From: the human T2T-CHM13v2.0 reference genome, Homo sapiens
Strand: one strand, 5' to 3'
DNA: 64,000 nt
NCBI RefSeq assembly: GCF_009914755.1
Contig: NC_060930.1
Positions within the stretch are counted from its first letter, which is position 1. Each line of letters starts with the position of its first letter. A program made the translations under genes and the position numbers. Below are positions 1 to 64,000 of this stretch, piece after piece. The notes under the pieces are model-generated. The model worked only from the letters and a program-made list of their open reading frames with translations. It searched no databases and was not told the origin of the DNA.

Positions 1-485
1 TGAAAGAAAAAAAATGACTACAAACAAAGGATATTATACTCAACAAACCTATCCTTCAAAAGGCAAAATAAAGTCTTTCTCAGGCAAGCAAAAACTAAGG
101 GAATTCATGTTTCGAATTGTAATATACTCTTGATGAATTCATCCCTTTAGCATTATATAGTCTTTTTTTCTAAATTGTCTTTTTTTCTAAACACTATATT
201 GTCTTTTTTTCTAAAATAAATAAACACACTATATTGTCTTTTTTTCTAAACACTATATTGTCTTTTTTTCTAAAATTTGTTGTAGGACTAGATTGGTCTT
301 ACAAGAAATGCTGAAGGGAGTCCTGCATCTGAAAACAAAATGATAAAATTTACCATGATAGAAACACGAAAATATAAAATCCGCTGGTAAAGCAAACACA
401 AATAAGGAAAAGAAAGGACCCAAAAATTATCACTACAAAAAACCAACAAACCATGATGAGAAGCAGTAAGAAAAAATGGAACATG
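1..485 (+). mobile_element. Old L1 (L1M/L1MA-type) fragment: 3' end of ORF1 and inter-ORF region, interrupted by an insert at ~109-287
   Basis: L1 ORF1-end motifs 'gcaaaaactaagggaattcat' and 'cttacaagaaatgctgaagggagtcct'. Confidence 0.7.
160..274. repeat. Short tandem repeat, 5 copies of core GTCTTTTTTTCTAAA (full unit ~24 bp with CACTATATT)
   Basis: Directly visible. Confidence 0.9.
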
Positions 486-999
486 AGGGACTTTTTTGTT
501 TGTTTTCTTCTATTTGCTAAGGTTTTCCTCTAACCGTATTCTGCCACCAATGCCATTTTCCAAATACCACCACAATCCTTATTAATCAGACACACTCTCC
601 TTTGAATTTAATTTAACAATTTATGCTTTTTGTACATTCGCTTGGAGCCTTATACTTCATCTTAGGCAAGTAATTTCCTACAAGTCAGTCCAGTGTTCTC
701 AATCCTGTGTCATATTAGAGAGTTCTTACATATAAAAATATTTCATAAAAAAATTAGATTTGACATCAGTGAAAAGTGGATGAAAAATAGTTTATTCGGT
801 TTTATGGGTGCATATGTTGCTATCCACATCTAGGTGTGCACGAAATATTTATCTGGTGTTTCCTAGACCATCAGAATCAAGAAAGAGTTTTGAGAGTTGT
901 TTGAGCTCCAATAATAGCAACAGAATTTGTAGATTCTTATCCAATGCTCCAAACTAATGGTTTTACTGCAAGAAGCCAGCCTTTATTTAATCTTTGGAG

Positions 1000-1490
<491 letters not shown>

Positions 1491-1555
1491 TAACCATTAT
1501 GTCTAGTGGGTTTCTTTAACTCTTGTTTTTGCATTGCAGGTAAACATCTGTACTC

Positions 1556-1608
<53 letters not shown>

Positions 1609-1894
1609 CCCTCTGTAGAGACAGAGAGTACATAAGTATATATAGACTATATAGACAGATTATATATATATAGAGAGTGTACATACAGAGAATACATACA
1701 TATATACATATATATGTATATATGTATAAAGTGCTTTGCATGTATTATAATGTTAACCATTATTTCCAGTGGATTTCTTTAACTCTTCTTTTTGCACTAC
1801 AGGTAAATGTCTGTACTCTCTGACTCTGTCTCTCTGTCTCTTTCTCTCTCTGTAAAGACAGAGAGTACATAAATATATGACTCTATATAGAGAG

Positions 1895-1937
<43 letters not shown>

Positions 1938-2439
1938 GAACTACAGAGAATACATACATATATAGAGATGATTAGATAATACTCTATATTAGATAATAGA
2001 CTATTAGATATGACTAATAAGATTAAAACCTCTAATATTAGTGCAAATTTAGTACAAATGTCCATAATTTCTTCTAGTAATCAATTACTTGGCTTTTTTG
2101 TCTCTCAGTAGCTTTATACTTATATAAATAATACAAATTTTTACTATTTATTTTTCTACACATTAATAGATTCATTTTTATATGTACTCCTTTATAATTC
2201 ACATTATTGTCTAATTTTTGAATGAATGTCATTGTATCTTATCTGACAGGCATACAAATGTAAATTTTGAGGGTATACGATAATATTTATTTTATGAATA
2301 GTGGTGATGATGATGATGGGCATGATAGTGACAATTATGATGCAACGGTGATGATGATGTAAAAAGTAATGATGATAGGGATAGAAGAAATTGGAGTTGC
2401 AATGCTAGTTAATATTAATTTTTTCATATGTTGAGTTCC

Positions 2440-2612
2440 AGAAAATAAAATCAAGTGCTTTTATAAATTAGCTTAATCTTCTCAGAAATTCCATGCAGTA
2501 ACTAAGATTTATTTTTTAAAATTTAGCTTTAGAGATATTAAGAAATATGCCCAAAATAACTTATAGCAGGCAGAGCTTTGATTCTAATTGAGACTGCCTG
2601 ACTCCAGAGCCA
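2440..2612 (-). mobile_element. MIR fragment
   Basis: 'gcaggcagagctttgattc...gcctgactccagagcc'. Confidence 0.5.
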
Positions 2613-3084
2613 AGTAGGCTAATGACAGCATGTTTAGTTTTCATTTTTTTTTTCAAATGTCAAGAAACATGTTTAATTAAATTGAGTCAATAAAGCAGAA
2701 TTCCCTGTAGAATTCTCTCATGCCAAATTGGGCTCAGGCCATTGGTTTGAACATGTTTTAAAATCACCTAGAATAATATCGAGGTATATTTTTGTGAAAC
2801 ATCTTGTTTTGTTATAAAGAACCTCTTCTTTAAATGCATGAAATAATGACTATACATTATTGTTAGACTTTTTCTTCCATTTAATTTACTATAATATCCC
2901 ATTACCTCAGCTTTCACTTTTCTTGCTGAACATACATACAGCATACTTTGGTTAATAATAAGCGTAATTTTAAAATAGAATTTCAGAATACTTGTTGTAA
3001 AAGGTGACAGGGACTGAAAGAAGAACAAGCATCAACAGGAATAAAATTTAAAACATATTTTTTGGAAATGAAATTTTAGGAATG

Positions 3085-3190
3085 ATTGATAAGTGTTTCT
3101 TTAATTTCTCAAAGCCCTAGTTTCCTCATTTGTAAAATGATTATAATAATATATGTCTCATTTAATAATTGTGAGGGCAAAAGTTACATA
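3085..3190 (+). mobile_element. MIR fragment
   Basis: Core 'agtttcctcatttgtaaaatga'. Confidence 0.6.
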
Positions 3191-3195
3191 ATTGT

Positions 3196-3610
3196 TGTTA
3201 AGGGCTGAATTGTCTTGCCCTAAACTTCATATGTTGAAGTGGTAACCCCTAGTACCTGAGAATGTGTCTGACATTCTGGACAATTAACTTTAAAGAGTTA
3301 GTTAAGTTAACATTAAGCTATTTGTATGGTTCTAAAACAATCGATTTGTCCTTATTTTTGAAAGAGAATTTTGATATAAAAGGGGACAACAGAGACACAC
3401 GGGAGCAGTGAGATAAGCGTGCGAAGAGTAACCAAGTGAGCAGCCATCTGCAAGCCAAAGAGAAAGGCCTGGAGCAGAGCATCCCATTTTTGTCCTGCTG
3501 ACATCCTGATCTTGGACTTCCAGACTCCAGAACTGTGAGAAAATAAATGTCTGCGGTTTAAGCTACAAATCTATGATATTTTGTTATGTTAGCCTTATCA
3601 TATGAATATG
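3196..3610 (+). mobile_element. MLT1 (MaLR) solo LTR, MLT1A-C-like
   Basis: 'gggctgaattgtc...catatgttgaagt', 'gatcttggacttccagactccagaactgtgagaaaataaatgtctg'. Confidence 0.85.
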
Positions 3611-3949
3611 ATAGTATGTAAGTATATACTATAGACACCACGTGTGTCTAATTATGTTCTTCTGTCAGCCATTAGTGTGACAGGTTAAGTCCACCCAATA
3701 CTTTGTGGAGTTGCTTTTGGAAATTGTTACTACAGCTTCCTTCAGACCATCACAAATTTCCAGGATCCTCCAGAAATAGAATGCTGTAACGTTGTGCTTA
3801 ATGTTACTTCTAGTTTGCCCAAGAATTTTTCTCAGCATTCCTGCTCCACCAGTTTTCAGCAGGACCTCTGTGCCCAAATCACAGAAGGTTCTCTCTGCAA
3901 TCTTGCTCCTCCTCATTGGCAGTTCACTGTTATATTTTATATGTGAAAA

Positions 3950-4860
3950 AATCATGATAGAAACCGTTGGTAGTTCCCGGTTCTCCCGGTCTGGACTTAT
4001 TCTAAATCAGACCCTGTTCACCAGGCCCTGTGTACCTGGCTCTTCTCCCTAATTCAACCAAACTCTTTATTGCGTGTGTGGAGGGTCTCAGAAGAGAGAA
4101 CATTTTCTATCCTTCCCTCAGTCATAGCAGTATTGGTTGGTATCAGTACAGCATTCTGGGTCCAAGCTTCTCTCTCAGGGGCAGATAGATTTTCCTGCTC
4201 TCTAGGTGGCAATATACCTTTGCATGGGACCAGGATCAGAAGGATTTGTTGGTCTTCCCACAAAAGTAGACTACACTGAGCATACAGCTCGTGGGATTTT
4301 CTTTCCCTCTCTTTTTTCCTTCCCCAGCAACAGATGACTTGCTTCGACCCCTTCCCCTCTGAACAATGGATCTTTGCCTGCCTTCTATTCCCAAGTTGCT
4401 TGAGGCTTTTAATTCATATAATAAAAGAGCTCAAGACATAGGCAAGGTTTTGTGCCCACACTCTTTTTCCTTCCCTGCCTCTAATCTTCCTCATGAGTAT
4501 ATAGTGGAGGCTTATGAAAAGTACATGGCAAATGAATGCACACTTTCACTGGGTCTGGAGTTCTCAAAGGTTCTAAATCGTCATGCTAGCCCACAATCAA
4601 CTTCTAATAAAGTACTGAAATGTAATTGTTTCCTCTTTCCTGCTTGTACAGTGTTTTTGTCCCATGTTTTGCCAAAGGTGAAACATTCGTCTGTTCTCTC
4701 TCTCCTCAGAATGGCCTGCCATTCTGGAATTTAGTCCACCTGATTGCCTTGAGATCTGAGCTCTGATATGTCAAAAAATGTGATAATTTTGAAGATTATC
4801 TGGCCTTTTCTTCTTGCCAATTAAGGTGGGAGTGATATTCTCTTGTAGGACATCATAAAT
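3950..4860 (-). mobile_element. Ancient L1M 5'-region fragment
   Basis: 4700-4860 resembles the reverse complement of the old L1 5' region at 11390-11560; highly diverged. Confidence 0.4.
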
Positions 4861-5220
4861 AGAAGCACAACTCTCTACTGACAATCCTTTGAGAAGACTC
4901 CAAATATGAATACCTGAATATGCTGAGACTGTAGAATGCAAGAGTATAAAAAAGCAAAAATGTACTTTTTATCAGTAAATCCAATAAATATATTTCATAA
5001 GAATGATATCTTCCACTTACAATGTATGTATATATTATCTAAGTATCCCTAGTGATTATATGTAGAGGTCATTTAAAAGTTAAGAATGCTCAAAGAGGTT
5101 TTGGAACTAATTATATTTCATCTAGAATTATGTATTTCACAGTTATACTTCAAAATAAAATCATCATGGTAGAAATTGAGTGATTTTGCATTATGAGGAG
5201 ACATCAGACAATCAAGACTT

Positions 5221-5563
5221 GTTTGTTTGTTTTCGTTTTTGAGGTGGAGTCTCAGTCTTTTTTTATTGTTGTTGTTGTTGTTGTTGCTGTTGTTTGAGAT
5301 GGAGCTCAGGCTGGAGTGCAGTGGCACGATTTTGGCTTACTGCAGCACCTGCCTCCTAGGTTCCAGCCGTTCTTCTGCCTCAGCCTCCGATTAGCTGCGA
5401 TTATAGGCATGCACCACCATGCCCAGCTAATTTTTGTATTTTTAGTAGAGATGGGGTTTCACCATGTTGGCCAGACTGGTCTTGAACTCCTGACCTCAGG
5501 TGATCCACCCACCTTGGCCTCCCAAAGTGCTGGGATTACAGGTGTGAGCCACCATGCCCAGCC
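5221..5563 (-). mobile_element. Alu (AluS) with a doubled 3' tail and (GTT)n
   Basis: Alu body; TSD AAGACTTGT at 5214-5222 and 5564-5572. Confidence 0.95.
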
Positions 5564-6754
5564 AAGACTTGTCTTTTTAAAGTAAGAATAATTTACCTAA
5601 CCCCCAGAGTATCTCCAATACATTCTGAAATTTATCAGATAGCCAGCCACAAGAGAGATACAACATTATATATCCAAAATTAAAAATAAAAAGTAGGATA
5701 AACTTCATTATTAGACAATTAGAAGTATATGCCCAGAACATACATTTGTAAAACTATGCTATAAAAGTAATAGAATTCAACAGGCTGAATGTTAGATCTA
5801 TAAACCTAGGGTATCCATTCACTAGAGAATGAAACAATAAGAATAGTAATCAATGCCTCAAGAGAAAGCTCAATATTTCTAACAGAAGAAATCCTGCATA
5901 TATAACAAAGGGTTACTAGTGGCTTGAGAAACTCCAGGAAGCCTATATAGAGAATGTTTTATCAACCTCCCCACTGCGAATGTTCCTGTGGAAGAGGAAG
6001 CACAGGAAAGTACTGCATCTTTTAAAATCTTGAAGCAGGGACTGAATATTTACTCTCAGGGGGTGGTACACTTGCAATAAGTATTTTGTTATATTACCAA
6101 AAGAAAACAATCTGAGGTACAAATGGTAAGAAAATGTTAGATTATTCAGAAAGCTCTAAATTCTGGAATTTTTTGTTAAAGCTTCTGAATATCTGCACAT
6201 CTACTAATATAATTTTAGTAATATGTGTGTAATTACAAACCTGCAAATTTGTTGATATTACCATGCCAATAAATGTTTCCAACTCAGCATTTCTTAAAAT
6301 ATGGATAGGAGAATAGAAAATTTATATTCCTCCAACTTCTTTACCACTTTATGAATTTTAGTAAGATAGAAAGCAGCCTACCCTGAACACATTTTAGGAA
6401 AACCCAGCTTTTCTTCTGTATTCTGACAAGGGAAAAACCTACGAAAGTAAAAAAGGCTACCGTCTCTCTTGCTCGAGGATACCACTTACATTTAGTTCAA
6501 TCACAAGAACAGATAATAAAGGGTAAATTGCAATAGGCAATTTGCCACTTTCCTATGATTAACAATCATTACATTGCTCATTGCTGTGCCACTGTGTCTG
6601 TGTATATAATTGTGTAAATGTTTTTTTCTGCTTATCCATGGAATATATCTAGACAATTTGAAATCTACTACCTGCTTGTTCACTACTCCTATTGCAGCTA
6701 ATCTCTTGAATGTTAAATTTAACCTGTCTATTTAAAGTCATGATACTTGATAAT

Positions 6755-6960
6755 AAGTACTACATTTATGAAGCACTTATTACATGCTAGTCATTTGGTG
6801 TACATTATCCACTTTAATTATTACCACAGCTTTGAGATGCATGAAATATTATGATCTTTATTTTATAGATTAGTAAAATGAGGTTTACAGTGTTTGTGTC
6901 ATGTCCAATTTCACCTAGCTAAGTAATAGATAGAAGAAAAATCTGATCTGATATGTACCT
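6755..6960 (-). mobile_element. MIR
   Basis: 'catttatgaagcacttattacatgctag...ttttatagattagtaaaatgaggtttacag'. Confidence 0.65.
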
Positions 6961-7094
6961 GATTACTATGTATCTTTTCCTACCTCTTGCACTGTACCGT
7001 CTCATCCCTCCAGCAAGAATGACTTCAAAAGTTTACTTTTGTCTATTTAACTTGGATACCAATAACTATTTCTTGACTTTGAACTACATAGGAA

Positions 7095-7382
7095 TTTTTT
7101 TTTTTTAGAGGAATTTTGCTCTTTTGCTCATGCTGGAGTGCAGTGGCACGATCTGGGGTCACTGCAACCTCTGCCTTCCAGTTTCAAGTGATTCTCCTGC
7201 CTCACCTCTGAGTAGCTGGGACTACAGGCGCCCACCGACATGCCCAGCTAATTTTTGTATTTTTAGTAGAGACAGGGTTTCACCATGTTGGCTGGGCTGG
7301 TTTCGAACTCCTGACCTTGTGATCCACCTGCCTCGGCCTCCCAAAGTGCCGGGATTACAGGCATGAGCCACCACGCCTGGCT
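7095..7382 (-). mobile_element. Alu (AluS)
   Basis: Alu body; short TSD CATAGGA at 7087-7093 and 7384-7390. Confidence 0.95.
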
Positions 7383-8984
7383 GCATAGGACTCTTAATAG
7401 TCTCGGACAGTGGCTCATTTCTCTAACTATTGCAAAATTGAGTTTTACAATCCATCACTCTATATTTCTCAACCAAACATCTTCTCTTTAGTACCATCTT
7501 GTAGTCCTCCACCATCAGCTGCTAGTTATTCCATATAGCTGAGTCATTTAAAAAAAAACAGACGAGAAACTGAAACCACACAGTCATATTGACACATGAT
7601 GGGCCTTTTTGGATAAATACAATATGGCCTCAAGTCCAGATTGATTCCAAGCATTAATTAAGTGCTTATGACAAGAATGTGTTTGAAAAGAATGGATTTT
7701 ATTTGGTACATGTAGTTTTAATAACTACACTTCTATATTTCAAGCCCTAGGCACTATAGCTGCATTCCTCTGAGAATTTTCCTCATCAGAAACATTGTGG
7801 AATTAGGTACTATATGACATCTGGTGTAAAATCAAAGTATTTCTGAGAAGGTAAAATGTGATATTATTCAACTCAACTTGAAACATTTTAAAAATACTCC
7901 TATAGCCCTGGAAACTTTGTTCACTAGGCCATTGAATGCATGCTATTTTGACGTAATGTCACTGAAGAGACAGGAGTTTGATTCTACACTGAAACGTCAA
8001 CTCAAATTTAAATCATTGTTATAAATTTGTGCAATTTATTTGCATTTTTTTTCTAAATTTCAGGAAGTGCTAAAAGCAAATGGGGCAAAATTATGTAGTA
8101 AATCCACAAGTTTTGTGCTCTCCTAACTGCATTGTGCATTGTAGCAATAAAAAATATTTAAAGAGAAAACCAAAAGAACAAACAATACCCTAGAAAAAGT
8201 TAAACTTTTTAAAAAGCTGAAAATTGAATATAAAATACAAAGAAGCTAAGACAATGAAGTTAAAGATTGCCGAATGTCAGGTTTGGGAGAACACTGTAGC
8301 AGACTGAGGTTCAGTTTCAGAGGATTAACACGGACCAAAAGTGTTCCTATGCCTGGAGTTTAATTTAGATTCATTGCTTAAAGAAAGAAACTAAGAACAA
8401 ATGCTGCTGATGGCTACCTGTGGCAAGGACTCATAGGATCGTGTGGGCTGAAGAGATGGGAAAATATAAACACAGCCTCACAGAAGAAATAAACTAAGTT
8501 TGAATCTGTAACTGGCTGGATCCACAATATCCACAAAGCAGAAAAGCCAAAATGAGAGACCTGATTCCAGATGCTGATTCTACTGGAACATGTTCAAACA
8601 AGCCTCTATATAGAAGATCACATGGAAGGACGGAGGGAGATAAGAGAAAAAAGAAAGGAAACAGAGAGAGAGAAAGAGAGGGATCCTTTTCAATCAAATG
8701 AGTCTGCAAACACAAATCCTGAATTGCCTGAAGAAAGATGCACACAAACAAAAATCAACAATTAGAACATTAATTCATTCCATATGAAATTGATTATAAA
8801 TGTTTCATAAACATATTAAATATATTTAAGTTGCTTTAAAGGATAAATTAAGATTTGGCATTGATAAACAATTTTTAAAAAGAAATTAAAAAAACAGAGA
8901 AAATGTGTATAAAATAGTACAGGTGCATATGAAAAGAACCTACTAGAAATCCTGGGGAAAATATAGTCATTATAATAAAAACTC

Positions 8985-9485
8985 TGTTAGAATAATGGCC
9001 CCCAATGAATCACAACCTTCTTATTTTACATTCTTTTATAGTATGAGTTTCCCATTTCTTCACCTCTTTAATTCAGCATGGCTTTGAGATTTGCATAGAC
9101 TGACAGAATATGACAAGAATGATATTATGTGACTTTTTATGCTAGGCCTTAAGAGACCTTGAACTTCCGCCTTTTCTGTCTTGGAATGAATCTTTTGTCT
9201 CGTGAATAAGCAACTCTGGGCTCCTATGAGATGAGAGTCCACATAGAAGAGAAGTAAAAAGCTACAGACAAGAGCCAACACCAACCACCAGACATATAAT
9301 TGAGGTTACCCTGAAATAAACACCCCAGTTAAGGTTCAGATAACTGAAGCCATATATGAGTAATCCTAGGCAAGATCAGCATAAGAACTACTTAGATAAG
9401 CTCAACACAAGTTAAATAAATATATACTTGTTTTCAGACACTAAATTTGGAATGATTTGTTACACAGAAATTAATAATTAATACA
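8985..9485 (+). mobile_element. MLT1 (F/G/H-like) LTR
   Basis: 'gttagaataatggcccccaatga', 'taggccttaagagaccttg', end 'cactaaatttggaatgatttgttacacag...taataca'. Confidence 0.75.
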
Positions 9486-10560
9486 AACATTGGCAACTAG
9501 AAACAAGGTGCTGCCATAACAAAATCCTAAAAGCTAGGCATTGGCTTTGGGACCATGTAGTAGGTGGTCTATAGAAATTGCTATTTATGTCTGAAAATGT
9601 GGGGATCAAAACTATTGGCAAAACTTAAGACTTAAATAGATTAAAAAAATGTATGCAATGAATGTGTAGATATAGCCAAGGTGATATCCCGACAGAACAA
9701 TGAAATTGACAGTTGGCTTTTTGTATCTGTCTATAATAAATAGGAGAGGAGGAGATGAACCAAAGGGAGTATGATTCATTTGGAAAGCAGAATTTAGAGG
9801 AAATATAAAGGTTCAAGATGTGCTGGGTTAGAAAATAAAATCATTTCATATTTCTAGACTTTCTAGCTGTGGTCTTAGAATAAATATCAAACCAAGTGTG
9901 TGGTGATAAAACCTTTAGTTAAGCACACAGAGAAATTTATGATAGTGATCAGTAAATCCTTGCAATTAGGCAAAGAACTTCTATGAGTTTCAAGGGTATT
10001 ATCTCACAAACACCTTACAAATGGCCCAATGTAAGTAGAGGTTTATTTGTTAAATAGTTATGGATGTGGCTTTTGAACACGGAGGGAATCTCAATTAGAT
10101 TCACAAAAAATTCAAAATATTTAAGGTAGTTATAATGTCTCATCCATAGGAAATAGAGACAGTTTATAATGAAAAGAAGACTCTGGGACCCCAAATCTCT
10201 GTGGTCAGGAAGCAGACTGGGAATCCCCTTTAGTTGCAAACACAGTCCATTTATTATAGAAAATGAAACAAATCTTAGAGCGTGGAGACCAGTTACCTGG
10301 AAGGCAAAGTCAAGAACTAAGGAGATCAATAGTTAGGAAACTATTCAGCCGAGGAATAATTGGGCCCTTACTAGGATGTGTTTTCTTACTATGGAGAAGA
10401 AGACTCTTACAACGTATACATGTCTATATTTCAGAATTTGTAAGAACCAGTGACTTCTATATGCCTAATTCCATTTCTTCTCTCTTTTTTTTTAATTGGA
10501 AGTGTCTATTGCAATTATTCTTTCCCTGTCTTATCAGCACATGTTGGGTATATTGGGTGT
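9486..10560 (+). mobile_element. MLT1 internal sequence (MLT1-int)
   Basis: Follows the LTR directly with a typical MLT-int start 'ggtgctgccataacaaaatcctaaaa...ggcattggctttggg'. Confidence 0.6.
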
Positions 10561-10569
10561 TGATAATTT

Positions 10570-10910
10570 ATTATTTGTTATTTACAGTTTTATTGAGGTA
10601 TACATAAAAATAAAAATTGTGTATATTTATGGTGTATAGCATAATGTTTTGATATATACACTGTGAAATGATTATCAAAATCAAGCTAATTAATATATGC
10701 ATCAGCTGACATAGTTATGCTTTGTTTCATTGTGTTTTTTTTTTCTGGTGAAAACACTTAAGATCAATTCTCTTAGCAAATTTAAGTATAAATACAGAAT
10801 TGTTAACTATGGTCTCCATGCTGTACATTAGAGCTCTAGAACTCATTCATCCCACATAACCGAACTTTTGTACCCTCTGACTGATATTTTATTTCCTTCC
10901 ATTCTACCCT
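10570..10910 (-). mobile_element. L1MA/L1MB 3'-end fragment
   Basis: 'ttttattgaggtata...tcaagctaattaatata...ctgtacattagagctctagaactcattcatc'. Confidence 0.8.
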
Positions 10911-11059
10911 TGTCAACAGGAGTTCTGGAGGGAACAAATATTCAGACCATAGCAAAAGGCATAGAATATAAGAATGTAATTGTGCACAGAAATTAATAAA
11001 ACATATTTATTGCTTGATAGTCTACGTCCTATATGCTTGATAGTCTACATCCTACTCAG

Positions 11060-11343
11060 GAATGCCTGTAGCTAGTGACCAATTATTATTGCAATACAAA
11101 ACTCAGCTCCTTTGCTTCAAGTCACGATACACTTAGAAGTATAATTTATGCTCCAGAGTTTCTCAAATGATTAAGCATTCTTGGATGCCACCAAAATTGT
11201 ATCTTTTCTGGGCTTCTTACCTACCCTTCCTTTTCCTGCTTCCCTCACTCTTACTTGTTTCTTCTGGTAGTACTTGCTCAGTAAATAACTTGCACCTAAA
11301 TCTTTGACTCATCATCTACATCTGTAAGAACCTGTCCTAAAAT
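11060..11343 (+). mobile_element. LTR16-like (ERVL) LTR, 3' part
   Basis: 'ttccctcactc...taaataacttgcacctaaatc...aacctgtcctaa'. Confidence 0.55.
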
Positions 11344-11622
11344 AAACATATTAGTTTAAGAAATAACTGGAATTTTTACTGACGCCTAGAATGTGGAAAC
11401 TTGGAAAGAGTATTACTCCTACATTAATAACAGTAAAATGTCAGTTTAAATTTTAAAAATTATAACTTTTCTTGAATCTGTCAGAGAACTAAGGTCTTGG
11501 GGAAACCAATTAGCTTGGAATTCAAGGAAAGTCAGGTGTCTCCAAGCAGATGAGATAGACACACTGAAACACATATGGCAGAGAACAGGAGGAAAATACA
11601 TCACTGTCTTGTAAGTGGTTAA

Positions 11623-11928
<306 letters not shown>

Positions 11929-12802
11929 AGAATTTATCAATTTTTTTTATCTGAAAAAGCTCAAGTATGGGCTAGCATAAGAGTATAGAACCGCTGGGAG
12001 GCATGGATATCAGGGGTCTTCATAATACTTGCAGGCTATTCTCCACAGACTTCTAATGGGAGCATGTTTGGATACAGAAATCCTCTAACAGTGGTGCAGA
12101 CTTGGATAAGGAGAGCATTCATCGCTACACAAACAAGCATAAATCCCCATGTAAGACCTTCTCCTCTATGGAACAAAAGCCTTAAATTGCTGGGGTAAGG
12201 GCAGCACAAACCATCACCCCCAGGGCACAGATGAAGATGAAGCTAGGGAAGGTACAAGAAAAAAACAAAATATCTATCCCTGAGGTAGGGGTAGGAAACT
12301 GTCCTGGACCAAGTTCATTATATGTCTCCTACCACTAGGGGAGGGGCAGGGAAGTCTCCCATACAAGACCTAGTAAAGATTCACAGCAAAATTTGGCTTC
12401 TATCGGCAGATTTACTAAGAAAATATCAACATTAAGACCAAGCTTGCCTAAGTTTTGAAATGGTACAAAAATAAGAAAAAAATCCTTTTGCCCCCTAACA
12501 CCAAGATCACGAACACCAAGTAATAAGCACTAACAGTCTACTACTGGAGAGAATAAGAACATGACAAGATCCGTTGTCAGGTGCAAGAGCAAAAGGGAAG
12601 GCCAAATGTTGAGGGTAGATAAGGGACATTAAGAAAAACACTCTGGTAATCTGATTTTCACCCTACGGTATTGCTAAAAGAATTTTAAACTGGTTGTACA
12701 CTGAAGGTAACCATAGTAACAGCAAAATCCCAAATCAGCTAAACTCATGACTAGGTTGACTCCAGTCTCCACATAAACACACTGGCAGAAGAGATGTGCA
12801 TC

Positions 12803-13147
<345 letters not shown>

Positions 13148-13364
13148 GCGATGTGCATATTTCTATGCAAAAATGCTATTTACTTCAGTCTCGACTGTAC
13201 TTTCCTTCATGTCTAGGATTCAGTATTAAAACAGAAAAAAATAAGGAAAAAATAACTCACTTAGAAAAAGCAATCATATCAATTAGAGTCAGAAAAGACC
13301 CCGATGTTAAAATTATCAGGGAATAAATTTAAAACTATGACTAACAGTTTAAAAGTTTTAAAGC

Positions 13365-13515
13365 ATAGTTTCCTCATCTTCAAAATAATTTTTTAAAGTG
13401 TCAAGTGTCAAATTCTTATGGTTATTGTGCATATTAAATCACATAATGTTAGTGAAGTGCATACTTAACAAAATATCTGACACAGGGTAAGGATTTAGTA
13501 AATGACAGTAGTTGT
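13365..13515 (+). mobile_element. MIR
   Basis: 'agtttcctcatcttcaaaat...ggttattgtgcatattaaat'. Confidence 0.55.
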
Positions 13516-14793
13516 AGTCATTATTACCTGCAATACTTAATAAAATATGGTTGACTGTCCAAATGTGTTTGTGATAAACTTGGTTTGAATAATTCCTATT
13601 AATTATGCCTTTCTAGAAACTTTTGCAACAATAAAATAAATGCTGCAAGGGCTGATTGGTTTTATTTCAGATGTTCCTAAGCATATCTTTAAGCCTTACC
13701 CTACCCACTCCAAGCTGATTTCCATCACTCCCCACCTCCTTGCTCCTTGCTTCCTTTGCCTTAACTATATTTTTTGTTGTTGTTATTGTTGTTGTTGTTT
13801 AATCAGGACTAGGAGATGAAAGGCAGCTGAACTTCGTTTTCCTCTGTGATAGAAACTTTGATATTGGTAACTATTTCAGCTCTCTATTCAAGAACACTGG
13901 AAAGTTTCTGGTCACAAAAAAATGTCAGTGACTTCACTGTAGTCTGTACCTTTTTTCTTATTGTAGAACTCAAAATTCTAATTTTCCACTTATTATTTTA
14001 TTTATCTCTATCATAAAGCCAAATATTCCAATTAACACCACATAGTAATTTAAAGTACTATTGGAATATACTTTAAAATTATTCCTATTTCCCTTGAATT
14101 TTGTATTGTTTATGTAAGTAAAATTCAATTATAAGTCCATATTCATATACTAATCAGTGATATCCAGTTGTAATGATAAATGTTGTTTCTAAAACTCTTT
14201 TATCATTCAAGGGGCAGAAACTGGATTACAGAATCCATCTCCTTTACCCAACTTTTCAGAGTTTTCAGCTCCCTTTTATTTTTATGTATCTTGAGTTATT
14301 TCTTCTGATAGATTCTGTGCCTTGAAATAATCTTCAACTAATAAAATATTTAGAATTTAGGCAATAGAATGTGTCTATCTGTTTCAATCATAGACTCTCC
14401 TCTCCTTGTAACCAGACTATATTTATAGTATGAATATTATTGGCCAGCTACCCATAACCAACACAGATTTTTAGTATATCTAATACCATCATGGTTGCTG
14501 TAGTTCTTTCAAAATGATGTATCAAAATTAAAGTTAATGACAAGTACAATGTAAAAGTAAGGCTGCAAGGTATCTCTGTATTTAGCTGCCCTGTGTTGGG
14601 ATATCTACTATTGGAATCTTGACAGCAAATTTTACTGCTCATTGAAGATTATTCCACATGCACTTAAGTTTCTCTAGCTAATTCATTATAGTTCCTCATT
14701 AAATTATAATTACTTTTAAAAATAATAATTATTTTAAGAAGGTGAATCCAAGAGCTGTTGATATCATGTGGCTTATTTTCCCCATTTGGTGAA

Positions 14794-17347
<2,554 letters not shown>

Positions 17348-17459
17348 GTGAGCCCCCACATCAGTGGCAAAGTTAGGATTGCAAGCCCAGGTCATGTGAC
17401 TCCAGAGTCCATTCTCTTAACTACTCTGCTATGCTGTCTCTTACAATACTTTCTAGGCC

Positions 17460-17647
17460 GTCTAACTGCCACTAATTGTATGACCTTTGGAAAGACCCTT
17501 AAATTATCAGGACCACTGCTTTCACATATGAGAAATGGGGATAATAATAAAAATTATTACAGTGCTGTTTTGAGCATTAAATGAGTTAATGTTTGAAAGC
17601 ACTTATAAGTGTTTGACACACTATAAGCACTGTAAAGGTGTTGGCTA
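17460..17647 (+). mobile_element. MIR
   Basis: 'gagaaatggggataataata...attaaatgagttaatg...aagcactta'. Confidence 0.7.
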
Positions 17648-17899
17648 AAATGAGTTCTTTTAAATATTACCTTACAATTATCTTATTGGTATCAGTTAAC
17701 GTTTTTATAAGTAGATTAAAAAGTTTGTACAATTTATAATTAAATAAAAGAATAATTGTTAGTCCGTGGCTGGAATAAGTTAGGACTTTGACATTAAAAC
17801 CCCTTATAGTTGTGTAATTACTTGCCTGACAATACTGAGTAAGCATGTGGCTACTCAAATCCTTTATAAAAGAAATTCTCGTAATTTAGTGATATTACT

Positions 17900-18090
17900 T
17901 ATGATAGGTAGCATTCACTAGGAATTTAGTATGCTTCACAAGCTATTCCTAATACTAAAGTATTAATTCTAATTACCAGAATAATTCCATGGAATAGGTA
18001 CTACTATTATCACCATTTTAGAGATAAGAAAAATAAAGCACAGAGAAGTAGCTCCAAATTCATAGAGTAACTGGTAGAGATGAGACGGAA
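17900..18090 (-). mobile_element. MIR
   Basis: 'taggtactactattatcaccattttagagataagaaaaataaagcacagagaagt'. Confidence 0.65.
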
Positions 18091-19108
18091 GAATTTATCA
18101 TGTCCTAAGCACTTCCAATTTAGCCAGTTTTCCACTCTTTTCTTCTCCCAGCATCGTAAAATCTGACTGATAAGTATAAATAAGGAAGAAAAAATAACAT
18201 TTATTCTCTACAATATAGTCTCCTCACTACCTGATGCTAAATATGAAGGGACAGTTCTAATGAAAGTGATCAACAAGTTCTAGAAGGAACTAAAGCTTAG
18301 TTCCTTCCTCAACCTCAGTGAAAAGAACAAGGTTATTAGTGGCGATGTTTTTCCTAGGTGTGGGGGAGCTAAGCATTTTGAACACAGCAAAGATAAGGAA
18401 GTCGGTCTGTAATCTGCAAAAAGGTAAGACATTTATTAAAGCATTAATCTTACCTAGACTGGCTTGGATTTTCACAGTGATCTCTTGCTCATCATGCATT
18501 TTAACACCCCTTGCCACACAACCACTTCTAAATTCTTCCTCTAAAGGTAAAGAGCTGTATGTTCTGAGAGTAAGGAGGAAATTCCTAAAAAAGTATCTAG
18601 AATCTAGAAAATTATTCCCTAGGTTTATGCCTCATACATGATTGCAAACCATAGTGATGATGAGCATGTTTGTAGAACTGACTTTAATGGTCTTCTACAA
18701 CAATTCAGGCTACATCTGCCCAGAGAGTGTGTGTGGTCCACATGTTCTTTCAAATGGAGAGGACCTAATCATTAAGACATAGCTTTTTTTTTTTTTCTTA
18801 ACTTTCAGGAGTCAGATGTGGAGGATATAGAGAGAATTTTGACTTTTAGTCCATGTTGTTTTCCCTGACACATTTTCAATTACATTGGCAACTAAAAAAC
18901 AAGACCTTGGCAAGAACATCAGGGAGAAATGGTGATGAGATGAAAAGATGCTCAGATAGGCAGATTTTGATATATGACTGGTCAACAGACCTTGGGAGGC
19001 TCTCTCTACAATGAGAACAGAAGCATCCTTGTGCTAAAGGCTCATCTGCTTACAACGGTTGAGATAAAGAGGAATTTCTCGAGCTAGTGGAAGAAACAGG
19101 ATGAGAAG

Positions 19109-19614
19109 TGTGAAAGGAAATTAAATTTTGGGATTCAAAACTCATTTAGCCAAAGGGAAAAGTCAAGCTGTGAACTGGATCATGCAAACCTGCCTCCACC
19201 TTTCAGTTCCTAAATAAAATGGCTACAAGATGCAAAGCTACTCACCTTTCCCATATTTTGCCAACAAGGAAATTCCTGATGAGCTGTTAAAACTTCACCA
19301 TGGCAATGCTAATTGATAGCTTATCTTTATAGGTGCAGTCACTCAGCCTGCCAGACACAAATGCATATCAGATTGTTCCCCTACCCCATTTTATTTGTGT
19401 AATGTACAATGCAGATTTCCCACATTTTTCCTTTGCCCCTTTTAAGTGAAAACTGTGTGCTTCTCAATATCCTGCCCTTTCCCCTTTAAATTTGGAGCCC
19501 TCAAAATCATCTTAAGAGAAAGGCATAGACCTGACTCCTGGGCGTGTCCTTAACTTTGGCAAATAAATCTCCAAAAATGATTAAGACTTGTCTTGTCATT
19601 TTCTTCGATTCACA
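19109..19614 (+). mobile_element. Solo ERV1 LTR, MER4-group (MER4D/E-like)
   Basis: TG...CA termini (tgtgaaagg...ttcaca), exact 4-bp TSD GAAG, AATAAA at 19562, motif 'agccaaagggaaaagtcaagctg'. Confidence 0.88.
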
Positions 19615-19739
19615 GAAGGCAGGATATACAAGTAGAAAGCAGAAGGCAGGATGTACAAGACATCACTCTAAAACCTTTGAATCAACAAATGAATAGCAGA
19701 AAAGCAGATGCCTTGACATTGTCCTTTTAAATACACGGA

Positions 19740-19990
19740 CTCAACAAATATCATTGCCAGCTCCTAATATGTTAGGCCTTGCTGATACATTGGTTGACTA
19801 GAAAGAGTTTCCTGTCCCAATGGAGCTGATATTGCAGAAAAAAGTAAATTGTACAATTAATTACAAATGTGTTGAATGCTTTGAAGAAGTATAGATCATT
19901 TTGAGAGCCTCCATAATGGAAAATTTAACCTAGCTTAGTCAAACAACACAGAAAAAGGCATTTAATCTAAGGCTTCAAGCATGGGTAGAC
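19740..19990 (-). mobile_element. L2 fragment
   Basis: 'tcaacaaatatcattg...tatgttaggcc...cctgtcccaatggagct'. Confidence 0.5.
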
Positions 19991-20169
19991 TTCAGCTTTT
20001 CAATGTGGGCAAACCGATATAGAGAATTCAGGCAGTGACAAAAAAAAAAAAAGTAGCCTTAATGTCTCACTCACAAGGCTAAATTTATGGTTGAAAATGT
20101 TAATCTATCTTCTCTCATCCAGAACCAAATAAGGATTGAAAATGTATATTTTCAGAAGGATTATGTTAA

Positions 20170-20370
20170 TGAATATTTATTGCATGCTCTTCCTGTGCCA
20201 CCAAAACGCTAAACTCTTTATATTCAACACATTATTTAATCCAAGCAGTAGCCTATGTGGAATGTGCTATCATTCCTTCCATTTTACACATGAGGAAACT
20301 AAACATCAAAGCATTTACACTGTATATATATGATAAATCCAGGAATTCAAATAAAGGTCTCCCTAGCACA
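20170..20370 (-). mobile_element. MIR
   Basis: 'cattttacacatgaggaaactaaa'. Confidence 0.6.
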
Positions 20371-21475
20371 CATACCAAACTCCTTCCACAATGCTTTTCC
20401 ACATTTATTAGAAGAAAACAGGAACAAAAAAAGCAGTACTCAATAAAAGCTAAATAAGTTACCCTGGTGAAAAGGAATGCTGGGAGGAATGCTTTTGGCT
20501 ATTTATAATCATACCTACATCCTCAAAAATCCATTGCCAGAGTCTATTTCCCTGTTTAACAATTTGTGAGGATCCTTAGAGAATCAACAGCAGGAGGCAC
20601 CACTGTTCAGCCCATTAGATATGATCCAAGATTTGTCTCAGTGCCTGACTCTTCTGTTCTCTAGTAAGGGGGTCTATCAAAACCCAATGTACTTCATTTT
20701 TAGCAGAAAGGACACATTTCCCAGGGGAAATTGAAGGTGATCCTTCTCAAAGTACAAATCTAGCTGTTTTTTGAGGTGCGATATATCGATGTCTGGATGA
20801 CCATATTGTGCAAGACAATTCTCTTCAGGCCCAAAGTTCTTTTCATATTTACAATAAAGGAATGCTATACAGAAAAATTTTCACAAAGATCAAAACAATT
20901 CAAATAGATTATGCCACACAATTTCAGTGAAAAGAAAGCTTCAACATTTACCCAAAGCATCATCAGAAAACCACACTTGCTAGAAGACTTAATGTCTCTC
21001 ATATCACCCACAGAGACATGAGTGAGTGATCATTCCCAGAACGTGCTATTCAAAGAAAATCCATTCATCTTGTTACTAGTTGTCAACTTCATGTTTTAAA
21101 TCTCATTTCAATCACACAAGAATAAGACATTTTCTACACCTCTTAGTCAATGAAAGAGAAATCAATACATGCTTTTTAAACCAAAAATTTATATCTTCAT
21201 TACTGAGAGAAGTCAAAAACAGAATTATCTTAACAGTAATAGTGGTATATAACACCTCTCCTTTTTATTTGTTTGTGATTCTTTTGTTTTCTTACATAGC
21301 ATATAAACAGCTTAGTTTATTTTTCCTTCTACTAAGTCTTCATAATCATCTCCCTTAGACTGAGTTCCAAACTCTTTGGAAACTACTGATGCGTTAATTG
21401 GCTTTTTAAATTATCTTAAAAATATAAACTTTATTAATTACCACATATGTTCTTTCTTTTAAATATTAATGACTT

Positions 21476-21817
<342 letters not shown>

Positions 21818-21946
21818 CTATGAATAAAATCAGATTTCACAAACTCTGTAAAGTGGGAGAATGAAAATCTAGTAGGTTTTACTTATCTGCCACAACTAAA
21901 AATTAGTATAGATTTGAGGAAATGTCATTTTGTTTTGAAGAGTGTG

Positions 21947-22379
21947 ATTTAAAAAAATATATATATATATAATATATATATATATAATCTTAATTTGCTT
22001 TGTCACTCATATAAAGGAAACCGTAGTTGAGTTGTAGACAATGAGGAAACACTTGAGGCTTCCGCTGTATGTTTCTTTGTTATTGTTATGTTGTTACCCA
22101 GTAACTTGAATATTGTTTAAAGTGTTGTAAGACATTGTAGAGTTTATCTCAAGCTGTTAAAAATGGTAATGTACAAATGTGAATAGACATCTATATAATA
22201 TGGGTAAGTTTTGTTTTGCCTATAATAGATGTTTATAAAACAAGTGAGGGAGCAGTTGGTATTTTTATTTCCTTTTCTTTCTTTCTTTTTATTGAAAAAT
22301 CAAGATTGTATAAACCAAAAGCTGCAAGATGCCAAAATCTTGTAGATGTCAAATAAAAAGTTATTTTACTAAAAAAAAA
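21947..22379 (+). pseudogene. Probable 5'-truncated processed retrocopy of an mRNA 3' UTR (parent not identified)
   Basis: Non-repeat, U/GU-rich sequence; AATAAA at 22352-22357, then 13 nt, then A9; candidate TSD AAGAGTGTG (21938-21946) / AAAAGTGTG (22376-22384). Confidence 0.6.
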
Positions 22380-23799
22380 GTGTGCGTTGGTAATCACTAC
22401 TATTAATAATTTTAAAAAGGATAAATAAGGTCATATAACCCTGTCTCTGGTTCAGCAATTTGGAAAAGTTGTAGTTAGAACAGGAGACTGTTCTAATAGA
22501 GAGAGTGAAGAGTACAATATGTAGTTCAGTTCTCTCATTTGGTAGGTGCAGACACAGAAGGAATGAAAGGCTGCATTTACACGATTAGCTAGATCTGTAC
22601 AAACATTTAGTACTTTAACTTTTCTCAAAGCCTTTTATGTATTATCCTATGGGTAATGTTATCCCAAATGTATGGATAAAATTAAAACAAGAACACTAAA
22701 TGACTTCACAAAGACCTGAAAGGCAGATCAACGGCATAACTAATATTAAAACTCAGGACTAGTGCTCTGAACATCAAACCTCCTGGATGAGGTCTTCCAC
22801 GGCACATCTCTCATTTGTTGAACAGTTTTTAAAATACTGTGTGCTGGGCTTTAGGTTGAGAGATAGGACACGTGATTTATCCCTTCAGGGTGTTTGCATC
22901 ATAAAGAGGCCTGTGATCTTCAATTAATCATGTGGCCAAAGTTATTTCTAGGGGTCAGGGAGTCATTGACAATTCATTATGCCAAATGTGCCAAAATGCC
23001 GAAAAAAAAAAACCCAAAACCAATAATGTAAGTCTCCTGAATATAAAATTTTCAAAAACTGAATTAGAAACATTTTTTTTTTACTCTAGCAAGAGCAATT
23101 CAATAAAAGCAGACATATAAAGGATAATTTTTTAAATCTGTGACCAAAATTGAATATGAGATTGATTCATCTACAAAGTGTCTTACTTTTCTGTAGTACA
23201 ATAAAATAAATTATACTGTCCTAGACAGGCAAACTTCAATATAAGGGAGATTTAATGTCGTCTGTCCTATCATAGTGAAATTTGACTCCACTATTAGTTT
23301 CTGAATACTTTCATGATTTCCCTCCTGCTAGTTTACCATGAGACATCATCTCAGACTTCTACACAGCTCATTTGCACCCATCACAATATATAAATAAACA
23401 GGAGTGTGCCTTTTCTCTGCCGTATTTCCACTCAACTAATTCCTGTATCTTTCAGCTCCACCAGTTCTTTGTATACTTGCAAATAATGGCTGAAAATATT
23501 TATATTTTTTCTTGACTTCATATTTCTTCTACACACTATTAGTTTTCTTACTCTGTAATTTAAGTGACAGATTTGGAGTGGGACAAATCTGTATGAAAAC
23601 TTATAAATTAAATTTCCCATTTAATGAGAAGATTTTAAGTAGAGGTTAATTGGTAAATTACTTTCTCCCTTTTCCCCCATGCTCTTTTCATATTCTGATT
23701 GCATTATATGTATGTATATTTCTAGTTATGTGTACAACTATACAAAATTTGGGAATATAAATTCATTTCATTAACACCTGTACCCTTTTTGCTCCTACT

Positions 23800-24540
23800 C
23801 AACTCTTTTTTGCACGCAATTCAGCAAAACTTTTGGAAATAGTTGTCCATATTCACTGGCTTCTCTTTCTCATTTTTTCACCTCTCACACAATCCTTTGG
23901 AATAAGGTTTTCATCTTCATAATTCCACAGAAACGGGGAACACTCATGTTGCCAAATTCAATAGCTACCTCTCTAACCTCTTCTTATTCCATCTCTTAGC
24001 ACACAACACAGTTGACCAGTTGCTCATGCCCTGTTTCTTTAAAAACTCCTTTTTCTTGGCTTTTTTGAACCACACTTGTCTGTGACAGCCACCACTCCTT
24101 GACAGCTGTGCTGTCTCCATTTGACCTCTAAATGTTAGGACTGATTTGTGTTAATAGAATTATAGGTTACGGAGATGGAGCCCTCACAAATTGGATTAGT
24201 GTCCTTATAAGGGCCAAGGAAACCAGAGCTCTTCCCCTCAACTATGTGAGGACAGAGTGAGAAGGTTCCTTCTGAGTCATATAGTGGGTGTTCACCAGAT
24301 ACCAGTTTTGCTGGTGACTTGATCTTGGACTTCTTAGTACCCAGAACTGTGGGAAAAAAAATTTGGCTGTTTATAAACTACTCCACTTATGCTATTTTGT
24401 TATAATTGCTCAGAGTAAGAAATGAAGATATTTCATCTTACTTATCTTATTATTGCTATTTCTCCAGCTTTGGACACAATACTTAGCACTTTGTGGAAAC
24501 TCAGTATATTTTTTAAATGAATAAATACATAAATGAATTC
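23800..24540 (+). mobile_element. L2 fragment interrupted by a MaLR LTR
   Basis: 'catgttgccaaattcaat', 'cacagttgacca', 3' end 'aaatgaataaatacataaatgaat'. Confidence 0.65.
24150..24420 (+). mobile_element. MLT1A/MST-type LTR fragment
   Basis: 'ggattagtgtccttataag', 'atgtgaggacag', 'ttgatcttggacttc...ccagaactgtg'. Confidence 0.8.
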
Positions 24541-25583
24541 ACCAAATAGGTAGTTAAAGAACCATAAAAATCATCATATCCTTGTTTTCGAAGTGAATTA
24601 GAACCAGCTGAGTTGCACAGAATTGTAAATCAGAACATCTTGCTGATCTTTATCTCTGCATACAGACCTGATTTTCATAGAACTCACTGTCTGAATTACA
24701 TGTGACAACAGATACAAGGATGTAGATTTCACTTTATTTTGCAAACATGAATTTCATCATCTACATAGTGGATAGTTGATTCTCCAGTGAAGTCAGATTT
24801 CTGAAGTGTTAATTTAATATTGTGTTATTATGCTTTAAAAAAAAAAACATAGCACACATCTTCTAGTAAAATGGCACATATCTTTTTGCAATAGTCAGGA
24901 ACTACAGACATGAGCTAAATCATGTATTTGAAAGGTAGTCCCAGAGTGGCTAAGTCAGAATAAGGTATATCTTTCTTTCTAAAGTACTGCTTTGATTATA
25001 TTATTTTCTGCTCCTCAATCCACAGTAGCACCTATTAGCAGTTCTGCCTTTGGCAATTGACATATGTTATCTCCTGCTGCTATTTATCAATTTACTGTCA
25101 GTTATGTTCTCTCTCTCCAATTGGACTGTAGGTTTTTGGCAAGATGCAATCTGGAAGTAAGCTCTATCAAAAGTAGTTATTGAATAGATATTTGTAAAAG
25201 ATTACGATGAAAACATTTCTAACTCTCCAAATCTAACTCCACCTTATCTTTAGTCTTAAACACAACGTGAAAATTAAACTAAAAACATTGAACAAATTAA
25301 TCTTGACACTGTAATATATTGCAATGGCTAAAATAATTTTGAATCCTAAATATTAATTTTGTTATACATCTTTTTTATATATATTTCCCTGTATGGAACA
25401 TGTTATGAATAAATACTTGATGTTCTTTACACAGTCTAGAGCTTGCTACATATTGTTGATCATCTCAGAAACAGCTTAATAAAATCAGCATTTGAAAATC
25501 CCAGTATCAGCACCTGTGACATTAATAATTCTGGTGAAACAGGTGCTTCCTGGGAATTTCAAACATTTGAAAATAAAGTGATA

Positions 25584-25900
<317 letters not shown>

Positions 25901-26169
25901 TTAGTTGTGTCACAGATAAAAATAGATTGTGCTTCACTGCACTCATTTTAAAACATAGTGACTGTCTTCAATGCTACTTTACAAGTGAGGACCAGATAAT
26001 TAACTGAAGTTTCTTTCTCAAGCCTGATTGCGTTGTTTCTTTTTCTTCACTACTCTTCTCCTTTACTGTCCCTTCACCATTTAGGAGGAGGATATGCTTT
26101 TCTACACATCTGTTCCTTAGGAGGATGGTTGATACAGCTACCAAAAAAATTTGTTTCATGTTTTAAAGT

Positions 26170-26462
26170 AATCATCATTCTCAGTAAACTATCCCAAGGA
26201 CAAAAAACCAAACACCGCATGTTCTCACTCATAGATGGGAATTGAACAGTGAGAACACATGGACACAGGAAGGGGAACATCACACTCTGGGGACTGTTGT
26301 GGGGTGGTGGGAGGGGGGAGGGATAGCATTAGGAGATATACCTAATGCTAAATGGCGAGTTAATGGGTGCAGCACACCAGCATGGCAGATGTATACATAT
26401 GTAACTAACCTGCACATTGTGCACATGTACCCTAAAACTTAAAGTATAATAATAATAAAAAA
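26170..26462 (+). mobile_element. Young L1PA (L1PA2-4-like), heavily 5'-truncated 3' end
   Basis: 'accgcatgttctcactcata', G-rich 3' UTR tract, 'cacatgtaccctaaaacttaaagtataataataataaaa'. Confidence 0.95.
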
Positions 26463-29398
26463 TATGCTTTGCAGAGTTAAAGCAAAGAAAAAGTCGTAAA
26501 AGACAAACTATATTTTGTCTATGAGAGCCAGCTTGTTAAGACAGAAAAGTTGTTTCTTTTTTACATTTCTAAAACTTGGTTTTAAATGTGAAGAGACAAA
26601 TACTAAAAGCAACAGAACTTAAGGTTTCTCTGTAAACAAATGTGTTTGTTTCAGTCATACCAGATATTATGACAAACAAATGCTAAGTTTATGAGATTTA
26701 AAACCATGAAAGTATATTTTTGAATGCATTAAAATACCGTGAAGGTGTTAATGGTTCGTAACTGGGAGTGGCACAAAGGCCAGTTCTGCCTCCTGAAATC
26801 ATTGACAGACACTGAGCTGATGGAAGATTTGTTTTTTTAAATATATCTCTTTTAAGATAATCGTGGGTGTTAACAGGTAGCCAAGAATGTAAGAAGGAGA
26901 ATATTAAGGTTGTACATTTGCTTAACTGCCTTGGTCTAGGAAAAAAAAAATATCTTCCATGTACTTTTTAGCCTGAAGAAGTTACTTGACCCCAGTCAGA
27001 TAAAAAGAAAGCTGACAAATAACCATATCCCAGGAATAACTCTGTTTTCTACAAGAGGACTAAAACAGGAAGCCAAGGGAATGAGTCTGTGGTTATCATT
27101 TTCTAAAAAGTGGGCTCTGTCCCCTGTCAATTTCTGAAGTTGAAATTTTAGAGGTAGAGAGAAACAGAAACCAACACATAGGTATGGGACTCAGAGACCA
27201 GAGAGTGTTTGTGCTCAACTTGCTTTATGGAACTCAGAAGAGATATAATCTCATGGAGAATTCACTGCTCACACAGGCTAGCATCAGCAGAATTGTAATG
27301 GTGGCAAAACAGTATAGTCCGATATATAGATTGAAATAGGACCCATCCTCAGTCTATCAGAGGTCCTTAACGATGCAGGAGATCATCTGAAAATAGCTTG
27401 TCCTGTCCCATATTGATTCAAGATAGGCCAGAGAGACCTTTTAGTTGCAAAGGATAGACAGAGTAAATAGCAAGTACCTAATGACTGGAGAACAGGGTAG
27501 CAGCATAGACATGGATATCAAGCTTAAGTAGGGATAAGTGTTGACAACCTACGGTATGCTGGCATTGGTGGGGTGAGGTTTTCTTCTCCTTAGAAAAGAA
27601 TTCAGTTAAATAGAGGTATAGAAGAATAAATAGAAGTATTTAATGATATGGCTTAGCTTGGTGGTTTGAAATACATGCCTGCTACATCTGGATTCTGAAT
27701 ATTTCTGTATTTGTAACCATCTCAAAAACTCCAGGGTATTAATAAATTTGTCCATAAATACTTAACAATTGGAAAGGCATATGGCTTTAGATTTACCTTT
27801 TCATTTCAGGATTTTACTCATTAAATCAGTATTAGATGCTGCAGCATAATTAAGTTGAAGCTGACATTTGAGAACATTATTTGTTTTTCTCTTTCATGAC
27901 ATCTAAATACATTTGATATTTTTTCCCAATTGCCAATCAAGTATTCTTCCACTAGAATTTACTTTTACCTGATTTTAAAAGAACATTCCAATCATGGTTG
28001 GTAGCCATATGGACCTCTCACTCAACTACAATGTCAGTGGCTCTGGGAGCTATTTGTCTGTGTCTGAGTGATAAAATCTTTCTCAGTTCCCTTTGAGATA
28101 ATTTTCCTCTCATTTTCTACTGCCAAATGGACAATCTTTGGATTTCTCCCTGAAGTGGTCTTTATTCTCAAGTGACCTTCAAATGGTTTACCTCTGAGAT
28201 ATTCCCACAGCACACCCAAAGTGAAGATATAGCCCCTTCAAAGTTGGCAACAATACATCTAGAAGTTTTCTCATGGTGGTAAAATAGACAATAATTTCAT
28301 TTTTTCTAAATAGACTCACTCAAGTCAATATCCACACAGCTTCCCACACACAATAACCCATTCCTTTTGTATACCCTTGGTGCCTTAGTCTAGGTCTTTT
28401 TTCTGACCATAGCATCCTTCATTATCTTTTCAGATCTCACTTCTTTTAACATCAAGCCTTCTTATGTCCAGTGATAAGATTTATGTCTTTTTGTAAGAAT
28501 TTTATGTATTTATTAAAAACATCATTTAATTGACTTAATCAGTTTCATTGGGATTACTTTTAAATCTTTATTAAAGATCCTTCAGAGCAAGGGCCATTTT
28601 ATACATCTTTTTTGGTAATTTTTCTATATTGTTACCTAAGTTCACATTATCATAGAGATTAATCAGACCACACAAAACAGTGAAATTGATAGTGACTATA
28701 GAGTTAGCCTGAGTGTTCAGTACAGGATGACTGGCTCCTTTTGAATAATAAAGATGATCTCTAAAATAATAGCATATATCTCATTAATACAATTATGATA
28801 TCTTGAACTGTGCAGGACAAACAGTCCTATTTTTATTATATGAAATAGTCTTTGTAAGTATCTAATTACCTACTTCCCTTGATAACACTGAAAAAAGACC
28901 TTGAATCTTAAAAATTTCCACTTTAAAGTAAGTATAGTGCAAGGACAGATCAATGTAGTACTATGTTTTTATGCCCTCTCTGCAGCGAGTTTATATATAA
29001 CCTGAACTTTTCATAGCTCCCAAATCCAAAAAAAAATGCTTGCAACCATAATTTACTTTTTACATTTAAACTATCGACAATAACTTCATAGCACTGGTCC
29101 AGTTGCTCATTTCACTTGTGAAAGGGGTCAAATTTTCACCTAGAGTTTTATTGAATGCCACATTTTATAGTAACTGTTACTCAGGCTTATTGTTTCTCAC
29201 AGTTGTTTGTTTATTTTTGTGTGTGTGTTGTTTTCTCCTATGTTTATCATCACGGTTGCTTCCTGAGGAACTTTTGCTAGTCGTCGCTTCAAAGTAATAT
29301 CTCCTTTTCAAGAATGGGTAACTTGATAACAATGAAACAATCAAGGTATTGACTCAGAAAGACTTAACCAATGTAAACACACTTCTCTTTACTGATAT

Positions 29399-29767
29399 TG
29401 TCTTAGTTTGGGATGCTGTAACAATATACCATAGACTGGGTAGCTTAAGCAACAAACATTTATTTCTCACAGTTCTGGAGATTAGGAAATCCAAAATCAA
29501 GGTGCTGGAAGATCCAGTGTCTGGCTAGGGCTTTCTTCCTGGTTTATGATTGTCTGTCTTCTCAGGATAACATCACAATGCAGAGAGAGAAAGAGATCTA
29601 TTCTCTTTCTCTTTTTTTAAGGATGCTATTTCTATCATGGAGTCTTTGCCCCGATAGCCTCATCTAGCCCTAATTACCTACCAAAGGAGACACCTAATAC
29701 TATCCCATTTGGGGTTCGGGTATCAACATATGAATATTGGGTGGGCAGAAATATGGATTCTATAACA
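29399..29767 (-). mobile_element. MLT1A-type solo LTR
   Basis: 'tgtcttagtttggg...taccatagactgggtagctta...tttctcacagttctggag', end 'tataaca'; TSD GATAT/GAGAT. Confidence 0.85.
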
Positions 29768-29819
29768 GAGATGTACAGTCTTCAAAAATGATTAGAATCA
29801 AGATAGAGTTAGAAATAAT

Positions 29820-30010
29820 TTGGTTACAAATGTCAGAAACTCATAACAAACTTCATAGGTAAAAGGAGAATTTACTGGTTCACTAACTGTAGGAAGGAAA
29901 GAACTAAACTTCAGGTACACTGGAACCAAAGAATTTGAGGCAAACTAGGCTCAATCTTCAATTCTTAGCTCTACTTCCCTCTATATGTTGCCATTATTCT
30001 TTCTGACCAG
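29820..30010 (-). mobile_element. LTR33-like ERVL LTR fragment
   Basis: 'tggttacaaatgtcagaaactc...aatttactggttcactaactg...cttcaggtacactgga'. Confidence 0.45.
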
Positions 30011-33000
30011 CTTCATTACAAGAGAATGGTTGAGGTTAACTTTGGCACCAAGTTAAATAACTATAAATAATTAAATTAAATAATGTAATTTAAATAATTA
30101 AAAAGTTAAATAATTAGCTTTCCATGGATAGAATACTCCTTGCTGATCAATGATGACTGCAGTGATAGCTACAGTACGTTAACAGCAGCACCCATCAGAA
30201 ACATGATTCAAGTTGGAATGTGGGTAAGGAAGCTGATATTTGACATAGCAGATGATAGATGGTCACCGTTGGGACTTATAAATACTTTAAATCAGTATTA
30301 AAAGGACATTTATATATTGACACTACTGATGAAATAATAGTTTTATATTTTTGTTTAGTATTCCACAAATGTATCACTACTATATAAAATATGGTCCCTT
30401 TTATATAATTACTTAATTCAAGGAACCAAGAAGGAAAAAGATTATTTCAAATCTATATAATGTAATGGTCCCATTTCTTACATTTTCAGTCTTCATACTG
30501 TGAAGTCACTAACCGTAACTGTTGTAGTTTATTTTCCACAATCACTTAGGTTTCTTGTTTATCAAAAATAAAACTATCAAACTATCAAGCTCAGTAAATA
30601 ATTTATATCATTTGACAGAATAATAATCTTAAGTAAAAGTGGCCTTAATATAGATAGATATTTAGGAGACCAATAAAAACACTAATCCAACTTAAGCAAA
30701 ATGTTACCAAAAATAACTCAGATTACAGTTTTAATTGTTGTTTTATTTATTTCAAAGTGATTTTTTGTGAAGGCCAGACATACTTTTATTCTGAACACTT
30801 AGAAAGAGATTATCTTAACATACTGATATATTAAAGGACCATTGACCAGTATCCAAAAATGGTACTAATTTAAATAAAATATTTATCTACTGAGTTCTAT
30901 AATATTTCTCTTTAGCATAATGGGACAGTGGTATATTAACCCATGATAATTTTCATTATTACTTTCCATGTTGTCCCCTTATCAAACAAATATCATATAA
31001 TTCACTATTTCAGATTATACAGGTTTGCAAATATTTAATTTTAGACAGTAGAAGACACCTTAATGAGCTTTTTTTCATAAAATACATTATGACTAACCTT
31101 CCTCTGAAGGATTTATTCATCCAAAAATATAGCTGAGTTCTTACTACATGCTAGCATACTCCAGTTGCTTAAGATAGAAAGATGAATATCAAATAGTAAA
31201 TAAAGACAAGCAGTATTCAGAGAAATAGTTTCACTAGACTCACTCTGCCTGAAAAAGCTAGGTACTTCCACTTTAGCCATCAGACCTGGTATGAGTCACA
31301 GTTGGGTACACCAGGCAGCAGCCCATAAAGGCCCTGCTGTGAGCGTTCTAGTATAGCCCATGACATGAGGATAGGCTTAATATTAAGAATGGACACTGAG
31401 ACTGATGCTTCTGTCTGCCTCATTTAAATACAAAACTGCAAATATTTCCTTTAATTTGTATGCAACTTACACCTTATCACAGGACACTACAATAGGAAAG
31501 TGGAATTTATGGTGCCCCCTTCCCAATTTTGCCAAAATTGGGGAGTTTCTCTAGAATAGACTCATCAGCTTACAAATTCCCTTTTTGAATGGAAAGCATA
31601 GAAGTGGAGCAGGCCCCTGTAGGAATACTAATTTTAACTGTCTATATTTCGCATTTACTTTTCAAGATGGAAAGTACTAGCACGTGTTTTCAGGATTAGT
31701 GAAAATTAACCAATACAGGGAAAGAAAGTGATAACACTGTGGAAAGCAGGAAAAACTACAGAAGCAAATGTAGGAAAAGGTAAGAAAGGTGAAGGGTTCT
31801 GAAACACAAGTGAGCACTTGGATATCATAGAAGGAGGGCACTTTTTCACCTTAACAGGGTAAGAACAGCAACGAGGAAGATGCTAGTACAACTCTCAATT
31901 TGGTAATGGCAAGGTAAGGGAGCCCTCTTTTGATAGCTTCTATTTTATTTTTTATTAAGCATAAATATATTATCTGCAAGATGAAGAGAGGTTTTAGAAG
32001 AGAAGAGAAATTTCTTTACTCATTAGTCGATTGGCACTTGGGTTGATTCCACATCTTTGCAATTGTGAATTGTGCTGCTATAAACATATGTGTGCAAGGG
32101 TCCTTTTCATATAATGACTTGTTTTCATTGGGATATATACCCAGTATTGGGATTGCTGGATTGAATGGTAGATCTACTTTTAGCTCTTTAAGGAATTTTG
32201 ATACTGTCCTACATACAGGTTGTACTAAGTTCCATTCCCATCAGCAGTGCAAGCTGCTTTTTCCCTACATCCACCCCAACATATATTGTTTTTCGACTTT
32301 TCAATAACGGCTATTCTTGCAGGAGTAAGGTGCTCATTGTGGTTTTAATTTGCATTTCCCTGAAGATTAGTGATGTTAAGCATTTATTCATATGTTTGAT
32401 TGCTGTTTGTGTATCTTCTTTTGCAAAATTTCTATTCATGTTCTTTGCTTACTTTTTAATGGAATTATTTGGGGTTTTTTCCTTGGTGATTTGTTGGATT
32501 TCCTTATCGATTATGGATACTAGTCCTCTGTTGGATACATAGCTTGCAAATATTTTCTCCCATTCTGTTGATCATCTGTTTACTATGTTATTTCTTTTGC
32601 CGTGCAGAAGCTTTTTGGTTTAATTAAGTCTCATTTATTTATTTTGGTTTTTGTTGCATTTGCTTTTGTGGTCTTAGTTATAAATTCTTTGCCTAGGCCA
32701 GTGTCTAGAAGAGTTTTTGTAACACTGTTTTCTAGAATCTTTGTGGTTTCAGGTCTTAAGTTTTTGATCCATTTTGAGCTTACTTTTGTATATGGTGAGA
32801 GTTAGGAATTCAGTTTCATTCTTCTACACGTGGCTTGTCAGTTTTCCCAGCACCATTTATTAAATAAGGTATTCCTTCACCAACTTGTGTTTTTGTATGC
32901 TTTGACATATCACTTGGCTGTACATATTTGGCTTTATTTCTGGGTTCTCTGTTCTGCGCCACGAGCCTATGTACCTACATTTATACCATTGCCATGTTGT

Positions 33001-34391
33001 TTTGGTAACTGTACCCGTGTGGTACAATTTGGAGTCCAGTAATGCGATGTCTCTAAGTTTGTTCATTTGCTTAGGATTGCTTTGGCTATCCAGCCTCTTT
33101 TTAGGTTCTAAATTAATTTTAGGCTTGCTTTATTTTTCTAATTCTTTGAAAAATGCTGTTAGGTTTTTGATGGGAATTGCACTGAATCTGTAGATTGCTT
33201 TGGCCTGCATGGTCATTATCACGATATTGATTCTTCCAATGAATAAACATGGGATGCATTTCCATTTCTTTGTGTCAGCTATGATTTCTTTCCAGAGTGT
33301 TTTGTAGTTCTCCTTGTAGTGATCTTTCACTTCCTTGGTTAAGGTATATTCCTGGATTTCTTTTTTATTTATTTATTTTTTATTATTGACAGCTGTTTTA
33401 AAAGGGATTGAATTCTTGCTTTTATTCTCAGCTTGGTCATTTTTGGTGTGCTACTGATTTGTGTACATTGATTTTGTAATCTGAGACTACTCAATTCATT
33501 TATCAAACCTAAGTGTCTTTGGAGGAGTCTTAGGATTTTCTAGGTATTCAATCATATTATCGGCAAACAACGATAACTTGACTTCCTCTTTTCCAATTTG
33601 GATGGCCTTTATTTCTTTCTCTTGACTCATTGCTCTGGCTAGTATTTATAGAACTATGTAGAATAAGAGTGGTGAACGTGGTCATCCTTGTCTTGTTCCT
33701 GTTCTCAGGGGGAATGCTTTCAACTTTTCCTCATTCAGTATGATATTGGCTGTGGGTTTTTCATCTATAGCTTTTATTATTTTGAAGTAGTTTTCTTCTA
33801 TGCCTAGTTTATTCAGAGTTTTTATCATAAAGGGGTGCTGGATTTCGTTGAATGATTTTTCTGAATCTATTGAGATGGTCATGTAGTTTTGTTTTTAATT
33901 GTGTTTATGTGATGTTTTTAATTCTGTTTTCTGTGACGTATTCTCTCTCGATGAATCTAGCTAATAGTCTATCAGTTTTATTTTTTCAAACAATGAGTTT
34001 TGCGTTTCATTGATTTTCATATATTTTTGTGTTTGAATTTTATTGAGTTCTGCTCTGATCTTCGTTATTTCTTTTCTTCTTCTAGCTTTAGGTTTATTTT
34101 GTTCTTGTTTCTTCTGTTCCTTGAGGTACGACATTAGATCGTCAACTGTGCTTTTTTAGACTTTTTGATGTAGGCATTTAGTGCTATAAAGTTCCATCTT
34201 AGCACTGCTTTTGCTGTACTCGAGGTTTTGATAAGTTATTGCACTATTATTCAATTCAAAGAATTTTTAAAGTTTTGTCTTGACTTTGTTTTGTTTAAAG
34301 TTTTGTCAAGACTTGTCTTGATATTGTTAACCAGATATCATTCAGAAGAAGATTATTTAATTTCCATGTCTTTGTATAGTTTTGAGGGTTC

Positions 34392-35110
34392 TGAAACTGC
34401 CTTTGCAAAATTATAACTGAGGAAATTATGACAGTGCAGTGAAATAAATCAGAACTTACTAACTCTATCTTGCTTCTAACCCTTAAGCTGTCCTTGTTCA
34501 TTCCTGGGTGTAGGCTGGACTAACTTTGGGAAGGAATTTAGTTCATGGTTTGACTCTGAAACAAAACTGATAACAACCCTTTCTTGCCTGGTGTCCAGTC
34601 TGCTTTTTCAGGACTAACAAATTAGCTACAAGATTAAAAATTATAATTTAGGGGTCATACAGCCTCTGGCTCCAAGAGTCTGAAAATCCACAAATTGCTC
34701 CTAGGGATAACACCACTATTGTAAAACCTAAGATCAGTGCTTGAGATATTTTGCAGACCCTGAACTCCATAGATCAGCCAACACCACCCAGACCAGTAAT
34801 CTGGCCCAACCAGTTCTGCCAATGCACCCAAGTACAGAAGACATTAAGAAAACCTAACTTTGACCTCCTATGGTTCCATCTCCAACTTGACCAATCAGCA
34901 CTTCCCATTTCCCAAGCCCCTACCCACCAATTTATCTTTAAAAAGACTGATTCCTGAATTCTCGGGGAGACTGATTTGAGTAATAATAAAACTCCAGTCT
35001 CCCGCATGGCCAGCTCTGCATGAATTATTTTTTCACCACTGCAATTCTCTTTTCTTGATAAATCAGCTCTGTCTAGGCAGCAGGCAATGTGAACCAATTG
35101 GGCTGTTACA
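34392..35110 (+). mobile_element. LTR8/LTR8A-type solo ERV1 LTR inserted in L1 ORF2
   Basis: 'tgaaactgcctttgcaaaattataactgag' ... 'gggctgttaca'; exact TSD GTTC at 34388-34391 and 35111-35114; L1 sequence is collinear across it. Confidence 0.92.
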
Positions 35111-37909
35111 GTTCTTTGTGAAGTTGATTTCTAGTTTTATTCTGCTGTGGTCTGAGAAGATATTTGATATAATTTCCATTTTAAAAAATTTATTGAGGCC
35201 CGTTTTGTGACCTATTATATGATCAGCCTTGGAGAATGTTCCATGTGAAGATGAGATGAATGTGTATTCTACAGATCTTAAGGTAAAATGTTCTATAAAT
35301 ACCTGGTAAGCCCATTAGTTCTAGTGTATCCTTTACATTTATTGTTTCTCTGTTGACTTTCTGTCTCAAAGATTTGTCTAGTGCTGTCAGTGGTATATAG
35401 AAGTCTCTCACCATTACTGTATTGCTATCTCATTACTTAGATGTAGTAGTAATTGTTTTATGAATCTAGGAGCTCCAGTGTTTGGTGCATACATATTTAG
35501 GATTATAATATCTACTTATTGAATTTATCCTTTTATCACATATGTAGTAATGATCTTTGTCTTTTTTTAAATTTTTGCTGCTTTGAAATCTGTTTGGTCT
35601 TAATATGAGTATAGCTGCTCCTGCTCACTTTTGGTTTCCATTTGCATGGAATACCTTTTCCTACCCTTTTACTTTGAGTTTATATAAATCCTTCCCTGTT
35701 AGGTGAGTCTCTTGAAGGCAGCAGATATTTGGATTGTGATTTTTTAAATCCATTCTGCCATTCTGTATCTTTTAAATGGAGCATTTAGGTAACTTACATT
35801 CAACGTTAATATTGAAATGTGAAGTACTGTTCTCCTCATCGTGTTAATTGTTACACAGATAGTTTCTTTTCATTGCATTATTGTTTTATAGGCCCTGTGA
35901 GTTTTAAGCTTTTAAGACATTCTATTTTGCTGCATATTGGGTTTTTGTTTTAAGGTTTAGAACTTCTTTTAGTATTTCCTTTAGTGCTGGTTTGGTAGTG
36001 ACAAATTCCCTCAGCATTTGTCTGAAAATGACTTTATTTCTCATTTATGAAACTAAGTTTTATGGGAAACAAAATTCTTGGCTGACAGTTGTTCTGTTTA
36101 AGAAGGTTGAAATTAGGACCCCAATCCCTTCTGGCTTGTAAGGTTTCCGTGGAGAAGTCTGTTCTTAGTCTGATAGGTTTTCCTTTATGGTTTACTTGAT
36201 GCTTTTCCTTACTGTTCTTAGAATTCTTTCTGTTGACTTTAGATAGCCTGATGACTATATGTCTTGCTGAAGATCTTTTTGCAATAAATTTCCCAGGAGT
36301 CTTTTGAGCTTCTTGGATTTGGATATCTAGATCTCTAGCCAGACCAGGAAGTTTTCCTCAACTATTCCCTCAAATATGTTTTCCAGATTTATTATTTTCA
36401 CTTCTCCCTCAGGAGAAGGAAAGCCAATTATTGTTATTCATTTTATGTATTTCCATATTTCTTAGAGACTTTGTTCATTTTTATTCTTTTTTATTTTTGT
36501 CTGATTCAGTTAATTCAAAAGCCTTGCCTTTGAGCTCCAAAAATTCTTTCTCCTAGTTGTTCTAGCCTATTGTTAAACATTTCCACGGCATTTTATAATT
36601 ATTGCCCAAGTGTATCTTTTATTTTCAGAGTTTCTGATTAATTTTTCTTTACGATATCACTCTAGAAAATTTTTCATTCATATCCTCAACTGCCTTCTAA
36701 ATTTCTTTATGATTTTTTTTTTGCCTTTCTCTGATATCTCCTTGAGTAGCTTAATAATCAACCTTCTGAATTTATCTGGTATTTCAAAAATTTCATCTTG
36801 GTTGGGTCCACTGCTGGAGAACTAGTGTGATCTTTTGCGGGTGTTATAGCACCATGTTTTGTCATATTACCAGAGTTATTTTTCTGGTCCTTCTCATTTG
36901 GGTAGACTATTTTTTCTAATTATTCTTTATTTTACATTTGATTTAATTGTGTTTCCTTTGTTTGTTTGCTTTTAATTTTTTTCCTCTTTAAGGATGAGAC
37001 TTCAATGCTTTGAGTTAATTGTAGCCTAATTTGGTTCTTGGTGCTTTCAGGGTCAAAGACTCTGAAGAGTCCCTTGGTTATAGAAAGTGTTTGTATGATG
37101 GCTTTCTCATATGCTGGTATAGTAGCAATGGGCTCAGTGTGGAAACAAATTCAGTATCTCCTATGGGGTTGGAATGGTAGAGGTCTCTTAAAGCTTATCT
37201 CATTCCCCTGTGGTGGCACTTTATTTATTTATTTATTTCCCCCCATATTTTATTTACTGGTTTGATGGTTCAGATTTCAGGCCAGTAGGGGAGGTATCCC
37301 TGGGTAGGGACCAGTTGTAGGTAAAGCAGGTGGATAAAGTCCCAGCATTGACAGAGGTAAGTGGAGGAGCTTAAGTGAGTTGCACTGAGGTTTTATCAAG
37401 TGAAGTTTTGGAACCACTTTAGCTCCCTGCCAGGTCAGTAGGAAAGTTATCCACCTCTCAGACATGCTACTATCCCAGTGTTCTGGTTATTCAGATCAGG
37501 CAGGCACCCTTTTCATCTGTAGAAATGTTGACCTTCCAAGTAGAGAGGAATTGTGACTCTGTCTCTCATGCAAGCCTGAACCCAGGTAGTGCTCCTTCTG
37601 TGGGGATGCAGTACCCTGATGTGTTCCAGAAATGCTGTCTATGGTTGCACCCATACTGAGCTCCTGTTGGAGAAACCCAAACTGCGCCTATGATGGTGGA
37701 TAAGGGGGGAAAGGCTTCCTCTTCTCCAGTACTCTTCATGGATACCAGGACTGTCTGACTGTTGGAACTGTCTGACTGAGAGCTGAAGACCTTCCCTGCC
37801 TAGCCCAGCACCTCAACAGTACTGCTGCTGAAGGAAGCTTTCCACCAGTGGAAGGATCCTGTGGTCAAGGCCTGCCATCTGGATTCTTTTGTCTTACAGT
37901 GTGTTCTCT

Positions 37910-38074
37910 TGGGGTTGGAATGGTAGAGGTCTCTTAAAGCTTATCTCAATCCCCTGCGGTGGCACTTTATTTATTTATTTATTTCCCCCCATGTTTTATT
38001 TACTGGTTTGATGGTTCAGATTTCAGGCCAGTAGGGGAGGTATCCCTGGGTAGGGACCAGTTGTGGGTAAAGCA
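37910..38074. repeat. 165-bp dispersed direct duplicate of 37164-37328
   Basis: 4 mismatches over 165 bp by manual alignment. Confidence 0.95.
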
Positions 38075-39864
38075 CTCTCCCTTCCCCTAGGAGTGGGAAT
38101 CCCTGGGAGCCAGACTACTGTGGGTGTTGTTGCTCCTCTGGGTCTAGCTGCTCAGTGGAATTGCCCCACTCCAGGCTGGTGTTGGGGAAATGTTTGCAAG
38201 GGATCCACTGATGTGACCTGTCCTCAAGTTTTCTAGCAGTGGGTAATGGCACCAGCTCTAATGGGAGTGGCAAAGGAGTGACATAGATTCTGTGAAGTTC
38301 CTTGGTTATTGATAGTCTTAGTGTGTTGGCTTTCTTGAACACTGGTTATAGCAGTGATGAACTGGTCACATGGACAGATTCAGGAGCCCCTGGTTAGCCA
38401 GAGCGGTGTAGGCAATGTGATAGCTGAGATGCACAGCCTTCTCCTTCTTGGACACGGTGTTATTCTACCAAGAAATACAGTAATGGACTGTGTCGGTTGT
38501 CCTGCAGCCAGGAGGTGGTGCTTGCCAAAAAGCATCAGCTGTGGTGGCAACCGTGGCAGTTTTGCTTGCCTTATGTTTCCTGTTGGAGGGGAGTATCTCT
38601 GATTTCTCAGGCAATGGGCAGGGCCAAGTAGCTCCCAAGAGATTTTGATCTTTTTGTTGAGCTACCAGGGCCGATGGCAGGGCAAAGCCAGGTGGGAGCT
38701 GGGTTGGGCAGGTTTGCATTCTGAGTCTCTGTGTGTAGGGCAAACAGCAGCCCCTGTGGGTTTTTGGGGACAGGGGCAGGTTTCAAACCGCTGGGTTGAT
38801 GTTCCAGAGGAGAGTGTTGCTACCTCTGCTACACAGAAGGTTTTGTGCAGGGAATGGGGAGTAAGCCCCATGGGGTGGTAAGCCCTACAGTTCCCACACA
38901 CTTAGCAAGGCAGATCTACTCCCACAGTGTTCTACCGGCAACAGTGAACTGAGTTGGTAAGGCGGTAATCAGCACTCACCACTAACAGTAGTCATAAGAT
39001 CTTCCCACAGAGAAAGCAACCATGGCTTTTAGGCCTTGCCCTTCTCTGTCTGCTGCAAAGCCAGGCACCTGGCATCTGCACCCAGGGCTCCTGCACCCAT
39101 GGGCCTACACTCATGACTCTTGCACTCATGGCACGCTTTTCACTCTCCCCATCCTGGCCCTGGCCAAGGGAGTTCGTGTCCACCCAAAGTTATATTATGA
39201 AATCCCTTTGGGAGCCTCTTTCTACCTGTGGCCACCACTTGAAATGTTTGGCTCTCTTCCTCAGCACCCTTTGTGAGGAACAGTAAAGAATAGCTACCCT
39301 CAGTTCACACTGGGATCTAGGAGTCCATGCAAGGGTCTTCCCACTGCTGATCCTACTTTTATACTCCATGACCCTCCCCAACTCTGTTTCTGCACAGGGT
39401 GGGGTTAGGGCCTTCCCCCGTGTATTGAGCTTTCAGGGTCCCCAGTGGGAGTGTATATCCTAGAGGCAAACTCTCCCCTTCTCATACTCTATGTACTCAC
39501 AGCCTTTGCCTGACTCACACTGTAGGCTGCAGCCTCTAGCATCCTTCAAAGTGTCCATAAATTCCTCCGGTTTTCCTGTTCAGTTCCTGTGTCACTTCTT
39601 GAAAAAAATTCACAGTGTGAATCTCTGCACACTATTTTGTCCTTCCAAGTGTGAGAGATATGCTAGCAATGCCTTCAATCCACCATCTTGGGGGGGAAAA
39701 ACTCTAATTTGCTTTTAAATTAGATTTTGTATTAAGACTTTTAATAATCAAAATAATCACTGAATGCTGAACTGAATTTTTAAAATATTAAAAATAGCAA
39801 TAGTTCAGTCTGTTAATCACTAACCTAACATACACATTTATTAAAACCCTATTTCCAAAGTTGA

Positions 39865-40238
<374 letters not shown>

Positions 40239-40239
40239 C

Positions 40240-40425
40240 CTTTAGTAGTTTTATAGTTTGGGCTCTTATGTTTAAGTCTTTAATTAATTAAGATTTTTTT
40301 AATATGGTGAGAGATAGGGAATCTAGTGTCATTCTTCTGGATATGAACATCTGTTTTCTTCCTGGACCATTTATCAAAGATGGTATCTTTCCTCAATGTA
40401 TGTTTTTGGAGCATTTGTTGAAAAT
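40240..40425 (-). mobile_element. Isolated L1 ORF2 fragment, paralogous to 41842-42022
   Basis: Shared 'gatagggaatctagtgtcattcttctg' and 'catttgttgaaaat'. Confidence 0.8.
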
Positions 40426-41368
40426 GTTCCAATAGTCACAAATAAACATTCTATTAAAAAATTTTTTGAATAATGGTTAGCATCTACATTACAGTTAATA
40501 GCTAGGTCTTACTGTTAATAATTGACTAATGAACTGTTATACTAATATTCACTTTCAAAACCATCATAAAAAAACAGTTTTATGAAATAGATACTTTTAG
40601 AATTAATGGTTAATGAAAACATTCATTTTTTTCTATAAAGTTATTTTTGTGTAATATTTTTTCTTTTTTATTGATACGTAATAATAGTACATATTTAAGA
40701 GGTGCATGTGTGATTTTACTACAAGCATACAATGTATAATGATGATCAATTAAGGTAATTAGGATATTCATCACCTCAAACATTTATCTTTTTGAGTGTT
40801 GAGAGCATTTCAAATCTTTACTTCCAGCTATTTTGATATATACAATAAACTATTGCTTATGTCCCCATCCCTACCCTCATTTATGCACTTTTTCCAGCCT
40901 CTGGTACCTATCGTTTTACCCTCCCTACATGAGATAAACTTTTTAACACCCACATATGAGTGACAACATGCAATATTTGTCTTTTTGTGCCTGGCTTATT
41001 TTACTTAACATAGTCCATCAGTTCCATCCATGATGGTACAAATGACAGAGTATTATATTTTTATGGCTGAAAAGCCTTTTATTTATAAAGTTTTTATCTG
41101 TTAATCTGTTCACAAACACTTGTATTGGTTCTATATCCTGGTTATTGTGAACAGTGCTGCAATAAACATGGGAATGCAGGTATCTACTTAATATACTGAT
41201 TTCCTTTCCTCTAGATAAATACCCAGCAGTGGCATTGTGGGGTCATATGGTAGTTCTATTTTTAGATTTTTAAAAATGAACCTCCAGACTGTTTTTCTAT
41301 AATAGCTGTACTAATATATATTTCCACCAACAGTATATAATTCTCTTTTCTCCATATTCTTGCTATCA

Positions 41369-41369
<1 letters not shown>

Positions 41370-41409
<40 letters not shown>
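41370..41409. repeat. (TG)n microsatellite, ~19-20 units
   Basis: Directly visible. Confidence 0.98.
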
Positions 41410-41415
<6 letters not shown>

Positions 41416-42159
41416 GATAATAGCCATGCTAATTGGGTCGAGATAATATCTTACTGTGATTTTGATTTACATTTCCCTGATGATTAGTGATGTTGGCATG
41501 TTTTCCATATTCCTATTGAAAACTTGTATGTCTACACTTGAGAAATATATATTAATATTATTTGCCCAGTTTTTAGGGAGATTATTTGATTATTCTGTTG
41601 TTGCATTGAGTTCCTCATATATTCTGCATATTAGTCCCGATGGATGAATAGTTCACAAATATTTTTTCCAGTTCTACAGGTTGTACCTTTACTATGTTGA
41701 ACATTTCTTTTACTGTGTAGAAGCTTTATAGTTTAATATAGTCCCATTTGTCTATTTTTTTGTTTTGTTGTATGTTTTGAAGTCTTAGTTATAAAATATT
41801 TGCATTGACTAATGTTTTGAAGAATTTCTCCTATGTTCTTGTTTAGTAGTTTTATGGTTTGGGGTTATATTTAAGTCTTTCATCAATTAAGTTTTTTTAA
41901 TATGATGCAAGATAGGGAATCTAGTGTCATTCTTCTGCATACGGATACCTGTTTTCTCCAGGAATATTTATCAAAAATGGTGTCTTTCCTCAATATATGT
42001 TTTTGAAACATTTGTTGAAAATTGGTTGGCTGTAAATACAATAATCTATTTCCAGGTTTTTTATTCTGCTCTGTTGGTTAACGTGTCTGCTTTTGTGCCA
42101 ATATATTGCTGTTTTGGTTACCATAGCTTAGAAGTATATCTTGAACTCAGGTAGTGTGA

Positions 42160-42552
<393 letters not shown>

Positions 42553-43259
42553 ATTGTATTTTGATAGGAATTGCATTCAATCTGCAGATTGCTTTCAATA
42601 GTATGGTCATTTTAACAATATCAATTTTTTCAATCGTTGAGCATGGAATATTTTTCCATTTGTTTTCATCCTCTTCAATTTATTTTATCAGTGCTTTGTA
42701 GTTTTCCTAATAGAGCAATTTTCATCTACTTGTTTAAATTTATTCCTAGTTATTTTTATAGCTCTTGTAAATGATATTGTTTTCTTATATTCTTTTTTTT
42801 ATCTAGTTTGTTATTGGTGTATAGAAATGCTACTGTTTTATATGTTGATTTTGTATTCTGCAAGTTTACTGAATTTGCTTATCACGGCTAAGAGGTTTTT
42901 GGTGGAATCTTTAGGATTTTCTATATAAAGACTGTGTTATCTGCAAAAAGAGACAATTTGTCTTCCTCTTAGATTGGAGTGTGTTTTCTCTTCTTTTTCT
43001 TGACTAATTGCTCTGGATATGATATCAAGTTCTATGTTGAATAAGAGAGGTGACAGTGGGTATCCTTGTCTTGTTCCAGCAGGTTTCCACCTTTTCTCAA
43101 TTTCACCTTTTCTCAATTCAGTATAATGTTAGATGTGGTTTGTCATATGTGGTCTCTATTATGTTGAAATATGTTCCTTCTATGCCTAATTAGTTGACAG
43201 TTTTTATCATGAAAGGATGTTCAATTTTATCAAATGTTTTCCTGAATCTATTGAGATGA

Positions 43260-43576
<317 letters not shown>

Positions 43577-46500
43577 GATTTGTGTTCTTCTTTCTGTTAA
43601 TGTGATTTATCAATTCTATTGATTAGTATATGTTAGATCATTTTTACATCCCTGAGATAAATCCTACATAATCACAGTGTACCACCTTTTTCATGTATTA
43701 TTGGATTCAGTTTGAGTACTTTATTGATAATTTTTGCATCTATATACATCAGAGATATTGGCCTGTAATTTTCTTTTTTGTTGAATTCTTGTCTGGTTTT
43801 GTAATCAGGTTTAGCTGGCCCTATACAATGACATAGGAAGAATTCCCTCCTCTTCAGTTTTTTTAAATAGTCTGAGAAGAATAGATGTTAGTTCTTCTGT
43901 ATAGGTTTGGTAGAATTCAGCAGTAAAGCCATTCAGTTCTGAGCATTTCTGAGTTGGGAGGTTTTTTTCAGCTATTATTGCTTTTGATTCTATCTCTCTT
44001 ATAGCTCAAATAATATCTGTTTTTCCTATCAGGGTGCTGTGGTGTTGGTGAATATACCTTCACAAATGTTATATACTCTTGAAAATTGATTCCTTTATTA
44101 TTATATAATGATGTCCTTTGTCTTTTTTTATGTTTTTGACTTAAAGTTTATTTTGTGTGATGTAAGTGAAGCTACTCCTGCACAGTTTTTGTTTCCCTTT
44201 GTGTGGAATATTCTTTTCTGTTCCCTCACTTTCAATCTATGTGTGTCTTCACAGGTAAAGCAAGTTTCTTGTCAACAGCATATAGTTGGGTTTTGTATTT
44301 TTTATCCATTCAGCCAGTACATACTTTTTAAGTAAGGAATTTAAACCTTTTACGTTCTGGAATGTTATTGATAGGTGACAACTTACTCCTGTCATTTTGT
44401 CAATTATTTTCTAATGTTATTGTATATTGTTTCTTTCATTCTCTTATTTTTTACATTTACAATTTGATTATTTTTGTAGCAACAACATTTGATAGCTTTC
44501 TCTTTCTCATTCGTGTATATACTCTACCAGTGAACTTAGTACTTTTGTGTCTTTTCATGAGGGTAGATATCTTTTCACTCCCAGATTTTGCATTTTCTTA
44601 AGCATTTCTTAAGCATCGTAGGATCAACCTATTGGTGACAAATTCCCTTGGTTTTTCTTGCCTGAGAAAGGCTTTATCTCTCCATCATTTTGGAAGAATA
44701 GCTTTGCACAGTTTATTATTCTTTACTGCCATGTTTTGTTCTGTTTTGTTTTGTTTTGTTTTGTATTGTTAGTACTTTGAATATCCCATTCTTTCCTGGC
44801 TTATAAGGTTTCTGCTGAAAAATTTTGAGAAATTAGCTGTTGATCTGATGGGGATTTCCTTATATTTGATGATGTTTTTTCTTGCTATTTTGATGGTTTT
44901 ACTCTACCTTAAACATGACCTTTTAGAATTGAATCTACTTGGGAATATTTGTTGCATTTCCTGTATCTGGGTGAATTCATGTATATGGATGCTTCTTATA
45001 AATGGATGCTTCTTATAAATGGATGTATATATTTTGTTCAAGACTTGAGAAATTTTAACCTATCATTTTGTTACATAAGTTTTCCATCTCTTTTTCTCCA
45101 CAATTCCCAAAATTTGAATATTTGGTTACTTTATGGTGTCCCATATGTCACATAAGCTTTCTTCATTCTTTTTAAGTCCTTTTTTCTTCTTTTGTCTATG
45201 ACATTTCAAAAGACCTGTCTTCAAGTCAGAAATTCTTTATTCTGCTTGATGAAGTCTATTGCTGAAGATTTTGATTGTATTTTTATATCACTGATTGAAT
45301 TCTTCACTTCAGGATTTCTGTTTGTCTTTTTTATCATATCTAGCAATTTATCATTCAGATTATAAATTATTTTCTAATTTCCCAATTGTTTATCTGTGTT
45401 ATCTTGTATCTGGCTGAGTTCTTCAATATTATTATTTTGAATTCCTTTTTAGATATTTTATAGATTTTTCTTTTTTGTGATTTCCTACTATAGAATTATT
45501 ATTTTCCTTCGGTGGCATTATGTTTCCTTGCTTTTTCATGTTTCTTGCATCTTTAAATTGACATATCAGCACATCCTGGGTGACAGTCACTTACTTCAGT
45601 TGCATGGATGGGCTTTTACGTGGAAACACTTTTTTTCAATTGCTGAGCAGTTCTGCTTTTTAAAGCAGCAACTGAGCTGTAAAGCAGACCCATCCTTAGA
45701 CAGGAAACTGAATCTACGTGGGAGGAAGACACAGTGGTGGGCAATCTGGAAGCTAGAAGGAAGGACAGTCAGAGTGAGTATTGTAAAGCCAGAAGCATGG
45801 CTTATCTAACACCCTGCTGGGATATCTAAGAGAGCCCCCTTCTCAGGTTTTTTTCTGTCTCAAAAGAAACTGGGGCATGGGTAGTGATAAAATCACAAGT
45901 AATCTCACCCTACCAAAACCCAGTCTCCTCATTAAATGCTACAGAAGTCTGGAAGGAGTTCTCATTATACAGGCCTATGACACTCTCACTGTCCAACAGT
46001 CTTCATTTCTGGTTTTGTTCAAGATTATATCCCTCTCACACACAAAGAAAGCATTTATCATGAGAGAATTTTGGTACTTTATGAAGTTGTCTGCCTTTAA
46101 TTATTTATATTGTCTTCTTTCTCTTAGTATTTTTGTTTTTTTTTTTCTTTAGGGAAGGGATAGAGGGGACTGTTTTTGATATTGCTATTCTTCTGTCATC
46201 TAGGTAAAGCTTCCTTTGAAAATGCCAACCTGTTTGAACACTCCTCAGGAGACATGATGAAAGATGTTCTCTATAATTTATCTGTATATTCCCAGTTTCC
46301 AAATATGGCAATAACAGCAAGAATAAACAGACGGATATCTCAATAAGATGAAAAATTAGCAGGAACTGATGAAGGGACACTCTTATCGCTGTTGCTTTCC
46401 ATTATGATTGTTGAACTCAAACAGCTCTTCCTGTGTCTCAGGCAGAATCAATTATAGATAGAAAATTAACTTACAAATATCTTTATTTACTTGATTAGGA

Positions 46501-48679
46501 AAAGGATACTGAGTAGTCAGCAAGTAATAGTTAAAAAGAAATCATAAAATTGGAATCACAAGATCTGTGTTCTAGGGCTTCCTTTGACTTTAAAAAGTGG
46601 ATTACCCTTAACTGAGTCACATACTTCTTTAAGATTTTTTTATATCATCATCTGTACAACAGGAACAGCAAACTAGAAGATCTCTGAGATCCCCTTAAAT
46701 TTTAAATTGTTTCAAATTATACCCTAAGATATCTGAGCAAGAAAGATTTAAAGAGCAAAATTTTACCTCAACAGAGATGAGAGTTTGTTAGTGTAATTGA
46801 GGGGGTCAAAACAAAATAATATATTGTTAAATAGTGGGTGAAGACTTAGAGTGATAGAAGTCTTTTCCATAAAAAAATTTAGTTTTTAATAAATCCTTTC
46901 ACTGACATCAACACAGTAATAAAGGAGAAGCACCTATAACACGGCTTCAATAGCAATTTTTACAGCAATGTGTAAAACATGCCATCAGAGAAGAATTCCT
47001 GTTCCTTAAATTTCCACGTTACCCAGCATCTGCCATAGCTAACAGGAAATGAAATAGAATAAACTATGGAAAGATATTGAATAAAGACTCCTTAACTATG
47101 GAGTTTGATAATTTGAAGTAAGGAAATAAGAATTCTCTGCTTTTAGAATAAGAAACATAATTCCAACAAATGAAAAATCTACTGTTTCTCCCTGTGGAAT
47201 GTGAACAATCTAGCATAGGTTTCTGAAGGGAACCTGGCGCTATGGTAGAAAATGATCAGAACTGTATTGATTTACATATGTTTCTTACTCTTATAGGCAT
47301 ATAGGAGCCTTGCATGACCACACTTTAAACAAATATTTTCACAGTATTTATTATTGATAGCATACATGCATTAAATTGTTTTTTATAAACTCTAATAATT
47401 AACTTCATAAACCGTCTTAAATAAATGTTTTTCTTATTTGTATAATGACCTTAGTTTAAAATGTAACCTTTCAGATATTTTCAGAATTACGTACATAAAG
47501 AGGGTGAACCTATCTTAGAAATACAATAGTTTCCGCTTTCCAGAACAATAAGACTAATGAAAAACCGCTTTAAATAATGTTGCTTGAGGGATGGTTTCTC
47601 TCTAAACACCAGAATGTGTAGAAAATGTTTACACGGCAAAATAAATAACCTGTTAAGAGGCTTAAAATTTTAGTTAGAACAATAATATACACAGTCAACA
47701 TAAAAGCCTTGTTTACATGGTTGTTTGGGAATATTTTAAAACAAAAACAGTTTGCTTCATATTCAGATCTCCCATGGCTCCCAAAGAAGACTTTAGTTAG
47801 AGAAAAAGAGTTGTTTAAATAAAGAGAATTCATTTATTTCTGTTATAGTGTAATAATAATAACTAGTCATTTATAGTTATTCATACATTTGTATAATTTG
47901 AACAAAAGCCATCAGCCTGAGGCTTTCTTTCTCATTTCTGCAAATAAAGATATAGAGTGTTTGAGGAATTCATGTAGTTTGCAAATATTTGCTTTTGGAG
48001 ACAAATGATGATAATTAAATAAAATGCTGTGTGTTTTGTTGAATGAGCAATGTAATAACATTTAGGCATGTAAACTTAAAGAATAAAGCTTTCCATTTTG
48101 AAAAGATCTTATTTTGCATATTTAATGAAAGTCTTGATTATTTGTTATATACTGTCATCAGTTTGTATTCAAGTAAAGGTAATTAATCATACTTCTTAAC
48201 TAAAAAATTATTAACAACTGTTATGCATGGTATACCTGACCATATCTCTCATAAATAAATATACAGGTAGGATAATGAGGTTCAAAATATAGTGTAACAT
48301 ACAATTTGGCTTCATAGAACATAAAACATACCATTGGATGTTGATGGGTATGTTTCTATATGCATCAATTTTCATTCTAGAGAAAAGATCATAGGCTTAC
48401 TCTTTAGATATACCTGAAGTTGCATATAAGAATAATCAAGTGAATTTGCGATGTGAATTTAGATAATTTATACAGGCTATTAAAGGCTGTTGTGTTCTAT
48501 CTGTAAAGGTATAAAATGCAATACATCTTAATTCATTATTGTAAAGACTAAATAACTAATTCTCATTCCTCACTTCTCTTTTTTATTTATGCCTTCTATT
48601 CATCTTTCAGCATGTTCTCCTCCTCTTCACTGCTCTTTCACATTCCCATTAACTATTGCATATTATTCTCCATATTTTT

Positions 48680-49547
48680 GTAGCAGAACCTAAAATATCT
48701 TTAACCAAAAAATAATCTTATTTCCCTTTTATTGTTGAGCACTCCGCTTAACTACAATTCTGAGCCTCCCTTTGCATTATGTGCAGGCTTTTAACTGAGT
48801 TGGGGTCAATGAACAGTGTCTAGGAGTAAAAAATGGTACTTCCTGATCTGTCTCATATAAGGCTTGATGTCATTCATCTTGTCTTTCCCCACTCACTAAA
48901 TGTAGAAGACTCAGGGACATGGAAAAGGGTAAAGCCACTGTCATAAGGTAAAAGTCACCTGAGTCCCTAAACATCTTGTGAATATTGGCATTTAATTGTT
49001 ATGTAACTAAACAAAGTTTTTTTTGTATAAAGCTACTGAGATTGAGATATTTTATAGGAGTTTATGTCACTTTAATTCATGTAGAATTGGTATCTTGAAG
49101 TGAATGTTGTGAAAATATAAGCATAGACTTAGCTGTGAGGTGACTGGTGGAAGAATAAACTACTATGGGAAGCAGAAAATCTGCAGAGCCATACAACGTT
49201 GTGATAAAACATTTGACAGAAATGTCACCTGCATTATATGGACACCATGTGCCTGTAGCTCTAGAAGAGGTTGGAAAACAAGATATGAGTTTTTAGTGGT
49301 GATTTTTAAAACTGGCCTTCCTTAGTATGCTATATATGCTTCGCATGTATGCTATGCCTACAGAAGGAAGAGATAATCTCCAGCAAAGAGTGAACAATGT
49401 GCAAATAAAAAAAAATGAAATGACAGAGAGAGTCCAGAAATCTGAAATATTGGATTATGGAAACACCAACAGTTTTAGACCTTAAAGAGTATGACTAAGA
49501 AAGGTTTTAAATAATGCAATCACATCAAGACTCAGCAAAATTGAATA
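48680..49547 (+). mobile_element. Old MLT1 LTR plus start of MLT1-int
   Basis: 'tttgtataaagctactgagattgag' LTR end, followed by 'aattggtatcttgaagtg' int start. Confidence 0.5.
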
Positions 49548-52530
49548 GCAACTTCACTAGTGGGAAACAGGAATGAAAGGAAGAAGGAAGAGATGATGAC
49601 AAAAGTAGAAAACAAATAACAAAATGGCAGAAGTAAGTCATTACTGATCAATAATAACATTGAATATAAATGTGCTAAACTCTTCAATCAAAAAACATAC
49701 ACTGGCTGAATGAATGGGAAAATAAGACTCATTGATCTGTTGCCTACAAGAAACACATGTCACCTATAAAGACACACATAGACTGAAAGGAAAGGGATGA
49801 AAAAGCATATTTCATGCCAATGTAAACCAAAAAGGAGCAAGAGTTGTGATACTTATATCAGGCAAAATAGATTTCAAGACTAAAACTGCAAGAGACAAAG
49901 AGGGTCACTATATAATGATAAAGGGATGAATTCAGCAAAAGGATATACCAGTTTTAAATATATATGTACCCCAACATTTGGAGAATTGAGATATATAAAG
50001 CAAATATTATAGCTAAAGAGAGAGATAGACCTCAATACAATAATAGCTGGAGACTTCAACACCCCACTTTCAGCATTGGACAGATCTACTGAACAGAAAA
50101 TCAACAAGGAAATATCAGGCATAATTTGTACTAGAGACCAAATGGATCTAATAGATATTTAAAGAACATTTCATCCAATGGTTGCAGAATACACATTTTT
50201 CTCCTCAGCATATTGATTATTCTCAAGGATAGGCCATGTGTTAGGTCACAAAACAACTCTTAAATATTTCAAAACAAATTGAAATAATATCAAGCACATT
50301 TTCTGACCACAAAGGAATAAAACTAGATAATAACAAGAGGAATTTGAAAACTACATGAATACATGAAAAGTAAAAATTGTGCCCCTGAATAACCAGTGGA
50401 TCAATGAAGAAATTAAGAGAAAAATTAGAAGATTTCTTGAGACAAATGATAATGAAAACACAACATACGAAAACCTATGGGACACAGCAAAAGCAGTACT
50501 AAGATGAAAGCTGATAGCTCTAAATGCCTACATCAAAAAAGAGAAAAAACTTCAAATATACAATCTAATGACGCATCTTAAAGAACTAGAAAAGCAAGAG
50601 CAAATCAAACCCAAAACTGGCTGAAGAAAATAAATAATAAAAAATAGAGAAGAAATAAGTGAAACTGAAATAAAAAATAGAACAAAAGTCAACAAAACAA
50701 AAAGTAGTCTTTTTAAAAAGTTAAAGTAAGTGGACAAATATTTAGCCAGACTAATAGAAAAAGAGAGAAGATGCAAGTAAGATTAGAAGTGAAAATGGAG
50801 ACATTACAACTGGTATTTCAGAAATTTAAAGGATCATTAGCAGCTACTATGAGCAACTACATACCAACAAATTGGAAAATCTAGATACAATAAATGAATT
50901 CCTAGACACATACAATCTACCAAGATTGAGTAATGAAGAAATCCAAAATCTGAACAGACTAGTAATAAATAACAAGATCAAAGCCATAACAAAAAGTCTC
51001 CCAGTAAACAAAAGCCCAAGACCTGATGGCTTCACTGCTGAATTCTGCCAAACATGTAAAGAAGAAATAATATCAATCCTACTCAAACTATTCTAGAAAA
51101 TAAAGGAGGAGAGAATACTTCCAAACTCATTCTTCGAGGCCAATATTCCCCTAATGCCAAAACTGGACAACAACACATTAATAAAAAATAAAACCTATAG
51201 GTCAGTATCTCTTATAAATATTGATGCAAAGATCTTCAACAAAATACTAGAAACCCAAATTCAACAATACATTAGAAAGATCATCCTTCATGACCAAGTA
51301 GTATTTATCTCTGGGATGCAAGTATGATTCAACATATGCAAGTCAATCAATGTAATACATCAATAGAATGAAGGATAAAAAGCATCTGATCATTTCAATT
51401 AGTACTGAAAAAACATTTTATAAAATTCAATATCCCTTTATGTTAAGACCCTCAAAAAACTGGGAATAGAAAGAACATACCTCAACATAATAAAAGCAAC
51501 ATATGACAGACACACATCTAGTGTCATACGGAATGGGGAAAAACTGAAATCCTTTCCTATAGGATCTAGAACATGACAAGGATGCCCACTGTCACCAGTG
51601 TTATTTAACAAAGTACTGGAAGTCTTTGCTAGAGTGATCAAACAAGAGAAAGATATAAAAGGCATCCGAATTGAATTGAAAGAAGTCAAATTTTTCTTAT
51701 TTGCTTAGGATACAGTCTTACATTTGGAAAAACCTAAGGACTCCAGAAGAACACTACTAGAACTGATCAACAAATTCAGTAGAGTTACAGGAAACAAAAC
51801 CAACATACAAAAATCAGTAGCATTTCCATATACTAACAGTGAAAAATAAAAAAAATTAAAAATAGTCCCATTATACTGACCAAAAATAAAATTAAATGCC
51901 TACGAATTAATTTAACCAAAGAAGTAAAAGATCTTTACAATTAAAACTATAAGACACTAATAAATGTAACTGAAGAGGAAACCAAAAAATGGAAAAATAT
52001 TTCATGTTCGTTGATTGGAAGAATCAATATTGTTAAAATGTCCATACTACTGAACCAACATATAGGTTTAATGCTCAAAATACCAATGGTATTCTTCATA
52101 GAAATAGAAAATACAATTAGAAAATTTATATGGAACCACAAAAGACCCACTACCCTAAGCAAATAGAACAAAACTGAGGGAATCACATTACCTGACTTCA
52201 AAAATTTTGCTACACAACTATAGTAACAAAAATAGCATGGTACTGGCATAAAAAGAGACACATAGACCAAAGGATGAATGTTGAGAGCCCAGAAATAAAT
52301 CTACACACCAACGGTGAACTCATTTTCAATAAAGGTACCAAGAACATACACTGGAGGGAAGACAGTCTCTTCAATAAATGGTGCTGGGAAAACTGGATAT
52401 CTATATGCAGAAGAATGAAACTAGATCCTTCCCTCTCAACATATAAATTAACTCAAAATGGATTAAGGACTTAAATCTAAGGCCCCAAACTATGACATTG
52501 GAAAAATCTTCAGAACATTGGTCTGGGCAA
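49548..52530 (+). mobile_element. L1MA1-3-type LINE-1, inter-ORF region and ORF2 (decayed)
   Basis: ORF2 remnants 50872-51096 'KSPRPDGFTAEFCQT' and 52274-52474 'LFNKWCWENWISIC'. Confidence 0.93.
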
Positions 52531-52820
52531 TTTGTAGTGCACTGGGAGTGTCATAATACCTTGTTTTTTCATATTTCCTGTATTATTATGCTGATTTTTT
52601 GCATCTGGAGAAATAGTTGCTTCTATTTATTTTTGAATTTATTTTGTTGGGGTGGGGCTTTTTCCCCCTGAGAATACAACAATGATGTATTTTGAATAGG
52701 GCCGTATGGCTTTGCTTCTGAGTACATTCATTGTTAAAGACTGCTTAAGTTTTTTGGTTATAAATAGCCTTAATATAGTGGCTTCCTCAAATGCTGGTAG
52801 TAGTAGCAAGAGAGCTTGTG
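52531..52820 (-). mobile_element. Inverted L1PB 5' UTR/ORF1-start segment
   Basis: Similar in the same (minus) orientation to 36830-37130 of the L1PB 5' region. Confidence 0.7.
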
Positions 52821-53862
52821 CACAGCAACCAAAATAACAGAGTAAACAACAACCTACAGAGTGGAAAAAAGTATTTACAAACTATGCACATGACAGAAGA
52901 CTAATATCCAAAATTTACAAGGAACTCAAACAACTCAACAGCAATAACAAAATAATCCCATTATAAAGTGAGCAAGTGACATGAATAGACATTTTTCAAA
53001 AGAAGACATACAAATGGCCAACAAGCATATAAACAAACATTCAACATCATTTCTCTTATCATTAGAGATACGCAAATTTAAACCACAATGAGATATAATT
53101 TTACCCTAGTCAGAAAGACTATTATTAAAAAGTAAAAAAATAATAGATGTTTGTGAGGATGTGAAGGCAAAAGAATGCTTAGTAAATTAATACAACCTGT
53201 TTGGAGAACAGAATGGAGATTTCTCAAAGAACTAAAAATAGAAGTACCATTTGATCTGGCAATCCCACTACTGGGTATCTACCCAAAGGAAAAGAAAATA
53301 TTATATCAAAAATACACCTGCATTTGTATGTTCATTGCAGCACTATTCACAATAGCAAAAATATGGAATCAATCTCTATCCATTGATAGATGAATGAATA
53401 AATAAAATGGCGTGTATATAGATAAAATGCTATGTGTAGATACACACATGCACACATACATGTATGTGTATATATGTACATATATACACATATGCAAACA
53501 TATATATAACATGGAATATTCAGCCATAAAAAAAGAATGAAATAAATGAAATCATGTATTTTGCAGCAACATAGATGAAACTGGGGACATTATCTTAAGC
53601 GGAACAACTCAGAAACAGAAAATCAAATAATGCATGTTCTCATTTACAAGCAGAAGCTAAATAATGTGTATATACGGACATGAAGTGTGTAAAAAGAGAC
53701 ACTGGAGACTCAGAAGGGTGGTGAAGGATGAGAAATTACTTAATGGGAAAAAATGTACATTATTTGGTTAATGGTTACACTAAAAGCCCAGACGTCACTA
53801 TTACACATTATATCCATGTAAATAAACTGCAGTGTACCACTTAAATTTCTACAAAATAAAAT
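52821..53862 (+). mobile_element. L1PB4-like 3' end (ORF2 C-terminus plus 3' UTR)
   Basis: ORF 53175-53393 'WRFLKELKIEVPFDLAIPLLGIYPKE'; 3' UTR 'ggatgagaaattacttaatggg...ggttacactaaaagcccagac'. Confidence 0.88.
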
Positions 53863-53879
53863 TAGGAATCTTTGTTTAT

Positions 53880-54282
53880 AACAGAATGAAAAAAATAAGC
53901 CACTGATTGGGAAAAGCTATTTGCAATGCACATACAGTAAGAGGCTTTTAATAGACTAAATAATAAACCTTCACAAATATATAAAAAACAGAAAATTCAA
54001 TAGATAAATGGGCAAAAGCTCACAGATTCTTCAAAATTAAATAATACTAAAATGACAAATAAACATATATAGATTCTCCACTTCATTATTATTCAGAGAA
54101 ATGCAAATTATAACCATAGTGACCTATCATTATAGAACTGTTAAGTTTAAAAAGACTAATAATGGAACAGCTGGTGAAAATGTAGACCAAGAGAAACTTA
54201 TGGATACTTCAAGACATCGTGTTGTATATGATAAATACATACAATATTATGTGTCAAATTTAAAAATTAAAAATTAAAAAAT
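53880..54282 (+). mobile_element. Older L1M ORF2/3' fragments
   Basis: 'gggaaaagctatttgca', 'agagaaatgcaaattataacca'. Confidence 0.6.
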
Positions 54283-54616
54283 ACCATCTGAGGGATGTGA
54301 GATATTGAATTCTTAATACAATTTAAATTTTCTTAATGTTGATTCAGATTATAATGATGAAGATAATTTTAACAGTGATTTGGTGAATGATAAAAAATAG
54401 CTAGCTGTTTTACAAACGGACTACTTAAATGATGCTATAATGTAAAAGCAAATTACACAAAGTGAGATTTAATTAAGGAGGATATAATAATACCTCACAT
54501 TTTTTGATTTTTTAAAATAGAATTGTGTTTAGCAGTTGAATTGTCTTATTTAATATTCATAAAAGCCTGGGCACCAGACACTATCATCAAACATAATTTA
54601 GAAATAAGAAAACCCA

Positions 54617-54987
<371 letters not shown>

Positions 54988-55819
54988 TCATCCAGAATTT
55001 GTGTTCTTGCTATATAGAGGAAGTCAAAACAATTACCTAAACAAAAACTGATATTCAAGATTTTCAAATTAGGCAAAGTTTTAGTAACTTGTATTGATAA
55101 AGAAAAACTGCCTAGAATATCAATAAAGATTTATGAATTTTCAGGATTAAAAGGAACCTAAGATGCCATTCTCTAGCTGAACACTATTTCATCTTCCTTT
55201 GGACATCATTGATAATTGGCTCTTCATTCATGTGAGGCTCCACACATTAGAAAAATATTCCTTTAGTAGAGCTGAAATTTGTGTTATGTTTTGGTTTGTT
55301 TTAGCTTCCAATGACTGACCCTAACTCTGTCCCTGATTAATTTGCAGTCTAATTTATATTATACTGGGTCGTTCTGAAACAATTAGATAAACCTATCAAG
55401 TCATACATAATTTCTTCTCTAAATATTTCCTGTTGTTTCATTTTTTTTTCCACATGGAATGATTCCTGATACCTTTCCTCAGGGTATGCTCATTTGTCAA
55501 CATCCCTTATTGATAAAATTGGAAAATTTCTTAGGATAATTGCATATATAAAGAGATAACTTATGTCCAATATCTGGGACATGATAAAATCTCTCAAATT
55601 TCCTTAAGAATTCAAAGCTGTGATAGTCTCATTTGTGTGTGGAGTAGTCCCCCCTTGAAAATTACAAACTTTATTTGTTTTTAATTTATGAATGTTTCTT
55701 TATTTTTCCTTTGGGACAAAGAAAGAAAAAAGTATGCATGAGCACTATCTTTTTCAATATAAGATTATTTATTTAGGTTATATTTCTATGAATGGAATTG
55801 ATGGATAAGAAATCGTCTT

Positions 55820-56290
55820 TTTGGATAGAGACTAAGTTGCTGTAATGAAGAAAATCCCAAAATACAATCAATGGCTTAAATATGATAGAAGTTCATTTCT
55901 CCATCAGGAAACAGTATAATTAACAGGGTAACCCTGCCTCATGAGAACTTCTAGGGAGGGTGGTTTTCTCCATCTTGTTCTCTATCAACTAATAAGACAT
56001 TGCCCTTATCTTCATGACCAAAATTATATCATTGCAAAATCTGCTTTCCAGTCTAAAGAAAGCATCAGTCCAGAACAAGAGATTTCACTTTTATTATAAA
56101 TTGTAACTGACCTGGAAGCTGCACACGTAAATTTTGTTCTCATTCCCTTGAAGAGAATGGATTCAAACAAGACAGGTTGGTTGTAAGGAGGCTGAGGAGT
56201 GTGGTCTCCAGCTGTGAAGCCATATGCATTGCTTCAGCTCTTTTCCTGTGAAAAGAGAACAAATCAAAATTTAGTGTGTCAACCATCTCT
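55820..56290 (-). mobile_element. Old MLT1 (J/K-like) LTR
   Basis: 'gttgctgtaa...aatggcttaaa...aagttcatttctc', 'ggaagctgcacac', 'gtaaggaggctgaggagtgtggtct'. Confidence 0.6.
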
Positions 56291-57349
56291 CCTACAGAGA
56301 CTACATTCTTTTGTTTCCATGAATCTCGAAATAATTTTCAAGATTCTTTACAAATGATTATTATCTTTAAAATATTAGTAACCATATTAATCTGTAGTGT
56401 AAAAATCAAATTTTTAAGACAAGAAATTAATAATAAAATCAATATCGTGTGGTAAGAAATATAATTGACTCATTAAGTAAACATCTCAAGTTACAGAAAC
56501 AGAAGGGTGTGAGCATATTAGAAATGTGTATGTTGACCACAAGCATTTGTGCTGTCACAGGCTTTAGTGAGTATAATTTACTTAAAGACTAGAGAGCAAA
56601 ATTTATCTTGCAGGTTTTTTCAATGTGGTCAGTTAAGGCAGCTTCTCTTGTACCAACTTCTCTGTGGTACATCATATGTTGCTCTGAACACCACATTCTC
56701 AAACATCTGCTTAAAGCTGTCCTCTAGTAATTTAGAGCTCACTCTAAATAGTCACATTATATTAAAATAAGTAATTCACATTTCTCATGTATGCTGGTAA
56801 TTTTTCTAGTAAATATTGCTTATATTGAAGAATCATTTACTAATCTTTTTGCTGTTACATGAAAAAGTGTTTGCACAAACAAGGTAAATAAGTGGAAACC
56901 AAAATTTGCATGTTTAGTGATTTCAGAGGATATCAAAATAAATAATAATGCATATTGATAAGGTAACCAAAATCATTCGGCATTCCTTCAATTCCAATCA
57001 TAGACAAAGAAAGCTTATGCTATTCATTTGTGACATTCTGGATTCTCTCCACCTTTCATGTGCCTATTCATTTTTAAGTTTTGCTCCAGGATAGCCCTAT
57101 TGAACTGTACAATTTCTGAGGAAAGAAAGCAATACATGCAGCATTTCAAATATATCCTTGCTGTTAAACCCGAGATGGCTAGTTCGCAACTACTCACTGG
57201 AACCTGACCTAGGAGAGTTCTGTACAGCATGCAGCCAATGGGAAGGAAAAGTCTCCACCCTCCAGGACCTTAAGCTTTAGTTAGTGAAGATAAAATATAC
57301 TCTAAGAAGCAACTATTTACCAAGTCTAAATCTTAAAGTAAGCCCTGAA

Positions 57350-58900
57350 TCATTCATATTTTAGTCCCACATCCAGTTAATCACGAAGTCTTATATTCTA
57401 ACTTCTCATCTTCACAGCCACTAGTTTATAATATTTCCAACAGTGCTGTCATTCGTCCCACCAGCTCTGGTCTTATCTCACTGTAATACTCCCTTGCAGA
57501 GATTTCTTTCACTGTGCACCTTAACTTTGAAAGGTATAGATAAAAAAAATAAATTATTACATACGAGTAACAGAAAACAACTTAGATAATGAGTCAGTCC
57601 ACATGCACATAACCCATCTCTGAATTAGTCAATATAATATGCTCAATTACCCACTTTCTCCACATTCTTATGTGGCATACTTACTCTATGCTCTTCAAAA
57701 AAGATTTATATTTTCAGGGTTGAAATATGATTATGTCATCTCCATTCTCAGTTAGAATATTTTAAATATACCCTCAAAATTCCTAGGTAAGTCCAAATTC
57801 CCTTATATGGTTCTTGAAGTTCTGGAAGTGGTGTTACCTTGCTCTCTGGATTTAGCTGTAGTTATTACTCTCCATGTGTGCTAAAGTATGCCATTTAAAA
57901 CTATTTGTAGTTATCTAACTTTATATTCTTTCTTGCCTTGGGGCTTTGGCACATGCTGTTTCTTGCCTAAATGTACCCACCCCTTTCATGTTGCTTGTAA
58001 ATTCCTCCTTGTCTTCCATGACCCTAGTCTAAGAACTAAAGTATCTTTCTTAAATGCTCCCATAAAACCATGTACTCATCTTATCATAACACTGATAGTA
58101 CTCTGTTGACATTGTCAACTCCCTGTTTCAGATGCCTATGAAACCTCAACTCCCTGATTACAGAGACTATATTTTTCTCCTTTCTATACTGAGTGGCTAG
58201 TACAGTATCTCATGCATAGAAAATATACGATAATTATTTGTTAAATTGAAATTCACAATTTGTGGTATAGATTAGATGCATTTGTGCCTAACTAAAAAAA
58301 GGAGGAGGTTTCTCTTTACTAGGCATTATGCTGGATATTAATGATTTCAAAGTTAATGTGCTAAAATTCCTGTCATTCCAGAACACATCTTAGTTTGTTA
58401 ATTTCTTTCTCTTCCTTTTTTTTTTTATAAGTGGTCACATTTGTTATTATTTTTTAGAAAATACTTGGGATAACCCCAAATTTGAATCCATATCTGCATT
58501 GCAAATATGGGGTAGAGTTAACTGGGGAAAACTTGAATTTTCTCTTGAAACAAAATTCTTATGTATCTAGTATAAATAAATTGGGCTGACCTACCAAAAA
58601 GAATACATAGCATGGAAGGGAATCAATAAACAATTGTTTGAAATAAAAATGACTGAGTAGATTTGCTGGAATAAAGATAATCCAAGGGCCAGGTAAAAGA
58701 TATGAAGTCTATGGATTATAAGTGGGATCTGAGTCATAAAAAGAGATTTGGAGAACTGAAGATGTTGAGTGACTGAGTTTTGATCAAGTATATAATGGGT
58801 TATCCAAGTAGATAAGCATATAATAGATAATTTTTCTACAAGATTTATAATGAGCAATTTTAAAACATCTGGGCTAGAGAAATATAAATTGAGAAGGTTG
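57350..58900. mobile_element. L2 fragments (plus strand ~57350-58250, minus strand ~58300-58900)
   Basis: 'gggctttggcacatgctgtttcttgcct', 'tagtacagtatctcatgcatagaaaa', 'tctgggctagagaaatataaattgaga'. Confidence 0.55.
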
Positions 58901-59050
58901 AAATTATAGTGAAATTTTGAAAATACATTAGAACATCTCCAACAATGATAGAACATTTCAGAGTCTAATAATTTCAGTCCTTAAAATTTTGGTTAAATGT
59001 TCAAGCTGGGATGAATAATTTGGCCTTTATAGTCTCGTTTAAAAGCTTCA

Positions 59051-59145
59051 GGAGCTGCGGTGGCTCAGGCCAGTTGTCCTGGAGCATAAGGAGGCGAGGC
59101 TACACATTCAAGGCCAACCTGGGCAACATAAAAACCTCTCATCCA
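59051..59145 (+). ncRNA. Retrocopy of a snaR-lineage small RNA (ASR/CAS-like, derived from an internally deleted Alu left monomer)
   Basis: GGAGCTGCGGTGGCTCAGGCCAGTTG...GGAGGCG...ATTCAAGGCCAACCTGGGCAACAT; Pol III A/B box-like motifs; exact TSD TTAAAAGCTTCA at 59039-59050 and 59146-59157. Confidence 0.75.
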
Positions 59146-59489
59146 TTAAAAGCTTCAAAAATTGCCACAATCTAGAACACTGTAAGATTGTTATATTTTC
59201 TGCATGAGAGAATTTTAAAATATTATTTCTGAAATATTGTCTTTATATATTTGAGAGTGATCTAAAGAGTTAATAACCTCCAAATCTGCATCCTCACTGA
59301 AGATAAAATAAAATGAAATGTGCCTTTACTGAAGCAGAGGAGATTCGGGAAAAATTCAATCAAAACCTTCCCAAGTTAGGGATTTCTACTCACATTTACT
59401 TAGAACTTCAAGGAGGAAAGTTTTTGAAAATGATATAGGCCTTCCAATATATAGTTGGAACCTTTTTATGATTCTATTATTTAAAAAAA

Positions 59490-62400
59490 TTTGCTATTTT
59501 AAAAAATGTTTGTGGGAACATACTAGATGTATATATTTATGAGGTACATGAGATATTTTTATACAGGCATGTAATGTGAAATAAGCACATCATGGAGAAT
59601 GGGGTACCCATCCCCTCATGCTTTTATCCTTTGAGTTACAAACAATCTAATTACATTCTTTAAGTTATTTAAAAATATACAATTAAGTTATTGTCACTGT
59701 AGTTTTTTGAGAAGCCTCCAAACTGCTGTCCATAGTGGTTGTACTAAGTTACATTTTCACCAGCAGTGTACAAGAGTTATCTTTTCTCCACAACCTTGCA
59801 AGCATTTGTTACGGCCTGGCTTTTGGATACAAATCATTTTAACTGGGGTGAGATGATATCTCATTGGAGTTTTGATTTGCATTTCTCTGATGATTAATAA
59901 TGTTGAACACCTTTTGATACTCTTGTTTGCCATTTCTATTTCTTCTTTTGAGAAATGTCTATGCAAATCTTTTGCATAATTTTTTATTAGATTATTAGAT
60001 TTTTTCCTATAGGCTTATTTGAGCTCCTTATATATTCCGGTTATTCATCCTTGTCAGATGGGTAGTTTTCAAACATGTTCTCACGTTCTGTGGGGTGTCT
60101 CTTCACTTTGTTGATTGTATTCTTTGCTATTAAGAAGCTTTTTAAATCGATGTGATTCCATTTGTCCATTTTTGCTTTGGTTGCCTATGCTTGTAGGGTA
60201 TTGCTCAAGAAATTTTTTCCCAGACCAATGGCTTGGAGTTTCCCCAAGGTTTTCTGGTAGTAGTTTCATAGTTCGAGGTCTTGGATTTAAGTCTTTAATT
60301 CATCTTTATTTGATTTTTGTGTATGGTGAGAGCCAAATATCTAGTTTCATTCTTTTGCATATAGATATCCAGTTTTCCCAGCATCATTTATTGAAGTCTT
60401 TTGCCCCATTGTATGTTTCTGACATCCTTGTCAAAAGTGAGTTTACTGTGGGGGTGTGGATTTGATTTTGTGTTCTCTATTCTTTTCCATTGGTCTATGT
60501 GTCTGTTTTTATGCCAGTACCATGCTATTCTTGTTACTAAAGTTGTGTAGTAAAATTTGAAATCAGGTAATGTGATTCCTACAGTTTTGTTCTATTTGCT
60601 TAAAGTAGCTTTGGTTATTCTGGGTCTTTTGTGGTTCCATATAAATTTTAGGATTGTTTTTTCTATTTCTATGAAGAATGTCATTGTTATTTTGATAGGG
60701 ATTGCATTAAACCTATATATTGCTTTGAGTAGTATGAATATTTTAACAATATTGATTCTATCAATCCATGAACATGAAATATTTTTCCATTATTTTGTTT
60801 CCTGTTCAATTTCTTTCATTAGTGTTGTATAGTTTTCATTATAAAATTATTTCACTACTTTGGTTAAATTAATTCCTAGGTATTTAATTTTATTTCTGGC
60901 TATTATAAATGGGACTATGTTTTTATACTTCATGCTGTTGATATGATAGATCATGTTGATTGATTTGTGTATGTTGAACCATCCTTGCATCACAGGGATA
61001 AATACCACTTGGTCACGATGAATGATCTTTCTAATGTATTGCTGAATTTGGCTTACTAGTATTTTGTTGAGCATTTTTGCATCAATATTTATCAGAGGTA
61101 GTTTTCTTTTTTTGATACAGTTTTGCCAGGTTTTGGTATCAGGGTAATAACGTTCCTCGGAGAATGAATTTGGGAGCACTCTCTCCTCTTCTATTTTTTG
61201 GAATGGTTTGAGTAGAATTTATATTAGTTCTTCAAATGTTTGGTAGAATTCAGCAGAATTCAGATGAAGCCATCTGGTCCTAGGCTTTTCTTTATGGGGA
61301 GGGATTTTATTATGGCTTAGATCTCATTACTTGTCATCAGTCTGTTCAGGGTTTGGATTTCTTCCTGTTTCAATCTTGGTAGGTTGTGTATGTCTAGGAA
61401 TTCATTTATTTCTTCTAGATTTTCCAGCTTATTGGTATATAGGTGCTCATAGTAGCCACTAATGATCCTTTTAATTTCTGCAGTATCAGTAGTGATGTCT
61501 CCATTTTCATTTCTGATTTTATTAATTTGTATCTTCTCTCTTTTTTCTTAGTCTGGCTAAAGATTTGTCAATTTAATTTAACTTTTCAAATAACCTACTT
61601 TTTGTTTAATTGACTTTGGAATTTTTTTTCAATTCTATTTATTTCTGCTACAATATTTATCATTTATTTTCTTCTACTAATTTTGGGTTTGATTTGCTCT
61701 TGCTTTTCTAATTCTTTAAGATGCATTGTTAGACTATATATTTGAGGTTTTTTTCTCTTTGTTGATGTAGGCACTTAATAGCTATCGGACTTCCATCTTA
61801 GCATCGCTTTTGCTGTATCCCAGAGGTTTTGGTATGTTGTGTTCCATCATAATTTGTTTTAAGAAATATTTCAATTTTCTTCTTAGTTTCTTCACTGACC
61901 CACTGGTCATTCAGGAGCATATTATTTAATTTTTGTATATTTGTATAGTTTTCAAAATTCATGTTGTTATTAATTTCTAGTTTTATTCCATTGTGGTCAG
62001 AGAAGATACTTAATATCATTTCAGTTTTTTGAATGTTTTAATCCTTTTTTTTGTGAACATATTGTTTATACTTGAGAATAATCCAGGTGCTGAGAAGAAT
62101 GTGTATTCTGCAGCTCTTGGATGCAATGTTCTGTAAATATCTATTAGATTCATTTGGTCTATAGTGAAGATTACATCTGATGTTTCTTTGTTGATTTTCT
62201 GTCTGGAAGATCTGTCCAAGATGCTGAAAATAGGGTGTGAAGTCTCCAGCTATTATTGTATTGGGGCCTATCTCCTTCTTTAGCTCTGATAATATTTGCT
62301 TTATACATCTGAATGCTCCAGTGTTGAGCACTTATATATTTAAAACTGTTATATCCTCTTGATAAATTGATTTCTTATCATTACATAGTTACCTTCTTTG

Positions 62401-63858
62401 TTCTCTTACAGCTTTTGTCTTGAAATTTATTTCTGATGTAAGTACAGCAACTTCTGCTTTTTTGTTTTCCATTGGCATGGAATATCTTTTTCCATCTCTT
62501 TATTTTCTATGTATGTATTTGTAGGTGAAATGTGTTTCTTATAGACAGATTAATGAGACTTGTTTTTTCATCCATTCAGTTACTCTATATCTTTTGATTG
62601 GAGATTTTAGTCCAACTACCTCAATGTTATTACTGAAAAGTAAGGACTTACTCCTGCCATTTTATTATTCTTTTTCTGGTTGTTCTGTGGTCCTCTCTTC
62701 TTTCTCTCTTTCCTGTCTTCCTCTAGTGAAGGTGATTTCCTTTTTGTACTTGGATATTGATATATTTCTGTAGGTTTCAGAAGTTGCCTGTTATTATTCC
62801 TTTGAATAAATTTGCTCCCTCTATTTATTTATCTACCTCTTCTTTAAGGCCAATAATTCTTAGATTTTCCCTTATGAAACTATTTTCTAAATCCTGTAGG
62901 CATGCTTCATTTTGTTATTCTTTTTTCTTTTGCCTTTTCTGACTAGGTATTTTCAAATAGCCTGTCTTCAAGCTCACTAGTTCTTGCTTCTGCTTAATTC
63001 TGCTGTTAAAGGAACTTGATGCATTCTTCATTATGCCAACTGCATTTTTTAACTCCAGAATTTCTGCTTGATTCTCTTTAATTATTTTAATCTGTTTGTC
63101 TGATAGAATTTTGAATTTCATCTCTGTGTTATCATGAATTTTCTTTGAGTTTCCTCAACCTACCTATTTTGAATTCTCTGTCTGAAAGATCACATATCTC
63201 TGTTTCTCCAGGATTTGTCCCTGGAAACTTATTTAGTGTTCATTTGGTGAGATTAAGTTTTCCTGGATGGTGTTGATGCTAGCAGATGTTCTTCAGTGTC
63301 TGGGCATTGAAGGATTAGGTATTTATTGTAGTCTTCACTGTCTGGGCTTATTTGTACTCATCCTTCTTGGGAAGGTTTTCCAGATATTTGAAAGGACTTG
63401 GGTGTTGTGATCTAAGCTGTATCTGCTTTAGGGGGGAACCCACATCCAGTAACTCTGTGGTTCTTGCAGACTCATAAAGGCAACCCCTTGATGGTCTTGA
63501 ATGAGATCTGAGAGAATTCTCTGGATTACCAGGCAAAGACTCTTGCCTTCTTCCTTTCTTCCAAATATATGGAGTCCCTGCCTCTGCTCTAGCCACCTAA
63601 TGCTGAGGACTGGAGTGACACAAGCCCCCTTGTGGCCATCATTAATGTAATTTCACTGGGCCAGATCTGAAGCTAGCACAGCACTGAGTCTGGCTGAAGG
63701 CTTGCTGTAGCCACTCCCTGATTACTGCCTATGTTTCCTGAAAGCACTTGGGCTCTCTAATCTGCTGGTGGAAAAACCAACCAGGCTTATGTCCTTCCAT
63801 TCAGGGTAGCAAGGTCCCCCAGACCCCCAGTGGGTCCAGAGGTATCATCCTGGAGTCT
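59490..63858 (-). mobile_element. L1MA1/2-type LINE-1, 3' end through part of the 5' UTR, with internal deletions at ~59700, ~60920 and ~62745
   Basis: 3' end 'tttgtgggaacatactag...gtgaaataagcacatcatggagaatgggg'; ORF2 remnants 59757-59966, 60847-61179, 61798-62331; ORF1 remnant 62915-63121. Confidence 0.93.
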
Positions 63859-64000
63859 GCCCTTTTTTAAATTAAAAATAAGCAATCAAGAACAGCAACA
63901 ACAAAAAATTGCCAGAGTAAACATCATCTTTATCTTAAGCAATGTCAGAGTGGAACTTAAAACTTAGAAACTGGAACTTAGAATGCCTTATTGAAAGAAG

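What the first reader, a model, noticed from the sequence alone, without database searches (positions are those of the whole stretch)
59039..59157. TSD-flanked retrocopy of a snaR-lineage (ASR/CAS-like) Pol III small RNA
Seen: a 95-bp GC-rich island in AT-rich DNA, bounded by an exact TTAAAAGCTTCA duplication that contains the L1-endonuclease site TT/AAAA. It has an A-box-like TGGCTCAGGCCAG (59061-59073) and a B-box-like ATTCAAGGC (59106-59114), but it is too short and internally too different to be an ordinary Alu left arm or FLAM. Knowledge: its 5' part (GGAGC..GTGGCTCAGGCC.GTTG), middle GGAGGCG and 3' TTC.AGGCCA.CCTGG.C.ACAT match my recollection of snaR (small NF90-associated RNA). That family arose from the Alu left monomer through retrotransposed intermediates named ASR and CAS. 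Inference: this is an L1-mobilised copy of that small-RNA lineage. It has almost no poly-A tail; instead it carries a unique 3' stretch (AAAAACCTCTCATCCA) that may tag its source gene. The B-box changes look like CpG decay (CGTTCGAG to CATTCAAG), so this copy is probably inactive. If it were transcribed, the first T4 terminator is at 59196, giving ~145 nt.
Basis: partly seen in the sequence, partly recalled or inferred. Interest (0 to 1): 0.85.

Follow-up and report, generated by a model that had tools for sequence, protein, structure and literature searches.

The report
ASR retrocopy of the snaR lineage

Summary
An exact 12-nt direct repeat (59039-59050 and 59146-59157) brackets a GC-rich 95-nt insert.

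The insert belongs to the ASR (Alu/snaR-related) family of Parrott et al. 2011 (PMC3045588):
- It carries the 17-19-nt internal deletion delta1 relative to Alu left arms.
- It keeps the 3' segment whose loss (delta2) defines CAS.
- It lacks the two 8-nt snaR expansions.

In the same genome I inspected 44 ASR and 34 CAS copies, plus the chr19 snaR arrays. Many copies have their own A-rich target-site duplications. A tree gives the ladder Alu, ASR, CAS, snaR. This copy sits among late ASR forms that already share CAS-type substitutions.

The TT that opens the downstream repeat is probably element sequence, which leaves a 10-nt duplication starting with AAAA at a TT/AAAA site.

Four of five private changes are CpG to CpA, and two or three of them damage the B box. 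There is no nearby terminator and no excess RNA folding.

Verdict: a known family and an inactive fossil, of low interest. The family's locus lists are in supplements I could not read.

The parts
59039..59050 (+). Upstream copy of the 12-nt direct repeat. The target-site duplication proper is probably 59041-59050 (AAAAGCTTCA). The TT at 59039-59040 is then the flank side of a TT/AAAA L1-endonuclease-type site.
   Evidence: The cleavage-site logic is established knowledge of L1 target-primed reverse transcription, not a tool result.
59051..59147 (+). Body of the ASR (Alu/snaR-related) retrocopy, about 97 nt, sense on the + strand.
   Evidence: It is full-length homologous to 43 other inspected ASR copies. 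The end CATCCATT is shared with L002, L013, L018, L098 and L096.
59061..59072 (+). Pol III A-box position (+11 to +22 of the element).
   Evidence: Positions are as given for CAS in PMC3045588 section 16. The GTGGCTC core is intact here.
59094..59097 (+). Junction of the delta1 deletion: 17-19 nt of the Alu left arm are missing here.
   Evidence: Alignments with 6 Alu left arms of the window and with 3 of them. All ASR, CAS and snaR rows share the gap.
59106..59115 (+). Degenerate Pol III B box (+56 to +65). It has G to A at 59106 and 59110 relative to the family state. A third G to A at 59104 lies just upstream.
   Evidence: share of each group with G (late / mid / early CAS): 59104 is 6/7, 18/21, 8/8; 59106 is 6/7, 11/21, 8/8; 59110 is 6/7, 18/21, 6/8. 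B-box position.
59131..59147 (+). 3' segment that ASR keeps and CAS and snaR lack (the delta2 region). It is homologous to the end of the Alu left arm.
   Evidence: 8 of 8 early CAS have gaps in these columns, while 21 of 21 mid ASR and 7 of 7 late ASR are filled.
59148..59151 (+). AAAA: either a 4-nt remnant of an A tail or the first four bases of the downstream duplication copy. The two cannot be told apart.
   Evidence: inference from the siblings' A tails.
59146..59157 (+). Downstream copy of the 12-nt direct repeat.
59196..59199 (+). First TTTT downstream, the nearest possible Pol III terminator. It lies about 149 nt from the element start and is not part of the element.

Best explanation
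The element at 59051-59147 is a fossil retrocopy of ASR. ASR is the low-copy, Alu-left-monomer-derived small-RNA gene lineage that later gave rise to CAS and then to the snaR genes.

Proposed history:
1. A Pol III transcript of an ASR-stage source gene was made. The published model places that source at the chr19 parent locus.
2. The L1 machinery reverse-transcribed it at a TT/AAAA site in unique, AT-rich chr6 DNA (inferred).
3. The T-rich primer annealed to the RNA's A-rich 3' end, so almost no A tail was left (inferred).
4. A 10-nt target-site duplication formed. It reads as 12 nt because the element itself ends in TT.

The source was a late ASR form. It already carried substitutions otherwise seen in CAS, but it still had the 3' segment that CAS lost.

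Since insertion the copy has decayed, mainly at CpG sites, and two or three of these changes damage the B box. It has no adjacent terminator, so it is most likely transcriptionally dead and without function.

Shown here: homology, indel pattern, duplication, dispersed single-copy flanks and CpG-type changes. Inferred: L1 mediation, the chr19 source, inactivity and age.
For: **Duplication.** An exact repeat abuts the element at both ends.

**Siblings in the same genome.** The genome search returned 40 scored matches of 48 candidates at 78-100% identity. Three further searches used CAS, mid-ASR and old-ASR queries. I inspected 44 ASR and 34 CAS copies.

**Indel pattern.** The delta1 gap is shared by all 18 ASR, CAS and snaR rows against 6 Alu left arms. 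The delta2 segment is present in this element and in 9 other ASR rows, and absent in 4 CAS and 4 snaR rows. The epsilon expansions occur only in snaR rows.

**Published definitions.** They match: delta1 17-19 nt, delta2 about 13 nt, A box +11-22, B box +57-65, and most copies flanked by short direct repeats.

**Tree (96 rows, 82 columns).**
- ASR+CAS+snaR against Alu: 100/96, starred.
- snaR: 100/97, starred.
- This element lies in a 53-row clade with late ASR, CAS and snaR: 98/78.

**Retrotransposition in siblings.**
- 35 of 78 inspected copies have an exact flank repeat of 8 nt or more, and 31 have 10 nt or more.
- 30 of those 31 are A-rich at the 5' end.

**Dispersed insertion.** Both flanks are single-copy in the genome.

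**Decay.** Four of five private differences are CpG to CpA.

**Alignment scores.** ASR 80-119, against Alu left arms 25.
Against: - The tree branch placing the element beside CAS and snaR rather than mid ASR is not starred (98/78). With 82 columns many forks are open.
- The element is about as similar to mid ASR (score 119) as to late ASR (114). The late-ASR assignment therefore rests on a few diagnostic positions (element positions 53, 67, 81, 94, 97).
- No A tail can be shown, which is unusual for L1-mediated copies. The explanation through the AAAA-initial duplication is inference.
- Age signals disagree. One private non-CpG change in about 90 sites suggests youth, while 4 of 6 inferred source CpGs lost suggests tens of millions of years. 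Both estimates rest on tiny counts.
- No orthologous empty site could be examined, and no expression or Pol III occupancy data were available. Inactivity is inferred only.
- I could not see the paper's supplementary locus lists.
Confidence: 0.93

Rival explanations
1. It is a CAS element (catarrhine ancestor of snaR), or a CAS-to-snaR intermediate, rather than ASR.
For: - It shares CAS-type bases at core positions 53 and 67 of the element.
- Its highest core identity in the tree alignment is to an early CAS copy, L008: 90% over 81 columns.
- The A- and B-box positions equal those published for CAS.
Against: The defining delta2 deletion is absent. The element keeps the whole 3' segment, which 8 of 8 early CAS copies lack and which every CAS and snaR row also lacks. 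It has no epsilon expansions either.
Confidence: 0.03
2. It is an ordinary free left Alu monomer or Alu fragment with a private internal deletion, and the likeness to the snaR lineage is coincidental.
For: - The family as a whole descends from the Alu left monomer, and the 3' half aligns to Alu left arms.
- One Alu-like monomer with a different deletion of about 24 nt does exist in the genome (L124). Independent deletions in this region therefore do occur.
Against: - The deletion is not private. The same gap and the same non-Alu 5' half occur in 43 other inspected ASR copies and in all CAS and snaR copies.
- Among the more than a million Alus that the paper cites, the 29 best matches that came with loci were all ASR or CAS.
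- The local score to the 12 Alu left arms of the window averages 25, against 80-119 for ASR.
- The ASR+CAS+snaR clade is separated from the Alus at 100/96.
Confidence: 0.01
3. The copy is still a working Pol III gene, or has been co-opted as a small RNA or regulatory element at this chr6 locus.
For: - The A-box core is intact.
- A TTTT lies about 149 nt from the start.
- Relatives of this lineage (snaR) are expressed Pol III RNAs.
Against: - The B box carries G to A at 59106 and 59110 relative to the family state.
- The RNA folds no better than shuffles: z = 0.07, and 89 of 200 shuffles fold at least as well.
- No Rfam family matches it.
- The hub's gene table lists no annotated gene or functional element there.
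- The changes look like neutral CpG decay.
- No expression data could be consulted, so this is unlikely rather than excluded.
Confidence: 0.04

Closest known systems
ASR (Alu/snaR-related) elements, Parrott et al., Nucleic Acids Res 2011 (PMC3045588)
   Same: - delta1 deletion relative to the Alu left arm.
- Retained 3' segment and a length of about 97 nt.
- A- and B-box positions.
- Flanking target-site duplication.
- Dispersed location with single-copy flanks.
   Different: - This copy belongs to a late sub-group of 8 inspected copies. The sub-group ends in CATCCATT rather than the commoner CATCTATATAAC and shares some CAS-type substitutions.
- It has almost no A tail.
- I found no ASR sub-groups described in the main-text passages I read. 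The supplements could not be read.
CAS (catarrhine ancestor of snaR)
   Same: - Same 5' 79 nt: 81-90% identity to early CAS copies.
- Same delta1.
- Same box positions.
- Same mode of spread.
   Different: CAS lacks the 3' segment 59131-59147 (delta2). This copy has it.
snaR genes (Rfam RF02556 snaR-A; chr19 arrays)
   Same: Same lineage. They share the 5' start, the A-box region, the delta1 junction and the B-box region.
   Different: - snaR has two 8-nt expansions, a T-run terminator and conserved duplicon flanks, and spreads by segmental duplication.
- This copy has none of these.
- Its local score to snaR genes is 37.
- It gets no RF02556 match at E up to 10, while a chr19 copy scores 109.3 bits.
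Alu left monomer / FLAM-C
   Same: Ultimate ancestor. The GTGGCTC core, the region around the B box and the 3' end are alignable.
   Different: - 17-19 nt are missing (delta1).
- The segment after the A box differs (GTTGTCCTGG...CATAAGGAGG instead of the Alu sequence there).
- The local score is only 25.
- Curated FLAM, BC200 and 7SL sequences were not compared. Only 12 Alu copies of the window were used, plus the Rfam scan, which gave no hit on the insert.

Membership tests
ASR (Alu/snaR-related) | Internal deletion delta1 of 17-19 nt relative to FLAM-C or the Alu left arm | tested here: met
   a gap of 17-19 columns after GGAGG(C) against 6 and 3 Alu left arms of the window. Definition.
ASR (Alu/snaR-related) | Retains the roughly 13-nt 3' segment that CAS has lost (no delta2) | tested here: met
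   59131-59147 aligns to 21 of 21 mid ASR and 7 of 7 late ASR copies, while 8 of 8 early CAS copies are gapped there.
ASR (Alu/snaR-related) | No epsilon1 or epsilon2 8-nt expansions | tested here: met
   the expansions are present only in the snaR-12, snaR-F-like and snaR-A rows.
ASR (Alu/snaR-related) | Dispersed retrocopy flanked by short direct repeats | tested here: met
   12-nt exact repeat; both flanks single-copy in the genome.
ASR (Alu/snaR-related) | Type 2 Pol III A box (+11-22) and B box (+57-65) | tested here: inconclusive
   The positions fit. The A-box core is intact. The B box carries G to A at +56 and +60 relative to the family state. The paper says only that most copies have the boxes, and says it of CAS.
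ASR (Alu/snaR-related) | Phyletic range: present in Simiiformes, absent from prosimians; orthologous filled or empty sites | not testable with these tools
   Only the window's own genome is held; there are no other primate genomes.
CAS | delta2 deletion; body about 85 nt ending directly in an A/T tract | tested here: not met
   the segment is present and the body is about 97 nt.
snaR (Rfam RF02556 snaR-A) | Matches the snaR-A covariance model at or above 98 bits | tested here: not met
   no RF02556 match on 58900-59300 at E up to 10. Positive control: L071 scores 109.3 bits.
snaR | Embedded in the conserved duplicon flanks and followed by an A/T-run terminator | tested here: not met
   One search shows the shared flanks and the A-run plus T-run of the snaR copies. 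Here the flanks are unique and the first TTTT is at 59196.
Free left Alu monomer / Alu left arm | Complete central region between the A and B boxes | tested here: not met
   17-19 nt are missing. The local score to 12 Alu left arms averages 25.

The most novel reading that the evidence does not exclude
This copy and at least seven siblings form a transitional late-ASR sub-lineage:

| Locus | Place |
|---|---|
| L002 | C11:117188816 |
| L013 | C16:93471606 |
| L018 | C16:55643121 |
| L098 | C18:2866766 |
| L096 | C2:166922077 |
| L099 | C13:41638565 |
| L006 | C10:34470908 |

These copies already carry CAS-type substitutions but have not yet lost the delta2 segment. Within the group the 3' end changes stepwise towards the point where CAS ends. 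This suggests that delta2 may have arisen when an internal A-rich stretch took over as the tail, rather than by a clean internal deletion.

If so, the source gene kept producing retrocopies throughout the ASR-to-CAS transition. Filled or empty states of these eight loci in New World monkeys would then date that transition directly.
Probability: 0.4. Interest if true: 0.3.

Novelty: already known. Interest (0 to 1): 0.2.

Why it matters
It matters little biologically. It is one of a few dozen neutral fossils left by the source gene that became snaR. Its modest value is threefold:
- **Dated snapshot.** It records the ASR-to-CAS transition in a lineage that produced a hominine-specific, ribosome-associated Pol III RNA.
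- **Annotation.** In 2010 the authors found no database annotation for the family. Such copies may therefore be labelled as odd FLAM fragments or left unmasked.
- **Method check.** A reader working from sequence alone recognised an obscure published family correctly.

Tried and rejected
- **Rfam scan.** Scanning 58900-59300 at E up to 10 found nothing on the insert that scored near its family threshold. There were only weak chance snoRNA-type matches, one of which (TtnuHACA2, 19 bits against a threshold of 100) runs into its 5' half.
- **Supplements.** The supplementary locus lists of PMC3045588 are .doc and .pdf files and could not be read. Whether this chr6 locus is already listed remains open.
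- **Paralogous empty site.** I searched the genome with each flank. Both are single-copy, so there is none.
- **RNA folding.** No stability beyond shuffles, so no structural argument can be made from this copy.
- **First identity table.** Cheap gaps inflated the identity to Alu to 79.7%, which is misleading. A stricter global version crashed on the Alu rows. I replaced both with local alignment scores.
- **Age from divergence.** I considered it and dropped it as a firm claim. Counts are too small (1 non-CpG and 4 CpG private changes) and the two signals disagree.

Full report
**1. The observation**

The window has an exact 12-nt direct repeat, TTAAAAGCTTCA, at 59039-59050 and 59146-59157. It encloses 95 nt. 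GC is 0.55-0.58 over the insert and 0.18-0.38 around it.

A 12-mer repeat at spacing 60-400 is not in itself rare:
- Thirty first-order Markov simulations of the window gave a mean of 3.1 per 64 kb.
- The real window has 27. Most are Alu target-site duplications, Alu arm repeats or one tandem repeat.

What makes this repeat meaningful is that it abuts both ends of a sequence with many full-length relatives elsewhere.

**2. Relatives in the same genome**

| Query | Result |
|---|---|
| The 95-nt insert | 48 candidates, 40 scored, 78-100% identity on many chromosomes |
| A short-type copy | 40 more scored matches |
| The chr12 copy | Regular arrays on contig 19 (about 5.4-kb period, 50.74-50.95 Mb and 53.20-53.23 Mb), plus single copies on contigs 2, 3 and 19 |
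| Mid-type and old-type long copies | 19 and 5 further full-length matches |

One array copy (L071) matches Rfam RF02556 snaR-A at 109.3 bits against a threshold of 98. These arrays are therefore the snaR genes. The further matches were fetched as short stretches.

After removing duplicates I inspected 44 long copies, 34 short copies (2 of them partial) and 12 distinct snaR-type sequences. One of the 5 late fetches, L124, is instead an Alu-like monomer with a different deletion of about 24 nt. I did not count it. All counts are lower bounds, because the tool scores only the best candidates.

**3. What the published work says**

I read the following:
- Sections 15-18 and 24, plus passages, of Parrott et al. 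2011 (PMC3045588).
- Part 1 of 3, plus passages, of Parrott and Mathews 2011 (PMC3337139).

They describe this series:
1. FLAM-C gives ASR, through an internal deletion delta1 of 17-19 nt. ASR occurs in all Simiiformes.
2. ASR gives CAS, through a 3' deletion delta2 of about 13 nt. CAS is about 85 nt, has its A box at +11-22 and B box at +57-65, and occurs in catarrhines.
3. CAS gives snaR, through two 8-nt expansions. snaR occurs in African great apes.

ASR and CAS are described as low-copy retrotransposons, mostly flanked by short direct repeats. snaR spreads by segmental duplication. A full-text search for "catarrhine ancestor of snaR" found only these two papers.

**4. Which stage this copy is**

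I aligned representatives with six Alu left arms from the window itself:
- Every ASR, CAS and snaR row, including this element, has the 17-19-column gap after GGAGG(C).
- This element and the long copies keep the 3' segment that the short copies and snaR lack.
- Only snaR rows have the expansions.

By the published definition the element is ASR, not CAS and not snaR. Its box positions (+11-22 is 59061-59072; +57-65 is 59107-59115) agree with the paper.

Mean local alignment scores of the element:

| Group | n | Mean score |
|---|---|---|
| Late ASR | 7 | 114 |
| Mid ASR | 20 | 119 |
| Old ASR | 11 | 80 |
| Early CAS | 8 | 97 |
| Late CAS | 24 | 85 |
| snaR | 12 | 37 |
| Alu left arms of the window | 12 | 25 |

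An earlier identity table with cheap gaps made the Alus look 79.7% identical. That figure is misleading, so I replaced it.

**5. Place in the lineage**

I built a maximum-likelihood tree of 96 rows on 82 shared columns, leaving out the partial copies L050 and L062 and collapsing identical rows. Support values:
- ASR+CAS+snaR separated from the 12 Alu left arms: 100/96, starred.
- snaR: 100/97, starred.

The tree draws a ladder: old ASR, mid ASR, late ASR, early CAS, late CAS, snaR.

This element sits in a 53-row clade with late ASR, CAS and snaR, outside mid ASR. Support there is 98/78, which is not starred, and many forks are open with so few columns. The assignment rests on a handful of positions: element positions 53 and 67 agree with CAS rather than mid ASR, and positions 81, 94 and 97 mark the late 3' end.

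Its nearest copy by path is L002 on contig 11, at 90.5% identity over 95 nt.

**6. The 3' end and the duplication**

It is alignable to the end of the Alu left arm and present in all inspected ASR copies.

The five late siblings readable there (L002, L013, L018, L098, L096) end in CATCCATT before their A tails. The TT at 59146-59147 is therefore best read as element sequence. That leaves AAAAGCTTCA as the duplication, preceded by TT in the upstream flank. This is the classical L1 endonuclease TT/AAAA pattern, which is established knowledge and not a tool result. Because the duplication starts with AAAA, no separate A tail can be counted.

Among 78 inspected copies:
- 35 have an exact flank repeat of 8 nt or more, and 31 of 10 nt or more. 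The search required exact matches ending within 3 nt of the element start, so imperfect duplications were missed.
- 30 of those 31 are A-rich at the 5' end.

Both flanks of this element are single-copy in the genome. It is a dispersed insertion, not part of a duplicon.

**7. State of the copy**

Against the group majorities, the element has five private differences: 59072, 59083, 59104, 59106 and 59110. Four are G to A in a CpG context.

An intact GTTCGAG core is kept by only 2 of 8 late ASR copies (this element included) and 3 of 20 mid ASR copies, against 10 of 12 snaR sequences.

The RNA folds no better than shuffles (z = 0.07). No Rfam family scores near its threshold on the insert. The nearest TTTT is about 149 nt from the start. 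I conclude it is an inactive fossil. This is an inference, because no expression or occupancy data could be consulted.

Age cannot be fixed from these small counts. By position in the ladder and the paper's dating of delta2 (30-45 million years ago), the insertion is predicted to be around or before the catarrhine-platyrrhine split.

**8. Verdict**

The family has been in print since 2010-2011. Whether this very locus is in the paper's supplementary lists could not be checked.

The only mildly new point is the graded late-ASR sub-group. I did not find it described in the main-text passages I read.

Interest is low.

Noticed in passing
G000 contig 19, 50.74-50.95 Mb and 53.20-53.23 Mb (loci L066-L092): The snaR arrays in this assembly are very regular, with a period of about 5.4 kb. 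Among the 40 scored matches of 94 candidates, 27 lie in the first array and 7 in the second. That total already exceeds the 30 human snaR loci cited in the 2011 paper.
   Followed up: no
L084 (G000:C19:49656439-49656541, minus strand): This snaR-A-type copy lacks the conserved duplicon flanks and the T-run. It is followed instead by a long A tract, so it looks like a retrotransposed snaR copy. The paper says few such copies exist.
   Followed up: no
L036 (G000:C12:100305922-100306005) and L060 (G000:C6:33044123-33044204): Two CAS-type copies also lack any A tail, yet are flanked by direct repeats of about 12-15 nt that are not A-rich. L036 lies inside an antisense Alu. Tail-less copies therefore recur in this family, and here the AAAA-initial duplication cannot explain them.
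   Followed up: no
L062 (G000:C3:65751054-65751107): Only the first 54 nt of a CAS copy are present. It sits inside an antisense Alu, with the same roughly 15-nt Alu string on both sides. This is a 3'-truncated copy, which is unusual for target-primed reverse transcription.
   Followed up: no
L124 (G000:C11:113746314-113746405): An Alu-like free monomer keeps the Alu sequence after the A box but has its own deletion of about 24 nt in the same region as delta1. It is either an independent deletion or a relative of the ASR precursor.
   Followed up: partly
window 1459-1942: A run of exact 12-mers or longer repeated at a spacing of 217-263 nt indicates a tandem or segmental repeat next to the Alu at about 1135-1439.
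   Followed up: no
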